This document shows, piece by piece, positions 1 to 64,000 of a stretch of 64,000 nucleotides of DNA; position 1 is the stretch's first letter; the number at the start of each line of letters is the position of its first letter. The notes under the pieces were generated by a model that made no database searches, was not told where the DNA came from, and worked only from the letters and a program-made list of their open reading frames with translations. Position numbers and translations under genes: made by a program. Source of the stretch: Candidatus Aminicenantes bacterium (lineage in GTDB: Bacteria > Acidobacteriota > Aminicenantia > Aminicenantales > UBA4085); contig CAWKFB010000007.1 of NCBI GenBank assembly GCA_963848835.1, positions 6,366 through 70,365 of the forward strand. Direction: 5' to 3'.

Positions 1-107
1 CCCGAGGAGCAATCCCGGAAGTGTCATTGAAGTGTCAACTACCTGACCGGCATTTAAAAAACCACAAAGGGACATTTATGTAACTCCCTGTATTGAATGA
101 CTTTAAA

Positions 108-184
108 TGGTATCCCCGAGGTGGCTCGAACACCTGACCTGCGGTTTAGGAAACCGCCGCTCTATCCATCTGAGCTACGGGGAC
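108..184 (-). tRNA. tRNA-Arg (anticodon CCT)
   Basis: The reverse complement folds as a cloverleaf: 7 bp acceptor stem with G1-U72, D arm, anticodon stem GCGGT/ACCGC, loop TTCCTAA (anticodon CCT), T loop TTCGAGC, and an encoded 3' CCA. Confidence 0.8.
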
Positions 185-345
185 ACGGTGGGAATGGCAC
201 TATATCGCGAAGGCCTCAGCAACGCAAACAGAGGTTTTTTACCCGGACTCGGACCCGGACTCATGCTTGGACACGGACCCCGACACGGCGCGGGCTTCTC
301 CTTGAGCGCGGACCGAACCCCGACTATCTTTCTTTCTAACACGCC

Positions 346-1694
346 ATGAACGAAGCCCTCAAAGTCCTGGACACGACCCTCTATCCCTTCGCGACGACGA
401 TCGACATGGAGAGCCCCCGCCTTCTGGTCTTCCGCTCGCAGGTGGATGCCGACATCGCCCGGATGCGGACCCTCCTTGAGACCTCCCTGGGGACGCTCGC
501 TGATGACCCCGCCTCCCCCGCCGCGGCTCCCGCTCCCCGTCTCTGGACAGGGGCCCAAACCGAGACCCGCACCAACGCTGCCGCGGGGCCTTCCCCTTCC
601 GAGCCCCTTCCGCCTCCTGCGCCCCCACGCCAAGACCTGCAAGTCCTCCTGGACCGTGGGCCGCATGATCGAGGCCGGGATCACCCGGTTCAAAGCGACG
701 CCCAACGAATTGACCCTCCTCCTGACGGCCGGTGTCCGGGACATCTTCCTTGCCTATCCCCCACTGCCCCACCTGGCCGAGAGGATCGCCCGGACCATCG
801 CCCTGACGAACGCCCGACGAACGCCCGGACGATCGCCGCGGACCGTCCCTCGACGGACACGCCCCTGGTCCTCCGGGCCCAGGTGGGCGCCCTGGAGCAC
901 GCGGCGGCACTGGCGGCCGCGGCCGCCCGGTCCGGCGTCACGATCGAGTACTTCCTCGACCTCAATGTGGGCATGGGACGCACGGGGATCCACGTCGCGG
1001 CTGCACTGGCGCTCTTCGATTCCATCGGCCGGCTCCCGGACTCCGCGGCGCGCCTGCGCTTCGCCGGCCTCCACGCCTACGCCGGGCAGAACCACGGCGC
1101 CACGGCGGAGGAACGCTCGCGCGAAGCGGAGCGCTCCATGGCTCTCGCGACATCCCTTGCCGGCGAGCTGGCCCGTCGCGGCACTCCGGTCCCCCGCATC
1201 GTGGTCGCAGGCACACCCGCTTTCCTTGCGGAGCTGGAGGTCCTGCGGCGCCTCCTGCCGGGCCAGGGGCCTGGCGGCACCGCCAACTCCGACCCGGAGA
1301 TCGAGGTCTCCCCGGGCACCTGGATCTACTGGGACTCGGCCAGCGAGCGCCTCCTGCCAGGTCTCTTCACGCCGGCCTGCCTCCTCTTCGCCCGCGTCAT
1401 TGACCGGCCCGGCTCCGACCGGATCACCATCGACATGGGCCACAAGCGCTGGGCCATCGACGCGGGCCCCTTGGAGATCTTCGGCATCCCCGGGCTCGAG
1501 GTGGCTGCGATCTCGGAGGAGCACACGGTCCTGCGGGTCCGGGCCCGGCGCGGGACCTGCGCATCGGCGATCCGGTCCTCGCGGTCCCCCGCCACGTCTG
1601 CCCCACCGTGAACCTTTGGGAGTCCTTCGACCTTATCGGACCCGACGGGCGCATCGAAGCGGCCGCGCTCCCCAATGACGGCCGGAACCGCTGA
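346..1694 (+). pseudogene. D-serine deaminase-like PLP enzyme (DSD1 / alanine racemase N-terminal domain family), spread over three frames
   Basis: The N-terminal alanine racemase-like segment (frame of ORF 446..1678) has the lysine motif (PHAKTCKS..GITRFKA). The middle segment (ORF 346..1611) has VGMGRTG..GLHAYAGQ and SEEH. The C-terminal DSD1 segment (frame 0, ending TGA 1692-1694) reads GDPVLAVPRHVCPTVNLWESFDLIG. There are at least 2 frameshifts plus an internal 11 bp tandem duplication acgaacgcccg at about 810-835. Confidence 0.5.
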
Positions 1695-1801
1695 GCACGC
1701 CGCACAAGCTTCACACTTCTGCGGCCCGGTTCCGGGAACATCTTCCGGCCCGGCCCCGTTGGCCGTTCGCTGCCCAGCGGCATATACTCTTCCGGCAAAT
1801 C

Positions 1802-2610
1802 ATGGCATCCAAAGACACCAAGCCAACGGGCAAAGATCCGCTCCGGGATCTCCTCGACGAGAAGTCCCTCGCCGACGAAATCACCAATGCGATTGCCGGG
1901 AACGACTGCCCCGGGGACAAGGAGCTCTTCGCCTACATCCGCAAGGAGCTTCAGGATGCGGAGCGGGTGGAGATCAAGAGCCACCTCATCTTCTGCAGCC
2001 GCTGCAAGGACCGGGAGAAGAACTTCCAGAAGGACCTGGCCTTCAAGGTCGACGAGACCAAGCTCCAGACGGACGGCAAGAGACACAAGAGTTTCCGCAA
2101 ATTCAAGCTCACCCCTTTGGCGAAGCAGCGCTCCTTCGCTCTCACGGTGACCCTGGCCGCAACGGCGGCCCTGGCCGTGGGCATCGGCTCCTACCTGATC
2201 CTCCTGTGGAGCGGCACGAGCGTCTCCTTCGGCGGGAGGTTCGTCCATGCCCAGGGGAGGGACCTCCAGCTCCACAAGAGCCAGCCCTTCCTGTTCGAAG
2301 TCCGCACCCCCCAGGCCCATCTACCTGATCCAGATCGCCATCGACGGCGACGGCCGGATCGTCTCCGGCATCCTCGCTGGCAAGGCCGACGGCCAGTACA
2401 ACGACAAGGACGACATCCAGATCACGCCGGGTGCCACGGGCGACTTCGACCTCTATCTTCATCCCCTGCGAGGCCAGCGAAGGCTTCCCAAACCGGCTCC
2501 TCGACAATATCCTGCAGTTCGTGAAGACCGAGAAATCCCTGAGCCGGTTGAACCAGCGCCGCGGGGTCGAGAATGGCCCTGAGCCTCTACCGGGTCAAGT
2601 TCATCCATGA
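1802..2610 (+). CDS. zf-HC2 anti-sigma-factor-like membrane protein (orphan, no adjacent sigma), frameshifted
   Basis: N-terminal CPGDKELFAYIRKEL..HLIFCSRCKD zinc-finger motif, one TM helix (FALTVTLAATAALAVGIGSYLILLW), then an extracytoplasmic domain. The ORF breaks near 2290 and near 2455. High GC3 supports the frames chosen. Confidence 0.4.
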
Positions 2611-2697
2611 GATCTGCCAGGTAAAGCCCTGAGCCCATCGAAAAAGCCCCCCCTGCGGAGAAGCCCCGAGCCGGAAGTCATCGATGACCGGCTGGAG

Positions 2698-3350
2698 GTG
2701 GAAAGCTACCGGGACGCCGATTTCTCCGAAGTGAACGATGGCGTCGCCCGCAGGGCTCTGCATTTGGCGGGGCCGCGAGGCCGGGCCATTGACCTGGGGA
2801 CGGGCCCCGCCGAGATCCCCGTATTCCTGTGCCGCCGGGCGCCCCTGTGGCGCGTCCTGGCCGTCAATGCTTCGCGCAACATGCTCCGCGAGGCGGCGCG
2901 GCGGGTGGCGCAGGAGGGGCTCGGCCAAAGGATCCGGCTCCTCCTGGGCAATGCGAAGAGGCTCCGCCGCCTCCCTGGAGGCTTCGACCTGGTCCTCTCC
3001 AACAGCCTCCTGCACCACCTCCAGGATCCCATTCCCTTCTGGCGCGAGGTGGGCCGCCTTGCGGGACTGGGGCGCCTGGGGGAAAGCGCGGGATGGTGAT
3101 GGTCCAGGACCTGGCCCGGCCGGCGGACCTCGCCTCGGCCCGACGCCTCGTGCGGATCCACTCCCAGGGCGCAGCGCCCCTCCTGAAGGAACTCTTCCAT
3201 CGGTCGCTCCTGGCGGCATTCACGCCGCGGGAGGTGCGCGCGCAGATCCGGGCCGCCGGCCTGGGAGGCCTGAAAGTGCGGATGGTCAGCGACCGCCACC
3301 TCGTGGTCTACGGACGGCCGGTGCGGCGCAAGGACCCGCGCAAGAAATAA
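2698..3350 (+). CDS. class I SAM-dependent methyltransferase, frameshift near 3080
   Basis: Glycine-rich SAM-binding motif (AIDLGTGPAEIP), D/E-loop, and FDLVLSNSLLHHL motif. The C-terminal half continues in the frame of ORF 2829..3350 (MVMVQDLARPADLA..SLLAAFTPREV..VSDRHLVVYG). The start may lie upstream of 2698 (frame open from 2635). Confidence 0.55.
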
Positions 3351-3462
3351 CCTACCTCGCCGGTTACAATACCCCCCATGGTTCGGACCAGTCGCCGAAG
3401 ACCACACCCCCGAGATCTTCCATCCGAACCCGGAGCTACTCTCCAAGGATGTCCGCGCCCCG

Positions 3463-4273
3463 GTGCCCCTGACGGCGAACTCCCGGCGGCTTCTCCAGGG
3501 AACGGTCCGTCTCCTCCTGAACCAGAGCCAGGCGGCGCCGGAAGTGGTGGAGCCCGCGGCCACCTCGGGCGGAGGCCTCATACACGCCTGTCGGTTCATC
3601 CTGGGCGCCAACCGCCTGGTCACGGCACCCCGCGGCGAGCTTCCGGGAGCGGTCCGGGCCATGCTTTGGGCCTGCAAGGACATCCAGGGAGCCAAGGACG
3701 CCATCTACAGCCTCGAGCAGTCCTGCCCGGGCGGGCCCGCCACCCGGAGCGCCGAGGGATTCTCCCGATTGAAGGACTACATGGCCGTCCTGGAGCCGCG
3801 CCTGGAGGAGCATGGGCTTCCCGGTCCGCATGGACCTGGACCGCTTCGGCATCCTCCAGGTCCACCTGGACGAGGCCTACGACCAGATCGCCCTCCAGCT
3901 CCAGATCTTCTACAAGGCCGTGGCCCAGCGCAGCGATCTGGCGCAGTTCCAGCGGTTCGCCCGGGGATTCGCCCGATCCATGGGACGGGAGGTCATTGCC
4001 GATCTCGTCCTGGGCCTCGGCGCGGGGCCGGGCAAGGAGCGCACAGGGCTGATGGCGCTCCTGCCGGAGCTCGAGGTGGAGTTCGGTCGGCTCGGGACCC
4101 GGCCCGGCAGGCGCGCCGAGCCCGGGCCGACCCGAGCCGGCCCGGGCTGGGATCGGGAGCGGCAGGAAGCGGAGGCGCTGGCTCTCGGCGGCCAAGGCGA
4201 AGGCGGGCGAGAAGGCGACGGCGTGGCGACGATGTCGCCCTGTCGCACAGGACGCTCAACAGGCCCCAGATGA
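3463..4273 (+). CDS. hypothetical protein, frameshift near 3815
   Basis: Two plus-strand ORFs (3463.. and 3812..) have very high GC3 and read through as one protein (..RLKDYMAVLEPRLEEHGL / MDLDRFGILQVHLDEAYDQIALQLQIFYKAV..). No recognisable domain. The 3' end is uncertain and could be about 4090. Confidence 0.35.
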
Positions 4274-4289
4274 GGAGCTGGAGCCCGGT

Positions 4290-4525
4290 CCTATGACGAC
4301 GTTTTCCGTCCCGCATCCCTCCCGCTCCGCGATCAGGCGCCGAGGCGCGGCAGGCCCGCGGCCGATCCGTAGCCGCCCGGGCCGACCTGGCGTACGAAGC
4401 CACGGCCCGCTCGACGGCCGCCGCCGGCGCGGGAAGGTTCGTGTTCCCGATATTCAGCCGGACGATCGTCCGGCCCTCCTGTTCCATCCGGAGCGCCCTT
4501 TCGGCCAAAGCATAGAAGCTGATGA
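4290..4525 (-). pseudogene. class I/II aminotransferase N-terminal fragment (aromatic/histidinol-phosphate aminotransferase-like)
   Basis: Reads IVRLNIGNTNLPAPAAAVERAVASYA, then after a shift YGSAAGLPRL(R)RLIAEREGCGTENVVIGPGSS, the classic Y..GlpeLR.aIA motif. The remainder of the gene is not recoverable, because the overlapping plus-strand CDS has the better GC3. Confidence 0.35.
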
Positions 4526-4527
4526 TG

Positions 4528-5555
4528 TCACTCCAGGTTCTTCCGCAGCCGGCCGAAGAGCTTCCGGGCCTCATCGTGATCGCGTCCCCTGATGACGTGC
4601 TTCAGATATTCGAGGTTGGCCGTCACCTTGTCGAGCTGGGGGAGCGAGCCGGGATTGAAGAGGATCTCGGCCAGGAGCTGGTCGTCCTCGGCCAGCAGCC
4701 CGCGGGCGATCTTGAGGTGGCGGGAGAACGTGGACCCCGGAACGACCGTCTCGTCGACGCCGGTGGCGAAGACGAGCGAGGCGACGAAGGGCGCGGTCAG
4801 CGAATAGGCCATCATCCGATCGTGCTCGGCGAACCAGTATTCGAAGACGCGAACGCCCAGCCGGCCGAACATCGAGCGAAAGGGCGCCGTCCCCGCGGCG
4901 TCCGATTCCGAGATGATCACGGCGTTCTCGTTCCGCAGGGAATCCATGTCCGCGAACGTCGGCCGCGAACATCGGATGGAGGGAGGCGAACCGGAACCGC
5001 GCAGCCGGCGTGATACTCCGGCAGGGCGCCCTTGATCGAAGCGACGTCGACGAGGAGACAGCCCGGCTCGAGCCGGGGCACCGCCGCGCGGAACGCGTCG
5101 ACGGTACCCGAGAGCGTCACCGCGTTGACGACGCATCTCCGGGCGGAATCCGGCCAGGTCCTCGAGCGCCGGAAGGATCTCGGCATTGCGGACGGCTTCG
5201 GCCCTGTCCCGCCGGACGTCATGAACGGCGACGGAGTTCTCCGCGCCGAGTTCCCGGCCAGCCAGGCCCCCATCTTTCCCGCACCAGAATGGCGATCCTC
5301 ATATGTTTTCTCCTTTTCCTGCAGTCTTCGCGATTCGGCCAGGATCTTCCGGTAGATCCGGGTCAGGGCTTCCGGATCCGCCGGCGGCCGGGCCCGCTCT
5401 CGCACCCTCAAAAGGATCGATCGCTCCCGCTCCGGATCCCGCGCCGCCTTCTTGAGCTTTCGCGTCCGGAGGGCATAGCGGAAGCGCAGGTTCAATGATC
5501 GGATGATCCGGTCGTCGAGCCCGTCGATCCTGTCCCGGAGGTCCTCGAGGCTCAT
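4528..5555 (-). CDS. tyrA: chorismate mutase (AroQ) / prephenate dehydrogenase (TyrA-like) bifunctional protein, at least 2 frameshifts
   Basis: The N-terminus (ORF 4917..5555) is MSLEDLRDRIDGLDDRIIRSLNLRFRYA, an AroQ chorismate mutase helix. The C-terminus (ORF 4528..5136) is ..FAEHDRMMAYSLTAPFVASLV..FSRHLKIARGLLAEDDQLLAEILFNPG, a prephenate dehydrogenase C-terminal domain. Confidence 0.55.
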
Positions 5556-6559
5556 GGCCTCCTCCCCGCGACTCGGGAGATCCGGCCGGCGATGAGCATC
5601 AGGTCGGCCAGGACGATCGCCGCCGCCGCTTCGACGACGACGGGGACGCGGAGGGCGAAGCAGGCGTCGTGCCGTCCGCCGACGCGGAGAACGGCCGGCC
5701 GCCCGTCTTCAGATCGATCGTCCGCTGGGGCTTGGAAATACTCGCCGCCGGGCGCACGGCCGTCCGGAAGACGATCTCGCCTCCGCCCGTCAGGCCGCCG
5801 TAGATCCCGCCCGCGTGCGCCGTCGCGGTGCGTCCCCGCGCGTCGAGGATGGGATCGTTGAATGCGCTCCCCCGCATTCGCGCCGCATCGAACCCCGCTC
5901 CGAACGCGATCCCCTTGATGCCCGGGATCGAAAAGACGGCGTGGGCGAGGAGCGACTCGGCGGAATCGAAGAACGGCTCGCCCAAGCCGGGGGGAAGCCC
6001 CGTGATCCGGCATTCCACGACGCCGCCGACCAGTCTCCTCGGAAGCCGCGGCCGCGACGGCTTCTCGGATCTCCCCTCGGCCCGTGCGGCCCGCGGCTTC
6101 GGCGAGGCGCGCCCGGACACGGGCCGGGGCGATCATTCTCTTGGCCACGACGCCCGCGGCCACGAGCGGTGCGGTCAGCCGGCCCGAAAAATGCCCGCCG
6201 CCCCGCGGATCGTTGAACCCGGCGAACCGGACCGCGGCCGTGAAATCGACGTGCCCCGGCCGCGGCGTCCGGCGGAACCTTGCGTAGCCCGCGGACCAGA
6301 CGTCCCGGTTTTCGATCCAGATGAGAAGAGGCGCGCCCGTTGCCCGGCCGGCGAACACGCCTGTTCGAAAGACCGGCAGGTCTTCTTCCCGGCGCGGGGT
6401 CGTCCCGGCCTCGCCGCTCCGCCGCCGGCCGAGATCGCGGCCGAAATCGCCCGCTTTCAGGGGCAGTCCGGCCGGGACGCCGTCGAGAAGCGCGCCGACG
6501 CCCGCCCCATGGGATTCGCCGAGCAGGCTGACCCTGAAGATCCTTCCCATCGTGTTCAT
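5552..6559 (-). CDS. aroC: chorismate synthase, 2 apparent frameshifts
   Basis: MNTMGRIFRVSLLGESHGAGVGALLDGVPAG.., RPGHVDF..GGGHFSGRLTA, then in a second frame GLPPGLGEPFFDSAESLLAHAVFSIPGIKGIAFG..AGGIYGGLTGG, and a C-terminus HDACFALRVPVVVEAAAAIVLADLML. The ATG at 6559-6557 overlaps the aroA stop. Confidence 0.75.
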   Translation of the reverse strand: MNTMGRIFRVSLLGESHGAGVGALLDGVPAGLPLKAGDFGRDLGRRRSGEAGTTPRREEDLPVFRTGVFAGRATGAPLLIWIENRDVWSAGYARFRRTPRPGHVDFTAAVRFAGFNDPRGGGHFSGRLTAPLVAAGVVAKRMIAPARVRARLAEAAGRTGRGEIREAVAAAASEETGRRRRGMPDHGASPRLGRAVLRFRRVAPRPRRLFDPGHQGDRVRSGVRCGANAGERIQRSHPRRAGTHRDGARGRDLRRPDGRRRDRLPDGRAPGGEYFQAPADDRSEDGRPAVLRVGGRHDACFALRVPVVVEAAAAIVLADLMLIAGRISRVAGRRP

Positions 6560-7794
6560 GTCTTCTCCTTCAGCGCATCGAGGTCGTCGAAGAATTCCGG
6601 ATAGGATTTCGCCGCGCATTCCGGCCCTTCGACGGCCACCCCCTCCTCCGAAGCCAGGCCCGCCACCGCGCCCGCCATGGCGATCCTGTGGTCGCCCCGG
6701 GACCGGATCGTTCCCCCGCGGAGGCGTCCGCCGCGGATCGCCATCACGTCCCCGCTGACGGTCACGTCCGCCCCGATCCTCCGGAACTCCTCCTCGAGGG
6801 CCGCGGCCCGGTCGCTTTCCTTGTGCCTCAGCCGGCCGGCTCCGCGGAGAACGCTCGTTCCCGGGCAAAAGCAGGCGAGGGCGACGAGCGGCGGGAAGAG
6901 ATCGGGGCATTCCGTCGCGTCGAACTCGAAACCGCGGAGATCCGCCCGGGCGGCTCCGGCCCGGTCCCCGGTTCGCTCCACCTCGGCTCCGGCCGCTCTC
7001 AGCGCGTCGAGAACCGCGCTGTCCGGCTGGTCCACGGGCAGGTTCGTGACGATCGTCCGGCCCGCGACGGCCCCGGCGACGAGCCAGAAAGCCGCGGCCG
7101 ACCAATCCCCTTCGACGGCATAGACGCCCGGCCGGTAGGCCTGGCCGCCCCGGACGCGAAAACGGACCGCGCTCTTGTCCGCATCGGCCGCGACTCCGAA
7201 GCGGGCCATGACCGCGAGCGTCAGGGCGAGATAGCCCCGGCTGACGGCGTTCCGGACCTCGATTTCGGAATCCTCACGGCACAGGGGCAGGGCCATGAGC
7301 AGGCCGCTCGCCAATTGCGACGTCAGCGATCCGTCCACCGCGATCCGCCCTCCGCGGAGGGGGCCCCGAATGGACACGGGGGGGAAGCCCGAGGCCGTCG
7401 CGCATTCGACACCGAGGGAGCGCAGAGGCTCCACGATCATCTCCATCGGCCTCCTCCCCAAGCTCCCGCTTCCTTCGAGCGAGAACCGCTCCGGAAACAG
7501 GGCCGCGATCGGCGCGGCCATCCGCATGACCGTCGCGGATTCGCCGCAGTTCAGGCGGCCCCCGCGGGCCCTGCTGCCGCCGCGGACCTCAATGTCTTCC
7601 CCGGCGAGCCGGACATCGGCGCCGAGCCCCGAGGCCGCCTCCATGGCCGCCACGACGTCGCCGCAGCCGCCCGCGTTCCGGATGACGCACGGGCCTTCGG
7701 CCAAAGCCGCGGCGAGGAGCAGCCTCTGTCCGACGCTCTTCGAAGGCGGCGCGGCGATGGTCCCATCAATCGTCGAGGGCGCGATGTATCTCAT
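6556..7794 (-). CDS. aroA: 3-phosphoshikimate 1-carboxyvinyltransferase (EPSP synthase)
   Basis: MRYIAPSTIDGTIAAPPSKSVGQR.. start and ~413 aa of full-length EPSPS-like sequence (LGRRPMEMIVEPLRSLG, RGDHRIAMAGAVAGL). Confidence 0.85.
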   Translation of the reverse strand: MRYIAPSTIDGTIAAPPSKSVGQRLLLAAALAEGPCVIRNAGGCGDVVAAMEAASGLGADVRLAGEDIEVRGGSRARGGRLNCGESATVMRMAAPIAALFPERFSLEGSGSLGRRPMEMIVEPLRSLGVECATASGFPPVSIRGPLRGGRIAVDGSLTSQLASGLLMALPLCREDSEIEVRNAVSRGYLALTLAVMARFGVAADADKSAVRFRVRGGQAYRPGVYAVEGDWSAAAFWLVAGAVAGRTIVTNLPVDQPDSAVLDALRAAGAEVERTGDRAGAARADLRGFEFDATECPDLFPPLVALACFCPGTSVLRGAGRLRHKESDRAAALEEEFRRIGADVTVSGDVMAIRGGRLRGGTIRSRGDHRIAMAGAVAGLASEEGVAVEGPECAAKSYPEFFDDLDALKEKT

Positions 7795-9082
7795 CGATGA
7801 TCCTTTCGGCGGCGGCTTCCGGCCCGCCGTCTCCGTCGTCGTTGCCCACGACCGCGTCGGCCGCCCGGGCATAAGCCGTGATCCGGCCGCGGAAGATCCT
7901 TTCGGCCGCTTCCGGGGACCCCTCGATCGGAAAGAGCGGGCGGCTTCCGTCGGGGATCCTCCGGCCGGCCGTCCCGGGATCGGCCGCGATCCAGAACGTC
8001 ACGGCATCGCGCTTGACGCGCTCGCCGTTCGCCGGATCCAGGACGGCGCCGCCTCCCAAGGCCGCGACGGTGTCCGTGCCGAGGTCGAGCCGCCGTATCA
8101 GCCGCTTCTCCCTTCTCCGAAAGGCCGCCTCGCCGTAACGGGCGAAATAATCGGAGATGGAGAGGCCGGTGTCGGCCGATAACCGAGCGTCCGTATCGAT
8201 GAAGCGGCGGCCGGTCCGCCTCGCGACCAGCTCTCCGATCGTGCTTTTCCCGGCGCCCATGAACCCGATGAGGGCCAATCCCGGCTTGGAGACCGGGGCC
8301 GTCGCGCTCCGCAGCGCTTCTCTCATCGCCGCCTCCGGCGCGGGGAGCCCCGTGAACAGCGCGAAAGCGGGGACGGCTTGATACAGGAGCCATTCCACGC
8401 CTGGGATGACGGTACAGCCGCGCTCGGCTGCGTCCTCGGATAGGATCGAGGCCGGATAGAGGGCGTCCAGCACGACTTGGCCGCTGTGGAGACATTCCCG
8501 TCCGATCACCCGCTCCCGGACGGCGAGGCAGGACACGATGATCTCCGCGGTCCGGACGCAATCTTCGCGACGCGCCCAGACCTCCGCGCGGCAGCCGAGC
8601 GCGCGGGCGGCGCCTTCGGCCCGGCCGGGAGTCCTGTTGACGAGAGTGACCGAGGCCCCGGCCCGGGCGAGACCGAACGCCGCGGCCCGTCCGGCTCCCC
8701 CCGCGCCCAGGATGACCGCGCGCCGCCCGCGCGGGCTTCGTCCGGCCGCCTCAAGCGCGCCGACCACTCCGTCGGGATCGGTGTTGAACCCGAACCAGCC
8801 GCCGTCCTTTCGGACGAGGGTGTTGGCCGCTCCGATTGTTCGGGCGGCGGGATCGAGCCCCGAAAGGTGCGGCAGGATGCTTTCCTTGAACGGCGAGGTG
8901 ATGTTCATCCCGGCGAGCCCGAGCCGGTCGGCCATGACGAGCGCTTCGGCCGCCGACCGGGCGGCCAGCCGGGTGGCGAGCCCGGGAAGTCCGGCGGCGG
9001 CGAATCCGGCCCGGTATATCTCCGGGCTGAGGCTGTGGAGGATGGGATTTCCGGCCACGGCGAAGATCCGGGGCTCAGGCAT
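7766..9082 (-). CDS. aroE-aroK: bifunctional shikimate dehydrogenase (N-terminal) / shikimate kinase (C-terminal) fusion
   Basis: The N-terminus MPEPRIFAVAGNPILHSLSPEIY..ITSPFKESILPHL..GAANT..GFNTD..ILGAGGAGRA is a shikimate dehydrogenase. The C-terminus LALIGFMGAGKSTIGELVARRTGRRFIDTDARL..GEAAFRRRE is a shikimate kinase with a P-loop. It is a single ORF with no intervening stop. Confidence 0.8.
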   Translation of the reverse strand: MPEPRIFAVAGNPILHSLSPEIYRAGFAAAGLPGLATRLAARSAAEALVMADRLGLAGMNITSPFKESILPHLSGLDPAARTIGAANTLVRKDGGWFGFNTDPDGVVGALEAAGRSPRGRRAVILGAGGAGRAAAFGLARAGASVTLVNRTPGRAEGAARALGCRAEVWARREDCVRTAEIIVSCLAVRERVIGRECLHSGQVVLDALYPASILSEDAAERGCTVIPGVEWLLYQAVPAFALFTGLPAPEAAMREALRSATAPVSKPGLALIGFMGAGKSTIGELVARRTGRRFIDTDARLSADTGLSISDYFARYGEAAFRRREKRLIRRLDLGTDTVAALGGGAVLDPANGERVKRDAVTFWIAADPGTAGRRIPDGSRPLFPIEGSPEAAERIFRGRITAYARAADAVVGNDDGDGGPEAAAERIIDEIHRALDD

Positions 9083-9716
9083 GTGCGATCGCCTTCCACA
9101 CGCGGACCAGGACCGCGGCCGGGACCTGGCCGGGCGCGGTTTGCCGGCCCGGGGCCGGAGCCGCGTAGGTGAAGGGAGCGCCGAGCCCGGGGGCCGCGAC
9201 GCGCGTGATGGCGCCTTTCGACCCCATCCCGATGACGATCGTCGGCCGCGGATCGTCGAGGAGGCCGAGGAGCCGGGCATTGTCCCGGCGGCCGCGGCTG
9301 CGGCAGGCGATCTTGGCGATGTCGGCGCCGGCGGCGAAGGCCTTGTTCCGCAGGCGTTCCAGGATCGCCCGGGACGGTGTGCCTTCCGTATCGTGATAGG
9401 AGATGATCACCCGGCACCGGCGGCGCTTGGCTTCCCGGATGAGCTTTCGCGACTCTTCTCCGAGCTTCTCAATTTCCACGTCGACGTAGGCCGCGCCCGC
9501 CCGGACGGCCGCGCAAAGAAGCCGCAGGCGCTCCGCTTCCGGGACGCGTCCCGGCCGGAAGGTCGCGATCCTGCGGCCGGGGCCGGAGAAGATCGTCCGG
9601 ATCCCGGCTTCCGTCAGGTCTTCGATCGCATCGAGCCGGATCTCGGCGAAGGGGCGGCCGCGCAAGGCCCGCGCGACGGCGGCCGCGGAACGTCCGGCCA
9701 GGCTAACACACAGCAT
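9075..9716 (-). CDS. aroD: 3-dehydroquinate dehydratase, type I
   Basis: 213 aa with ..VDVEIEKL..IISYHD..TPS.. type I DHQase features. Its ends overlap the neighbouring genes by a few nucleotides. Confidence 0.8.
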   Translation of the reverse strand: MLCVSLAGRSAAAVARALRGRPFAEIRLDAIEDLTEAGIRTIFSGPGRRIATFRPGRVPEAERLRLLCAAVRAGAAYVDVEIEKLGEESRKLIREAKRRRCRVIISYHDTEGTPSRAILERLRNKAFAAGADIAKIACRSRGRRDNARLLGLLDDPRPTIVIGMGSKGAITRVAAPGLGAPFTYAAPAPGRQTAPGQVPAAVLVRVWKAIAHA

Positions 9717-10751
9717 CGAAATGCTCCTTGAGCTCCCCGGCCGGGATCGAGCGGATGATCGCCCGGCCGATCGCGCCTTTCAGGAGGACGAAGCGCACGG
9801 CATCACCGGCCCGTTTCTTGTCTTTGTCCATCGAGGAGAGGCGCGCGCCGCTGACCGGCCCGCGGACGTGGGAAGCCCGAGGGACCGGAGAAGCCGGATG
9901 AGCCGCGCGGCTTCGGTTTCGGGCAGAAGCCCCAGCCGGGCCGAGATCCGGGCGGCCGCGCACATCCCGACCGCGACCGCCTCGCCGTGGCGGAATCGCC
10001 CCTCTCTCTCCAGGGCGTGGCCGAAGGTATGCCCGAAGTTCAAGAGCCGGCGGGGGCCGGTTTCGAGCTCGTCGCGCTCGACGATCCGGGCTTTGAGGCG
10101 AAGCGATCGCTCGATGAGCCCGCGCGTCACGGCCGGATCCAGGGCCAGGGCTTTCCCGGCATGGCGCTCGAGGTCCCGGAACATGCCCGCGTCGGCGATG
10201 GCGGCGGATTTGACGATCTCGGCCAGTCCGTTGCGGACCTCGCGGCGCGGGAGCGTCTCGAGGAAGCCGGTGTCGATGAGGACGAGGTCCGGCTGTCGGA
10301 TCGTCCCGATCAGGTTCTTGAAGCGGTCGAGGTTGACGCCGTTCTTCCCTCCGAGGCAGGCGTCGGCCTGGGCCAGGAGCGTCGTCGGCACGATCACGAG
10401 CCGGAGCCCCCGCATGTAGAGGGCCGCGGCCAGGCCGGCCACGTCGCTCACGAGGCCGCCCCCCACGGCCGCGACGGTCGTCGTCCGGTCGGCCCCGGCG
10501 CGCAGGAGGCGCTTGAGCAGGTCATCCACCGCGGCGAGCGTTTTACGCCCTTCTCCCCGTCCGGCGAACAGCACGCGCCAGCCCGAGAAAAAGCTCCGGT
10601 GAAGGCCGAAGACGCGGCGGTCGGTGACCAGGATCGAGCCCGCCCGCGGGCAATGATCCTCGAGCCGGGCGGGCCCGTCGAGGAACGCGATCCGGGTGCG
10701 CGCGTCCGGCCTTCGGAGCCTCAATGGCCTCATTGGAGCCGCTCCCAACAT
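9703..10751 (-). CDS. aroB: 3-dehydroquinate synthase, frameshift near 9800-9850
   Basis: [44 protein letters not shown].., [21 protein letters not shown]. The C-terminus continues in the frame of ORF 9703..9963 ([25 protein letters not shown]). Confidence 0.75.
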
Positions 10752-11542
10752 TCTCGGACCGCCCGGACCTTCCGGACCAGGTTCCGGAACGGCTCGGGGG
10801 GCAGGGTCTGGGGCCGGTCGCTCACGGCTTCCTCCGGATGGACGTGCGCCTCGATGAGGAGTCCGTCCGAGCCGGCGGCGGCCGCGGCGAGCGACATGGG
10901 CTCGATCAGGCTCGCCCGTCCGGTCCCGTGGGCGGGATCGACGATGATCGGAAGATGGGAGAGCTCACGGATGGCGGGGACGGCGCTCAGGTCCAGCGTG
11001 TTCCGGGTGTAGACCTCGAACGTCCGGATGCCCCGCTCGCAGAGGATGACGCCGGAGTTGCCTCCGCTCAGGATGTATTCCGCGCTGTTGAGCCATTCTT
11101 CGAGGGTGGAGTTCATTCCCCGCTTGAGCAGGACCGGTCGGCTGCCTTTGCCGGCCTCCTTGAGCAGGGAGAAATTCTGGATGTTCCGCGCCCCGATCTG
11201 GATGACGTCGGCGAACTCGGAGACCCAGGGGACGTCGCGCGGGTCGAGCACCTCGGTCACGATGGGCAGCCCGGTCTCGCGGCGCGCCTTTTCGAGGATC
11301 TTCAGCCCGGCGAGCCCCAATCCCTGGAAGGAGTAGGGCGATGTCCGCGGCTTGAACGCGCCTCCGCGCAGGGCGTCCGCGCCGGCCTCCTTCACCATCC
11401 AGGCCGTGTCCAGGAGCTGCCGCTCGCTTTCGACGCTGCACGGGCCGGCGATCACGATGAACGACTCCCCGAACCTGAGGGAGCCGACGGGTATGACGGA
11501 TTTCGGGCGATCCGAACGGGCGAAAAGCTGGGGTTGTTCCAT
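10730..11542 (-). CDS. aroG: 3-deoxy-7-phosphoheptulonate (DAHP) synthase, type I-beta (KDO8PS-like)
   Basis: 270 aa: [92 protein letters not shown]. Confidence 0.85.
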
Positions 11543-12010
11543 TGCGCCTCCTAGCGTCAGAGCTTTCCCTTGGAAAAAAGGAGAGGAAGGGAGGACGGTG
11601 GTTTATCGGGCTTGGGGCCCGAAATAATAATAATAGAGCGCGGAGGCGCTGCTCGGAGAGACCGGCCGACGCGTCGGCTCGACCGCCTGACCGGCTTTTC
11701 GAAGCAGCATGCGCGCAGATTACAGAAAGCGCTTCGGGATGTCAAGGGTGAAATTCATTTGAAATTCCTCTCGGGCGGGATTTTTTCCGCTGGCGAAAAG
11801 GGAAAAGCCGGGCCGTCCGTTTGGTTTCCGGATCGACCGCGCTCCGGATTTGACATCGTTTTGCCTCGATTTCGAGGCCTTAAAGCGCAATCGTGGAAAG
11901 GATTATTAGTCTCATGGCTTTCCCTCATTCCGCCGCCGGCTCCGGTTGGCATGCCGATTGCATTATCGATGCGGGTGAGGCGTCCTATTCGTGGCGCCAA
12001 AGGAGAAGAC

Positions 12011-12610
12011 ATGAAGATCAAAGCTGTCGTCATCGCGGCGCTCCTGCTCCTGGCCCCCCTCTCGGCCGGCGCGTCGATCGGGGTCAAGGCCGGATTCAAC
12101 TTCGCCAACGTCACGAACGCCTCGTCGATCAACGCATCGAGCCAGACCGGTTTCATGGCCGGCGTTTTCATGGGCCCGCCGAGCGGAGTCTTGCTGGGCT
12201 TCCAATCGGAATTGGTCTTCTCGCGCCAGGGCTACGATTTCAAGACGAACCAGACGACGGGCTCGGTGAAGCTGGACTATCTCCTCTTGCCCCAGCTGCT
12301 CACCCTCAACTTCGCGAATATCGTCCGAGCCCAGGCGGGATTCCAGCTCTCTTATCTATTGAAGGCCAAAGTCGAGGGGGCCGCGACGGGCGACCCGGAG
12401 ACGGACAAGCTTCTGGACCTCTTCAATCGTCTGGACTACGGATTGGCCGGCGGCGTGGAGGTCTCTCCGTTCATGGGATTCCTGGTCGGGGCGAGGATCA
12501 ATATCAGCTTCGGGAAGCTTTATAAGGAGGTCGCCGAACCGCCCTCTTTCTTCCCCAGCGTCAACGCCAAGAACAACGTGTTTCAGATCTACGGCGGATA
12601 CCGGTTCTGA
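12011..12610 (+). CDS. outer-membrane beta-barrel protein (OmpA/porin-family-like)
   Basis: RBS AAAGGAGAAGAC before the ATG, signal peptide MKIKAVVIAALLLLAPLSAGA, alternating beta-strand pattern, C-terminal ..IYGGYRF (terminal Phe). Confidence 0.7.
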   Translation: MKIKAVVIAALLLLAPLSAGASIGVKAGFNFANVTNASSINASSQTGFMAGVFMGPPSGVLLGFQSELVFSRQGYDFKTNQTTGSVKLDYLLLPQLLTLNFANIVRAQAGFQLSYLLKAKVEGAATGDPETDKLLDLFNRLDYGLAGGVEVSPFMGFLVGARINISFGKLYKEVAEPPSFFPSVNAKNNVFQIYGGYRF

Positions 12611-12650
12611 GGCCGGCGAGCGTCGGGAGGCCTCGGCCCGGCCCCGATCG

Positions 12651-13970
12651 TCACCGCGATCGCGAAGATCGAGGGGGACCGTCCGCTCCGAGCCGGTCGA
12701 GCTTGTCGAGCAGGACTGCGGACAGGACCCGGACGCCGACGGCGATGCCGTCCTCGTCGGCCGTGAACAAAGGCGAATGCAAGGTGGCCGTCGATCCCTT
12801 GGGCTCGACGCCCAGGTAGAGCATGGCCGCCGGCATCTCCCGGCCGAAATAGCTGAAGTCCTCGCCGCCCATGCCGGGGGCGTCCCGGACGACGTTTGCC
12901 TTGCCGAGCAGCCGCTCGGCCACGGCGACCGCCTCCATCGTCAGGGCGGGATCATTGTACGTCGCCGGAGTGCCGAAGGAATACTCGAGCGTATATTTCG
13001 CCCCCGAGGCCTCGCAGATGTTGGCGATCGTCCGCTCGATCTTCTCCCGGACGACCTTGCGCTGGTCGTCGCCGAAGGTCCGGACGGTCGCTTTGAGGTC
13101 GGCCCGCTCGGGGATGATGTTGCTGACCGTCCCGGCGTGAAACGAGCCCACCGTGATCACGGTGTCGTCATGGACGTCGATCTGCCGCGCCACAAGCACC
13201 TGGAGGGCGACGACGATCTGGGAGGCGACGACGATCGGATCGACGCAGATGTTGGGATGGGCCCCGTGGCCGCCTTCGGACAGGACCGAGAGCGCGGCCG
13301 AGTCCACGTTGGCCATGGCGTAGCCCGGGACGTACTTGATGACCCCGGCCGGGGCCGAGTCGTCCACATGGACGCCGAACATCGCGGCGGGTTTGATGTC
13401 CCGGAAGACGCCCTCCCGGATCATCCGGGCCGCGCCGCCGACGGATTCCTCGGCCGGCTGGGCGATGAAGAGGACGGTCCCGGCGATCTCCGGCCGGAGG
13501 CGCGACAGAACGGTCGCGACGCCCATCAGGACGGTCGTGTGGATGTCGTGGCCGCAGGCGTGCATGACGCCCGTCTCCCTGCCGCCGAGGACGGCCCGGA
13601 CGGTCGAGGCGAAGGGCAGGCCCGTGTCTTCGGTGATGGGCAGGGCGTCCATATCGCCGCGCAGCCCGACGACCGGTCCCGGCTTGCCTCCCCGTAGGAT
13701 TCCGAGGACGCCCGTTCCCGCGATTCCCGTCCGAACCTCGAGGCCGAGGGCCTTGAACCGGTCGGCGACGAGGGCGGCCGTGCGCGTCTCCTGCGTCGAC
13801 AGCTCGGGATGGGCGTGGATGTCGCGGCGGACGGCGATGAGCTCAGGACCGATCTCCTGGACGATGGCGGAGATCCGCCGGTCGGCGTCGCGGACCTGGG
13901 CCGGGTTTGCCGCCGCCGCGCCGAAGATCAGAAGGGACGCGGCCGCGGCCGAGAGGGCGTTCTTGTTCAT
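12651..13970 (-). CDS. M20 family amidohydrolase/peptidase (hippurate-hydrolase-like), secreted
   Basis: Signal peptide, then metal ligands HAHPELS, DMDALP, HACGHD and E..GGHGAHP. ~439 aa. Confidence 0.8.
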   Translation of the reverse strand: MNKNALSAAAASLLIFGAAAANPAQVRDADRRISAIVQEIGPELIAVRRDIHAHPELSTQETRTAALVADRFKALGLEVRTGIAGTGVLGILRGGKPGPVVGLRGDMDALPITEDTGLPFASTVRAVLGGRETGVMHACGHDIHTTVLMGVATVLSRLRPEIAGTVLFIAQPAEESVGGAARMIREGVFRDIKPAAMFGVHVDDSAPAGVIKYVPGYAMANVDSAALSVLSEGGHGAHPNICVDPIVVASQIVVALQVLVARQIDVHDDTVITVGSFHAGTVSNIIPERADLKATVRTFGDDQRKVVREKIERTIANICEASGAKYTLEYSFGTPATYNDPALTMEAVAVAERLLGKANVVRDAPGMGGEDFSYFGREMPAAMLYLGVEPKGSTATLHSPLFTADEDGIAVGVRVLSAVLLDKLDRLGADGPPRSSRSR

Positions 13971-13974
13971 AGCC

Positions 13975-15039
13975 TCACCTCAAGCCGATCTCGAGGAGGA
14001 CCGGATTGTGGTCGGAGAATCTGAAGTCGAGCGGCTGGGTTTTCACTTCGAGGACCTGGACGTTGGGCGAGAGGATGAAGAAATCGATGACCGTCGCCTT
14101 CGTCGCGCCGGGCCGGAGCGGGGCGCCGACGTCCCGGTTGGATGGCGAGCGGAGATCATAAGCGACCGTCCAGCCGGCCGGGAACAGCGCGTCGCTCATC
14201 GCCTCGGTCGCCTGGGCCGGGAACGGGCCTCCCAGGGCCTTGGGGTCGAAGCCGGGCGGATTCTGGTTCCAGTCGCCGCCGGCGACGACGTAGTTGCCCT
14301 TCTCGAATTCCCGTACCATCAAGTCGCGGATGAGGGGCATCTCGACCTGGCGGAGCGCGCCGCCCGGATCGTAGGCCGAGTTGTGATTGTTGAGGAGGAC
14401 GAGGTCTTTTCCACCCGCGGTCTTGAACCGGGAGAGGAGGAAGCAGCGGTCGAGCATGAAGAGCTGCTTGGGCCAGCTATAGGCGGAATGGTAAGCATAC
14501 CGCTCCGCCGAGACCGGGACGGACTTGGACAAGGTCATCTGGCCGGCCTCGATCCGGCCGAGCGGATTCAGGAACGGGACGGGATTGAACCGGACCAGGT
14601 AGTTGACCCCGAAGGAATTCGCGAACCCCCGGAGAGTGGCTTCAATGATCTCCGTCTCGTCCCGCTTCCCCGTCCGGGCGGAGCGTTTGTCCACTTCCTG
14701 GAGGATGATGAAATCCGCGCCGGCCGAGGCCCGCAGATGGTCCAGGATCCCGGCGATGAATGTGTCGGCCTGCGCCGGGGTCGGGCGGACCATCTTGCCG
14801 CCGTCGTAGAAGAAATCCATGTCCGCACCCAGGCCGCCGTAGCCGATGTTCCAGGACAGGACGGTCAGCTCGGAGCCGAGGAGCTCGCCTGAAGCGCCGT
14901 TGGCCCGGACGTCGAGAGGGACGATGTCCGGGGGCCGGAAGTCCGTCACCGTCGCCAGCCCGATCACCGCGCCGAGGTAGAGACCCGCGATCAGGACCGC
15001 CGCCCCGATGAGCTTGAAGAGGAGCTTCAGGATCTTCAT
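13975..15039 (-). CDS. endonuclease/exonuclease/phosphatase (EEP) family protein, membrane-anchored
   Basis: N-terminal TM MKILKLLFKLIGAAVLIAGLYL; LSWNIGYGG.. and ..FSDHNPVLLEI catalytic-end motifs typical of the EEP fold. Confidence 0.75.
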   Translation of the reverse strand: MKILKLLFKLIGAAVLIAGLYLGAVIGLATVTDFRPPDIVPLDVRANGASGELLGSELTVLSWNIGYGGLGADMDFFYDGGKMVRPTPAQADTFIAGILDHLRASAGADFIILQEVDKRSARTGKRDETEIIEATLRGFANSFGVNYLVRFNPVPFLNPLGRIEAGQMTLSKSVPVSAERYAYHSAYSWPKQLFMLDRCFLLSRFKTAGGKDLVLLNNHNSAYDPGGALRQVEMPLIRDLMVREFEKGNYVVAGGDWNQNPPGFDPKALGGPFPAQATEAMSDALFPAGWTVAYDLRSPSNRDVGAPLRPGATKATVIDFFILSPNVQVLEVKTQPLDFRFSDHNPVLLEIGLR

Positions 15040-15158
15040 GGCAACCGGATTATATGGGAATCGGGAGCGGGGAATCAATTTGCCGGCGGGGCCGGCCCTC
15101 GGAAACCGCTTGACATGAATTTCCGGGCGGGGATAAAACCATTCCAGGAGGATGCGAT

Positions 15159-17183
15159 ATGGTCATGAAAAAAACGGCCCCCGGGTCGTCTTTCCGGCTC
15201 GGCGCGTTGGCCCCGATCCTTTTCGTCCTCGGCCTCGGCTTCTGTTCGGGCGGGGGCGGCGCGCCTTCCGTCGGCGCGAGGGTCCTGGGCGTCGAGGAGC
15301 TCAGCCGGCTCGACCTCCTGCCCCGGCTCAAACAATCGGTCAAGGTCGGGCTCGTCTCGAGCTACGACCGGAAGGGCGGCAACGACGACGGATTCTCGGG
15401 AGCCTATTCCTTCGTCCGCAAGGAGCCCGGCGGCCTGGTCCTGGCCGATATTGCCGGGCCTGGCATCATCACCCGGATCCACACGCCGACGCCGACGGAC
15501 GATCTCATCGAGTTCTATTTCGACGGCGAGAGCACGCCCCGGATCAGCCTCAAGTTGACCGATCTCTATGCTGGGACGCATGCGCCGTTCCTCGCTCCTC
15601 TCGCCGTGACGGGCGCCGGCGGCTATACGTCTTACGTTCCGCTGACATTCCGAAAGTCCTGCAAGATCCTCCTCCGGGCGGAGACCTTCATGTTCTACGA
15701 CATCAATTACGCCCAATATCCCCCGGACACCGACCTGCCGACGTTCGAAAACCCGCCCTCCCCGGAATTCCGGCGCCATCTCGACGCCGCGGCGAAGCTT
15801 TTTGCCCGGACGGGGACGGATATCAGCGAGGCGCTCGTTCCGGCCGGGACGCCCGTCTCCCGGACCCCGGTCCAAGGGTCTCTGGCGCCGGGAGGATCGC
15901 TGACCCTCTTCAAATCGTCCCGCCCCGGCCGGATCCTCGGTCTCAAGCTCGGGCCCGCTTCCGCCTTTGCCGGAACGGAGCGCGACGTTCTGATCCGCAT
16001 CTTCTGGGACGGGGCGGCCGAGCCGGCCGTCAGCTGCCCGGTGGGCGATTTTTTCGGCTACAGCTTCGGCGATCCCGCCGTTCGCTCCCTCCTCCTCGGC
16101 ACGGACGAAGATACGAACTATGTCTATCTTCCCATGCCGTTCGCCCGCTCGGCCCGGGTCGAGCTCGTTTCCGAAAGGACGGCGGGTCCTCCGATCGGCG
16201 TTCGGGCCGAGATCGTCCACGCCCCGCTCGGCAAGGCCGCCGACGAAGGCCGCTTCTACGCCCTCTGGCGGCGCGAGAATCCCTGCACCCCCGGCGTCCC
16301 GTATACGTATCTCCGGACGACCGGACGGGGGCACGTGGTCGGCGTCATCCTCCAGGCCCAAGGCCTCGAGTCCGGCAGCACGCCCTTCTTCGAGGGCGAC
16401 GACCGGGCCGAGATCGACGGCGAGATGGCGATCTTCGGAACGGGCTCCGAAGACTCGTTCAACGGAGGATATTACGACATCCCCGGCCGCTGGGAGACGC
16501 GGACCTCCCTCCCGCTCAGCGGCTGTCTCGATTACAAAAAGCCGCTGGCCCGGACGGGAGGCTATCGCTTTATGATCACGGACGCGTACGCCTACGCCAA
16601 GAGCATCGATTACACGATCGAGCACGGACCGGAGGGGAACGCGATCCCGACGGATTATGCGAGCGTCGTCTTTCTCTATTCGGAGGAACCGCCGCCGCCC
16701 GCCGCCCCTCTTCTCCCGGCGGCGGCTCGAAGGGTCGCGAGTCTCGACCGGATCGTTTTTGTCCCGGGCTGGAACGTTCCCATCCGCACGACCTCGCTCC
16801 GCAACGCGAGCTGGACGAAGGCGGCCGAGCGTGTGGGGAAGGATGACGTCCGCTATTTCTCAATGAAGACTTCGGGTCCCTTCCGCTACGGCCATCATGT
16901 CTCGTTCATCTGCGATCTTCCGGCCGCGGGGCGCTACAGGATTTCGGTCAAGGCGGTCCTGGGCCCCGACCAAGGAATCTTGAGGCTCTTCGAACGGGAT
17001 TGTCCGGCCGGGGAGCCGGCGAACCTCTACGCGGCGGCGCGGTCGCTGAGCGAAGCCCTTCCGTTGGGTGTGTTCGAAATGCGCCGCGGCGAGAATCTCC
17101 TTTATCTTCATCTCACGGGCGCCGATCCGCGGTCCAAGGGGATCGGGTTCGACCTCGTCGAGATCATTTTCGAAAAGACGTGA
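15159..17183 (+). CDS. DUF2961 (GH172-like) family lipoprotein
   Basis: Lipobox LGLGFCSGG and a 674 aa beta-rich protein with DUF2961-like blocks (FYDINYAQY, GEMAIFGTGSEDSFNGGYY). RBS CAGGAGGA 6 nt upstream, and a TTGACA -35 at 15107. Confidence 0.65.
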   Translation: MVMKKTAPGSSFRLGALAPILFVLGLGFCSGGGGAPSVGARVLGVEELSRLDLLPRLKQSVKVGLVSSYDRKGGNDDGFSGAYSFVRKEPGGLVLADIAGPGIITRIHTPTPTDDLIEFYFDGESTPRISLKLTDLYAGTHAPFLAPLAVTGAGGYTSYVPLTFRKSCKILLRAETFMFYDINYAQYPPDTDLPTFENPPSPEFRRHLDAAAKLFARTGTDISEALVPAGTPVSRTPVQGSLAPGGSLTLFKSSRPGRILGLKLGPASAFAGTERDVLIRIFWDGAAEPAVSCPVGDFFGYSFGDPAVRSLLLGTDEDTNYVYLPMPFARSARVELVSERTAGPPIGVRAEIVHAPLGKAADEGRFYALWRRENPCTPGVPYTYLRTTGRGHVVGVILQAQGLESGSTPFFEGDDRAEIDGEMAIFGTGSEDSFNGGYYDIPGRWETRTSLPLSGCLDYKKPLARTGGYRFMITDAYAYAKSIDYTIEHGPEGNAIPTDYASVVFLYSEEPPPPAAPLLPAAARRVASLDRIVFVPGWNVPIRTTSLRNASWTKAAERVGKDDVRYFSMKTSGPFRYGHHVSFICDLPAAGRYRISVKAVLGPDQGILRLFERDCPAGEPANLYAAARSLSEALPLGVFEMRRGENLLYLHLTGADPRSKGIGFDLVEIIFEKT

Positions 17184-17224
17184 AGGATCCGTCTTAGTTT
17201 ATAATCCTCCCGAAAGGAGCGCCG

Positions 17225-18114
17225 TGGTCCCGCTCGTCATCCAAGGCCTATCGAAGCGTTTCGGCCCGATCCGCGCCCTCGACGGCGTGAGCTTCTCGGT
17301 CGAGGCGGGAGAGGTCTTCGGCTATCTCGGGCCGAACGGGGCGGGCAAGACGACGACCCTGCGCATCGTCCTCGGCCTCATCCATGCCGGGGCCGGCTCC
17401 GTCCGCGTTTTCGGGCAGGATCCCAAGGAGGTCCGTTCGCGTCTCGACGTCGGATACCTTCCCGGCGAGGTCCGGCTCTACGGCGACATGAGCGGCGACG
17501 CGATCCTCGACCACTTCGCCGGCTTCCGGCCCGCCAAGCCCCCGCGCCTTCGAGCGACGCTCGTCGAAGCCCTCGGCCTGGTCCCCTCGGACCTGGGGAG
17601 GCCGGCCAAGTTCCTCTCCCACGGAACCCGGCAGAAGATCGGCCTCGTCGCGGCCATGCAGCACGATCCCTCCCTCCTCCTCCTCGACGAGCCCACGACG
17701 GGACTCGATCCCCTCGTCCAGTCGGCCTTTCGCGCCCTGATCCACGGTTTCGCCTCGCGCGGCCGCGCCGTTCTGTTTTCGTCCCATGTCCTGTCCGAGG
17801 TCGAATCCGTATGCGCCCGGGTCGCGATCCTGCGTCAAGGGAAGATCGTGACGGTCGATACGATCGAAGACCTTCGGGCCCGGACGCTGCGGAGACTCGA
17901 AGTCCGGTTCAAGGGAACCGCGCCGTCCGGTCTGGATTCCGTTCCGGGGATCGCCCGGGCGGAAATCCAGGGCTCCACGGCCTTGTTGTGGGTCCGCGGG
18001 GACGTCAATCCCGTCCTCCGCCGCATCGCCCAGGCCGATGTCGAGCGCTTCGTCTTTCCCGAGGCCGAGCTCGAGGACATCTTCCTGGCTTTCTACGAAA
18101 AAGGGGCCGCCTGA
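17225..18114 (+). CDS. ABC transporter ATP-binding protein
   Basis: Walker A GPNGAGKTT, signature LSHGTRQKIGL, Walker B LLLLDEPTTGLD, H-loop. GTG start after AAAGGAG. Confidence 0.8.
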
Positions 18115-18127
18115 CGCCGGGCCCGCC

Positions 18128-18925
18128 ATGAAGAACCTCTGGAAGCGCCTGCTCGGCCGCCGGTGGACCTTCCTCGCGGTTTCGACGGCCGTCTTCGCCG
18201 GGTTCGAATTCCTGATCTGCGCCGTCGTCGCGGGCATCGACCTTCCCGCCTTGTTCGCCGAGGTTTCGAAGAATTTCCCGCCGGCGATGAAGGGCCTCAT
18301 CGAGCAGTACATCGGCGGCTTCGGACCCGCGGACCTCCTTGCGTTCGCCTGGAATCATCCGGTGGTCCTGGCCGCCGGCGGCGCCGTCGCGATCGTTCTC
18401 GCCTCACAGGCCGTCGCCGGAGGGATCGAAGAGGGGACGCTCGAGCTCGTCCTCGGCCAGCCCATCTCCCGCGGCCGGTACTTCGCCGCTCATGCCGCCT
18501 TCGCCGGGGCGGCGCTCGCGGCGATGAGCCTGGCCGGTGTGGGGGCGATGATCCTCGGCCAGCGCGTCTACCATCTCAGAGCCGTCGGCGCCGCCTCCAT
18601 CCTCCTCATGGCCGCGAGCTTCTTCCTCCTCCAGCTGACATGGTTCGCCGTGACCCTGTTCCTCTCGGCGTTCGGCCGGACGGCCGGCCGGGTGTCCTTC
18701 GCCGGCTTCCTGCTGGCCCTCCTGTCCTATCTGGCCCACACTGTCGGCCAGCTCTGGCCCAAGGCCGCCTTTCTCGTGCGATATTCCGTGAACGGATATC
18801 ACGACCCCCGGTCCATCGCGAGATCGGGGGGGATCCCCGCCGGTTCGATCGCCCTCTTTTTCCTTCTGATCGCCGTTTTCCTGGCCTTGGCGCTCTGGAA
18901 ATTCGAGCGCCGGGACATTCCCTGA
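18128..18925 (+). CDS. ABC-2 type transporter permease
   Basis: Six predicted TM helices, immediately downstream of the ATPase. Confidence 0.7.
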   Translation: MKNLWKRLLGRRWTFLAVSTAVFAGFEFLICAVVAGIDLPALFAEVSKNFPPAMKGLIEQYIGGFGPADLLAFAWNHPVVLAAGGAVAIVLASQAVAGGIEEGTLELVLGQPISRGRYFAAHAAFAGAALAAMSLAGVGAMILGQRVYHLRAVGAASILLMAASFFLLQLTWFAVTLFLSAFGRTAGRVSFAGFLLALLSYLAHTVGQLWPKAAFLVRYSVNGYHDPRSIARSGGIPAGSIALFFLLIAVFLALALWKFERRDIP

Positions 18926-19078
18926 GCCGGCCTGCCCCGCCGTCCCGCCACGGATCGATTCGAGGCGGTTGGCTAGGCGCGGCCGCCCCGCCGTGCTACA
19001 ATGCGCCGATCCGACAATGGTAAAGGCGAAGCCGAGGAATCGGGCGGCCCGGGCCGCCGCCGTCTCGGAGACGCGTCC

Positions 19079-22075
19079 ATGAACGAAAAACCCGTCCGGG
19101 AAGCTGATCAACTTCGGTTGGCCGATTTCCCCGAGCAAAATCCCAACCCCATTTTCCGGCTGAGTTTTCGCGGCGATCTGCTTTACGCCAACGCCTCGGC
19201 CAAAGCCTTTTTGGCCGACCTGAGCCAGGGAGGCGATGCGCCGGCGCCCGCGGTCCTCCGATCTTTAGCCGCTAAGGCGGAGGAGATTCCCGTCGTCGAA
19301 GGCGAGCTGGCCGATGCGAATAGACGGACCTATTGGTACACGGCCGTCCGTCCGGAGGGGGAGAACTACGTCAACTTCTATCTCCGGGATATCACCCTGA
19401 GGAAACGGGCCGTGGAAGCCCTGCGCGAAAGCGAAGCGCGTTTCCGTGCCCTGACCGAAGCGTCTCCGGCCCAGATCGCGGTCAGCCGCGTGACGGACGG
19501 CACGATCCTTTACGCGAATCGGGCCTATGAGAGGGCTTTTGGATTCGAGCCCGGCGGGGTCCTCGGGCGCACGGCGCCGGACCTCTATGTGGACCCCGCG
19601 GACCGCAACGCGATCATCGCCGAGCTGCAAAAGGACGGTGTTCTCCTCAATCGCGAGATCCGGGTCAAGCGCAAGGATGGACGGCCGTTCTGGATCCTCG
19701 CCTCGGGGGTTCCTATCGTTTTTGACGGGAAAGACGCCATCCTTGGGGCGTCGATCGACATTTCCGACCGCAAGCGCGCGGAGGAGGAGCGGGAAAAGAC
19801 CGCCGAGCAGCGCCAGCTGGCTCTCGACGCCGCCCAAATGGGCTGGTGGCACTACGACCCGATCACGAAGATCGTTTCATGGGACGACCGCTTCAGGGAG
19901 ATCTTCGGCGTCACGGGCCCCTCCCTCCGGATCGACGAGGTCTTCGCCCGGTCCATCCATCCTGAAGACGCCCCCCTTCTCTGGGCCAAAATCGAGGCGG
20001 CCCTGGACCCCCGCGATCCCCAGCCTTACGAAGCGGAGTACCGCATCATCCGGCCGGACCACGCCGTGTGCTGGATCGAAGCCCACGGCATCGCCTCCTT
20101 CGAGGGCGAAGGCGAGAACCGGCGGGCGACGAGTTTCGTCGGGACCGTCACGGACATCAACGAGATCAAGAGCGTCCAGGAAGCGCTGCGCCGGAGCCGC
20201 CAGGACCTGGACCATGCCGAAGAGGTCGCCCAGATCGGCTGGTGGCGGCTCGACACGCGGCGCAACGTCCTGACGTGGTCCGACGAGAATCATCGCATCT
20301 TCGGGATCCCGAAAGGCACCCCGCTCACCTATGAAGCTTTTCTGGAGGCCGTCCATCCCCAAGACCGGGCCTATGTCGATGAGCGATGGAATGCGGGAAT
20401 GCGCGGCGAACCTTATGATGTCGAACACCGCATCATCGCCGCCGGCCTGGTCAAATGGGTCCGCGAAAAAGCGTATCTGGAATTCGACGGTGCGGGCGGC
20501 TTGCTCGGAGGGTTCGGGATCACCCAGGACATCACCGAGCGCAAGCGGGCCGACGCCTTGCGGCAGGCCCTGGCCGAGCAGGAGAAGCTCCGCCTGGGCG
20601 CGGCGGTCGAGCAGGCTTCCGATGCCGTCGTCATGGTCGACCTCGACGGGACGATCCGCTACGTCAACGCCTCCTTCGAGACGATCAACCATGCCGGGCG
20701 GGATAAGATCATCGGCCGGCCGTATTTCGAGCTCCTCGCCGGCGATCCGGTCGCCGAGGCGATCCGGGACGCCATCGGCAAGGGAGAGAGGTGGCACGGC
20801 CACCTCACGCGATCCTTCGGCGGGGCGAAGCCCGTCGACCTCGAAGTGACGATCTCGCCGGCCAAGGATCCGGCGGGGACGGTGATCGGCGGGCTGGTCA
20901 CCGAGAAGGACGTGACGCTCGAGAACGCGCTGCAACGCCAGGTCCGTCAGGCTCAGAAGATGGAGGCGCTAGGGACCCTCGCCGGCGGGATCACCCACGA
21001 TTTCAACAACATCCTCGGCGCGATCATCATCAACACCGAGCTGGCCCTGCTCGACCTGGATCCCTCCCATCCCGCCCGGAAACCTCTCCCCACCATCCTC
21101 CAGGCCGCCACCCGCGGCAAGGAGCTCGTCAACCAGATCATCACCTTCAGCCGCCAGAGGACTTGGGAGCGGAAACCCCTCGAAATCGTCCCGGTCGTCA
21201 AGGACGGAGTCAAATTTCTTCATTCGACCCTGGCCAAGGAGATCACGATCCACGAGGCGCTCGAGCCGGGATGCGGGTTCGTCCTGGCCGATCCTTCCCA
21301 TATCCATCAGGTCCTGGTCAACCTGTGCCAGAACGCCGCCCTGGCCATGAGGGAGCGGGGCGGGGCCCTCGAGATCAAGCTCAGGCCGCTCGACGTGGAC
21401 GAGGCCCTGGCGGCCCGCCATCCCGACCTCAGCCCCGGCCCCTATGTCCATCTGACCGTCGCCGATTCCGGCTGCGGCATGACGAAAGACCTCCAGGAAA
21501 GGATCTTCGAGCCGTTCTTCACCACGCGGCGGACGGGCGAGGGGAGCGGCCTGGGGCTGGCGGTCGTCCACGGCATCATCAAGGGCTACCGCGGGGCGAT
21601 CACGGTCTACAGCGAGCCCGGCCGCGGCAGCGTCTTCAACGTCTATTTCCCCCGGCTCCCGGAAGGGACGCACGCCGAAAGCCCCGGCTCGTCGAGTCTG
21701 CCTTTGAAAGGGGAGGAGAGGATCCTCCTTGTCGAAGACGAAAAAGCCCAGCGCACGAGTCTGGCCGAGGGGCTGGAGCGGCTCGGCTATCGCGTGACCG
21801 CCCGATCCGAAGGGCGCACCGCCCTGGCCTCGTTCCGCAAGGATCCCGGCGCTTTCGACCTGGTCATCACCGATCAGATCATGCCCCGGATGTCGGGGCT
21901 CGAGCTGGCCGCGGAGCTGGTCAGGATCAACCCGGACATTCCGATCATCCTGTGCACGGGCTTCAGCGAGAAGATCAACGGGGGCATCGTCGGGAAGACG
22001 GGAATCCGGGAGCTTGTGATGAAGCCCTTCACCCTCAGGGAGATCACCCGCCTTATCCGCAAGATAATGGCCTAA
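19079..22075 (+). CDS. hybrid sensor histidine kinase / response regulator with multiple PAS domains
   Basis: About 4 PAS/PAC repeats, HisKA (ALGTLAGGITHDFNNILG), HATPase_c (GxGLGL), and a C-terminal receiver (LLVEDE..D..MP.MSG). An alternative ATG lies at 19001. A -10 TACAAT lies at about 18997. Confidence 0.85.
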   Translation: MNEKPVREADQLRLADFPEQNPNPIFRLSFRGDLLYANASAKAFLADLSQGGDAPAPAVLRSLAAKAEEIPVVEGELADANRRTYWYTAVRPEGENYVNFYLRDITLRKRAVEALRESEARFRALTEASPAQIAVSRVTDGTILYANRAYERAFGFEPGGVLGRTAPDLYVDPADRNAIIAELQKDGVLLNREIRVKRKDGRPFWILASGVPIVFDGKDAILGASIDISDRKRAEEEREKTAEQRQLALDAAQMGWWHYDPITKIVSWDDRFREIFGVTGPSLRIDEVFARSIHPEDAPLLWAKIEAALDPRDPQPYEAEYRIIRPDHAVCWIEAHGIASFEGEGENRRATSFVGTVTDINEIKSVQEALRRSRQDLDHAEEVAQIGWWRLDTRRNVLTWSDENHRIFGIPKGTPLTYEAFLEAVHPQDRAYVDERWNAGMRGEPYDVEHRIIAAGLVKWVREKAYLEFDGAGGLLGGFGITQDITERKRADALRQALAEQEKLRLGAAVEQASDAVVMVDLDGTIRYVNASFETINHAGRDKIIGRPYFELLAGDPVAEAIRDAIGKGERWHGHLTRSFGGAKPVDLEVTISPAKDPAGTVIGGLVTEKDVTLENALQRQVRQAQKMEALGTLAGGITHDFNNILGAIIINTELALLDLDPSHPARKPLPTILQAATRGKELVNQIITFSRQRTWERKPLEIVPVVKDGVKFLHSTLAKEITIHEALEPGCGFVLADPSHIHQVLVNLCQNAALAMRERGGALEIKLRPLDVDEALAARHPDLSPGPYVHLTVADSGCGMTKDLQERIFEPFFTTRRTGEGSGLGLAVVHGIIKGYRGAITVYSEPGRGSVFNVYFPRLPEGTHAESPGSSSLPLKGEERILLVEDEKAQRTSLAEGLERLGYRVTARSEGRTALASFRKDPGAFDLVITDQIMPRMSGLELAAELVRINPDIPIILCTGFSEKINGGIVGKTGIRELVMKPFTLREITRLIRKIMA

Positions 22076-22158
22076 GCCGGCCTCCCGCCTTTGTCGGTCT
22101 CCGCATTTTTTGCTTGACCGGCGGGGAAGGAAGTTTAAAATGGACGCGTAGCAGGCTC

Positions 22159-23250
22159 ATGATCAACCTCTGCCTGGGGATCGGGATCTGGCTCGGGATC
22201 GTCCGCGGCCTGGTCACCGGTCTTCCGGCCGCTCAAGTGAATCCTCTTCCCGAAACCGGCGCGTCGCTTGCCGCCGAAGCCGCGGCCGTGCCGGCGCCGT
22301 CCGCTCTCCTCGATCTTTCGGACGACGAGCTGTTCAGGATCGTCCAAACCGATCAGGCGTCGCTCGGTTCGATCTCGATCGGCGCCCCCGGCGGGGGGAT
22401 CCTTCTCAACCCGGTTCCGCTCGGGGCCGAGCCCGGCTTGAACATCGTCTCCGCGGAAGGCGCGTTCGGCACCGCGGAAACCATGGAATTCGTCCACGCC
22501 TCGGTCGCCGCCGTCGGCCGGCTCTTCCCCGGCACGCCCCCGATCAGCATCGGCGACATCAGCTTCGAGGCGGGAGGCCGGATGAAGCGGCACGTGACCC
22601 ATCAGTCCGGCCGGGACGTCGATTTCGGGCTGTATTACAAGAACGGGGCGCAAAGCGGATTCATCCCCGGCTCGGCGGCCAACCTGGACCTGCCCCGCAA
22701 TTGGGCCCTCGTCCGCTCCCTGCTCGCCTTCACCGACATCGAAACGATCCTTCTCGATGCCGGGATCCAGAGGCTTCTCTACGCGTACGCGCTCAAGATC
22801 GGCGAGGACAAGGACTGGCTCGACCAGGTCTTCCAGGTCGGCAAGGGCTCGGCCAAGGCCGTCGTCGTTCACGTCGCGGGCCACAGGACTCATTATCACG
22901 TCCGGTTTTTCAATCGCGTCGCCCAGGAGATGGGCCGCCGGGTCTATCCCCAATTGGTTAAGCTCGAGAGGATCAAACCGCCCGTCTACAGCGTCCCCCA
23001 TTACGTCCGGAACGGAGAGACCCTCGGCCACTTGGCGCGGCGCTACGGGACGAGCGTGAGGTCCATCCAGCAGTACAACGGCTTGGCGGGAACGATCATC
23101 CGGGCCGGGCGGACGCTCCGGATTCCGCTGCGCGGGGTCAGCGCGCCCGCCCTGGCGCGTCTCGTCGTTCCGGCCCGTCTTCTGCCGCCATCCACGCCGG
23201 AGATCCTGGCGGGGATCGACTGGCCCGTCGCTTCCTCCAACCAGCTTTAA
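22159..23250 (+). CDS. penicillin-insensitive murein endopeptidase (MepA-like, M74) with C-terminal LysM domain
   Basis: Signal/TM MINLCLGIGIWLGIV; the HVTHQSGRDVDFGLY and HVAGHRTHYHVRF motifs resemble MepA. LysM is YVRNGETLGHLARRYGTSVRSIQQYNGL. Confidence 0.7.
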   Translation: MINLCLGIGIWLGIVRGLVTGLPAAQVNPLPETGASLAAEAAAVPAPSALLDLSDDELFRIVQTDQASLGSISIGAPGGGILLNPVPLGAEPGLNIVSAEGAFGTAETMEFVHASVAAVGRLFPGTPPISIGDISFEAGGRMKRHVTHQSGRDVDFGLYYKNGAQSGFIPGSAANLDLPRNWALVRSLLAFTDIETILLDAGIQRLLYAYALKIGEDKDWLDQVFQVGKGSAKAVVVHVAGHRTHYHVRFFNRVAQEMGRRVYPQLVKLERIKPPVYSVPHYVRNGETLGHLARRYGTSVRSIQQYNGLAGTIIRAGRTLRIPLRGVSAPALARLVVPARLLPPSTPEILAGIDWPVASSNQL

Positions 23251-23290
23251 GGGGTTCCGGCTCTTCTCTTCTGTTCCGCTTTCCGCCGAT

Positions 23291-23488
23291 TCAAGCGCGC
23301 GGTGCGGCTTTTTTCCTGGCGGTGAAGATAACGAGTCCGATGCCGACGACAACGGCGATCCCCCCGTAGATCGCCCAGCGGCTCTGGCCGGTCATCGAGC
23401 TTCCCTGAATGACGTTGATCCCCTGGAAAAACCAGATCCCTCCCGCGACGATGAGAAGGATGCCGAAGATCATCAGGATGGATTTCAT
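23291..23488 (-). CDS. small membrane protein (2 TM), hypothetical
   Basis: Strong RBS GGAGGGAGGGG before ATG MKSILMIFGILLIVAGGIWFF.. Confidence 0.5.
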   Translation of the reverse strand: MKSILMIFGILLIVAGGIWFFQGINVIQGSSMTGQSRWAIYGGIAVVVGIGLVIFTARKKAAPRA

Positions 23489-23551
23489 GATCGCCCCTCC
23501 CTCCGAATTTATCCAAGAATCGTGCCAAAAGAGGATGAGATCCAAGGAGCC

Positions 23552-24079
23552 TTAATCGGCTCGTTCGCCGGGGGCGAACCGACGGACCTGATCGGCCAGG
23601 AACCGGGCGATCGCCCGCGTCTCGAAAGGCCAGGCGTAGATGATCTCAACGCCCGGATGTCTCACCCGGGCCCGGTCGACGGCATGGGCGATGTCGCGTT
23701 CGGCGTGTTCGCCGCCGCGGGTCAGCATTGCGGTCAGGACGAGGATGCGTTCCGCCCCGTCCCCGGCCGCCCGGTCCAGGGCCTCGTCGAGGTCCGGGGC
23801 GCAGAATTCGTTGAATCCCACGATCACGCGGAGGCCCGTCTCGTTTTCGAGCGCGCCGGCCAGCTCCAAGGAAGCGGCATGATAAGGGTCGGTCCGGGGC
23901 GTTCGCCGCCAGCGCTTGACCCTGTCTTCGAGCTCTCCATGGCGGCGGGCCATCGCCGGATCGTGAGGGGCGGGCGACGTTTCCATGCGCCCATGGAGCT
24001 CGAAGAACTCCCCTAGCTCCCGGCGGGGGAAATCGTTCGCCGGGGCGCCGTGCATGGCCAGGACGATGAGCGTCTTCAT
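23552..24079 (-). CDS. cbiX: sirohydrochlorin chelatase CbiX-like
   Basis: MKTLIVLAMHGAPAND..VGFNEFCAPDL..ERILVLTAMLTRGGEHAERDI, matching the CbiX small-chelatase pattern. Confidence 0.6.
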   Translation of the reverse strand: MKTLIVLAMHGAPANDFPRRELGEFFELHGRMETSPAPHDPAMARRHGELEDRVKRWRRTPRTDPYHAASLELAGALENETGLRVIVGFNEFCAPDLDEALDRAAGDGAERILVLTAMLTRGGEHAERDIAHAVDRARVRHPGVEIIYAWPFETRAIARFLADQVRRFAPGERAD

Positions 24080-24085
24080 TGAGGA

Positions 24086-25004
24086 TCAAACCATGCCGCG
24101 GCGATCTTGCGCCGGGGCGGATCGGCCTGATGGCTGAACGCGCCATATGAAGACCAGCAGGGTGAAGACGGCCAAGCCGATCCCGGAGAGCGGCACAGGC
24201 GGGAAGCGGTAGAGGACAATGGTGATGAGGGCGGACAAGCCGATCGCGGTCAGGAGCCGCCCCCGCCGGCGCCGGGCGAAGAGCATGACGATGATCAGGA
24301 GGCCGGACCCCCAGGATCGAGAAGAACCAGAGATAATCCGAAGTCGTGGGGATCACGGGCCGATCCGCCGGGGTTTTCGCTTCGGCCATCTCCTTGATCC
24401 CCAGCATCATCCGCCGCTGCATCAGGAAGTGGATCGGATCGAGAGTGAGGGACAGGGCGAAGCGGAGGAGAGGCCGGCTCTCGACCCGGCTGCGGATGAG
24501 GAGCCGACAGCTTCGGCCGTCGGCCGCGGGTTCGAGCACGAAAGCGCCCCAGTATGTCAGCACCAGGGCCCGGCCCGGATCGACCCGAAGAACCTTGAGC
24601 TGGATCATGCCCTCTTCCCGGGCCAGCCTGATGGTGTCGCCGGGCTTCAGCTCCTGCCATTCCGGCCTGATCTCGTTCGTGTTGCGGATCGCTCCGGCGT
24701 CGAGGACATTTTCCAGGAACGTGTAGCTGTAGAATCCTCCCCGGCCCTGGCCGATCTGGACCAGCCATTTCCAGGCTTCGTCCGCCGGGGCGTTGATCGT
24801 CAATCCGAAGGTATGCTGCGGGACCGACGCCTCTCCGAACTCGTCGCCGGGGAGGGGTGCCATCTGTTCGCTCTCGGTCGCCCCCCAGCTGTAGGCCCAG
24901 GAATAGATGAAGACCCGCCAGACGACGGCGGTGATCACGATCAGAAGGAGCAGCCAGCCGATTCCGCCCAGAATCCTTCGCCATGCGGTTTTTTTATCCG
25001 GCAT
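24086..25004 (-). CDS. membrane-anchored SRPBCC-like (polyketide cyclase/dehydrase fold) protein, frameshift near 24300 (C5 run)
   Basis: N-terminal TM (ILGGIGWLLLLIVITAVVW), then a soluble domain TFGLTINAPADEAWKWLVQIGQGRGGFYSY.. The C-terminal TM segment continues in ORF 24086..24286. Confidence 0.45.
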
Positions 25005-25167
25005 CCGGCGCCTCCCTGTGCGATCCATTATAACAAGAAACCCGGATCTTCCATTTCCCGTTCTCGATGCCCGCCCGCGGCCGGCTTATCTATTGTCCCG
25101 GAAAGGCAATTTCCTTCAATAGAGGAAAATGCAGGCCAAGACGAAAGCCGTCTGTTTTCCAAGGAAA

Positions 25168-25405
25168 CTTGACAGACACTACTGGGTTTTTCCTGATTTT
25201 TGCGGGTTGCGTCGCCGGCTGGTTCAAGGAACTTATCGGTGCGATTTTGATCCTGGCCGGGACCGCGGCCGTTGGCGTGATGGCCGCCCGGGAACCTCGG
25301 GCTTTGTGGATGCTCACCTTACCGGCCGCCGTGGGTCTGCTGTTCCTGTATGCCTATCTGATACGCGGGAAAAAACGCGCTTCCGCCGATCGTGTTTCGC
25401 GTTGA
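25168..25405 (+). CDS. small 2-TM membrane protein, hypothetical
   Basis: FFLIFAGCVAGWF..ILILAGTAAVGVMAA..LTLPAAVGLLFLYAYLI. The likely TTG start lies after AAGGAAAC; sequence upstream of about 25168 is AT-rich and looks non-coding. Confidence 0.4.
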
Positions 25406-25457
25406 CCGGCATCTGCCTGGGTGATAACATCCGGGCATCGGCAAGAGCGAGTTGGTC

Positions 25458-27962
25458 ATGAAATGCCCGAAATGCCAGTATGACAACCCCGACGCGACGA
25501 ACTTTTGCGGGAAGTGCGGGGGGCCGCTCAAGGCAGATACCGGGATAGCCGATTCCCTGACGAAAACCTTAGCGGTACCTCCTCCGGTCATAGCGAAGGA
25601 CAAGCTCATTGCCGGGAAGTACCGCATCATCGAGGAGATCGGCCGGGGTGGGATGGGGATCGTCTATAAGGCCGAGGACCTCAGGCTCAAGCGCTGCGTC
25701 GCCCTCAAGTTCCTGCCGCCGCAATTGATGGATTCGCCGGAGCTCAAAGAGAGATTCCTCATCGAGGCCCAGGCGGCCGCGGCGCTGTCCCATCCGAACA
25801 TCTGCGTTATCCACGAGGTCGGGGAAAGCGAGGAGCGCCCGTACATCGCCATGGAGTATGTGGACGGGGCGACGCTGCGGGACAGGATCAAGAAGGGACT
25901 GCTCAAGCCGGATGAGGCTCTGGACATTGCCCGGCAGGTCGCCTCGGGGCTGGACGAGGCCCACGGCAAGGGCATCATCCACCGGGACATCAAGAGCGCG
26001 AACATCATGGTCACCGAGAAGGGCCAGGCCAAACTCATGGATTTCGGGCTGGCCAAGCTCCGGGGCGGAAGCTCGCTCACCCGGAGCCAGACGACTTTGG
26101 GCACGGTGGCGTACATGTCGCCGGAGCAGGCCAAGGGAGGCGATCTCGACCAACGGACGGACATCTGGTCGCTGGGCGTTGTCCTTTATGAGATGCTCGC
26201 CGGCAAGCTGCCCTTCCCCGGGGACCACGACCAGACCGTGATCTACTCCATCCTTCATCGCGAACCGGAGCCTTTACTGAAGGCCAGTCCCGGCACGGCC
26301 CCCGAGCTGGCGCAGATCGTCGGCCTGGCCATGGCCAAGAAACCGGCCGACCGCTACCAGACCATGGAAGAGCTTCGGGAGGATCTTTCCGCCGTCGCCG
26401 AAGGATTCAGGCCGGTCAGAGCGAAACGCCGGCCATCCGGACCGAGGATTTTCGGGCTGAAGATCGCGTATCTCCTCCCCGCCGTCCTCGTCGTCGCGCT
26501 GGGGCTCGGGATCGGTATCAATGTCGGCGGCGTCCGGGACCGGCTTCTCGGACGGAACGCCGCCCCGGCCCGCGCCGTCAAGCTGGCGGTCCTGCCGTTC
26601 GTCAATCTCACGGGCGATCCCGAACAGGAGTATCTTTCCGAAGGCCTCACCCAGGAGATGATTACCCAGCTCGGAAGCCTCCACCCGGAGACCCTCAGTG
26701 TCATCGCCCGTTCCTCGGTCATGCGCTACAAGAAGGGCGATACGCCGATCGACCGGATCGGCCAGGAGCTCGGTGTGAACTATGTCCTGGAGGGCAGCAC
26801 ACGGCGCGAGAAGAACCGCGTCCGCATCACGGCCGAACTCATCCAGGTGCGGGACCAGACGCAGCTCTGGGCCGACAGCTACGAGCGCGAGCTCTCGGGC
26901 ATCTTGGCGGTGCAGAGCGAGGTGGCGCAGAGCGTGGCCAAGGCGCTGGCGCTCAAGCTGCTGCCGGCCGAACAGGCGCGCCTGGCTTCCACCCGCACCG
27001 TCAACCCGGAGGCCTACGATGCCTACCTCAGGGCCTTCCAACACTGGACGCAGCTGACGCCACGGGGAATCGACATCGCCGAAAAGTACGTCGATCTGGC
27101 CCTCGAGAAGGACCCCTCCTACTGCACCGGCCTACGTCGGTCGCGCCTGGGTCTGGGCCGGCCGGAACCAGATGGGCCTCGCGTCGCCCAAGGAGGCGGG
27201 ACCGAAGGCCATCGCCGCCGCGCTGCGGGCCATCGAACTGGACGAGAATTCCGCCGTCGCTCACGAAATCCTGGCTTCGATAAGGACATGGATCGATTGG
27301 GACTGGGCCGGCGCCGAGCCGGAGTGGCGGCGGGCCCTCGAGCTCAACCCCAACGCGGCGCAAACTCACGCCCTCTACTCGCACTTCCTGGCGAACATGG
27401 GGCGCCTCGACGAGGCCGTATCGAACATCAAGCTGGCGCTCGAGTTGGACCCGTTCAACGTGTTGTTTCATAGCTTCTACGCCTCGGTCCTGATGTATTG
27501 CCGGCGCTACGACGATGCCCTTGCCGCGGCCCGTGCGGCGCTCGCCATGCAACCCGACGCGCCGGTCGCTCTCACCAACCTGGAAGAGGCTCTCTTCGCG
27601 AAGGGGATGCGGGACGAGCTGCTCGCTGTGGAAAGGGAGAGGGCCGCCGGCGATCCTGAGCGCGCCGCGGCGTTGAGCGAGGTCTTGCGGAGGCCGGATA
27701 CGAGGGAGTGCAACGGCGTCTTGGGGATTTTATGGCGGCCCGGTACGAACAATCCGGCAGGGTTGGGGGTGTGGACATCGCGATCAAGTACATGTTTGCC
27801 GGCGATAAGGTTCGGGCCGTCGATTGGCTCGAGAAGGCCTATGAGGATCGCGACCCCAACCTGCCTTACCTCGGCAAGCCCGTCTGGGACTCCGTCCGCT
27901 ATGACCCGCGCTTCCAGAACCTTTGGCGCCGGATAAACCTTCCGGCGGGCGATAAAAAATAG
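25458..27962 (+). CDS. membrane Ser/Thr protein kinase with N-terminal zinc ribbon and C-terminal TPR domain, 2 frameshifts (~27130, ~27700)
   Basis: CPKCQYDNPDATNFCGKCG; kinase subdomains (GRGGMGIVYKA, HRDIKSANIM, DFGLAK, SPEQ); TM helix IAYLLPAVLVVALGLGIGI; extracytoplasmic region with TPR-like repeats continuing in ORFs 27172.. and 27708.. Confidence 0.8.
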
Positions 27963-28184
27963 CGGGATCAGTTCTTAGTTATCCCCCTTGAAATTCAGCG
28001 GGGGGCAAAAGGACGGCGGGAGAAGGCGCCGCCTTAGGCGGGCGAAGAGCCGAAGACGCCTCCACACCTCTCCCGCGACGTTGAAGATTGCCCAGGACGT
28101 CCCCGGATTTTCTTATTGATTTCTAACCCCCGGCCCCCTTGCGACAAACAAGGGGGAATTGTCGACGTCCTGGGAGATGTGGGA

Positions 28185-28256
28185 TGGGCGATACTGGATT
28201 TGAACCAGTGACTCCTACCGTGTGAAGGTAGTACTCTGCCGCTGAGTTAATCGCCC
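28185..28256 (-). tRNA. tRNA-Val (anticodon CAC)
   Basis: Reverse complement GGGCGATTAACTCAGCGGCAGAGTACTACCTTCACACGGTAGGAGTCACTGGTTCAAATCCAGTATCGCCCA: 7 bp acceptor stem, anticodon stem CTACC/GGTAG, loop TTCACAC, T loop TTCAAAT; CCA not encoded. Confidence 0.75.
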
Positions 28257-28355
28257 AGCCGGCGTTAAAATAGCATTTTTCCCCGGGCGACACAATATCG
28301 CTTCCTGCCCCCTAAAGCGTTGACTTTGCCCTTGTTTCCCCCTATAAATAAGGTA

Positions 28356-30038
28356 ATGGCCATCCGCCGCTGCCCTTATTGCAAAGCGATCATCGACGAA
28401 TCCCAGAAGTACTGCAACAATTGCGGGACCCAGCTTCTTTTTCCCCAGGATGAGGAGATCGAAGAAGACATCAAGGGAGAAAAGATCCGGGACGATGATT
28501 TCCGGGACGCCGAGCCTTCGGACGAAGAGCCCGACAAGAAGGAAATCGACCTCGAGCAGCTGCTCGCTGGCGACGGGCCCTTTCCCGACGAAGCCGGAGA
28601 GCTCGGAACGGACGAGTTGGAAGCGTCCTCCGAGCCGATCATCATCCCCGCTCCCAAGCCCCGCGCGGCGGCGAAGCCGAAGCCGGCCAAAAAGCCCGCC
28701 ACCCGCCCCGCGCCCGCGCCGAAGCCCGGACCCGAGCCCGAGCCGAATCCCGTCATCCCGGTCGCCGCGAAACGGAAAGAGCCTCCGGCCGAAGCGGAGG
28801 AAATTAAGGCCGAGAGGGAAAACGAACGCAGCCGTTCGAGCGTATTCGAAGATGCCGACGAGGCCGCTCCCGAAGAAGCGCGCCCGGACCTCGAAGAGGC
28901 GGAGGCCGGGCCCGAGCCCGCTCCCGCCCGCCGCGGCGGCCGGATCCGAAGACGACCAGGACGCTCGGGACGAGCCCCGGGAATCCGTTCCGCAAAATAT
29001 GGATGAGCCGGGATCCGGGAGCGGGCGCGAACGCGACGACGACGACGAAGACCTCGTCGGCGATAAGATCGAAGACGAAGATGAGCTCCTTGGGGACGAA
29101 GAAGGCTGAAGAGAGCCGAGGAAACCGAGGAAACTGAGTCGAGGAAGCCGAAGACCGAAGACGCCGAGGAAGAGGATCTGGGAGACGCCGCTCCGGCGGG
29201 TCGACCGGAGGCTTTCGAGCTCGACAGACAGAGGACGCGGCTGCGGATGAGCGTCGTGAAGAAGCGGAAGCCGCCGTAGTATCGCGAAGCCGCGGAAGAA
29301 GCGGAAGAAGCGGAAGAAAGCGATGAAGATCGCGACGAGGCCGAAACGCGGGCGGAGATCGCCCGGCTGATCGAGGCGCTCGAGAAGAAGCACAAAAAGA
29401 TCCCGCTCTCCCGGGAGGAAAAAAAGATCATCGCCCCCCTGGAGGAAACGAGCGGCCTCCCCGCCTGGCCCAGTCATCGAAGATCACCGGGGACGTCGAG
29501 ACGGAAGGCGATGAAGAGATCGGGAAGCCGGGCGGAGCCGGAAGCTTCGCTCCGGGCGACACCATGGACTTCGAGGAGGAGGTCATGCGCGATGCCGGGC
29601 GGCACGACTCGAAGCCGACGATCGGCATCCCTGAAACCCTGTCCAAGATCGAAATCCCCGGGCGGAAAGAGTCCGATACGGAAGAGATGGAAGAGAAGAG
29701 CGCGGAGGAGCCGGAACGGAAGATCGGAGTCTCGGAGCACGGGCGAAGCCGGCGAGGACGAGACCGAGCCGGTCCCCAGCTTCGTTTTCCGAAGGTCACT
29801 CGGTTTCTTCGGCTTCCTTCAGGCGGCGGTCTATGACGTGTTCTTCGTCGCCCTTATCTGGTTCGCCGGCGTCTGGCTGGCGTCGCGGATCCTGGCCCTT
29901 CCGGTCTTCCGCTTCCTGACCCGGGCGGCGGTCCCGCTCGGGTTGTTCTTCGGCGTGCTCCTCCTCGGGTATCTGTTCCTCTTCCTCTTTTTCCTCGGCG
30001 AAACGCTCGGCCGCCGCCTCATCGCCTCGAAAGATTGA
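28356..30038 (+). CDS. zinc-ribbon protein with long acidic/lysine- and proline-rich low-complexity region and C-terminal 3-TM domain, multiple frameshifts
   Basis: MAIRRCPYCKAIIDESQKYCNNCG; ~450 aa of E/D/K/P-rich sequence over 3 frames, including a gcggaagaa x3 tandem at 29290-29316; C-terminus FFGFLQAAVYDVFFVALIWFAGVWLASRILALPVF..LGLFFGVLLLGYLFLFLFFL. Confidence 0.5.
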
Positions 30039-30050
30039 CGCGACGCGGCC

Positions 30051-30797
30051 CTAGAACGCCGCCTTCCGCTCTTCCCCGAAGGTGAACTCGGCCCCCAGGA
30101 ACCGCTTCCGCGCTTCCGGGTTCGCCGCGACCGCGACCGGCGCGTCCTCGATCAGGATCTCCCCGTTATCGATGATGCAGGCGCGGTCGGCGATGCGGAA
30201 GGTGTCCCGGACGTTGTGGTCCGAGAGGAGGATGCCGATCCCCCGCGTTTTCAACCGGGTCATGATCTTCTGGAGCTCGGCGATCGTCAGGGGATCGATG
30301 CCGGTGAAAGGCTCGTCGAGAAGAAGGAACTTCGGGTCGAGGACGAGGGCGCGGCAGATCTCGAGCCGCCGCCGCTCTCCTCCGGAAAGGCTGTGCGCCG
30401 CCTGGGATGCGAGCGGCAAGAGGCCGAATTCCTCGAGCAGGTCGGCGGCGGTCTTCTTCCGGACGCCCTTTGGGACCGGCCGGAGCTCGAGGGCGAGCTT
30501 GAGGTTGTCGGCCACCGTGGCCCGGAGGAAGACCGAGTTCTCCTGGGGCAGGTAGGTCAGGCCGGCCCGGGCGCGCTCGTGCGTCGGGACGCGGGTGATG
30601 TCCCGGCCGTCGAGGGTCACCGCGCCCTGGTCGGGCCGGAGCAGCCCGACGACCATCTGGAAAATGGTCGTCTTGCCGGCGCCGTTGCGGCCGAGCAGGC
30701 CGACGATCTCGCCCGCCCGGACGGTGACGCCGGCGCCCTTGACCACGGTCCGGGTCCCGAAGGACTTGACCAGGTTTTTCGCTTCGAGAACGGGCAT
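30051..30797 (-). CDS. lptB: LPS export ABC transporter ATP-binding protein
   Basis: MPVLEAKNLVKSFGTRTVVKG..GLLGRNGAGKTT..LSGGERRRLEICRAL..LLLDEPFTGIDP. Confidence 0.85.
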   Translation of the reverse strand: MPVLEAKNLVKSFGTRTVVKGAGVTVRAGEIVGLLGRNGAGKTTIFQMVVGLLRPDQGAVTLDGRDITRVPTHERARAGLTYLPQENSVFLRATVADNLKLALELRPVPKGVRKKTAADLLEEFGLLPLASQAAHSLSGGERRRLEICRALVLDPKFLLLDEPFTGIDPLTIAELQKIMTRLKTRGIGILLSDHNVRDTFRIADRACIIDNGEILIEDAPVAVAANPEARKRFLGAEFTFGEERKAAF

Positions 30798-30862
30798 GGA
30801 TTGATGAGGCCGCGCTTGGACCGTTAGAATACTAAGGGCATTCGCCTGGAGTGTCAAGGAAC

Positions 30863-31695
30863 GTGAAAACGGTTGTCAGCGCCTCGCGGCGGACGGACCT
30901 CGTCGCCTTTTACCCGCGGTGGCTCGCCGAGGCTCTCGAACGGGGATCGGTCGAGGTTCTCGGCCCCCGCGGCCGGATGCGAACCATAGACCTCCGTCCG
31001 GAATCGGTCCATACGGTCGTCCTGTGGTCTAAGGATTTCTCCAATCTGATCGAGGACCGGCACGGGCTGAGGCGCGCCCTGGACCGGTTCGATCAGCTCT
31101 ATGCTCTCTTCACGATCACGGGGCTGGGGGGAAGCCCGGTGGAACCGGGGCGCCCCCCGCCGGAGAGGCTCTTGCCCAGCTCCCGGGCCTCGTATCCATC
31201 GTCGGCGATCCCCGCCGCGTCTCTGTGCGCTTCGATCCCATCCTGACCTGGCGCGAGGGGACCGCGACGCGTACGAACCTGTCGTTTTTCGAGGTGTTGG
31301 CGAATCAAACCGCCCGGCTCGGGATCGGGGACATCCGTTTCAGCTTCGCCCAATGGTACCGGAAATCCGTCCGCCGGACCCTCGAGGCGGGGATGGATTA
31401 TGTCGATCCGCCGCGGGAGGAGAAGATCGAGGCGGCGGCCCATTTGGCCGAGATCGCCCGGGGATATGAGCTCCGGCTGCATGCCTGCGCCCAGCCGTTT
31501 ATCGCGGGTCGGGGGATCCTCCGCTCCGCCTGCATCGACGGCCGGCTCCTCAGCGCGCTGCATCCGCGCGGGGAGCGGGCGACCGGCGCTAAAGACGGAA
31601 GCCAGCGTTCCGACTGCGGCTGTACGAAGTCCGTGGACATCGGGAGCTATGCCCAGGCCTGCCCCCACGGCTGCCTGTACTGCTACGCGCAATAA
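30863..31695 (+). CDS. DUF1848 family protein, frameshift near 31200
   Basis: RBS AAGGAA + GTG; VSASRRTDLVAFYPRW.. N-terminus; C-terminal cysteine cluster DCGCTKSVDIGSYAQACPHGCLYCYAQ typical of DUF1848. Confidence 0.55.
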
Positions 31696-31723
31696 GAAAA
31701 CGGATCTTCAGGCTTTTCGAGTC

Positions 31724-31760
31724 GTTCCCCCTCTTTGAAAAAGAGGGGCCAGGGGAGATT
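31724..31760 (+). terminator. rho-independent terminator (for DUF1848 gene)
   Basis: CCCCCTCTTTGAAAAAGAGGGGG hairpin followed by a T-rich run (GATTTTTCGTTTTGTTTT). Confidence 0.6.
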
Positions 31761-31965
31761 TTTCGTTTTGTTTTATTGGGCAGGGCCGCAAGCCCTGCCC
31801 ATGGGGGGTCAGCGAAGCGCCGAGGGGGCGCCAGCCTCCTGGGAGCATTCCGTTCCTAAAAACTAAATAATAAAAGGAACGGAATGCGCATCCCCCCTGA
31901 ATCCCCCTTTGCAAAGGGGGAGAACATTTCCGTTGCCCACACAAAAGCCCGGAAGGACCGAAGAA

Positions 31966-32712
31966 TTAAATTCCGAGGGAGAGGCGCTCGGCCAGGGCGG
32001 GCGGCAGGTTCTCTTTGTAGATCTTCTTCTTCGACTCTTCGATGTCGTAGTCGATGCGGTGGAACTTGACCGTCCGGGCGTCGGAATCGTAGATGGCGAA
32101 CGCGGCGCGCGGGTTCCGGTCGCGCGGCTGGCCGACCGAGCCCGGGTTGATCAGGTAGGTGAGCCCCCGCTCGAGCTTGACCTCGTTCGCGTTCCCTTCC
32201 ATGAATGTGCCTTCGACCCCCGTCCGTCCGCTCGCGCTCGTGTAGACGAAGGGAAAATGGGTGTGGCCGAAGAAGCACAGAGGCAGCTTCAGGTAGTCGA
32301 ACGCTTCGGCCGCGTCGAACTCGCCGAAGATGTAGTAGTCCTCGTCGAACGGCGCGCCGTGGCAGATGGTGAACTGCTCGTGGACGACCTGCGGCCCCTT
32401 CTTCAGGTGGGTGAGGAACTCGGCGTTCTTCTTGATGATCCGCTTCTTCGTCCAATGGATGGCCGCCGCGGCGATGGGGTTGAAGGTCTCGATCGAATCC
32501 GCCCCGCTGACGGCCTTGTCGTGGTTGCCGCGGATGATGGACAGCGGCCTGAGGTTCCGGACCTTCTGGATCGTTTCATTCGGCGAAGCCCCGTATCCGA
32601 CCAGGTCGCCGAGGCAGACGAAATGATCGATCTTCCGCTTCTGGATGAACTTCAGCAGGGCGTTGAGGGCTTCGAGGTTGCCGTGGATGTCGCTGAAGAT
32701 CAGATACCGCAT
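31966..32712 (-). CDS. metallophosphoesterase (calcineurin-like phosphodiesterase, YfcE/MJ0936 family)
   Basis: MRYLIFSDIHGN..CLGDLVGYG..RGNHD..GHTHF.. metal-binding motifs. Confidence 0.8.
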   Translation of the reverse strand: MRYLIFSDIHGNLEALNALLKFIQKRKIDHFVCLGDLVGYGASPNETIQKVRNLRPLSIIRGNHDKAVSGADSIETFNPIAAAAIHWTKKRIIKKNAEFLTHLKKGPQVVHEQFTICHGAPFDEDYYIFGEFDAAEAFDYLKLPLCFFGHTHFPFVYTSASGRTGVEGTFMEGNANEVKLERGLTYLINPGSVGQPRDRNPRAAFAIYDSDARTVKFHRIDYDIEESKKKIYKENLPPALAERLSLGI

Positions 32713-33611
32713 GCGGGCTCTTTCCGGGAGTGCTGTAGGTTAGCATAAAGCTCATGGGCGTGGAAAGAGCTCCGCACGAGCGGCCCCGCTTCGACGCCGG
32801 CGAAGCCGAGCTCGAGCGCCCGGGCCTTGAGGCCGTCGAACTCCCCGGGCGGGACGTAGCGGACCGCTTCCGCGTGGGCCCGGGTCGGCTGGAGATACTG
32901 GCCGAGGGTCAAAAGGTCGCATCCGGCTTCGCGCAGGCCGGCGAACGTTTCCAGGATCTCCTCGGGCGTCTCGCCCAAGCCGACCATCAGCCCGGACTTG
33001 GTCACCGCCCCGGCGGCCTTGGCCCGCCGCAGAACCTCGAGGGAGCGCCGGTAGTGGGCCTTCGGGCGGCCGATGGCGGGGTAAAGCCGCTCGATCGTTT
33101 CGATGTTGTGGTTGAGGACCTCGGGCCGCTCGGCCAGCACGGCCGCGAGCGGCTCGGGCCGGCCGCCGAAATCCGGGACGAGCACCTCGATCCGGACATC
33201 GTGCCTTTTCCGCCGGAGGGCCCGGATGGTCGCGACGAAATGGCCCGCTCCTCCGTCGGGGAGGTCGTCCCGGGTCACGGACGTGACCACGACGTAGGCC
33301 AAGTCGAGCTCGGCCGCGGCCGCCGCGACGCCCTCAGGCTCGGCCGGGTCGGGAGGCAGGGGCGCGCCCTTGTCGACGGCGCAAAATGCGCAGGCGCGCG
33401 TGCAGACCGCTCCCAGGATCAGAAAAGTCGCCGTGCGCCCGGTCCAGCACTCGGTGATGTTCGGGCAGCGGGCGCTCCGGCAGATGGTATGCAGGCCTCC
33501 TCCCTTGAGGAGGGAGGAGACCGAAAAAAAGTCAGACTGGGACGGAAATCGGACCTTGAGCCACGGGGGCTTGGGGGTCTTCGGAACGACCTGAGGAGGC
33601 TGGAGGATCAA
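32700..33611 (-). CDS. lipA: lipoyl synthase
   Basis: PPWLKVR..GLHTICRSARCPNITECW.. and radical-SAM CTRACAFC; ~300 aa. Confidence 0.85.
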   Translation of the reverse strand: MILQPPQVVPKTPKPPWLKVRFPSQSDFFSVSSLLKGGGLHTICRSARCPNITECWTGRTATFLILGAVCTRACAFCAVDKGAPLPPDPAEPEGVAAAAAELDLAYVVVTSVTRDDLPDGGAGHFVATIRALRRKRHDVRIEVLVPDFGGRPEPLAAVLAERPEVLNHNIETIERLYPAIGRPKAHYRRSLEVLRRAKAAGAVTKSGLMVGLGETPEEILETFAGLREAGCDLLTLGQYLQPTRAHAEAVRYVPPGEFDGLKARALELGFAGVEAGPLVRSSFHAHELYANLQHSRKEPACGI

Positions 33612-33814
33612 TAGTCGAGATCTTTTTCCCGCTTCATCCGCCGGCGCATCCGCTTGCGCGCCTGGGCTTCCTTCATCCGCTTCTTTTCGCCCGGCTTGAA
33701 GTAGACGGAATGCTTCTTGATCTCTTTAATGATGGCTTCCTGCTGAACTCTCCGCTTGAACCGCTTCAGCGCGCTTTCAATGGATTCGCCTTCATCGACG
33801 AGGACAAACGCCAA
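33611..33814 (-). CDS. rpsU: 30S ribosomal protein S21
   Basis: RBS GAGGAGGTG, 6 nt spacer, TTG start; MAFVLVDEGESIESALKRFKRRVQQEAIIKEIKKHSVYFKPGEKKRMKEAQARKRMRRRMKREK. Confidence 0.8.
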
Positions 33815-33950
33815 GAAATTCACCTCCTCACATATGCAAAGGCCCATGAGTTATATCCGAACGACCGGCCAAAGTCAAGAAAACCGGGCGATTTCGCATC
33901 CTTGACACCGTTCTCCGGCGGGGCTTATAGTTGCGCGGGAGGAGACGAGC

Positions 33951-34583
33951 TTGAGACCGACGGCGATTCCCGTGCCGGCGCAGGGACCGGGCTTCGCGGC
34001 GGCGGAGATCGACCGCGACCGCCGGCTGGCCCTGGCCGTCCGGTCCGGCGACGAGGCCGCCTTCCGGGAGTTCTACCAGGCCTACCGCGACCGCATCTGG
34101 ACCTTCGTCGTCTATTCCGTCGGCGACGTCTGCCAGGCGCAGGACATCCTTCAGACGGTCTTTCTCAAGGCTTTCCGCGGCCTGGGCGGTTTCCGCTTCC
34201 GCTCGAGCCTGGAGACGTGGATCTACCGGATCGCCCGCAATGAATGCCGGAGCTACCACCGGCGGCGCGGCGTCCCGCCCATGCCGCTCGAGGCCATCCT
34301 CGGCAGCCGGGATGAGATCGACGGCCGGGCCGGCCCGCCGGATCCGGACCTGAGCCGGACGGTCCTGCGGATCGCCCTGTCGCGGCTCTCCCCCAAGATG
34401 CGCGACGTCGTCGTCCTCCGCTATCTCGAAGGGCTTTCCTATGTCGAGATCGGCCGCGTCCTCGGCCGCTCTCCGGGGACCGTGGCTTCGCGGCTCAACC
34501 GGGCCCTGGCCGAGCTCGAAGAGCATCTCCGGCCGTTCCGTCTTTCTTCGGGGGAAGCGAGTCGCCGGGAGGGGCGGACGTGA
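33951..34583 (+). CDS. RNA polymerase sigma-70 factor, ECF subfamily
   Basis: Region 2 (FREFYQAYRDRIWTFVVYSVGDVCQAQDILQTVFLKAF) and region 4 (LSYVEIGRVLGRSPGTVASRLNRA). Confidence 0.8.
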   Translation: MRPTAIPVPAQGPGFAAAEIDRDRRLALAVRSGDEAAFREFYQAYRDRIWTFVVYSVGDVCQAQDILQTVFLKAFRGLGGFRFRSSLETWIYRIARNECRSYHRRRGVPPMPLEAILGSRDEIDGRAGPPDPDLSRTVLRIALSRLSPKMRDVVVLRYLEGLSYVEIGRVLGRSPGTVASRLNRALAELEEHLRPFRLSSGEASRREGRT

Positions 34584-35311
34584 GCTGCCGCCGGACCGGG
34601 CCGAAGAGACGGCTTCTGCGCTACCTCGAGGGGGATCTCCCCGTGGGCAAGGTCGAGCGTCTGGAGAAGCATCTTCTTCGTTGCCCGGAATGCCGGGCCG
34701 AGATCGCCCGGCTCAGGACCGCGGGCGCGGCCGTCCGTGGTCTTTCCGTCGGGGAGGCCGATCCCGCCAATAATAAAGCCCCGGGGATCTCCGAGATCCT
34801 CTCCGGCCCCGCCGAGCCGTCCTCGAGGGTCGGGGGCTGGCTCCGGCGTTGGGAGATCCGATTCGCCGCCCTGGCGACGCCGAGAGCCGTGCTGATCCTG
34901 GCCCTCATCGTGCTCATGCTGTTCATCGCCGTGCTCGCGGGCAACCGGACGTTCTTCGGCGGCGGGCGGGACTTCTCTTCGTTCCGGACCTGGATCTCCG
35001 CCGCCGGCGAATTTCATCCGCTTTCCGTCTCCGAAGTCGCGGCGAACACGCGCCCCCGCATCAGCGTCGAAGGCATCGTCCACGAGGTCCTATTCGATCC
35101 GAAGGAAGGGATCCTCCGCTTCAAGCTCATCGGCAAGCCCTCGGAACCGGAGCCGTTCGTCGTCTGCGAGATCCTCGATTCCGCGTCCCTTCCGGCCGTC
35201 CGCGAAGGCGACCGGGTCCGGGTCTATGGGATCGCCCGGTTCGATCCCCAGCCCGGGCGCGAATGGCACGAGGTGAATCCCGTCCTGAACATGACCGTCA
35301 TCAAGGATTGA
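34580..35311 (+). CDS. anti-sigma factor (zf-HC2) with TM and extracytoplasmic domain
   Basis: Start overlaps the sigma-factor stop (ATGA); LEKHLLRCPECRAEI zinc-finger; one TM (AVLILALIVLMLFIAVLAG). Confidence 0.7.
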   Translation: MSCRRTGPKRRLLRYLEGDLPVGKVERLEKHLLRCPECRAEIARLRTAGAAVRGLSVGEADPANNKAPGISEILSGPAEPSSRVGGWLRRWEIRFAALATPRAVLILALIVLMLFIAVLAGNRTFFGGGRDFSSFRTWISAAGEFHPLSVSEVAANTRPRISVEGIVHEVLFDPKEGILRFKLIGKPSEPEPFVVCEILDSASLPAVREGDRVRVYGIARFDPQPGREWHEVNPVLNMTVIKD

Positions 35312-35314
35312 AGT

Positions 35315-37754
35315 GTGAAACGAACACCGACAGCCCTCGCCGCCCTGGCCCTGTTCGCCGTCCTGTCCGTGATCCAGCTCGCGCCGATCTCCTTCCGGCC
35401 CGCGGACGGCGTCCGGGACGCCGGAGACCCTCTCCTGAACTCATGGATCCTGTCCTGGGTTGCGCATCAGGCTTTCCGCGGCCCCCTCGACCTCTTCCAG
35501 GCGAACATCTTCCACCCTTATCCCGGGGCGCTGGCCTTCTCCGAGCATCTCCTTCCCGAGGCCCTCGCCGCGGCGCCTGTGGAATACCTGACCGGAAATT
35601 CCGTCCTGGCCCACAATTTCGCCCTTTTCCTCGGCTTCATCCTGAGCGGCTTCGGGACGTTCCTCCTCGTCCGGCGCCTCACCGGAAATCCGGGGGCGGC
35701 CCTTCTCGCGGGGATCGTCTTCGCCTTCAGCTCCTTCAAGATTATGCACGTCTCCCACCTTCAACTCCTCTGGTCGGTGGGGATCCCGTTCTTCTTCCTA
35801 TTTTTGCACCGCTTCCTGGATGAAGAGCGCGGCCGCGACGCCTGGCTTTTCGCCCTCTTTCTCGTCATCCAGGCGCTCGCCTGCGTCTATTACGGGCTTT
35901 TCTCGATCGCGATCCTGGCCCTCGTCCTGCCCGTCTTTCTTCTGGCTCCGGCGCCGCAGGCTCACGGCGTCCCTGATCGGGAAGCTCGCCCTTCCTCTCG
36001 TCCCGGCCGCCGGCGTCCTGACTCTGTTCTCGCTTCCGTATACGACCGCGTTCCGGAACATGGGCTTGAAGAGGGAGCTCGCCCTGGGGGCCGAGATACA
36101 GAATTATCTGGCCGCCTTTCCGACCAACCTCGTCTGGGGAAAGCTCCTTTCCGGCCTGGGAAGCCCGGAGAAGTACCTCTTCCCCGGCCTTTTAGCCCTC
36201 GTCCTGGCGGGGGCGGCGGCTTGGGGACTGCGAGGGACCGATCTTCCGCCCGCCGCGCCCGGGAAGACGCGGCGGCCATGGGCCGGCCGGCTCATCCGCG
36301 TCGGGCTCGCCCTCGTCGCCGGGCTCAGCGTGTTCAGCTTCGCCGCGGCGCTCCTCGGCGGCGCCGGCGTTTCGATCGGACCGCTTCGCCTTTCGGCCAA
36401 CAGCCGGGTGAAGCCTCTTCTTTATCTTTTCCTCGTCGGGCTGGCCGTCCTCATCCTCCGCCTGGTCCGGCATCTCCGCTCGCCCGCGCCTTCGGCCCGG
36501 TCGCGCTCGGTCCTCTCCTACTCCGTCCTCACGGCCTGGGCGATGCTCCTCTCCTTCGGGGCCGGCTTCGCCTTTTTGGGCAAAACCACGATGCTCGTCC
36601 CGATGCCCTTCCCCTTCTTCCATCGTCATGTCCTGGGCTTCAACGGGATTCGAGAGCCGGTCCGTTTCGCCGTTTTCGTCCTGTTCGGCGTCGCCGTTCT
36701 GGCCGGCTTCGGGGCCGAGCGGCTTCTCGCCGCGCTCAAGCGGCCGGGGACGCGAACGGCCGTCTGCGCCGGGCTGGCCCTCCTCCTCAACGTCGAGTTC
36801 CTGGCTTGGCCGATCGACGGCGTCACGGTCCCGGTCGGGCGGGACGTCCCGCCGACCTATCGCTGGCTTGCCGGCGAGCCGGCCGACGCGGTCGTCCTCG
36901 AGCTGCCCATGCACGACTGGATCCCCGACGAATCCGTCTATCTCTATTTCGCCACGATCCACCGCAAGACGCTCGTCAACGGCTACAGCGGGTTCATCCC
37001 CGCTTCGAGCTTCCTCGCCCGCGATGTCTTCCGCGATTTCCCGGACGGCGAGAGCCTGGAGTTCCTGAGGCTGTTCGGGGTGACCCGCGTCGTCGTCCAC
37101 GCCAAGATGCTCCCGGGCGGCCCGGACGGGGAGACCCGCCGGCGCCTCGAGGCCGCGGCCGATCCGCGTCTCAAGCTCGCCCGGACCTTCTCATATTCCT
37201 TCAGCCGGCCCAACTCCCTGTCCAACGAGCTCGGCGAGGACCTGGTCTATTCCTTCACGCCCGGTCCGGGCGACGGCCGTGCGGACGAGCGGGACGCGTT
37301 GGAGGGAACGACGCCCATCTCTCCGGCCGGGTGGACGATCACCGCGCACCCGAGGAGCGAAGGGACCAAGGCCTTGACGGACGGCGATCTGACCACCGTC
37401 TGGTCGGCGGGGGAGACCAAGCGGCCCGGGCAGTTCGTCGAGATCGACCTCGGCCGGGTCCGCGATCTGGCCTCGATTTCGCTCCGCGCCGGGTCCTCGT
37501 TCCATGATTACGGCCTCGGCTTCCGGGTCGAGGTTTCCGAGGACGGCCTGGGCTGGGAGCCCGTCACGGCGCGCTATTCGCGTGCGGAGTTCCTCGGCGA
37601 GCTGCTGCGGAACCAGATCGAGGCCGGCCAGACGCTCCGCTTCGACGCCGTCCGGGCACGACGGGTCCGCATCGTCCAGACGGGGACGTCGGACGAATTC
37701 ATGTGGTCCGTGGCCGAGGTCAGGCTCTTCGGCCCAGCCCCGGACGGGCGCTAG
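35315..37754 (+). CDS. large polytopic membrane protein (GT-C / family-39-like glycosyltransferase fold) with C-terminal F5/8 type C (discoidin) domain, frameshift near 35930
   Basis: More than 10 TM helices across ORF 35315.. and ORF 35820..; periplasmic loop with YFATIHRKTLVNGYSGFIP; C-terminus TDGDLTTVWSAG..GQFVEIDLG..RRVRIVQTG..MWSVAEVRLFG matches the discoidin pattern. Confidence 0.55.
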
Positions 37755-38467
37755 CTTTTTTTCAACCGATACCCGGCTTTGCGGACGCAGGCGCGGGCGC
37801 CGATCGTCATGGGCTCGATGAGAGGGACGGCGAGGTCTTCCGGCCGCAGGACGAGAGGCACCTCGGTGCAGCCGGCGATGATCGCGTCCGCCCCGCGCGC
37901 GATGAGGCGCCGGGCCATAGTGATGATGGTCGTCCGCGGCCGGCCGGAGGTGACGCCCGCTTTGATCCCGCCGGGGCCGATGATCGCGTCCATGACCCGA
38001 TCCTGTTCGGCCGGGGAAGGGGCGATGACCCCGACGCAGGCCTTGGCGAACGTCGCCGTCCAGAGGCCGGAGGCGACCGTGCCGGAGCTGGCGATGAGCC
38101 CGATCGTGTGGACGCGCGGGAGGCTCTTTCGGGCGTAGGCGAGCGTCTCGTCGAGAAGGCTCACGAACGGGACGCGGGCGGACTTGCGGATCTCGGCCGC
38201 CCAGTAGTGGGCCGTGATGCAGGGCATGACGATGAGCCCGGCGCCGCCCTTTTCGAGCCGCCGGACGCCGGCGCGAAGGCGGGGGAGGGGGCTCGGCCCG
38301 GTGCCGAGGATGGCGTCGGTCCGGGGCGGGACGGCGGGATCGCTCCATACGAGCGTCGGGATATGCTCCTGATCGACCGACGCTTCCGTTTGGGCGATCA
38401 CGGCTTTGAAAAAGAAAGCCGTCGCCTCCGGCCCCATTCCGCCCAATATTCCCAGTATCTTTTTCAT
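37751..38467 (-). CDS. Asp/Glu/hydantoin racemase family protein
   Basis: MKKILGILGGMGPEAT..VMPCITAHYW..IAGCTEVPLVL: two-cysteine racemase pattern. Confidence 0.75.
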   Translation of the reverse strand: MKKILGILGGMGPEATAFFFKAVIAQTEASVDQEHIPTLVWSDPAVPPRTDAILGTGPSPLPRLRAGVRRLEKGGAGLIVMPCITAHYWAAEIRKSARVPFVSLLDETLAYARKSLPRVHTIGLIASSGTVASGLWTATFAKACVGVIAPSPAEQDRVMDAIIGPGGIKAGVTSGRPRTTIITMARRLIARGADAIIAGCTEVPLVLRPEDLAVPLIEPMTIGARACVRKAGYRLKKS

Positions 38468-39600
38468 TTAAAAATCCCTTTGAGCTTGTCGAGCGGAAGC
38501 GGCTCGGCGACGTGCTTCTCGTAGCCTTCGACGCGGGTGGCCTTGAACAGGGAGTTGAGGATGGCCTCTTCCGCCGCTTCGGCCGCGGCGAGAAAGAGCG
38601 GCGAGATATTCTCGTTGCGGAGGAGCGTCACGGTCCGCGTCGGCGCCGGCGCGCGGTGAGGGACGCGAACCTCGGATGCCGTGGAAAAGGCGATGATGAA
38701 ATCGCCGCTTCCGTTGGAGTTGTATCCGCCCGTCCGGTGGATGCCGATCCCGGCCCTCTGGGCCAGCCGCTCCAGGTTCCGGGCGTCGAGAGGGGCGTCC
38801 GTGGCGACGACGATCATGATCGAGCCCTGGACGACCGGATCGGACGGCCGCCCCGAATCGAACGGGAAGGCCGACGGGCTTTCTTTCAGGAGATCGGCGA
38901 CGCGCGTCCCCGCGATCTGGAAGACCCCGCCGTGGTTCGATTGGACGATCACGCCGACTGTGTATCCGCCCTGGCGGGCCGGGAGCTTCCGCGAGCTCGT
39001 CCCGATGCCGCCCTTGTACCCGTAGCACATCGTGCCCGTGCCTGCCCCGACCGATCCCTCCGCGACCGGACCGCCCGCCGCTTTGCGGATCGCCTCGAGG
39101 ACGTGCTCTTTCCGGACATGCCGGCCGCGGATGTCGTTCAGGAAGCTGTCGTTGGTCTCTCCGACGACGGGATTGACCGACACGACGCCCTCGTTCCCCG
39201 GCAGGCCGAGGATGTAATCCAGAACGGCGTCCGCGGCAGTCGGGACGCTGAGCGTGTTGGTCAGGACGATGGGCGTCTCGATGGTCCCGATCTCGCGGAC
39301 TTGGTTCGTGCCGGTCAGCTTGCCGAATCCGTTGGCCACGAAGACCGCTCCCGGGACCTTGTCCTGGAAGATGTTCCCCGTATGGGGCAGGATGGCCGTG
39401 ACGCCGGTCCGGACGTCCGTACCCTCGATGATCGTGACCTGTCCGACCGCCACGCCCGCGACATCGGTGATGGCGTTGAGCGGGCCGGGCTCGAGGACGC
39501 CCGTCTTGATCCCGAATTCCCGGGCCCGAGGCCGTTCGGCCGGGGTCTGGACGGCGGCCGCGGCGAACGCGGCGAGGATGAGCAGCGCGAAAATCTTCAT
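38464..39600 (-). CDS. DmpA/ArgJ-fold peptidase S58 (L-aminopeptidase / D-Ala-esterase-amidase-like), secreted
   Basis: Signal peptide; GVAVGQVT..TGVTAILPH.. and the self-processing site region GAGTGTMCYGYKGGIGTSS. Confidence 0.75.
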   Translation of the reverse strand: MKIFALLILAAFAAAAVQTPAERPRAREFGIKTGVLEPGPLNAITDVAGVAVGQVTIIEGTDVRTGVTAILPHTGNIFQDKVPGAVFVANGFGKLTGTNQVREIGTIETPIVLTNTLSVPTAADAVLDYILGLPGNEGVVSVNPVVGETNDSFLNDIRGRHVRKEHVLEAIRKAAGGPVAEGSVGAGTGTMCYGYKGGIGTSSRKLPARQGGYTVGVIVQSNHGGVFQIAGTRVADLLKESPSAFPFDSGRPSDPVVQGSIMIVVATDAPLDARNLERLAQRAGIGIHRTGGYNSNGSGDFIIAFSTASEVRVPHRAPAPTRTVTLLRNENISPLFLAAAEAAEEAILNSLFKATRVEGYEKHVAEPLPLDKLKGIFK

Positions 39601-40285
39601 GGTTTGCTCCCTGCCCCGCTATCTTACCGCTTGGGTTTCTCCCCGACAAGTGCGACGCATAAGACCGGGGCTCCCGGAGGGCTTCCTGATCGGGACGCGG
39701 ATTTTTCCCAGCGAGAAAAATCCGCTCCCCGTGCTCGCTCGCTCTCCTCTCCCTCCGGTCGCGGAACCGTGCCCGCTTCGCTGCGCTGGCCCGCTCAGGG
39801 AGCCCCCCTCGCGCCCCGGATACATCAGACCGATTCGTCGGCGTTCGGGATGGGAACGGAGCGAATTCCGTCCCACGATCGGCCGTCGGGCGCGCGAGCC
39901 TGACGATCGGATGACTCGGTCGATGAGCGCCGGGACGCTTTTAAGACTCATCATATTCATCTACCCCACCTACCGCCCCTAAAACTAGGGGCGGACTGGC
40001 GGTAAGCGTCCCTCCGAGCACGTCGCTCATCAGGGTGACGCAGCGAATCGGCCGAGTCAGTCCGCGTCAGGATTTGCGAAAGCTAGCGCACTATCGCGGG
40101 CCGGTCGCGTTTTATATTGCGGGGCGCGAGGGGTGAGGGTTCGAGGGACATACGGAGGCGAGCGGGCACGGATTCCCAGCCGCAGGCTGGGAAGAGCGAG
40201 CCGGAGAACGAGCCGGTTCCCTCGCCGGGGGAACCGGCGTGCCCGAGAACCCTTACCCCGGAAGCCCCGTGTTATAATCGCGGCG
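39600..40285. repeat. repeat-dense non-coding island with members of a hairpin-forming intergenic repeat family
   Basis: 685 bp without a credible ORF; contains CCCCTCGCGCCCC (about 39793) and its inverse GGGGCGCGAGGGG (40112), plus hairpins CCGCCCCTAAAACTAGGGGCGG and CCGGTTCCCTCGCCGGGGGAACCGG. Confidence 0.5.
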
Positions 40286-40993
40286 ATGAGCGAAGAGAAA
40301 TACCTGACGGTCGGGGCGCTCGAGCGCGTCCCGGGCCTCGTCCACGGCTTCGGCACTCGGTCGCTCGACCTTCCCTCGCTGCGGCGGCTCGCCGCCGCGG
40401 CCCGCTGTCGGATCGTCATGCTCTCCCAGGTCCACTCCGCCGACGTCGTTATCGCCGGTCATGCCCCTCGGCCGCGCGCGCCCCGCCCCAAGGGCGACGC
40501 CCTGATCACGGATCGGCCGGGACTTCTCCTTGTCATCAAGACCGCGGATTGCCTTCCCGTCCTTCTCGTCGATCCGGAGAAACGCCTCGCCGCGGCCGTT
40601 CACGCCGGATGGCGCGGCACGCGCTTGCGGATCCTGGAGAGGACCGTCGCCGCGCTTATTTCCCGCTACGGCAGCCGTCCTTCCGACCTCCTTTCCGCCT
40701 TCGGCCCATGCATCGGCGCGGCGTGCTACGAGGTCGGGGAGGACGTCCGCCGGGAGTTCGTCTCCGCCGGCCTGTCGCGACGCGATTTCCGCAGCTCGCC
40801 GGCCCGGCCCGGCGCGTTCCTCTTAGACCTGGCCGGGGCGAACCGGCGGCAGCTCGTTTCCCGCGGCCTCTCGCCGCGCCGGGTCTTTGCCGCCGACTCC
40901 TGCACGCACTGCGACCCGCGCCTCCTCTCCTTCCGGCGCGACCGAGACGCTCACGCCCGCCTCTACAATTTCATCGGCTTCCGCCCCGATTGA
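40286..40993 (+). CDS. pgeF: YfiH/PgeF-family (DUF152) purine nucleoside phosphorylase / peptidoglycan editing factor
   Basis: MSEEKYLTVGALERVPGLVHGFGTR..MLSQVHSADVV..TADCLPVLL..HAGWRGT..CIGAACYEVG..CTHCD. Confidence 0.75.
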   Translation: MSEEKYLTVGALERVPGLVHGFGTRSLDLPSLRRLAAAARCRIVMLSQVHSADVVIAGHAPRPRAPRPKGDALITDRPGLLLVIKTADCLPVLLVDPEKRLAAAVHAGWRGTRLRILERTVAALISRYGSRPSDLLSAFGPCIGAACYEVGEDVRREFVSAGLSRRDFRSSPARPGAFLLDLAGANRRQLVSRGLSPRRVFAADSCTHCDPRLLSFRRDRDAHARLYNFIGFRPD

Positions 40994-41099
40994 CGCCAGT
41001 CCAGCAGGCGGTCCGTCCACAGCTACTCCCCGAAATTTCAAGATTGCCCTTGCGCAAAGGGGATCTTCGAAATTCGCCGATGGCAAACGGAAGCTTGCC

Positions 41100-41265
41100 G
41101 AAACGCCGGCCCCGGGGCGCGAGGGGGAAGGATTCGAACCACGAAATTCTGAAAAACTCTCCTAGCGGAGGGATTGCCCATGCGCGAACCTCAATCAAAC
41201 GGGGCGCGAGGGGATAGGGTTCCCGGGAGCCCCGCTCATGTGAGCGTGGGGCAATCCCGGAGCGT
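41100..41265. repeat. two adjacent copies (one partial, one full) of the intergenic repeat family
   Basis: Full copy at 41166-41262: GGAGGGATTGCCC ATGCGCGAAC .. GGGGCGCGAGGGG ATAGGGTTCCC GGGAGCCCCGCTC ATGTGAGCG TGGGGCAATCCCGGAGC. Terminal GGGATTGCCC/GGGCAATCCC inverted ends. Confidence 0.5.
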
Positions 41266-41338
41266 CGACTTTTAGGCCGAATTTCGGTATGATGGACCCT
41301 GCTCGCGAATTCCCAGGAACCCTAGATCACGGTGCAAC

Positions 41339-42229
41339 ATGGAAAAAGCTTATGCGGACGTCGTTCTGCCCGGATTCACTCTTTTCAAGAAGGGCAAGGT
41401 TCGGAACGTCTATGAGGTCGGCGAAAAGCTCCTGATCATCGCCACGGACCGCATCTCGGCCTTCGACTACGTCCTGCCCTCGCTCATCCCGTTCAAGGGC
41501 AAGGTCCTCACCCAGCTCTCGCGGTTCTGGTTCGACTTCACCCAGCTCGTTTGCCCCAACCACGTGATCACGGCCGACGTCGACAAGTTCCCGGCTTCCT
41601 TAGCGCCCCATCGCGAGATCCTCGACAAGCGCTCGATGCTGGTGAAGAAGACGCAGGTCATCCCCATCGAGTGCGTCGTCCGCGGCTATCTTTCCGGGTC
41701 CGGCTGGAAGGAATACAAAGCCTCCGGCAAGGTCTGCGGACTCCGCCTCCCCGAGCGGCTCAAGGAATCCGACCAGCTCCCCGAGCCGATCTTCACCCCG
41801 TCGACCAAGGCCGAGCAGGGCCACGACGAGAACATCACCTTCAAGGAGATGCAGAAGCGGATCGGCGCCCGCCTGGCGACGCGGATCAAGAAGGCGAGCA
41901 TCGCCCTCTACCAGAAGGCCTCCCTTCACGCCCTGTCCAAGGGCATCATCATCGCCGACACGAAGTTCGAGTTCGGCCTCGAGGGGGACGACCTCATCCT
42001 CGTCGACGAGATCTTCACCCCGGATTCCTCCCGCTTCTGGCCCCTGGCCACCTACGCCCCCGGCCACGGCCAGCCCAGCCTCGACAAGCAGTTCGTCCGC
42101 GATTATCTCGAGAGCACGAAGTGGGACAAGCAATCCGATCCGCCGGCCCTTCCGCCCGAGATCATCGAGAAGACGTCCCAAAAATATCTAGAGATCTACC
42201 GGCTCCTCTCGGGCAAGAACGACCTCTGA
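41339..42229 (+). CDS. purC: phosphoribosylaminoimidazole-succinocarboxamide (SAICAR) synthase
   Basis: 296 aa: KGKVRNVYEVGEKLLIIATDRISAFD..GLRLPERL..IADTKFEFGL.. Confidence 0.9.
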   Translation: MEKAYADVVLPGFTLFKKGKVRNVYEVGEKLLIIATDRISAFDYVLPSLIPFKGKVLTQLSRFWFDFTQLVCPNHVITADVDKFPASLAPHREILDKRSMLVKKTQVIPIECVVRGYLSGSGWKEYKASGKVCGLRLPERLKESDQLPEPIFTPSTKAEQGHDENITFKEMQKRIGARLATRIKKASIALYQKASLHALSKGIIIADTKFEFGLEGDDLILVDEIFTPDSSRFWPLATYAPGHGQPSLDKQFVRDYLESTKWDKQSDPPALPPEIIEKTSQKYLEIYRLLSGKNDL

Positions 42230-42239
42230 GGCCCGTCCG

Positions 42240-43122
42240 ATGAGCGGTTTCGTCGACCTCCATATCCATTCGGACCATTCGAGCGATGGGGAGTTCTCCC
42301 CGGCCGCGCTCATCGGATTCGCCAAGGAAAAAGGGTTCGCCGCCATCTCGATCGCCGACCACGACACGACCTCGGCCTATCCCGGGGCGATCGCGGCGGC
42401 AGCCGGCTCCGGGGTCGAGGTCGTCCCGAGCATGGAGGTCACCACCCTTTTCGAGGGCCGCGAGTTCCATGTCCTTCTGCCGTTCCTGGACTGGACGAGC
42501 GGGACCGTCGAAGCGATCTCCGAGCGGGTCACGCGGGGGCGGTTCGAAGAGGCCCGGGAGCGCGTCGACAATGCTCCGGCGGCTCGGCCTCGACATCACC
42601 TGGGAAGAGGTCGAGGCCGGCTCGCGCGGAATGGCCCCGCTCGGGGTCACGATCGCCCGGATCCTCCTCGACAAGCCCGGCGCGCGGGACGACGTCCGGC
42701 TGGCGGAATACTATACCCCCGAGAAAGAGCCGCGCGCTCCGTCGTACTTCTACCAGAATTATTTCATGGAGGGCCGCCCGGCCTTCGTGACCAAGCGGCA
42801 TATCGGGCTCCTGGAAGTGCTGGAGATGGCCCCGGCGGCCGGGGCCGTCCCCGTCCTCAGTCATCCCGGCGCTTATTTCCAGAACACGACCCGCGAGGAC
42901 CTCGTCAAGCTCAAGGGCCGCGGCCTCGCCGGTGTCGAAGTTTACACGTCCTACCACACGCCGGAACAGACGGCGGCCTTCGCCGGGATCGCCCGCGACC
43001 TCGACCTCGTTCCCACGGCCGGGTCCGACTTCCACGGCCGGGTCAAGCCGCACGTCGCCTTCGGCTCGATCCGGGACGGCGGCCTCGAAGTTGTCGAAGC
43101 GCTGCGGAAAAGGAGGCCCTGA
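42240..43122 (+). CDS. PHP-domain phosphoesterase (TrpH/YciV RNase AM-like), frameshift near 42570
   Basis: VDLHIHSDHSSDGEFSPAALIGFAKEKGFAAISIADHDT..; C-terminal part in ORF 42286.. (VLSHPGAY..GVEVYTSYH..AGSDFHG). Confidence 0.65.
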
Positions 43123-43123
43123 C

Positions 43124-43657
43124 ATGGTCGGATGGCTCGATATCGTCCTGGCCGTCATCATGCTCGGGACCCTCATCTCCGGGCTGGTCAAGGGTCTGAT
43201 CAAGGAGGCCGTGGGCGTCGCCGCCGCCCTGGCCGGCTTCATCCTCGCCGCCCGGTGGTACAAGCCCGTCGCGGTCTGGTTGGAAAAGACCTTCGTCAAC
43301 CCTGCCGTTTCCAAGTTCCTGGGATTCATCCTCGTCCTGGTCGCGGTGGTCGGCGTCGGGCTTCTCATTGCCGCGATCCTGTCCAGGATCATGATCGGTC
43401 CGCTCAAGCTGGCCAATCACCTTCTCGGCGGGGTCTTCGGCCTGATCGAGGGCATGCTCATCTGCGGGGCGCTCGTCTTCGCCCTCACGGTCTTTCCGAT
43501 CAACAAGGCTTCGCTCGCCGCGTCCCGGCTGGCCCCATACTGCTTCGGATTGACTAAAACCATGGTCGGGCTCATCCCCCAGGAGCTGAAGGACCAGTTC
43601 AAGTCGGCCTATCGGGAAATCGTCAAAAGCGAGAGCGTCGATGGAAAGAAAATTTGA
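43124..43657 (+). CDS. cvpA: CvpA family (colicin V production) membrane protein
   Basis: MVGWLDIVLAVIMLGTLISGLVKGLIKEAVGVAAALAGFILAARWY.., 4 TM. Confidence 0.75.
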   Translation: MVGWLDIVLAVIMLGTLISGLVKGLIKEAVGVAAALAGFILAARWYKPVAVWLEKTFVNPAVSKFLGFILVLVAVVGVGLLIAAILSRIMIGPLKLANHLLGGVFGLIEGMLICGALVFALTVFPINKASLAASRLAPYCFGLTKTMVGLIPQELKDQFKSAYREIVKSESVDGKKI

Positions 43658-43883
43658 CCAGCTCAACATCCACCAGAAAATGGAGATCCTCATTTCCGAC
43701 CTCGTCGATAAAGAGGTCCGCTTCCGCGACGCCCTGCGCGAGTTCCAGAAGATCTACCTCGAGTCCGCGGCCCGCAAGTACGAGGGGAACAAGTCCGCCA
43801 TGGCCAAGGCCCTGGGCATCCACCGCAATACGCTCCACAACCGGGCGAAGATCCTAAAAGTGAAGAAGATATCTGGCAGTTGA
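43641..43883 (+). CDS. Fis-family helix-turn-helix DNA-binding protein
   Basis: 80 aa; C-terminal NKSAMAKALGIHRNTLHNRAKIL matches the Fis/NtrC HTH. The start overlaps the cvpA 3' end. Confidence 0.6.
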   Translation: MERKFDQLNIHQKMEILISDLVDKEVRFRDALREFQKIYLESAARKYEGNKSAMAKALGIHRNTLHNRAKILKVKKISGS

Positions 43884-43917
43884 CCCTCACGACTGCTAAT
43901 TTTTCTCCTTTTCCCCC

Positions 43918-43971
43918 TTGACAACCGTCCTTGAAGGCGTTATATTAGCACTGCGTTTTCGCGACTGCTAA
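43918..43971 (+). promoter_or_regulatory. sigma-70 promoter (TTGACA -17- TATATT) with CIRCE-like HrcA operator for groESL
   Basis: TTGACA 43918-43923, 17 nt spacer, TATATT 43941-43946. The inverted repeat TTAGCACTG-N9-CGACTGCTAA (43945-43971) is one position off the CIRCE consensus TTAGCACTC-N9-GAGTGCTAA. An extra GACTGCTAA half-site lies at 43890. Confidence 0.7.
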
Positions 43972-44002
43972 ATTCAATTTACAAATCTAAGAGGAGGTTT
44001 TT

Positions 44003-44290
44003 ATGAAGATCACCCCGTTATACGATCGTGTTCTTCTGAAACGGATCGAGGAAACGGAAGTCCGGCGCAGCGGGATCATCATTCCCGACACCGCCAAGGA
44101 AAAGCCCCAGGAGGCCGAGGTCATCGCCGTCGGCAAGGGCAAGCTCGACGAGGGCGGAAAGATCATCCCCCTCGAGGTCAAGAAGGGCGACCGGGTCCTG
44201 ATCGGCAAGTACAGCGGGACCGAGGTCACGATCGACGGCGAAGAGCACATCATTCTGCGCGAAGAAGAGATCCTGGCCAAGCTCGGCTGA
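44003..44290 (+). CDS. groES: co-chaperonin GroES
   Basis: RBS GAGGAGG; [41 protein letters not shown]. Confidence 0.95.
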
Positions 44291-44308
44291 TCCGCGCGCG
44301 CCATTTAA

Positions 44309-45940
<1,632 letters not shown>

Positions 45941-45965
45941 GCTTCCCTTCCAAAAACGTTTTTTC

Positions 45966-46004
45966 CAGGGGGGACGGTCCTTGAACCGTCCCCCCTTTTT
46001 TTGT
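45966..46004 (+). terminator. rho-independent terminator after groEL
   Basis: GGGGGGACGGTCCTTGAACCGTCCCCCC followed by TTTTTTTGTTG. Confidence 0.85.
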
Positions 46005-46066
46005 TGTCCCCCTAGCAAGCCTGAAAAGCCTTTTTCTTATCCATTTTTTTGGTATATTGGAGGACG

Positions 46067-48448
46067 ATGCTCAAGTATTTCGACCGCTACGTCCTGCGCG
46101 AGGTCGCGCCTCCCTTCGCGGTCGGGCTGACCATCTACACGTTCGTCCTCCTGATGAACGAGCTCCTTCGGGCGCCCGAGCTCTTCATCGCCAAAGGCGT
46201 CCCCCTCGGGACGACCCTCCTGCTGCTCGTCTACCTCCTCCCGGCCGTCCTGTCCTTCACCCTGCCCATGTCGGTCCTGATGGGCTTCCTGGCCGGGCTG
46301 GGCCGCCTCTCCTCGGACTCCGAGATCACCGCCTTCCGGACGCTCGGGATCAGCCCGGCCCGGATGCTCCGCCCGTTGGCCGTCTTCGCCCTGGGCGGCT
46401 GGCTCCTGACCTCGTTCCTGACCATGGTCATCGCCCCCCGGTTCAACTATCGCTGGTCGCAGACCTTCGCCAAGGCCGTCATCAACCGGGTCGACCTCCA
46501 GTTCAACCCGCGGGAATTCAACGAAAGCCTGGCGGGGATGACCCTCTATATCGAGAACGTCCGGCGTGACGGGAGCTGGGGCGACGTCTTTCTCCTCTAC
46601 AACGACCCGCCCGAGGAGCCGCGCGTCATCCTGGCCCGGGAAGGTGGCCTCCGCGTCTTCCCCGACGTCAAGCGGGCCGTCCTGGAGCTCCGGGACGTCC
46701 TTCAGCTTTCGACGGCCCTGGCCGATCCGGAGAGCTCGCGGGTCTGGACTTCGAGCCGGCTCGAAGAGGAGATCAACGCCGAAGGTCTCTTCGCCACGTT
46801 CACGAGCGAGAAGCGGATCGCCGAAAAGAGCCTCGGCGAGCTCCGGGCGGGCCTGGCCGCCGCCCGCGACCGGGTCCCCGTCCTGGAGAGGGATGCCCGG
46901 GACGTCGCCCGGAGGAACATCCGGGCCGACGACTGGCAGCGGGGCGAGAGCCGGACGGCTCTCATCGACATCAACCAGGACATCCGCTCCCATCGCGTCG
47001 AGATCCAGAAGAAGTACGCCCTGCCCTTCGTCTGCTGGATCTTCGTCCTGCTGAGCCTGCCGCTCGGAGCGTCGACCCGGAAGGGCGGCCGGACGAGCGG
47101 CTTCACCCTCAGCATCCTGATCATCCTGATCTATTGGACGGCCTTCACGGCCGGGGTCAACCTCTCCCTCAACGGACGGGTTTCGCCTTTCCTGGGCATC
47201 TGGGGCGGAAACATCCTTCTCGGCGCCGTGAGCCTCCTCCTCTTCGCGGCCATGGCCAGGGAAAGAGCGATCTTCGGTTCGTTTTTCCGCGGCCGGGTCT
47301 TTCTCGCCCAGCAAAAGGCCCGGGCCGGCCGGGGCGTCCGCAGGCTCAGGCTTTCGATCGCCTTCCCCAACATCCTCGACCGCTATCTCATCCGGCGCTA
47401 TACCTTCATTGCCCTCCTCATCTTCGCCAGCCTCGTCGGCATCTCGATCATCGTCACGATCTTCGACCAGATCGACAACATGTACCGGCACCACAAGGCG
47501 CTCTCGCTCCTCCTCGCCTTCGTCTGGGCCCGCATCCCGGAGTTCATCCATTTCAGCCTGCCGGTGACGGCGCTCATGGCCGCCGTCCTGACCCTCGGCC
47601 TGTTCACGAAGACCAACGAGATCACGGCCATGAAGGCCTGCGGCATCAGCGTCTACCGGGCCATCCTTCCTCTCGTCTTCTGTTCGCTCGTCCTGGGCGG
47701 GCTGGCGTTCTATATGCAGGAGAACATCCTGCCGCGGGCCAATCTCCGGGCCGCGGAGCTCCGCAACCGCTTGAACGACGCCCCGGTCCAAAGCTATACG
47801 TACGAAACCCGGAGGTGGGTCTCGAACAAGGCGGGGGACCGGTTCTACAACTACAGCTATTTCGATCCCAAGACATCGACGTTCAATCACCTCTCGATCT
47901 TCGACCTCGACCTGGGCCGGTGGACGATGAACCGGCGGGTGTTCGCCCGGAAGGGCGTGCTCGCGGGGGATACGCTGCGGCTCGAGGACGGCTGGGTCGA
48001 GGAATTTACAGGGGGGGTCCGCGAGCGATATAAAGCGGCCAAGGCGTTCGATCTCAAGCTCCAGCCCGGCGAAGAGATCTTCCTCCGCGAGGAGAAGGAC
48101 ACCGCCCAGCTGACCTATCGGGAGCTCGGCCGCCAGATCAAGGACGTGGCCGGGATGGGCTTCGAGACCGTCCGCCTCCGCGTAGACCTGATGTCGAAAG
48201 TATCCTTCCCCTTCGTCGCCCTGATCATGACCCTGGTCGGGGTCCCCTTCGCCTTCTCGATGGGAAGGAAGGGGGCCCTGGTAGGGATCGGCGTGGGCCT
48301 GGGCATCGCCGTCGTCTACTGGGTCGCGATCGGGGTCTTCCGCAGCCTGGGGTATGTGGGTTTCCTCGGCCCGTTCCTCGCCGCCTGGGGGCCGAACCTC
48401 GTCTTCGGCCTCGCCGGGCTGACTTTCCTCTCCCGCCTCCGGACTTAA
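46067..48448 (+). CDS. lptFG: fused LptF/LptG-type LPS export permease (two YjgP/YjgQ domains in one polypeptide)
   Basis: N-terminal MLKYFDRYVLREVAPPFAVGLTIYTFVLLMN.. and a second YjgP/YjgQ domain starting ILDRYLIRRYTFIALLIFASLVG..; 794 aa with about 12 TM helices and two periplasmic domains; -10 GGTATATT upstream. Confidence 0.8.
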   Translation: MLKYFDRYVLREVAPPFAVGLTIYTFVLLMNELLRAPELFIAKGVPLGTTLLLLVYLLPAVLSFTLPMSVLMGFLAGLGRLSSDSEITAFRTLGISPARMLRPLAVFALGGWLLTSFLTMVIAPRFNYRWSQTFAKAVINRVDLQFNPREFNESLAGMTLYIENVRRDGSWGDVFLLYNDPPEEPRVILAREGGLRVFPDVKRAVLELRDVLQLSTALADPESSRVWTSSRLEEEINAEGLFATFTSEKRIAEKSLGELRAGLAAARDRVPVLERDARDVARRNIRADDWQRGESRTALIDINQDIRSHRVEIQKKYALPFVCWIFVLLSLPLGASTRKGGRTSGFTLSILIILIYWTAFTAGVNLSLNGRVSPFLGIWGGNILLGAVSLLLFAAMARERAIFGSFFRGRVFLAQQKARAGRGVRRLRLSIAFPNILDRYLIRRYTFIALLIFASLVGISIIVTIFDQIDNMYRHHKALSLLLAFVWARIPEFIHFSLPVTALMAAVLTLGLFTKTNEITAMKACGISVYRAILPLVFCSLVLGGLAFYMQENILPRANLRAAELRNRLNDAPVQSYTYETRRWVSNKAGDRFYNYSYFDPKTSTFNHLSIFDLDLGRWTMNRRVFARKGVLAGDTLRLEDGWVEEFTGGVRERYKAAKAFDLKLQPGEEIFLREEKDTAQLTYRELGRQIKDVAGMGFETVRLRVDLMSKVSFPFVALIMTLVGVPFAFSMGRKGALVGIGVGLGIAVVYWVAIGVFRSLGYVGFLGPFLAAWGPNLVFGLAGLTFLSRLRT

Positions 48449-48449
48449 A

Positions 48450-48884
48450 ACGGGGCTCCGGGGTCGCCCAACGGCTCACGAAGGATGTTCGCCAGGGAAC
48501 CCCCTCGCGCCCAAGCAGGAAGTATCCGCGCAAGTCTGCGATAGCGACGGGACCCGGCTGCGGCCGCTGATGGTTCGCTGCGTCACCTGGCGAGTCGACT
48601 CCGCTCCCGTCCGCCAGTCCGAGCAGCCGTTTTGCGGAATTGGCTCCCGTTGGGGTGATCAGGCCGTCGGAGCAGGGTGAGGCAGATTCTCAGACTAATT
48701 CGAAAAACCGAGGAGGCGGCAAGTTCGAAATATGGTAGGGCGAGGGGAGTTCCCTTCGGAAGCCAGCGCAGCGGAGCGGGCATGGTTCCTCGCCCAAAGG
48801 GAGAGGAGAGCGGAGCGAGCACGAGGAGCGAATTTCCACGCTGGAGGAAATTCGCGTCTTCCGAAGGGAATTCCCCGCAGCCCG
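48450..48884. repeat. repeat-dense non-coding island (intergenic repeat family, inverted copy at 48452-48525; second copy at about 48741-48800)
   Basis: Reverse complement of 48452-48525 reads GGGGCGCGAGGGGGTTCCCTGGCGAACATCCTTCGTGAGCCGTTGGGCGACCCC; hairpin CGAATTTCCACGCTGGAGGAAATTCG at 48841-48866. Confidence 0.45.
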
Positions 48885-49370
48885 TTACATTTTATATTTG
48901 CCGAATTCCTCGGGGGAGAGGGCCTCGAACCACTTGCGGAGGTTCTCCGAGCTCTCCAGGCTGTCCTCGAGCTTCATGCCGTGGGCCTTGTGGACGACTT
49001 CCTCTTCGACAAAGATGGGGGAGGCCATCCGTAAAGCCAGGGCGATGGCGTCGGAGGGGCGGGAATCGATGACGACCTCGCGGTCCAGATGGCGGCAATG
49101 GATGGCGGCGTAGAATGTATTGTTGCGGACGTCGGTGACGACGATGCGGTCCACGGCGATATCGAGGCCGTTGAAGACGTTGCGGAGGAGGTCGTGCGTC
49201 ATCGGCCGGGGCGTCGTGACCCGCTCGATGGTCAGGGCGATGGCGTTGGCCTCGTAGGTCCCGATCCAGATGGGAAGGATCCGTCCCCCGGCCGCGTCCT
49301 CGAGGAGGACGATGGGCATCTTCGAGATCGGGTCGACGACTAGGCCCTTGAGTTTCATCTCGATTTCCAT
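48885..49370 (-). CDS. bifunctional nuclease (BFN/DUF151) family protein
   Basis: MEIEMKLKGLVVDPISKMPIVLLEDAAGGRILPIWIGTYEANAIAL..RPMTHDLL.. matches DUF151. Confidence 0.7.
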   Translation of the reverse strand: MEIEMKLKGLVVDPISKMPIVLLEDAAGGRILPIWIGTYEANAIALTIERVTTPRPMTHDLLRNVFNGLDIAVDRIVVTDVRNNTFYAAIHCRHLDREVVIDSRPSDAIALALRMASPIFVEEEVVHKAHGMKLEDSLESSENLRKWFEALSPEEFGKYKM

Positions 49371-49731
49371 CGGGAGCGCTCCTTCCTGATGATCCAATAT
49401 AGGGCGGCAACGGCTTCTTGTCAATTTAATGAATAAAGCACAAGAATCCAAAAATATGGATGAAATTCAAATAAATGGATAGTAAAGGGGCGATTTGCTT
49501 TTGTAACTAATTGAAAACAAACACAATTATCCATTTATTCGGCCCCCTGGGGGTTGGCATGTTTTTTGCGATAAAAGGGGTGATATCCAAAGGCAATTAT
49601 TATGTTTTATCCGATCATACAAGGAGGTGAGAATAGAAGGAATTTCGTCCAAGGACGAAGGTCCGGGACGGAGGCCGCAAAGGATTCCGTTCCGGGGGGT
49701 TTTGAATTGGAGAAAAGGAGAGTTCAATCGA

Positions 49732-52700
49732 ATGAGCATTCTTAAGAAAAGCGTTTTCACGCTGCTCTCTCTCGCCTTGATCGCGTCCTTCGCGGTGGCC
49801 CAGACGCCGACCGGAAGGATCACGGGCAAGGTGACGGATGAGCAGGGCGTGTCCCTGCCGGGCGTGACGGTCGAAGCGACCAGCCCGCGCCTGGTGGGCA
49901 CCGCCTCCTCGATCACGGACGAGTCCGGAACATACCGGCTCCTCGCTCTCCCGTCGGGGACCTACACCATCACGTTCTCGATGCCGGGCTTCAAGCAGAA
50001 GATCCGTACGGGCATCATCCTGCAGCTCGAGCAGACCCTGAGCCTGAATGAGACCCTCACTCAGAGCGCGGTTGCCGAAGAGATCACGGTCGTCGGGCAG
50101 AGCCCGCTGATCGACGTCAAATCGACGACCAAGGGCACGACGATGTCCAAGGACGTCTTCATGCAGCTGCCCCGCAGCCGGAACTTCCAGGGACTGCTGT
50201 CCACGGTTCCAGGCGTCCAGACCGAAGGCATGCAGGGCGGATTGTCCGTCGACGGCGCCTCCGGAACAGAGAACGTCTACTATGTTGACGGGACGAACGT
50301 TTCCAACATCCACAACGGCCTCGTGGTGCAGGGCGGCGTGGTCATGGAGCAGCTCGAGGAAGTCAAGGTTACGGCTTCCGGGTACAGCGCCGAGTTCGGC
50401 GGCTCCATGGGCGGCGTGATCAACGTCATCACCCGGTCCGGCGGAAACGAGTTCCACGGCGACATCTTCGGGTACTACAACAACAATAGTCTCCTGTTCC
50501 AGGGGAAAGACCGCGACTATCTGCGGATCAACCCCTACTGGGAGAACCCGCTGGACGCCGCGGATATCGAGTACGTCAACGACGACGACATCTATTACAA
50601 CGGCGGTAAAGACCGCAACAACTACCAGAGGTTCGAAGGCGTCTTCAACCTGGGCGGGTACGTCATGAAGGACAAGCTGTGGTTCTTCGCCTCCTTCAAC
50701 CCGACCTACGGCAGCACGACCGCCAATCGCTGGTTCATGACCGACCCGGTCAATCTGGCCGCGGCCAAGGTTCCGGGCGACACGAGGCAAGACCCGCAGC
50801 AGGGCCGCCAGACCTACGAGTTCGCCAGCAAGAACCTCTATCTCTACTGGCAGGCCAAGCTGACCGCGCAGCCGTTCAAGGGCATGCGCGTGTCCCTGTC
50901 CGGCGTCAGCAACTTCTCCAGGTCCTTCGGCGGTGAAATCCCCTCGATCGCCGGGACGTCCGCCAAGAACTATCCGTGGAACAGGGGCTGGGATAACACC
51001 ATTCTTCCCGGCAAGGAATCCCGCTGGGGCTATCCCAACATTTCCGGTAACCTGACCGCGGACTGGACCGTCAGCAACAACTTCCTGGTCAGCCTGCGCG
51101 GCGGCTACCAGAGGACCAACACGACCGGCCAGGAAATGGTCATGCCGACCACCCGGTACGCGTTCTCCGGCTCGAACACCTCGACCACGACGTACCCCGA
51201 GATCCCGGACAGCCTCCGGCACTCCTCGGGCTGGACGAACTGGTCGGCCTCGATGTACGAGTACAAGAAGTGGATCTACGGCCGGGCGAGCGTCAACCTC
51301 GACATGACCTATTACTTCAGCATCGCCGGCGAGCACGCGATCAAGTTCGGCGCCCAGTTCATCCGGCCCTTTGAGGATGTCGACGCCTCCTCGGCCCATC
51401 CTTACGTCACCGTGGTCTGGGGCAACTACTACCAGTGGCCCGACGGCCAGAAAGTCCAGGGCAAGTACGGCAACTACCAGATCCGGGGAAGCTTCGTTTC
51501 GCCCTACGGCAACTTCTGGGCGATTCACAGCGACAACTGGGCCCTTTACCTCCAGGATTCCTGGACGATCGGCGACCGCCTGACCCTGAACCTCGGCGTC
51601 CGGACCGAGAGCGAATATGTCCCGGCCATGTCCACGGACACCACGCTCCCCGGTTACTCGGCCAAGCCGATCCAGTTCGGTTTCGACCAGAAGCTGGCCC
51701 CCCGCCTGGGCGTCATCTATGACGTCTTCGGCGACTCCAGCCTGAAGGTCTTCGGCAGCTTCGGGATCTACTACGACGTCATGAAGCTGTACATGGCGGA
51801 AGGCGCGTACGGCGGGTTCAAGTGGTGGACGAGCTACTTCACGCTCGACGACTACGACTTCACCAAGATCGCGGCCAATGGCGATGTCACCGACAAGGCC
51901 AGCCAGACCGCCACGAACACCTACTTCGGCTCCCGCAACTGGCGGACCGGCTCGTTCGAAGCCACCGAGCCCAACATGAAGCCCGTCGCCCAGTCCGAGG
52001 TCTCCTTCGGCGCGGAAAAGAAGCTGACCGAGGAGATCTCCCTCGGCGCCCGGTTCGTCTACAAGCACCTCATCCGCACGATCGAGGACATCGGCTATTA
52101 CGACGCCGACTTCAACGAGCAGTATTTCATCGGCAACCCCGCCGAAGGCAAGGGCCTCCCGGTTTCGCAGGGCGGCATCTTCTCCGACAACTTCTGGCCC
52201 GCCCCCAAGCCGAAACGGGAATACTACGCCCTCAACCTGTCGGTGGAAAAGCGTTTCTCCAACAACTGGCAGGGCGGGTTCAACTACACCTGGAGCCAGA
52301 TGACGGGGAACTACGGCGGTCTGTCGTCCTCGGACGAGAGCGGCCGGAACTCGCCGAACGTCGAGCGGTATTGGGACATGTGGTTCGAGCGCTACGACAT
52401 CCACGGGAAAGCCTATGACGGCATCCTCCCCTCGGACCGCACCCACTACTTCAAAGCGTTCGGGTCCTACGCCTTCCCGTTCGGGCTGACGGTCGGATTC
52501 GTCGGCTACGCCCGGAGCGGCCTGCCGCGGAACACGAACCTGAGCTTCAACGACATGCAGGTGTTCCCGGACGGCTACAACAACCTCGACCAGCGCACTC
52601 CGTTCACGATGTGGGCGGACCTGTATCTTGAGTACAACCTCAGGATCGCCAAGCGCTACACGGTCAACCTCAACGCGACGATCAGCAACGTCACCAACAC

Positions 52701-52911
52701 GTCCACGATTCAGGCTTACTACGACCGGTATAACTACTCCATGCTCCGCCTGACGGACGATGAGCTCCTCGCTCAGGCCACGAACTATGTGGATTGGAAG
52801 CAGCTGGTTGCCACGAAGATCACCGTCAACCCGCTTGACCCGCGCTATGGCATGTGGACCAGCCGGTTCGGCTCCTGGTCCTGGCGCCTGGGCGCCCGGT
52901 TCTCCTTCTAA
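49732..52911 (+). CDS. TonB-dependent receptor-like outer-membrane protein with N-terminal CarboxypepD_reg domain
   Basis: Signal peptide; GRITGKVTDEQGVSLPGVTVEA..GTYRLLALPSGTYTITF (carboxypeptidase-regulatory-like); plug region; ~900 aa beta-barrel; C-terminal ..GARFSF. Confidence 0.8.
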   Translation: MSILKKSVFTLLSLALIASFAVAQTPTGRITGKVTDEQGVSLPGVTVEATSPRLVGTASSITDESGTYRLLALPSGTYTITFSMPGFKQKIRTGIILQLEQTLSLNETLTQSAVAEEITVVGQSPLIDVKSTTKGTTMSKDVFMQLPRSRNFQGLLSTVPGVQTEGMQGGLSVDGASGTENVYYVDGTNVSNIHNGLVVQGGVVMEQLEEVKVTASGYSAEFGGSMGGVINVITRSGGNEFHGDIFGYYNNNSLLFQGKDRDYLRINPYWENPLDAADIEYVNDDDIYYNGGKDRNNYQRFEGVFNLGGYVMKDKLWFFASFNPTYGSTTANRWFMTDPVNLAAAKVPGDTRQDPQQGRQTYEFASKNLYLYWQAKLTAQPFKGMRVSLSGVSNFSRSFGGEIPSIAGTSAKNYPWNRGWDNTILPGKESRWGYPNISGNLTADWTVSNNFLVSLRGGYQRTNTTGQEMVMPTTRYAFSGSNTSTTTYPEIPDSLRHSSGWTNWSASMYEYKKWIYGRASVNLDMTYYFSIAGEHAIKFGAQFIRPFEDVDASSAHPYVTVVWGNYYQWPDGQKVQGKYGNYQIRGSFVSPYGNFWAIHSDNWALYLQDSWTIGDRLTLNLGVRTESEYVPAMSTDTTLPGYSAKPIQFGFDQKLAPRLGVIYDVFGDSSLKVFGSFGIYYDVMKLYMAEGAYGGFKWWTSYFTLDDYDFTKIAANGDVTDKASQTATNTYFGSRNWRTGSFEATEPNMKPVAQSEVSFGAEKKLTEEISLGARFVYKHLIRTIEDIGYYDADFNEQYFIGNPAEGKGLPVSQGGIFSDNFWPAPKPKREYYALNLSVEKRFSNNWQGGFNYTWSQMTGNYGGLSSSDESGRNSPNVERYWDMWFERYDIHGKAYDGILPSDRTHYFKAFGSYAFPFGLTVGFVGYARSGLPRNTNLSFNDMQVFPDGYNNLDQRTPFTMWADLYLEYNLRIAKRYTVNLNATISNVTNTSTIQAYYDRYNYSMLRLTDDELLAQATNYVDWKQLVATKITVNPLDPRYGMWTSRFGSWSWRLGARFSF

Positions 52912-52967
52912 GCAGGACGGGGTTTAGCCCAAGCACGAGCAGAAGCAGGTATCGCAGCTAAGATACA

Positions 52968-53006
52968 CCGGCCCGGCGCCCTTCGGGGCGCCGGGCCATT
53001 TTTTTA
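52968..53006 (+). terminator. rho-independent terminator after the TonB-dependent receptor gene
   Basis: CCGGCCCGGCGCCCTTCGGGGCGCCGGGCC followed by ATTTTTTT. Confidence 0.8.
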
Positions 53007-54126
53007 ATCGGGGGACGTAGCACTCATTCCCCGATTTCGTATAACAAAAATCGTCAGATGGCGGCTTTTATTTCTCTTTATCGGGGGACGTAGCACTTAT
53101 TCCCCAATTTTGTTCTAACAATAAACGTCAGATTGGGGGCTTTTATTTCTCGGGATCGAGGCCCTGGAAAACGGGCGATGTCAAAATCTCCATCCTTCTT
53201 TTCCTTCCCGCCGACTTTGGCGCGAGAGACCGCCCTGCCAGCCTTTCGAGATTTTCGATGAATTCCTTTGATCCAAGCGGCCGTCCTGTTCGCGCGTGGA
53301 GCTTGATCTCTCTTTCGAGTTCAGGTGAATCTTCCGCCTGGAGAAAGAGGGACCAATCCGGAACATCAATGAACTCGCGAATATCCGTCAGCCGGAGAAG
53401 TGATTTCCGCGTTCCGGATACGTGCTCCGCGGCGCTCGACCAGGGATAGTCTTCAGCCTTTTTAACGAGGCCGGCTTTGACCGGATTTCGCTCCGTATAT
53501 CTAACGCAATTGAATAGATAGGCGGCATCCATTGGAAAGGAATGATAACGGCCATCCCAGAGATTGCCGGTCCAGCTCTCCCTGGCGTTGATGATCAGAG
53601 TGTATTTCCTCTTTATTTCCGCAATACATTTGGCGAAGCTTGATTCCGTCTTGGGGATTGCGTTCAGGTGGAAGTGGTTGTTCATAAGGCAATACGCTAG
53701 GAACACGACACCGAATTTCTCTCCGCATTCATCTAAAAGCTTGAGAAAGAGCATTTTATCCGAGTCGAGGATGAAGACGTCGGCTTTATGATTCCCCCGA
53801 TTATAGATGTGAAACGGAACACCTGGGAAAACGACTCTCGCAATTCTGGGCATCGGGTTCATCTCCAGATGTCGATATTGAGCTCAATAAAACGAACGTG
53901 TCCCGGAATGTCAATTTCTCACTCTGGAGACGGAAACAATGGCTATTCATCGAAGGAATATATTGGGCTTCGGTTAGCCCATAATAGATTGATATAAAAT
54001 GAGTTACCTGTGTTAAGCAAAGAATCAGAATTCAACACTCTGGCGGGGTAAAAAGAATCCGAGCAGTGGTTATTACGGCGAGAAGTGATTGACGAAATTT
54101 GCTTACGAAATCGGGGAATAAGTGCT
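53007..54126 (-). mobile_element. REP-RAYT unit: IS200/IS605-like Y1 (HuH) REP-associated tyrosine transposase flanked by REP hairpins
   Basis: Two direct ~72 bp units carry the REP ATCGGGGGACGTAGCACT(C/T)ATTCCCC (53007-53035, 53080-53106). An inverted copy ATCGGGGAATAAGTGCTACGTCCCCCGAT lies at 54098-54126. The block is AT-rich compared with its surroundings. Confidence 0.75.
53143..53862 (-). CDS. REP-associated tyrosine transposase (RAYT, Y1 HuH transposase IS200-like)
   Basis: FHIYNRGNHKADVF..LAYCLMNNHFHLNAIP (HuH motif), catalytic Tyr region ..RYHSF..; 239 aa. Confidence 0.8.
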   Translation of the reverse strand: MNPMPRIARVVFPGVPFHIYNRGNHKADVFILDSDKMLFLKLLDECGEKFGVVFLAYCLMNNHFHLNAIPKTESSFAKCIAEIKRKYTLIINARESWTGNLWDGRYHSFPMDAAYLFNCVRYTERNPVKAGLVKKAEDYPWSSAAEHVSGTRKSLLRLTDIREFIDVPDWSLFLQAEDSPELEREIKLHARTGRPLGSKEFIENLERLAGRSLAPKSAGRKRRMEILTSPVFQGLDPEK

Positions 54127-54137
54127 ACGTCCCCCGA

Positions 54138-56402
54138 TTATTTCTTAATAAGACGCGCGAGCTCGGCGCGGGCGCCGGCGATCTTTTCTTCCGGCTCGCC
54201 CTGCGGCGCCTGGAGGTACTGCTCGAGGCAGCGGATCGCGTCGGCGGTCTGCCCCTTCTCCCGGTAGGCGAGGGCCAGGTTGTACAGCGCGTCGGGATTG
54301 GGCCCCCCGGCGAGGATGCGGTTGAAGCACTCGATGGATTTGTCGAAATTCCGGGTCATCCCGTAGGCGATCCCGAGCTGGCGGAGGAAGCCGATCTCCT
54401 TTGGATAGTCCCGGGAAAGCCTTTCCAGGACCCCGATCGCCTCCTCGAGCCGTCCGCTCGTGGCGAGATTTCCCGCGTAAGCGGTCCGAAGGAACTTGTT
54501 CTCCGGCTCGGCCGCCAATCCCTCCTCAAAATAGGCGCTCGCTTCGGCCTTTTTCCCCGTGTTGTCCAGGATGACCGCGACGGCCGTCAGGGCGTCGATC
54601 GACTTCGGGTTTCGTTGGAGCGCCTCGCTCATCGTCCCGAACGCTTCCTGCGTCCGTCCCTCGACGAGATACGTGTAGCCGAGCCGCAGCAGCAGCGTCT
54701 CGTTCCCCGGGATGCGCTCCAAGCCGAGCTTGAGCGTCGCCACCGCGGCGTCCATCTTCTTCTCCCGGGCCTGGACCAGGGCCAGGCTGACATACGAGGA
54801 CGCGGAAAACGGCCGGAGGCCGACCATCCTTTCATATAGGGCGGCCGCCGTGGCGAGATCGCCTCGGAATTCCGCGTTTTCGGCGTCCTGGTACATTTTC
54901 AGCTCGTCGCGCTTGTCCTTGGGATCGGGCTCGAGGGCCGAAGCTCCGCTCGCGCCCGCCTCCCCGGCTCCCTTATCCGAGAAGCCGACGTATCCGAGCG
55001 AGCGGAGCCGGCTCTCTTCCTCGGCGGTCAGCGTCCTCTTCCCTGAGGCGGCGCCGGGGGCGAGGCTGTCCTTGACCGTCCGGTCGAGCCCGTCGCGCAT
55101 CTCCCGGACGGTCCGCGCCTCCCCGACGATGCGGTTGTCCCGCTCGCCCGGGTCGCGGCCGAGGTCGTACAGCTCCTCCTTGGGGGCGCGGATGTATTTC
55201 CAGTCCTTGACGATGAGCCCGCTGAGCGGAGCCCAGCCGAAATTCTCTCTCGGGTAGTACGTCTCGATATAAGTATCGAGATCGGCCCGCTCCTTTTTCC
55301 GGATGTAGGGGAGAAGGCTCACGCCTTGCGTTCCCTCCGGAGCGGGGCGGCCCATCAGATCGAGAACGGTCGGCATCAGGTCGATCAGCCGGACCCGGGG
55401 CGCGACGACGGCCCCCGCCGGCAAATGCCCCTCGGCCGCCATGATGAGCGGCACGCGGAGCGTCTCGTCGTAGAGGAAGACGCCGTGCCCCCATTCGCCT
55501 TTGTCGCCCAAGCCCTCGCCGTGGTCGCCGGCCACGACGACCACGGTCCGCCCGAGGAGACCGCGGTCGCGGAGCTTGGCCATGACCCGGCCGAAGACGA
55601 AGTCCATGTACGCGATCTCTCCGTCGTACGGCCGGCCGGAGAATTCCTCGCTGTACGGCGAGGGCGGGTTGTAGGGGATGTGGGGATCGAAGAAATGGAC
55701 CCAGCCGAAGAACGGTTCGGCCGGGTTGGCGTCCATCCAGTCCGAAAAGAGGCCGTAGACCTGTTCGGCCCGCCGCTCGGCGTTCGCCGCCTTGAACGGC
55801 GATCCTTCCTGGTAGTTGTCGTCGTAGTGGTCGAAACCTTGGGCCAGCCCGAAGCGCGAATCCACCGAGAACGAGGCGACGAAGGCCGCCGTGGCGTAGC
55901 CGTCGGCCTTCAGGACCTCGGCCAACGTCGTCCGGTCCGCCGCAAGCTCATACGCGCCGTTATTATGGACGCCGGTCGCGACCGGGTTCTGCCCGGTCAT
56001 GATCGAGGCGTGGCTCGGGAGCGTCAGGGGGACCGGGGCGTAGGCGTTGGAAAAGCGCACGCCGGACGCGGCCAGAGCGTCGAGATTGGGCGTCTTGACT
56101 CCCGCCGCCCCGTAGCATCCCAGATGGTCGGCCCGGGTCGTGTCGAGGGTGATGAGCAGGACGTTGAGGCGCTCCCCGCGGCTGACGGCCGGGCCCCCGC
56201 GGAGAAGGAAGAAAGCCGCGATCGCGGCCAGGATCAGGACGGCCGCGATGCCTAGGGAAGCTGTTCTTCGCGGCGGGCGCTTTCCGGCCGGCGCGGGAGC
56301 GGGGGCCGGTCCGGACGCGCGGACGGCCGGCTTGGGCCCATCGGGGCGGGGCCCCTCCGTTCGGTCCGGCCGGCGCGGCTTGTGGTGCTTGCGTTTCGCC
56401 AC
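54138..56402 (-). CDS. sulfatase-family hydrolase (alkaline-phosphatase superfamily) with C-terminal TPR repeats, membrane-anchored
   Basis: TM helix; LNVLLITLDTTRADHLGCYG.., SHASIMTG, GDHGEGLGDKGEWGHG; C-terminal ~300 aa of TPR. Confidence 0.8.
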   Translation of the reverse strand: MAKRKHHKPRRPDRTEGPRPDGPKPAVRASGPAPAPAPAGKRPPRRTASLGIAAVLILAAIAAFFLLRGGPAVSRGERLNVLLITLDTTRADHLGCYGAAGVKTPNLDALAASGVRFSNAYAPVPLTLPSHASIMTGQNPVATGVHNNGAYELAADRTTLAEVLKADGYATAAFVASFSVDSRFGLAQGFDHYDDNYQEGSPFKAANAERRAEQVYGLFSDWMDANPAEPFFGWVHFFDPHIPYNPPSPYSEEFSGRPYDGEIAYMDFVFGRVMAKLRDRGLLGRTVVVVAGDHGEGLGDKGEWGHGVFLYDETLRVPLIMAAEGHLPAGAVVAPRVRLIDLMPTVLDLMGRPAPEGTQGVSLLPYIRKKERADLDTYIETYYPRENFGWAPLSGLIVKDWKYIRAPKEELYDLGRDPGERDNRIVGEARTVREMRDGLDRTVKDSLAPGAASGKRTLTAEEESRLRSLGYVGFSDKGAGEAGASGASALEPDPKDKRDELKMYQDAENAEFRGDLATAAALYERMVGLRPFSASSYVSLALVQAREKKMDAAVATLKLGLERIPGNETLLLRLGYTYLVEGRTQEAFGTMSEALQRNPKSIDALTAVAVILDNTGKKAEASAYFEEGLAAEPENKFLRTAYAGNLATSGRLEEAIGVLERLSRDYPKEIGFLRQLGIAYGMTRNFDKSIECFNRILAGGPNPDALYNLALAYREKGQTADAIRCLEQYLQAPQGEPEEKIAGARAELARLIKK

Positions 56403-56412
56403 GGGGCGGCGG

Positions 56413-57378
56413 TCACTTCTTGACGGCGTTCAGGATGTTTTGGGCCAGCGCGGCCCGCGGCCCCTCCGGCTCGAGGGTCAGGAACTTCTCGAGGCTCTCG
56501 ATGGCCTTGGGGTTGTCGGCTTTGTTGAGGTAGACATAGCCGAGCTTGAGGTACGGGTCCGGCCAATCCGGCTTGATCTGGGCGGCCAAAGCGAAATACT
56601 TGAGGGCGTCGTCGAACGCCTGGTTCGAGAAGTAAATCTCGCCGACATTGTAGGCGAGGATCTCGTCCTTCGGGGAGTTCTCGATGGACTGGCGGAAAAG
56701 GTCCTGGGCTTCGGTCATCTTGCCCTGCTTCAGGTAGCAGTTGCCGATCCCGGCCAGGGCCTTGGCCGTCATCTCCCTGCCCAGGGTCACGTCGAGCTTG
56801 GCCTGTTCCACCACGGCCTTGTACGTCTCGATGGCTTTCTCGAAGTCTCCCTTCTCCCGGTAGCAGTCGCCGATGCTCAGCTGGACCTGGTAGAGGTTCG
56901 GGTTTTTGCTCAGGAATTCCTGGTAGGCCGCGATGGCTTCGTCGAACTTCTGTTCCTTGAAGAGCGCGTTGCCCTTCTCGAGGATGGCGAAGGTGGCTTC
57001 GTCGGCAACGACGCCCGCGCCCTTGGTGATCTTCTGGAGATGGACCACGACCTTCGGGTTCACCGAGAGCTGGCTGACGTACAGCGTCTTGTCCTGGGGC
57101 ATGTAGCCCGTGATCACGGCGGTCATGGTCCAGTTGCCCGTGCCGAGCCCAAGGAAGGACCATTCGCCCTTCTTGTTCGACGTCGTCTCGAACTTGAGGC
57201 TGGGGTTGTCCGCGAACTGCAGGGTCAGCTTGACGCCCTCGAGCGGCTTCTCTTCGAGGTCGTAGACGATCCCGCCGAGCCGTCCGACGCCCCGTCCGGC
57301 CTGGCCGAAGGCCAGGCCTCCGGCGAGGAGAAGGATCGCCGCCAGAGCCGCTATGGTCTTCCGGGAGTGATGTTTCAT
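56413..57378 (-). CDS. secreted CarboxypepD_reg-like domain + TPR repeat protein
   Basis: Signal peptide; GIVYDLEEKPLEGVKLTLQ.. beta-sandwich, then TPR-like AYQEFLSKNPN.. repeats. Paralog of the 63038..63958 protein. Confidence 0.65.
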   Translation of the reverse strand: MKHHSRKTIAALAAILLLAGGLAFGQAGRGVGRLGGIVYDLEEKPLEGVKLTLQFADNPSLKFETTSNKKGEWSFLGLGTGNWTMTAVITGYMPQDKTLYVSQLSVNPKVVVHLQKITKGAGVVADEATFAILEKGNALFKEQKFDEAIAAYQEFLSKNPNLYQVQLSIGDCYREKGDFEKAIETYKAVVEQAKLDVTLGREMTAKALAGIGNCYLKQGKMTEAQDLFRQSIENSPKDEILAYNVGEIYFSNQAFDDALKYFALAAQIKPDWPDPYLKLGYVYLNKADNPKAIESLEKFLTLEPEGPRAALAQNILNAVKK

Positions 57379-57530
57379 TTCACGCCTCCACGAGAGTTAT
57401 GATGCAACTTATGTGCCAAAAATGCACACGATAAATGCGCCTGAATTCCGGCAAATCGGTATTTTAGCACGTTCCGCGCGGTAAAGGAAATTGCGTCCGG
57501 CCGGTTCACGAATGAGGTAGATACAAATTC

Positions 57531-58547
57531 CTAAAAGCTCTCTCGGCGGAGGGATTGCCCCGGAGCGAACATTGGGAGGGGGGCCCGGCTTCCGGGGGAA
57601 CCGCAGAGGTTCCCGTGAGCGAGGGGGCAATCCCGAAGCTTCTTCCGCTTCGAGACCGTGCCCTTGTCCGCCGAGTTCGCCAGGGTCACGACGAGAACGC
57701 GCGACTCGGGAGCGGGGGCGAACTCGAGGTCGATGACGTAGAATTCTCCGCGCAGGCCCTCGACCTTCTCTTCGGTCAGGGAGAGCGGATACGCGCTCGA
57801 GCTTTCCTGGGTCTTGGCTCCGGACGCGTCTTCGCCGATCAGCGTGACCGTCAGCGTCGTCCGCAGCTCCTTGTTGTCCCCGGAGGTCATCCAGATCTTG
57901 GCATAGGGAACCCGGAGGCGCACGCCGAGCCCCCCGGCCGGGCTCTTCTTCTCGACCGCCAGGTCGAATTCCAGGAGCGAAGCCCCCGCCTCGACCTGGG
58001 GCTTCCACGCGAGCTGCGTCTTCATGATCGTCGTGAGCTGGGCCGGGCTGGACGGATCGAGCCGGTAGTTCCCGGTCCAATCCGGATCGACGAAGACGAT
58101 GGGAAAGAACCCGTAATACCAAACCTCCGTCGGGATGCCGTAGAACGTCACCCCCCGCGGGTAGACCTCGCGCTCGGAAGGCGGGCCGAGGAGGATGTAG
58201 ATCCGGCCGCGGTCCTGGAGCCAGCCCGGCTCGCCGCCGTCGGTGAAGAGGTGATTGGCCTCGTCGATGCGCTGGAAGTACTGCGTCTTGAACTCGTTCT
58301 CCTCGGTGTCCGGGTCGGGGTCCCGTTTCTTCCAGAACTCCTCCATGAAGGCCGGCCGCTCGGCCGACGGCAGATTCAGGAAGATCCGGCGCTCCTCGGC
58401 GGTGACGAGATAGCGGACCTTGGAGATGAATTCGCGGCTCTCGGGCTCCATGCGGCGGATGAGACGGTACGAGCCGCAGGCCGAGGACAGGACGGCCAGA
58501 AGGAGGGCGAGGGCGGGGACGAGCCTGGGCGCGCGGTCCAGGGTCAT
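57531..58547 (-). CDS. GWxTD domain-containing lipoprotein
   Basis: Lipobox LSSAC; ..EFWKKRDPDPDTEENEF..GWLQDRGRIYILLGPP matches the GWxTD signature. The C-terminal about 30 codons are encoded by an intergenic-repeat copy. Confidence 0.65.
   Translation of the reverse strand: MTLDRAPRLVPALALLLAVLSSACGSYRLIRRMEPESREFISKVRYLVTAEERRIFLNLPSAERPAFMEEFWKKRDPDPDTEENEFKTQYFQRIDEANHLFTDGGEPGWLQDRGRIYILLGPPSEREVYPRGVTFYGIPTEVWYYGFFPIVFVDPDWTGNYRLDPSSPAQLTTIMKTQLAWKPQVEAGASLLEFDLAVEKKSPAGGLGVRLRVPYAKIWMTSGDNKELRTTLTVTLIGEDASGAKTQESSSAYPLSLTEEKVEGLRGEFYVIDLEFAPAPESRVLVVTLANSADKGTVSKRKKLRDCPLAHGNLCGSPGSRAPLPMFAPGQSLRRESF
57547..57640. repeat. copy of the intergenic repeat family embedded in the 3' end of a CDS
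   Basis: GGAGGGATTGCCCC GGAGCGAAC .. GGGGGAACCGCAGAGGTTCCC GTGAGCGA GGGGGCAATCCCGAAGC. Confidence 0.5.
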
Positions 58548-60628
58548 TTCTTATCCTTCAGGGACTTGACCGCGGCCCGGATCGTTTCCTGCTTCGGATC
58601 GAGCTCGAGGGAGCGCTCGTAGGCGATCAGGGCCTCCGGAACGTTCCCCAGCCGGACGTAGCATTCCCCGATGTTGTTCAGGACGATGATGTTCGTCCCG
58701 AAGTGAGCCAGGTAATCCTTGTAGAACGTGACCGCTTCTCCGTATTCACCCAGGCCGCGGGAGGCGTCGCCCAGGAGCTGGAGGAAGTCGTATTTCTGCT
58801 CGTCGCTCATGAACGCCCGGGCGATCGAGCGGACCTCGGCGTATTCTTTCAGCGAATAGAGAAGCTGGGCGTAGTCCAGCGCGTAGGGAGCCGATCCCGG
58901 GTTGCCCCGGTGGGCCGATTCGAGGAGCGGGCGGGCCTGGGCGGCGTCCCCGAGCTGGAAATACTGCTTGCCCAGGGCGTGGCGGATCGACGGATCGTCG
59001 GAGGCCGGCGAGGGCGTGGAAACGATCCAGGGCCGGGGGAAGTTCGGGATCGAAGTGATGCCGAATTGGATCTTGGCCCCGACGCGCTCGGTCCCGTCGG
59101 CGGCCTGAACGGAAATCTGGAGGAGGTAGTTGGCGATCCCGTATCCGGCCAGGGAGAAGTCCTCGCTGAAGTCCGTTCCGTGGACGGCGTCCTTGAAGGT
59201 CCGGGTTCGGGTGGCGACGGGCAGGGCGTTCTTGAAGATCGTGAATTCGATCTTGCCGTTTTCGCGCAGGTCCGCAGGGGGGTTCTGGACCTGGAAAAAG
59301 GCGTTCATGACGTCGCCGGGGAGGAAGATTCCGTTCGGGGACGGCACGTATTGGACGTTTCCGACGAGGAAGGCCTTGTTCGTCCCGCGATACTTGGATT
59401 CCCGGTCCGTCCGGTAGGCCAGGATCGGCTGGCTCATGGAGAAGGCGTTCCGGGCGGGGATGAGGATGTCGGCCTCGAGCGTCGTGAACTCCTTGGAGAC
59501 CGTGTTCTTCCAGAGGATGTTGACCTTGTAGCTGCCCGGGACGAGGGGGAAGAGGTCCTGGAAGCTGACCGGCAGGGGCCGGACGCGGCTGAATTGCGCC
59601 TGATCGAAGCGGAGGGGGAACGTCCGGTCGAACTGGTAGACGGTCCGGCCCTTGAGGTCGCTGATCTTGGCGTTGATCAGGACCTCGGCCCGGTACCGGT
59701 CTTCGTTCTGCTCGAACGTCAGCCGCGACGGCTCGATGGCGTAATGGACGAAGGAGAGCCCCTGGGCGTCCTGGAAGACGTCGATCATGGCCGCGCTCTG
59801 GATGTAGTTGGCGCTGTAGTCGACCTCGATGATGTCCTTGTAGCGGAGGAGCTTCTCGGCGTAGTCGTCCTTGATCTTTTCGAGGGGCGCGGCCGGAATC
59901 CGCTGCCGGAGGAGGATCTCCGAGGCCAGAGAGGGCGTGAGGTTGAACTGCGTCTCGCCGGGGATGAGCGAGATCGACGCCTGGGCGACCGTGGTGGCGA
60001 TGTTGGCCAGCACGGCGTAGGCGGCCTCGATGTTGGCCACGTCTCCGGAATAATGAACCATCAGCTGGGAGGGTCCGTCGGCGACCGGAGAGTAGAGCCT
60101 GTATTCGGCGTTGATGTCGCGCTTGTAGAACATCAGGGTGAACGTTCCGGGAAGGTTCATCTCGGCCATGCCGTCGTAGAACCAGACGATGGTCGGCCGG
60201 AGCTCGTAGTCGTTCTCGTACTTCTCGACCGATTTCGGCTCGCCCAGGATGATGTGGATCCGGCCCATGTCCGTCCGCCAGCCGGCGCCGGGGACGTCCC
60301 GTCCGAACCATTTGTTGGCGTATTCGATCCTCTTGTAATGCTCGGTCTTGAACTCGTTTTCCTCCGTCGACAGGTCGGGGTCGCGCTGTTTCCAGAAGGC
60401 GTCGATGAAGATGTTCCGCTCCCGGTCGGACCCGAGCTGGAGGAAAACCTCCCGCTCTTTGGGGGTGATGATATAGACGACTTCCTCGTCGAGCCATTTC
60501 CGGAATTGAGGGGGGAGGTTCTTGGACGTCAGCTTCTTCTGCGGGGCGGCGGCCGCGGCGATCGACCCCAGCAGGAGGATGATGATGAGGCCTAAAACGT
60601 TCTTTTTCACCGACTTATTATAGGTCAT
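58544..60628 (-). CDS. GWxTD domain protein with C-terminal TPR repeats, membrane-anchored
   Basis: TM VLGLIIILLLGSIAAAAA; ..AFWKQRDPDLSTEENEF..GWRTDMGRIHIILGEP; C-terminal TPR (..YVRLGNVPEALIAYERSLELDP). Its stop overlaps the downstream GWxTD gene start. Confidence 0.7.
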   Translation of the reverse strand: MTYNKSVKKNVLGLIIILLLGSIAAAAAPQKKLTSKNLPPQFRKWLDEEVVYIITPKEREVFLQLGSDRERNIFIDAFWKQRDPDLSTEENEFKTEHYKRIEYANKWFGRDVPGAGWRTDMGRIHIILGEPKSVEKYENDYELRPTIVWFYDGMAEMNLPGTFTLMFYKRDINAEYRLYSPVADGPSQLMVHYSGDVANIEAAYAVLANIATTVAQASISLIPGETQFNLTPSLASEILLRQRIPAAPLEKIKDDYAEKLLRYKDIIEVDYSANYIQSAAMIDVFQDAQGLSFVHYAIEPSRLTFEQNEDRYRAEVLINAKISDLKGRTVYQFDRTFPLRFDQAQFSRVRPLPVSFQDLFPLVPGSYKVNILWKNTVSKEFTTLEADILIPARNAFSMSQPILAYRTDRESKYRGTNKAFLVGNVQYVPSPNGIFLPGDVMNAFFQVQNPPADLRENGKIEFTIFKNALPVATRTRTFKDAVHGTDFSEDFSLAGYGIANYLLQISVQAADGTERVGAKIQFGITSIPNFPRPWIVSTPSPASDDPSIRHALGKQYFQLGDAAQARPLLESAHRGNPGSAPYALDYAQLLYSLKEYAEVRSIARAFMSDEQKYDFLQLLGDASRGLGEYGEAVTFYKDYLAHFGTNIIVLNNIGECYVRLGNVPEALIAYERSLELDPKQETIRAAVKSLKDKK

Positions 60629-60727
60629 GTTGGTCTCCCGGTCAAACCGCACGGGGGCCTGGGGACATGATTCCATGTCCCCCGGAGCCCGTTGGTATAA
60701 CTCCCGCCGGAAGGCGAACGGTTGCGT

Positions 60728-62029
60728 CTAAAAAAGGGACATCTGTCCCCCGCCGGGGGCATCGGAGGCGCCGTCGGGATCGAACAGCCGGATCGTCCCG
60801 TATTCGCCGTCGTGGCCCGGGGAGATCTTCACCAGCCCTTTGCGCATCCGCTCGATCCCGTCGGCCACCCGCTCCGGAGAGATCCGGCGGAGGTCGGCGG
60901 CCGGAGTTTCCGTCAGGACGGTCTGCTCGTCGCCGAACTCGTGGATGAACCGGAAATAAAGCTCCCAGACGCCCTGGCTCTCGGGCGTCTTCCCGCACGC
61001 TTCGGCGATGACCTCGTTGAGGGGGATGAGGCGGCGGAAGGGTGCGCGCGGGGCGGCGTCCCGGACCTCGTCCGCGGTCCGGTCGGCCAGCTCCTCGACC
61101 CGGTGGGCCACGCCGATCGTGAGCTTCTTTCCGCAGGACGGGCAGATGTCTCCGAGCCGGAGGGACTCGCGCGGATCGAGGACGACCGCGCACTTACGGT
61201 GTCCGTCCCAGTGATATTTGCCTTCTTCGGGAAAGAACTCGACCGTGCCGAGGAAGCGGGCCGGGTCCCGGCTCTTGATCGCGTCGATCATCCCCTTGTA
61301 GCTGAAGTCCGCGTCGAAGATGTTGGCTTCGCGCCCGATCTTGGCGGGGGAGTGGGCGTCCGAGTTCGAGATCAGGGCGAAGCGGTCGAGGGCGGACAGC
61401 CGCCAGTTCATGGCCGGGTCGGACGACAGGCCCGTCTCCAGGGCGAAGAGGAACGGCGTCATCTCCTCGAAGCACTCCTCGATGGCGTCGAACCCGGAAT
61501 TCGCCCCGAACAGGGAAAACCAGGGGGTCCAGATGTGGGCGGGAATGACCGCGCACTGGGGACAGAGATCGGCGACCAGGCGGACGAATCCTTTGACGTC
61601 CATGCCCAGGATCGGCCGTCCGTCCGAACGGAGGTTGCCCAGCCCGGAGAGACGAGTGTTGATCTTATCCACCGACTCGAAATCCGGGGCCAGGAGGAGA
61701 AGATGAACCTTCCGGACGCGGCCCTTCTTCGAATAGATGAAGCTGATCTCGGTCGAAAGGACGAACGAGACGTCGTCGGGCCCCAGGGTGACGGACCGGA
61801 AGGGCTCCCAATCGGGCCGCTGGGGATTCCTCAGCCGGAAGAATCCGTTCCCCTTGGGCTCGAGCTTCTCCCGGGTCAGGAAGAACCATTCCGGGTGGGT
61901 GAAGTCGGCCGAGGCGAGCAGCGAGATGCCCTTGACCTTGCTCCAGTACGCCAGGGCGTCGAAGGTCATGTCCCGCGACGTGGCCCGTGAGAACTTCGAG
62001 TGGATGTGGAGGTCGGCGGTGTATTTCAT
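60728..62029 (-). CDS. endonuclease Q (EndoQ)-like PHP-domain protein with CxxC zinc finger
   Basis: MKYTADLHIHSKFSRATS, PAHIWTPWFSLFG, SNSDAHSPAKIGREANIF, GKYHWDGHRKC..ICPSCGKKL, C-terminal GHDGEYGTIRLF. As recalled, these parallel the archaeal/Bacillus EndoQ motifs. Confidence 0.65.
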   Translation of the reverse strand: MKYTADLHIHSKFSRATSRDMTFDALAYWSKVKGISLLASADFTHPEWFFLTREKLEPKGNGFFRLRNPQRPDWEPFRSVTLGPDDVSFVLSTEISFIYSKKGRVRKVHLLLLAPDFESVDKINTRLSGLGNLRSDGRPILGMDVKGFVRLVADLCPQCAVIPAHIWTPWFSLFGANSGFDAIEECFEEMTPFLFALETGLSSDPAMNWRLSALDRFALISNSDAHSPAKIGREANIFDADFSYKGMIDAIKSRDPARFLGTVEFFPEEGKYHWDGHRKCAVVLDPRESLRLGDICPSCGKKLTIGVAHRVEELADRTADEVRDAAPRAPFRRLIPLNEVIAEACGKTPESQGVWELYFRFIHEFGDEQTVLTETPAADLRRISPERVADGIERMRKGLVKISPGHDGEYGTIRLFDPDGASDAPGGGQMSLF

Positions 62030-62085
62030 GCGTCGCGTGGTCTCCGTATGTTTAGACCTTTTCGCGCCCCAATTCAAGTACAATC

Positions 62086-62925
62086 GGCGAGGGCGGTCTC
62101 GCTCGACGGGAAATCCTGACGCTCTGCCTGGCGCTCGAGGCTCCTAGGCGCTGCGCCCTCCGCGCCCCGATGGTCTCCTCGCCGTCCCTTTGTATACGCC
62201 TCAGCGTCTGCAATATGGTCACGTGCTCAAAGCTCGGGATCGCCCCACGCTCACGATGGAATGCTCACCTCCGGGAGCCCTCGGCTCGCCGCCAGATCAG
62301 GCAAGACGCGTCCCCGATGTTCGCTTATCTGCGATCGCTCTCGCAAGCTCCCGCCGACGGCCACGCCGCTGGCCGATTCGCCTGACGTCACTCTGACGAG
62401 GGTCCGCAGGGAAAGCTCCGCGCATCATCCGAGTCGGCCGCACGGTTCAGGCCCGCAGCGAACAGGAGCCGCCGAACCTGTTTCTTCGGCAGGGGAACCG
62501 GTATCGGCGGTTCCCCCCGAAGCGGAACCCCCCTCCACTCTGCACGATCGTCGGTCGTTGTCTGGCCGAAGGAAGCAAGCCGTGTGGCGGGCGATTCGAA
62601 AAAATTCTCTGTAGGGAGGCGAGGTGCGGTTCGAGCGACATCGGGAAATCCCAGCTCTGCGTCCCGAGCTCCGACGGGAAGCCCCGCGCAGCGGGGCTTC
62701 GCCAAATGAAGTGACGCGATTTTTTCTTCGACCATCATATCTGGAAAGATCAAACGGGCGAAGGGATCGCCCGTGAGCGAACATCAGGAGGGGGGGCCCC
62801 GCATTAATTCGGGGGGGAACCAGAAGGGTTCCAACGTGAGCGATGGGCGATTCCGAAGCCCTCCTAGGAGCTCGAGTGACAGGCAGAGCGTCAGGATTTC
62901 CCGTCGAGCGAGGGGCCGCCCTCGC
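62086..62925. mobile_element. transposase-less element bounded by ~65 bp terminal inverted repeats (MITE-like), internally full of the intergenic repeat family
   Basis: 62100-62130 CGCTCGACGGGAAATCCTGACGCTCTGCCTG is the exact reverse complement of 62890-62920. Flanking TCGGCGAGGGCGG and CTCGAG..CTCCTAGG blocks extend the TIR to about 65 bp. No protein-like ORF inside. Confidence 0.55.
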
Positions 62926-63037
62926 CGAATTCCCTTTGATAATTGCCCCCATGTTGCTACAATGAAGGCGCCGGGAGCAGGCCCGGAGAGAGGCGATCCT
63001 GGCATAAAAGTTGCATCTGAATCATCCGGAGGCGGTA

Positions 63038-63958
63038 ATGAAAAGATCCCTCATATTCGTCCTCAGCCTGGTCCTTATCGCCGGCGCCCTGTCCGCCCAA
63101 GCCTACCGGGGCGGCCGCGGCCGGCTGACCGGGCTGGTCATGGACCAGAAGGGCCAGCCCATCGAGGGCGTCACGGTCAAGCTCTTCGCCGTCAAGCACC
63201 AGGACGGTTTCTCGGTCCAGACCGGGCCGGATGGGAAGTGGGCCGCGACGATGCTGAGCGGCGGGGAATGGAACCTGGATTTCGAGAAATCGGGCTACGC
63301 CCCGTTCAGGACCGCGGTATCGGTCAAGGAGCTCGAGCGGCTGCCCGATATCAAGGTCGTCCTGCAGAAGGTCGAGGGGCTCGTCCTGACCGATGAGCTC
63401 AAGAAGCTCCTCGGCGACGCCAACCAGCTCTTCGATCAGAAGAACTTCGCCGGCGCGCTCGAGGGATACAACGCCATCCTGGCCAAGTACCCCGACGCGT
63501 ACATCATCTGGCAGAACGTCGGCAACTCCTACTTCGCCCAGGAGCAATATGACAAGGCGGAGGAGGCCTACCTCAAGGTCCTGGCCAAGAGCCCGGCCGA
63601 CACCACGGCCATCGTGGCCGTCGGCAACTGCTATTTCAACCGGAACCAGACCGAAAAGGCCCTCGAATGGTACGGCAAGGTCGACTACACCAAGATCACG
63701 GACCCGACCGTGCTCTTCAATATCGGGCTGAATTTCTCGAACCTGACCAAGTACGATGAAGCCTTGAAGTATTTCAAGCAGTCCGTCGAGGTCCAGAAGA
63801 CCTTCGAGGACGGTTTTTACCAGATGGGGCTGACCTATGTCTCGATGCAGAAGACGACCGAAGCCATCGCGGTCTTCGAGCAGTTCCTGAAGCAGTTCCC
63901 GGATTCCCAGAAGACCGACCAGGTCAAGGGCTTCCTCGACTACCTGAAGAAAAAATGA
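63038..63958 (+). CDS. secreted CarboxypepD_reg-like domain + TPR repeat protein (paralog of 56413..57378)
   Basis: Signal peptide MKRSLIFVLSLVLIAGALSAQA; GLVMDQKGQPIEGVTVKLF..; TPR (NVGNSYFAQEQYDKAEEAYLKVLAKSP..). Confidence 0.65.
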   Translation: MKRSLIFVLSLVLIAGALSAQAYRGGRGRLTGLVMDQKGQPIEGVTVKLFAVKHQDGFSVQTGPDGKWAATMLSGGEWNLDFEKSGYAPFRTAVSVKELERLPDIKVVLQKVEGLVLTDELKKLLGDANQLFDQKNFAGALEGYNAILAKYPDAYIIWQNVGNSYFAQEQYDKAEEAYLKVLAKSPADTTAIVAVGNCYFNRNQTEKALEWYGKVDYTKITDPTVLFNIGLNFSNLTKYDEALKYFKQSVEVQKTFEDGFYQMGLTYVSMQKTTEAIAVFEQFLKQFPDSQKTDQVKGFLDYLKKK

Positions 63959-64000
63959 CATCGCCGCGGCCCCGGGCATGGCTCCGGCCGGTCGGAGCGG

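Follow-up and report, generated by a model that had tools for sequence, protein, structure and literature searches.

Two divergently transcribed genes flank the region described here, which lies in a window (the whole stretch of DNA that was analysed) of 64,000 nt from Aminicenantes, a lineage without cultured members that has been seen in metagenomes alone. On the minus strand, the gene at 60728-62029 belongs to the endonuclease Q (EndoQ) family (PF27218), and the gene at 63038-63958 on the plus strand has a TPR and CarboxypepD_reg product, the N-terminus of which resembles a signal peptide when judged by eye. These are the neighbours named in a preliminary description of the locus, namely an EndoQ-like gene and the gene of a secreted TPR protein. 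The promoter of the TPR gene is conserved as TGTTGYTACAAT in the relatives L088, L090 and L093, and that of the EndoQ gene, which was not flagged by the consensus scan, is inferred from its conservation. Both promoters lie outside the arms of a long inverted repeat and face outward, away from the repeat region, and the repeat cluster fills exactly the gap between their -35 boxes. The parts of the region, named according to the reading developed below (E, a repeat with a P-type and an arm-type terminus; E1 and E2, its two copies; L numbers, related loci), are the following:

62048-62077, minus strand: putative EndoQ promoter, TTGAAT-17-TAAACA, directly outside arm L and kept in relatives
62084-62148, minus strand: arm L, arm-type terminus of the truncated, inverted E2; abuts the EndoQ promoter; terminal motif GGCGAGGGCGGTCTCGCTCGA
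62149-62233, minus strand: inner extension of E2, its arm-proximal part colinear with the sequence adjoining the single arm of L093
62234-62340, minus strand: degenerate module A of E2, inverted; nhmmer match at 62340-62234, E 6.9e-14
62341-62460, plus strand: piece X, common to L084, L086, L093, L095 and an island at about 40 kb in the window; nhmmer E 3e-19
62461-62615, no strand: filler between X and P, window-specific
62616-62700, plus strand: P, the P-type terminus of the complete E1 and imperfect inverted-repeat partner of arm R; terminal motif GGCGAGGTGCGGTTCGAGCGACAT
62701-62754, no strand: inner spacer of E1, richer in A+T, part of a 338 nt block common to L095
62755-62862, plus strand: module A of E1, a hairpin repeat of about 100 nt nested in the apex of E1; nhmmer E 2.5e-24
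62863-62928, plus strand: arm R, arm-type terminus of E1 and right arm of the long repeat; abuts the TPR promoter
62936-62963, plus strand: TPR gene promoter, TTGATA-16-TACAAT with an extended -10 TG, directly outside arm R; found by the consensus scan

The long inverted repeat and its interior

A repeat search places the arms at 62098-62139 and 62871-62912, with a length of 42 nt, 95% complementarity and a distance of 731 nt, and BLAST extends them to 62084-62148 and 62928-62863 (91% identity over 67 aligned columns, about 65 nt). Both contain a perfect core of 33 nt, CTCGCTCGACGGGAAATCCTGACGCTCTGCCTG, at 62098-62130 on the plus strand and 62880-62912 on the minus strand, which has no third match in the 64 kb window even with 3 mismatches, the chance expectation being 0. 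The inverted repeat of about 65 bp with flanks that had been reported for this locus is thus confirmed by repeat search, exact match and BLAST, with certain corrections: the perfect core had been given as 31 bp, its right copy had been placed about 10 nt off, at 62890-62920, and the DNA between the arms measures 714 bp (from the extended arms) to 749 bp (from the perfect cores) rather than about 760 bp. Part of the core, GCGTCAGGATTT, had also been said to recur at about 40060; it is indeed present there, at 40064-40075, as part of a copy of X (40081-40024) and not of an arm.

The interior is non-coding. Its GC3 is 0.55-0.72 in every frame, compared with 0.89 in the neighbouring genes, and the four longest interior ORFs have no match in Pfam; a reading of these ORFs as pseudogenes was rejected, given the lack of both Pfam matches and a codon-position GC signal. 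With regard to transcription, the consensus scan found no sigma-70-like promoter inside the arms.

The left half of the region is colinear with E1 in inverted order, with the arm (91%) followed by the 3' end of module A (62829-62856 corresponding to 62261-62234) and its 5' end (62758-62785 corresponding to 62344-62316). Arm L aligns with the arms of L084, L093 and L095. Positions 9802-9881 of L093 align to 62165-62086 of the window at 85%, with GCGCGGAGGRCGCAGCGCC in common, and the colinearity of the E2 extension with L093 past 62165, in the stretch GAGCACG..., is a judgement by eye. Further copies of X were found with nhmmer at 40081-40024 and 39929-39875 on the minus strand of the window and at 10253-10174 in L095. 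The filler next to X, which carries a hairpin GGGGAACC...GGTTCCCC at 62479-62529, is absent from L084 and L086 and is replaced in L093 by some 300 nt rich in A+T. P, which ends in a GC-rich hairpin at 62675-62697, is 94% identical to its counterpart in L086 and 87.5% to that in L093.

The two arms differ in their surroundings. In an alignment of five arms, the inner neighbour of arm L matches that of the single arm of L093, and the inner neighbour of arm R matches those of L084 and L095, which argues against a simple and recent copying of arm R into arm L. The two window arms agree in a 32 nt core, from which L084 and L095 each differ by 1 mismatch and L093 by 3, and the EndoQ genes of the arm-bearing genomes share only 85-89% nucleotide identity; by this comparison, conservation of the arm core exceeds that of the host genes. 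The perfect 33 nt match would then reflect strong conservation of the arm-type terminus, to which gene conversion between the arms may have contributed, and a recent inverted duplication in situ could equally be its source.

Repeat units and their distribution among relatives

E is 240-315 bp long, and its two ends are imperfect inverted repeats of each other, each measuring about 50 nt and beginning with GGCGAGGGCGGT. The P-type terminus (GGCGAGGGCGGTTCGAGCGACAT..GGGAAATCCCAGCTCTGCG) and the arm-type terminus (GGCRAGGGCGGTCTCGCTCGA..GGGAAATCCTGACGCTCTGCC) are identical in their first 12 nt and about 73% alike over some 50 nt. E1 (62616-62928) is complete, with P, spacer, module A and arm R, and is directed towards the TPR gene; E2 (62084-62340) is truncated to arm L and the degenerate module A, and is directed towards EndoQ. 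P lies about 180-250 nt from the single arm in the copies of L084, L093, L095 and in E1, and pairs with the arm in the predicted folds of three separate copies folded alone (L084, L095 and E1). In 1.07 Mb of related DNA, the terminal motif is limited to E copies, barring 4 matches in coding sequence, which are to a loosened 12-nt pattern and do not continue into an E terminus.

One copy of E was found outside the orthologous locus, through a protein-database search with the translation of a spurious ORF that spans arm R, module A and P. This copy, in L095, comes from another metagenome and has a single arm only: positions 9860-10186 match 62929-62594 of the window at 85% over 338 nt, comprising arm, module A, spacer and P, followed by X, and the flanking genes are just 58-62% identical paralogues of the window genes. 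Judging by these alignments, E has demonstrably dispersed to an unrelated, non-orthologous locus. Copies also have in common what adjoins P on the left, namely X and, in L084, L086 and L095, ..GAGA joined to GGCGAGG. X seems to travel with E, and the unit may thus be asymmetric rather than a classic MITE bounded by terminal inverted repeats (TIRs).

No target-site duplication is visible at any junction. At the outer ends of the arms, where the preliminary description had suggested looking for one, the flanks ...AAGTACAA and ATTCCCTTTG hold no direct repeat, also in comparison with the empty site of L088; erosion is possible. Its other proposal, that further copies of the ends might flank a transposase gene, found no support either, as no transposase or autonomous element with E termini occurs in the 1.07 Mb of related DNA and none is adjacent to E at any locus. 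Similarly, a second two-arm copy was found neither in the window nor in the 1.07 Mb of related loci nor in an exact 20-mer scan of JGI metagenome contigs. The scan, which returned only two chance matches in WD40 coding sequence, has low sensitivity, since one mismatch hides a copy and copies of 90% identity are missed; it did not return L084, a JGI record that may belong to the contigs scanned and whose arm differs at one base. When the entire intergenic region was compared by BLASTN with 80 Aminicenantes EndoQ loci of 65-75% protein identity, no match appeared. On the sequences compared, the occurrence of E and A is limited to a narrow clade.

Module A has the consensus GGGATYGCCC...GCGAAC...two small hairpins...GTGAGCG...GGGCRATYCC, with 9 nhmmer matches in the 1.07 Mb and a fold that shows compensatory changes. 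The several intergenic-repeat copies that had been noted inside the region are real, with module A occurring there twice (62758-62859 on the plus strand and the degenerate 62340-62234 on the minus strand), and other copies lie at 57546-57639 and 41165-41263. One copy sits in the 3' end of a GWxTD gene, adding about 33 residues, and short-read contigs break at the edge of module A, which behaves as a mobile insert. Module C presents strongly covarying stems and invariant single-stranded motifs, and 16 of its 21 matches are on the strand of EndoQ. A derivation of E from a module C split by an insertion was discarded, as the module C covariance model misses both P and the arm and the resemblance is only loose. 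The clustered layout with alternating orientation is also seen in L051 and in the window at 39668-40267, within an island (39.6-40.3 kb) where an inverted pair of hairpin modules surrounds a copy of X. The window additionally contains a single-copy Y1_Tnp gene (53146-53862) flanked by GTAG-containing ATCGGGGGACGTAGCACTYATTCCCC hairpins; a link of the repeats to this RAYT (Y1) gene was rejected, the hairpins being unrelated to A, C and E and found in the window only beside that gene.

The orthologous site is empty or differently filled in equally close relatives. Orthologous regions without the insertion, which had been proposed as a comparison, do exist: in L088, the EndoQ gene of which is 88.6% identical, 19 nt stand in place of the 863 nt of the window (62079-62941), and the TPR-EndoQ intergenic regions of L087, L005, L009 and L037 span only 132-236 bp (132 bp in L087). 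Between the two genes, L090 has module A only, and L083 and L085 carry module C at the orthologous site. Single-arm copies at this locus occur in L084 and L093. An arm remnant is found at the EndoQ side in L086 and a full arm at the TPR side in L093. In L084, whose contig ends within the repeat region and shows one arm, paired with P, the order X-P-A-arm runs towards EndoQ, and the unit has the position and orientation of the truncated E2; in L086, L093 and the window X-P runs towards the TPR gene. Aligned in reverse, the X-P block of L084 shares 78% identity with that of L086, the two being opposite to each other relative to EndoQ.

Origin of the two-arm structure

The most probable explanation, to which we assign a probability of roughly 0.6, is that 62084-62928 is a mosaic of clade-specific non-coding hairpin repeats, in which the long inverted repeat consists of two opposed copies of the MITE-like E. 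The gap between the -35 boxes of the back-to-back EndoQ and TPR promoters would be permissive, so that repeats could build up in it, with E and module A spreading by transposition and the conserved termini serving as putative transposase recognition sites. Pairing of the P-type with the arm-type terminus is predicted to give a long stem, the apex of which often holds a nested module A, and X would travel upstream of P. Since the second, truncated copy lies in the opposite orientation, the two apparent TIRs would be the same, arm-type end of two copies, facing outward. The cluster would presumably have no function for the host beyond spacing the two promoters about 860 bp apart. By its class, the region is an ordinary repeat cluster, a mosaic of MITE or BIME type, rather than a single transposon of 840 bp or a giant RNA. 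The MITE-like reading in the preliminary description holds for the arms, which are termini of a non-coding, dispersed, MITE-like repeat, and fails for the extent of about 840 bp, which is not one element, the units elsewhere being single-armed.

It is quite unlikely that a single non-autonomous transposon of about 845 bp, a large MITE with the 65 bp arms as its ends, was inserted whole. Such an event would account for the 91% identity of the arms with their perfect 33 nt core, for the non-coding interior and for the extent of the extra DNA relative to L088 (62079-62941), which ends about 5-13 nt from the outer ends of the arms (62084-62928); the 39.6-40.3 kb island, with its inverted hairpin modules around an X copy, is similarly laid out. 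However, a second two-arm copy is missing everywhere searched, no target-site duplication is visible, and L095 and L093 have one arm paired with P, as has L084, whose contig ends inside the repeats. Moreover, arms L and R adjoin different sequence on their inner sides, module A is placed differently in the two halves, and the one-sided arms of relatives (the EndoQ-side remnant of L086 and the full TPR-side arm of L093) fit two separate copies. In a weaker form of this idea, two arm-type termini would now let the whole composite be mobilised. An inverted duplication in situ, by template switching or recombination, seems unlikely as well. It would have left a palindrome, now decayed, running from EndoQ as arm-P-X and on to the TPR gene as X-P-arm, and the opposed X-P orientations (L084 on one hand, L086, L093 and the window on the other) fit such an ancestor if lineages kept different parts of it. 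Long palindromes are unstable and decay asymmetrically, which agrees with this course of events, as does the perfect 33 nt core of the window arms. On the other hand, the differing arm neighbours and module A positions imply that a simple duplication would not be recent, and the dispersal of E to another locus makes a second insertion a sufficient explanation of the second arm.

The opposed interiors of L084 and L086 and a chimera-like arm in L084 had also raised the idea of an inverton-type switch, in which recombination between the arms flips the interior of about 715 bp and alters expression of EndoQ, the TPR gene or both. The inverted repeats do flank an intergenic segment between two divergent genes, and a real inversion would also give the pattern of oppositely oriented interior blocks relative to EndoQ. 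Nevertheless, the promoters lie outside the arms and none was found inside, so that a flip would not re-aim a promoter; L093 has one arm only; and the annotation of the syntenic L088, L090 and L093 includes no recombinase gene up to 10 kb to the left or right. The idea was dropped after the alignment of five arms, in which the differences that first resembled a crossover chimera turned out to be family-consensus states common to L093 and L095. The opposed orientations, which were seen between distinct relatives only (L084 and L086), are explained by two inverted copies, and short metagenome contigs can mis-join across inverted repeats. An inversion switch, which is not needed to explain the data, is hence very unlikely. 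Even lower is the probability of a large structured ncRNA or 5' UTR with its ends forming a terminal stem of about 65 bp. For either strand the predicted folding energy is far below that of shuffled sequences (z -10 and -12), and the nested modules are more stable when folded on the plus strand, but such z-scores are expected of any cluster of inverted and hairpin repeats. Rfam 15 gave no match in the region when the whole window was searched at the gathering threshold, and E-value scans of 61950-63100 and 39600-41300 returned only noise (best E in the repeat region 0.61), so no family is reached at gathering score or with E below 0.1. Furthermore, the region is absent or wholly different in relatives with an EndoQ gene 82-89% identical, and its interior differs among relatives by insertions of hundreds of nucleotides. 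The giant stem-loop or 5' UTR considered in the preliminary description is not supported by these searches or by the two known promoters, which point away from the region, none having been found inside it.

A broader and doubtful possibility is that E and modules A and C are more than selfish DNA and form an undescribed Aminicenantes-wide system of conserved multi-helix elements in many copies, either structured mobile elements of a new kind or functional RNA modules co-transcribed with their neighbours. It is suggested by the covariation and invariant motifs of module C together with an arm terminus more conserved than the host genes, and the co-transcribed option by the 16 of 21 module C matches on the EndoQ strand. 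If a new mobile element were involved, its enzyme would recognise folded single-stranded ends and the two-arm structure would be a natural composite.

With two opposed E copies as the favoured reading, the long inverted repeat would be incidental, two small repeats having inserted head to head into an insertion-tolerant gap between promoters, and annotators should not take an inverted repeat of 65 bp, however striking, for one transposon or a giant RNA. Aminicenantes have several families of structured interspersed repeats that are quickly turned over among close relatives, nest in each other, and can extend coding regions and break short-read assemblies. This is of use for MAG quality control and for the study of repeat dynamics, and reveals no new mechanism.

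Comparison with known repeat systems

Bacterial MITEs, such as the Correia/NEMIS elements of Neisseria, ERIC/IRU and the RPE of Rickettsia (PMC3184786, PMC2229807), share several properties with E and module A, which are small (100-315 bp), non-coding, bounded by inverted repeats and predicted to form long hairpins, and are dispersed in intergenic DNA, present or absent among close relatives and nested. As with RPEs, one module A copy lengthens an ORF at the 3' end of a gene. Differences are that no parent insertion sequence or transposase was found for E, that its terminal repeats, at about 50 nt, are long and no more than some 73% alike, and that the extra piece X appears to travel with one of its ends; a target-site duplication is not visible for E, where the sequence left of P is common to copies. 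Taken as a MITE, E has terminal inverted repeats and a non-orthologous copy (L095 only), and a cognate transposase was not found in the related loci. The whole of 62084-62928 has terminal inverted repeats and no internal transposase gene; it shows no target-site duplication, and no copy at a further locus was found in the DNA searched. Here the difference from MITEs is that the 840 bp structure is two copies and not one element. A length of 845 bp is at the upper end of bacterial MITE size.

Invertons are likewise characterised by inverted repeats around an intergenic segment of a few hundred bp that separates divergent genes, but at this locus no internal promoter and no nearby recombinase gene were found and the relatives are single-armed. 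Clusters of REPs (BIMEs) and REPINs, mobilised by RAYT (Y1) transposases (PMC2817692, PMC3116915, PMC3337134), resemble the region as mosaic intergenic clusters of structured hairpin repeats in alternating orientation whose stem pairs covary, and the window also has, as in REP/REPIN systems, a single-copy Y1 transposase gene with its own GTAG hairpins (53146-53862). Notwithstanding, REPs are 20-40 nt long and often carry a GTAG or CGTC tag, whereas modules A, C and E are multi-helix repeats of 100-300 nt, and the hairpins flanking the Y1 gene do not match any of the three, in contrast to REPIN/RAYT pairs. The BOX elements of Streptococcus pneumoniae (boxA-boxB-boxC; PMC3049150) belong to another phylum, have no sequence relationship to the Aminicenantes modules and form linear A-Bn-C arrays where the latter nest; both are modular, combinatorial, non-coding and intergenic, with stable structures.

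The inverted repeat and its intergenic setting

The inverted repeat claimed in the preliminary description is real. A repeat search recovers arms of 42 nt (62098-62139 and 62871-62912), 95% complementary and separated by 731 nt, which BLAST extends to 62084-62148 (arm L) against 62928-62863 (arm R), with 91% identity over 67 columns. The perfect core, previously given as 31 nt with right-arm coordinates that were off by about 10 nt, measures 33 nt (CTCGCTCGACGGGAAATCCTGACGCTCTGCCTG) and matches exactly at 62098-62130 (+) and 62880-62912 (-). No further match is found in the window with 3 mismatches allowed, the chance expectation being none. The neighbouring genes are indeed an EndoQ-like and a TPR protein gene, each with a putative promoter outside the arms:

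60728-62029, minus strand: endonuclease Q family gene (EndoQ)
62077-62048, minus strand: EndoQ-side promoter TTGAAT-17-TAAACA, inferred from conservation, 6 bases outside arm L
62936-62963, plus strand: TPR-side promoter TTGATA-16-TACAAT with TG upstream, from a consensus scan, 8 bases outside arm R
63038-63958, plus strand: TPR/CarboxypepD_reg protein gene (TPR)

Because the two genes are divergent, the 1008 bp between them form a divergent intergenic spacer. The interior between the arms, described as holding only degenerate pseudo-ORFs and several intergenic-repeat copies, is non-coding: GC3 is 0.55-0.72 across the six frames versus 0.89 for the adjoining genes, and the four longest interior ORFs have no match in Pfam.

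An EndoQ protein search returned 80 loci, most of which carry the name Candidatus Aminicenantes, a group within or close to the Acidobacteriota. BLASTN of the intergenic DNA against these loci, with EndoQ at 65-75% protein identity, gave no match, and the spacer spans 134-236 bp where the TPR orthologue remains the divergent neighbour (L005, L009, L037). Closer relatives, with EndoQ at 82-89% nucleotide identity to the window, were found via the protein database.

Table. TPR-EndoQ spacer in closer relatives (modules A and C, repeat pieces)
L088: 19 nt in place of window 62079-62941
L087: 132 bp in total
L090 / L091: single module A and a fragment of another repeat
L083, L085: module C, a different repeat
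L084, L086, L093: parts of the element seen in the window

The comparison with orthologous regions lacking the insertion, proposed in the preliminary description, thus yields an empty site in L088 and a short spacer in L087, and these empty, different or partial contents identify the ~860 bp as lineage-specific extra DNA. The TPR-EndoQ spacer is a hotspot that accumulates different repeats. In two more distant species (L004 3498-3946 and L002 3706-4255) it is occupied by a different long hairpin element, with an apex similar to the core of module A (GGAGGGGGGCCCCG..GGGGGGAACC..GGTTCCCC). The apical region is ~100 nt longer in L002 than in L004, and the stems show a compensatory difference, AAGGAGGC/GCCTCCTT versus AAGAAGGC/GCCTTCTT. 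Five short-read contigs from close relatives stop in or at the edge of the repeat cluster (L084 1, L085 1, L086 1, L092 1 and L094 1), L092, from the L090 species, beginning 8 nt after the L090 module A, so that metagenome assemblies of the clade break up at these repeats.

Element E, a one-armed unit in two inverted copies

Contig L095 was found by a protein database search with the translated spurious ORF spanning arm R, module A and piece P, which matched a single protein (P0241). Positions 9860-10186 of L095 align with window 62929-62594 (85% over 338 nt) in the order arm, module A, spacer, P, with an X-like stretch next after the block, while the neighbouring genes are paralogues of window genes with identity of only 58-62%. 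A second arm, looked for within 3.5 kb, was not found in L095, so the repeated unit, element E, has one arm. When this unit is folded alone, P and the arm pair as a long imperfect stem whose apex holds module A in all three copies folded (L084, L095 and window 62608-62932). The P-type and arm-type termini have their first 12 nt in common (GGCGAGGGCGGT), and over 50 nt they agree at ~73% of positions; barring a few chance matches in coding sequence, this terminal motif is restricted to E elements in 1.07 Mb. Copies measure 236 bp in L084, ~240 bp in L093 (where module A is missing), ~305 bp in L095 and 313 bp in the window (E1, 62616-62928).

When E1 is compared with the reverse-complemented left part of the region, the arm (62863-62928 with 62148-62084, 91%), the 3' end of module A (62829-62856 with 62261-62234) and its 5' end (62758-62785 with 62344-62316) are all colinear, so the left part is a second copy, E2, inverted and truncated. 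In E2, arm L is followed by an inner extension and then by a degenerate copy of module A; P is absent. An alignment of the window arms with those of L084, L093 and L095 shows that the inner neighbour of arm L (GCGCGGAGGGCGCAGCGCC) is the one found beside the single arm of L093, while arm R, like the arms of L084 and L095, has module A as its inner neighbour. It follows that E2 is no fresh copy of E1. The two window arms do not differ in a 32 nt arm core, which carries 1 mismatch in L084, 1 in L095 and 3 in L093, although the EndoQ genes of the arm-bearing relatives are only 85-89% identical. The 33 nt perfect core thus reflects strong conservation of the terminus, to which gene conversion between the window arms may have added. 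Furthermore, relatives retain an arm on one side, in the same position relative to the promoter, as two separate copies predict: L086 keeps a 19 nt remnant adjoining the EndoQ promoter, L084 a full arm 40 nt further from that promoter, and L093 a full arm on the TPR side.

With regard to the MITE-like reading, the kind of element was right and the unit was wrong, since the unit elsewhere has one arm and the 840 bp are two copies. E resembles a MITE in its terminal repeats, its size, its lack of coding content and its dispersal, but a target-site duplication could not be defined for it and no parent element was found in 1.07 Mb of related DNA. For the 845 bp structure as a whole, no target-site duplication is visible, and no second copy turned up in the window, in that related DNA or in an exact 20-mer scan of JGI metagenome contigs.

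Two assemblies, L094 and L093, encode an identical TPR protein, and their sequences diverge within the outer end of the arm (L094 1-27, ...CTCTCACAG|CCCTTGCCCGG, versus L093 9855-9881, ...GAGCGAGACCG|CCCTTGCCCGG). The first 27 nt of L094 have no match in the other DNA compared, and the difference points to a structural polymorphism at the arm boundary within one species.

Inversion, palindrome and RNA readings

A real inversion of the interior, though unlikely, could lie behind the opposite orientations seen among relatives: L084 36-228 aligns reversed to L086 233-41 with the EndoQ-side flanks aligning forward, and the L084 arm at first sight resembled a crossover product. However, the arm alignment shows that its supposedly diagnostic bases are the family consensus, and the X-P-A-arm order of L084 matches E2 of the window in position and orientation, so that inversion is not needed. 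Moreover, no promoter was found between the arms, and among the genes up to 10 kb away in the syntenic loci (L088, L090, L093) none encodes a recombinase. Less probably than from two separate copies, the region may descend from a large ancestral palindrome of which each lineage has since lost different parts.

The alternative of a giant stem-loop RNA is not supported. Compared with shuffled sequences, the complete region is predicted to fold much more stably on either strand (z -10.3 and -12.2), but such scores are expected from any cluster of inverted and hairpin repeats. Rfam 15 gave no match, close relatives lack the region or have other sequence in its place, and its interior varies among relatives by insertions of 150-300 nt. 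Nor does the suggestion of a 5' UTR structure hold, as both promoters lie outside the arms and are directed away from the insert. The EndoQ-side promoter is kept in all relatives compared, and a consensus scan between the arms found no promoter-like site. In L088 ~20 nt separate the two -35 boxes, which places the insert exactly between two back-to-back promoters firing outward. Read-through across the whole repeat region is unlikely.

Repeat families, possible mobility and known systems

Module A is a ~100 nt hairpin repeat in which compensatory changes preserve the outer stem and inner hairpins. Four of its nine nhmmer matches in 1.07 Mb lie in the window and are listed here with the other repeats:

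62758-62859, plus strand: module A
62340-62234, minus strand: module A, degenerate
57546-57639, plus strand: module A
41165-41263, plus strand: module A
62341-62460: piece X, common to L084, L086, L093 and L095
40081-39875, minus strand: second X copy, split by a ~95 nt insert
62616-62700: piece P, 94% identical in L086 and 87.5% in L093
48736-48884 and 40122-40267, plus strand: module C
39668-39816, minus strand: module C

The module A copy at 57546-57639 lies in the 3' end of a GWxTD-domain gene (57531-58547, minus strand), which lost its ancestral stop to the repeat and gained a ~33-residue tail relative to orthologues of 303-306 residues (L083, L088, L090). The 12-mer GCGTCAGGATTT, said to recur at about 40060, is present there, its setting being the second X copy. 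The second inner hairpin of module A has the same motif as a short intergenic GGGGAACC-loop-GGTTCCCC hairpin of several Aminicenantes species (window 62479-62529; L005 7445-7472; L057 7727-7751; L017 107-131; L059 10304-10330).

Many Aminicenantes species carry module C, a repeat of ~135-150 nt with three helices, seen in L016, L021, L023, L035, L038, L039, L043, L051, L054, L062, L085, L086 and L093. Compensatory changes occur in 19 of its 33 predicted pairs and 90.6% of cells are paired; none of 500 shuffles reaches the observed level, and slid partners drop to 37-58% paired. The single-stranded motifs GCGGGCAYGG, GAGAGCG and a CGCYG loop are invariant, and Rfam holds no match. Its covariance model, R1, has 21 matches in 1.02 Mb, the majority on the EndoQ strand and several immediately 3' of the EndoQ stop codon. 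A second repeat island (39620-40280), upstream of a gene starting near 40287, has an architecture like that of 62084-62928, with an X copy between an inverted module C pair, the two only 66% alike.

Both E and module A are dispersed non-coding repeats with inverted repeats at their ends; they nest in each other and differ in presence between close relatives. Transposition would account for their spread, the conserved termini serving as putative recognition sites. The target-site duplications suggested as a check are not visible. Since X seems to accompany the P end, the unit may be asymmetric.

A Y1 transposase gene (Y1_Tnp, IS200-like, RAYT-type; 53146-53862, minus strand) lies in a low-GC segment (53005-54140), flanked by three copies of a GTAG-containing hairpin (ATCGGGGGACGTAGCACTYATTCCCC), two on one side and one inverted on the other. 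As this hairpin is unrelated to E, A and C, and occurs within the window only beside that gene, no link to the repeats is claimed. A Y1_Tnp gene is found at the same place in L090/L091, between a TonB-dependent receptor and a sulfatase gene, and in L093 just past a sulfatase-like gene.

A full-text literature search found no paper on interspersed repeats in Aminicenantes, and the repeat families themselves, module C above all, are the most interesting loose end. The closest known kinds are bacterial MITEs (PMC3184786, PMC2229807), REP/BIME mosaics and REPINs (PMC2817692, PMC3116915), and modular repeats such as the pneumococcal BOX elements (PMC3049150).
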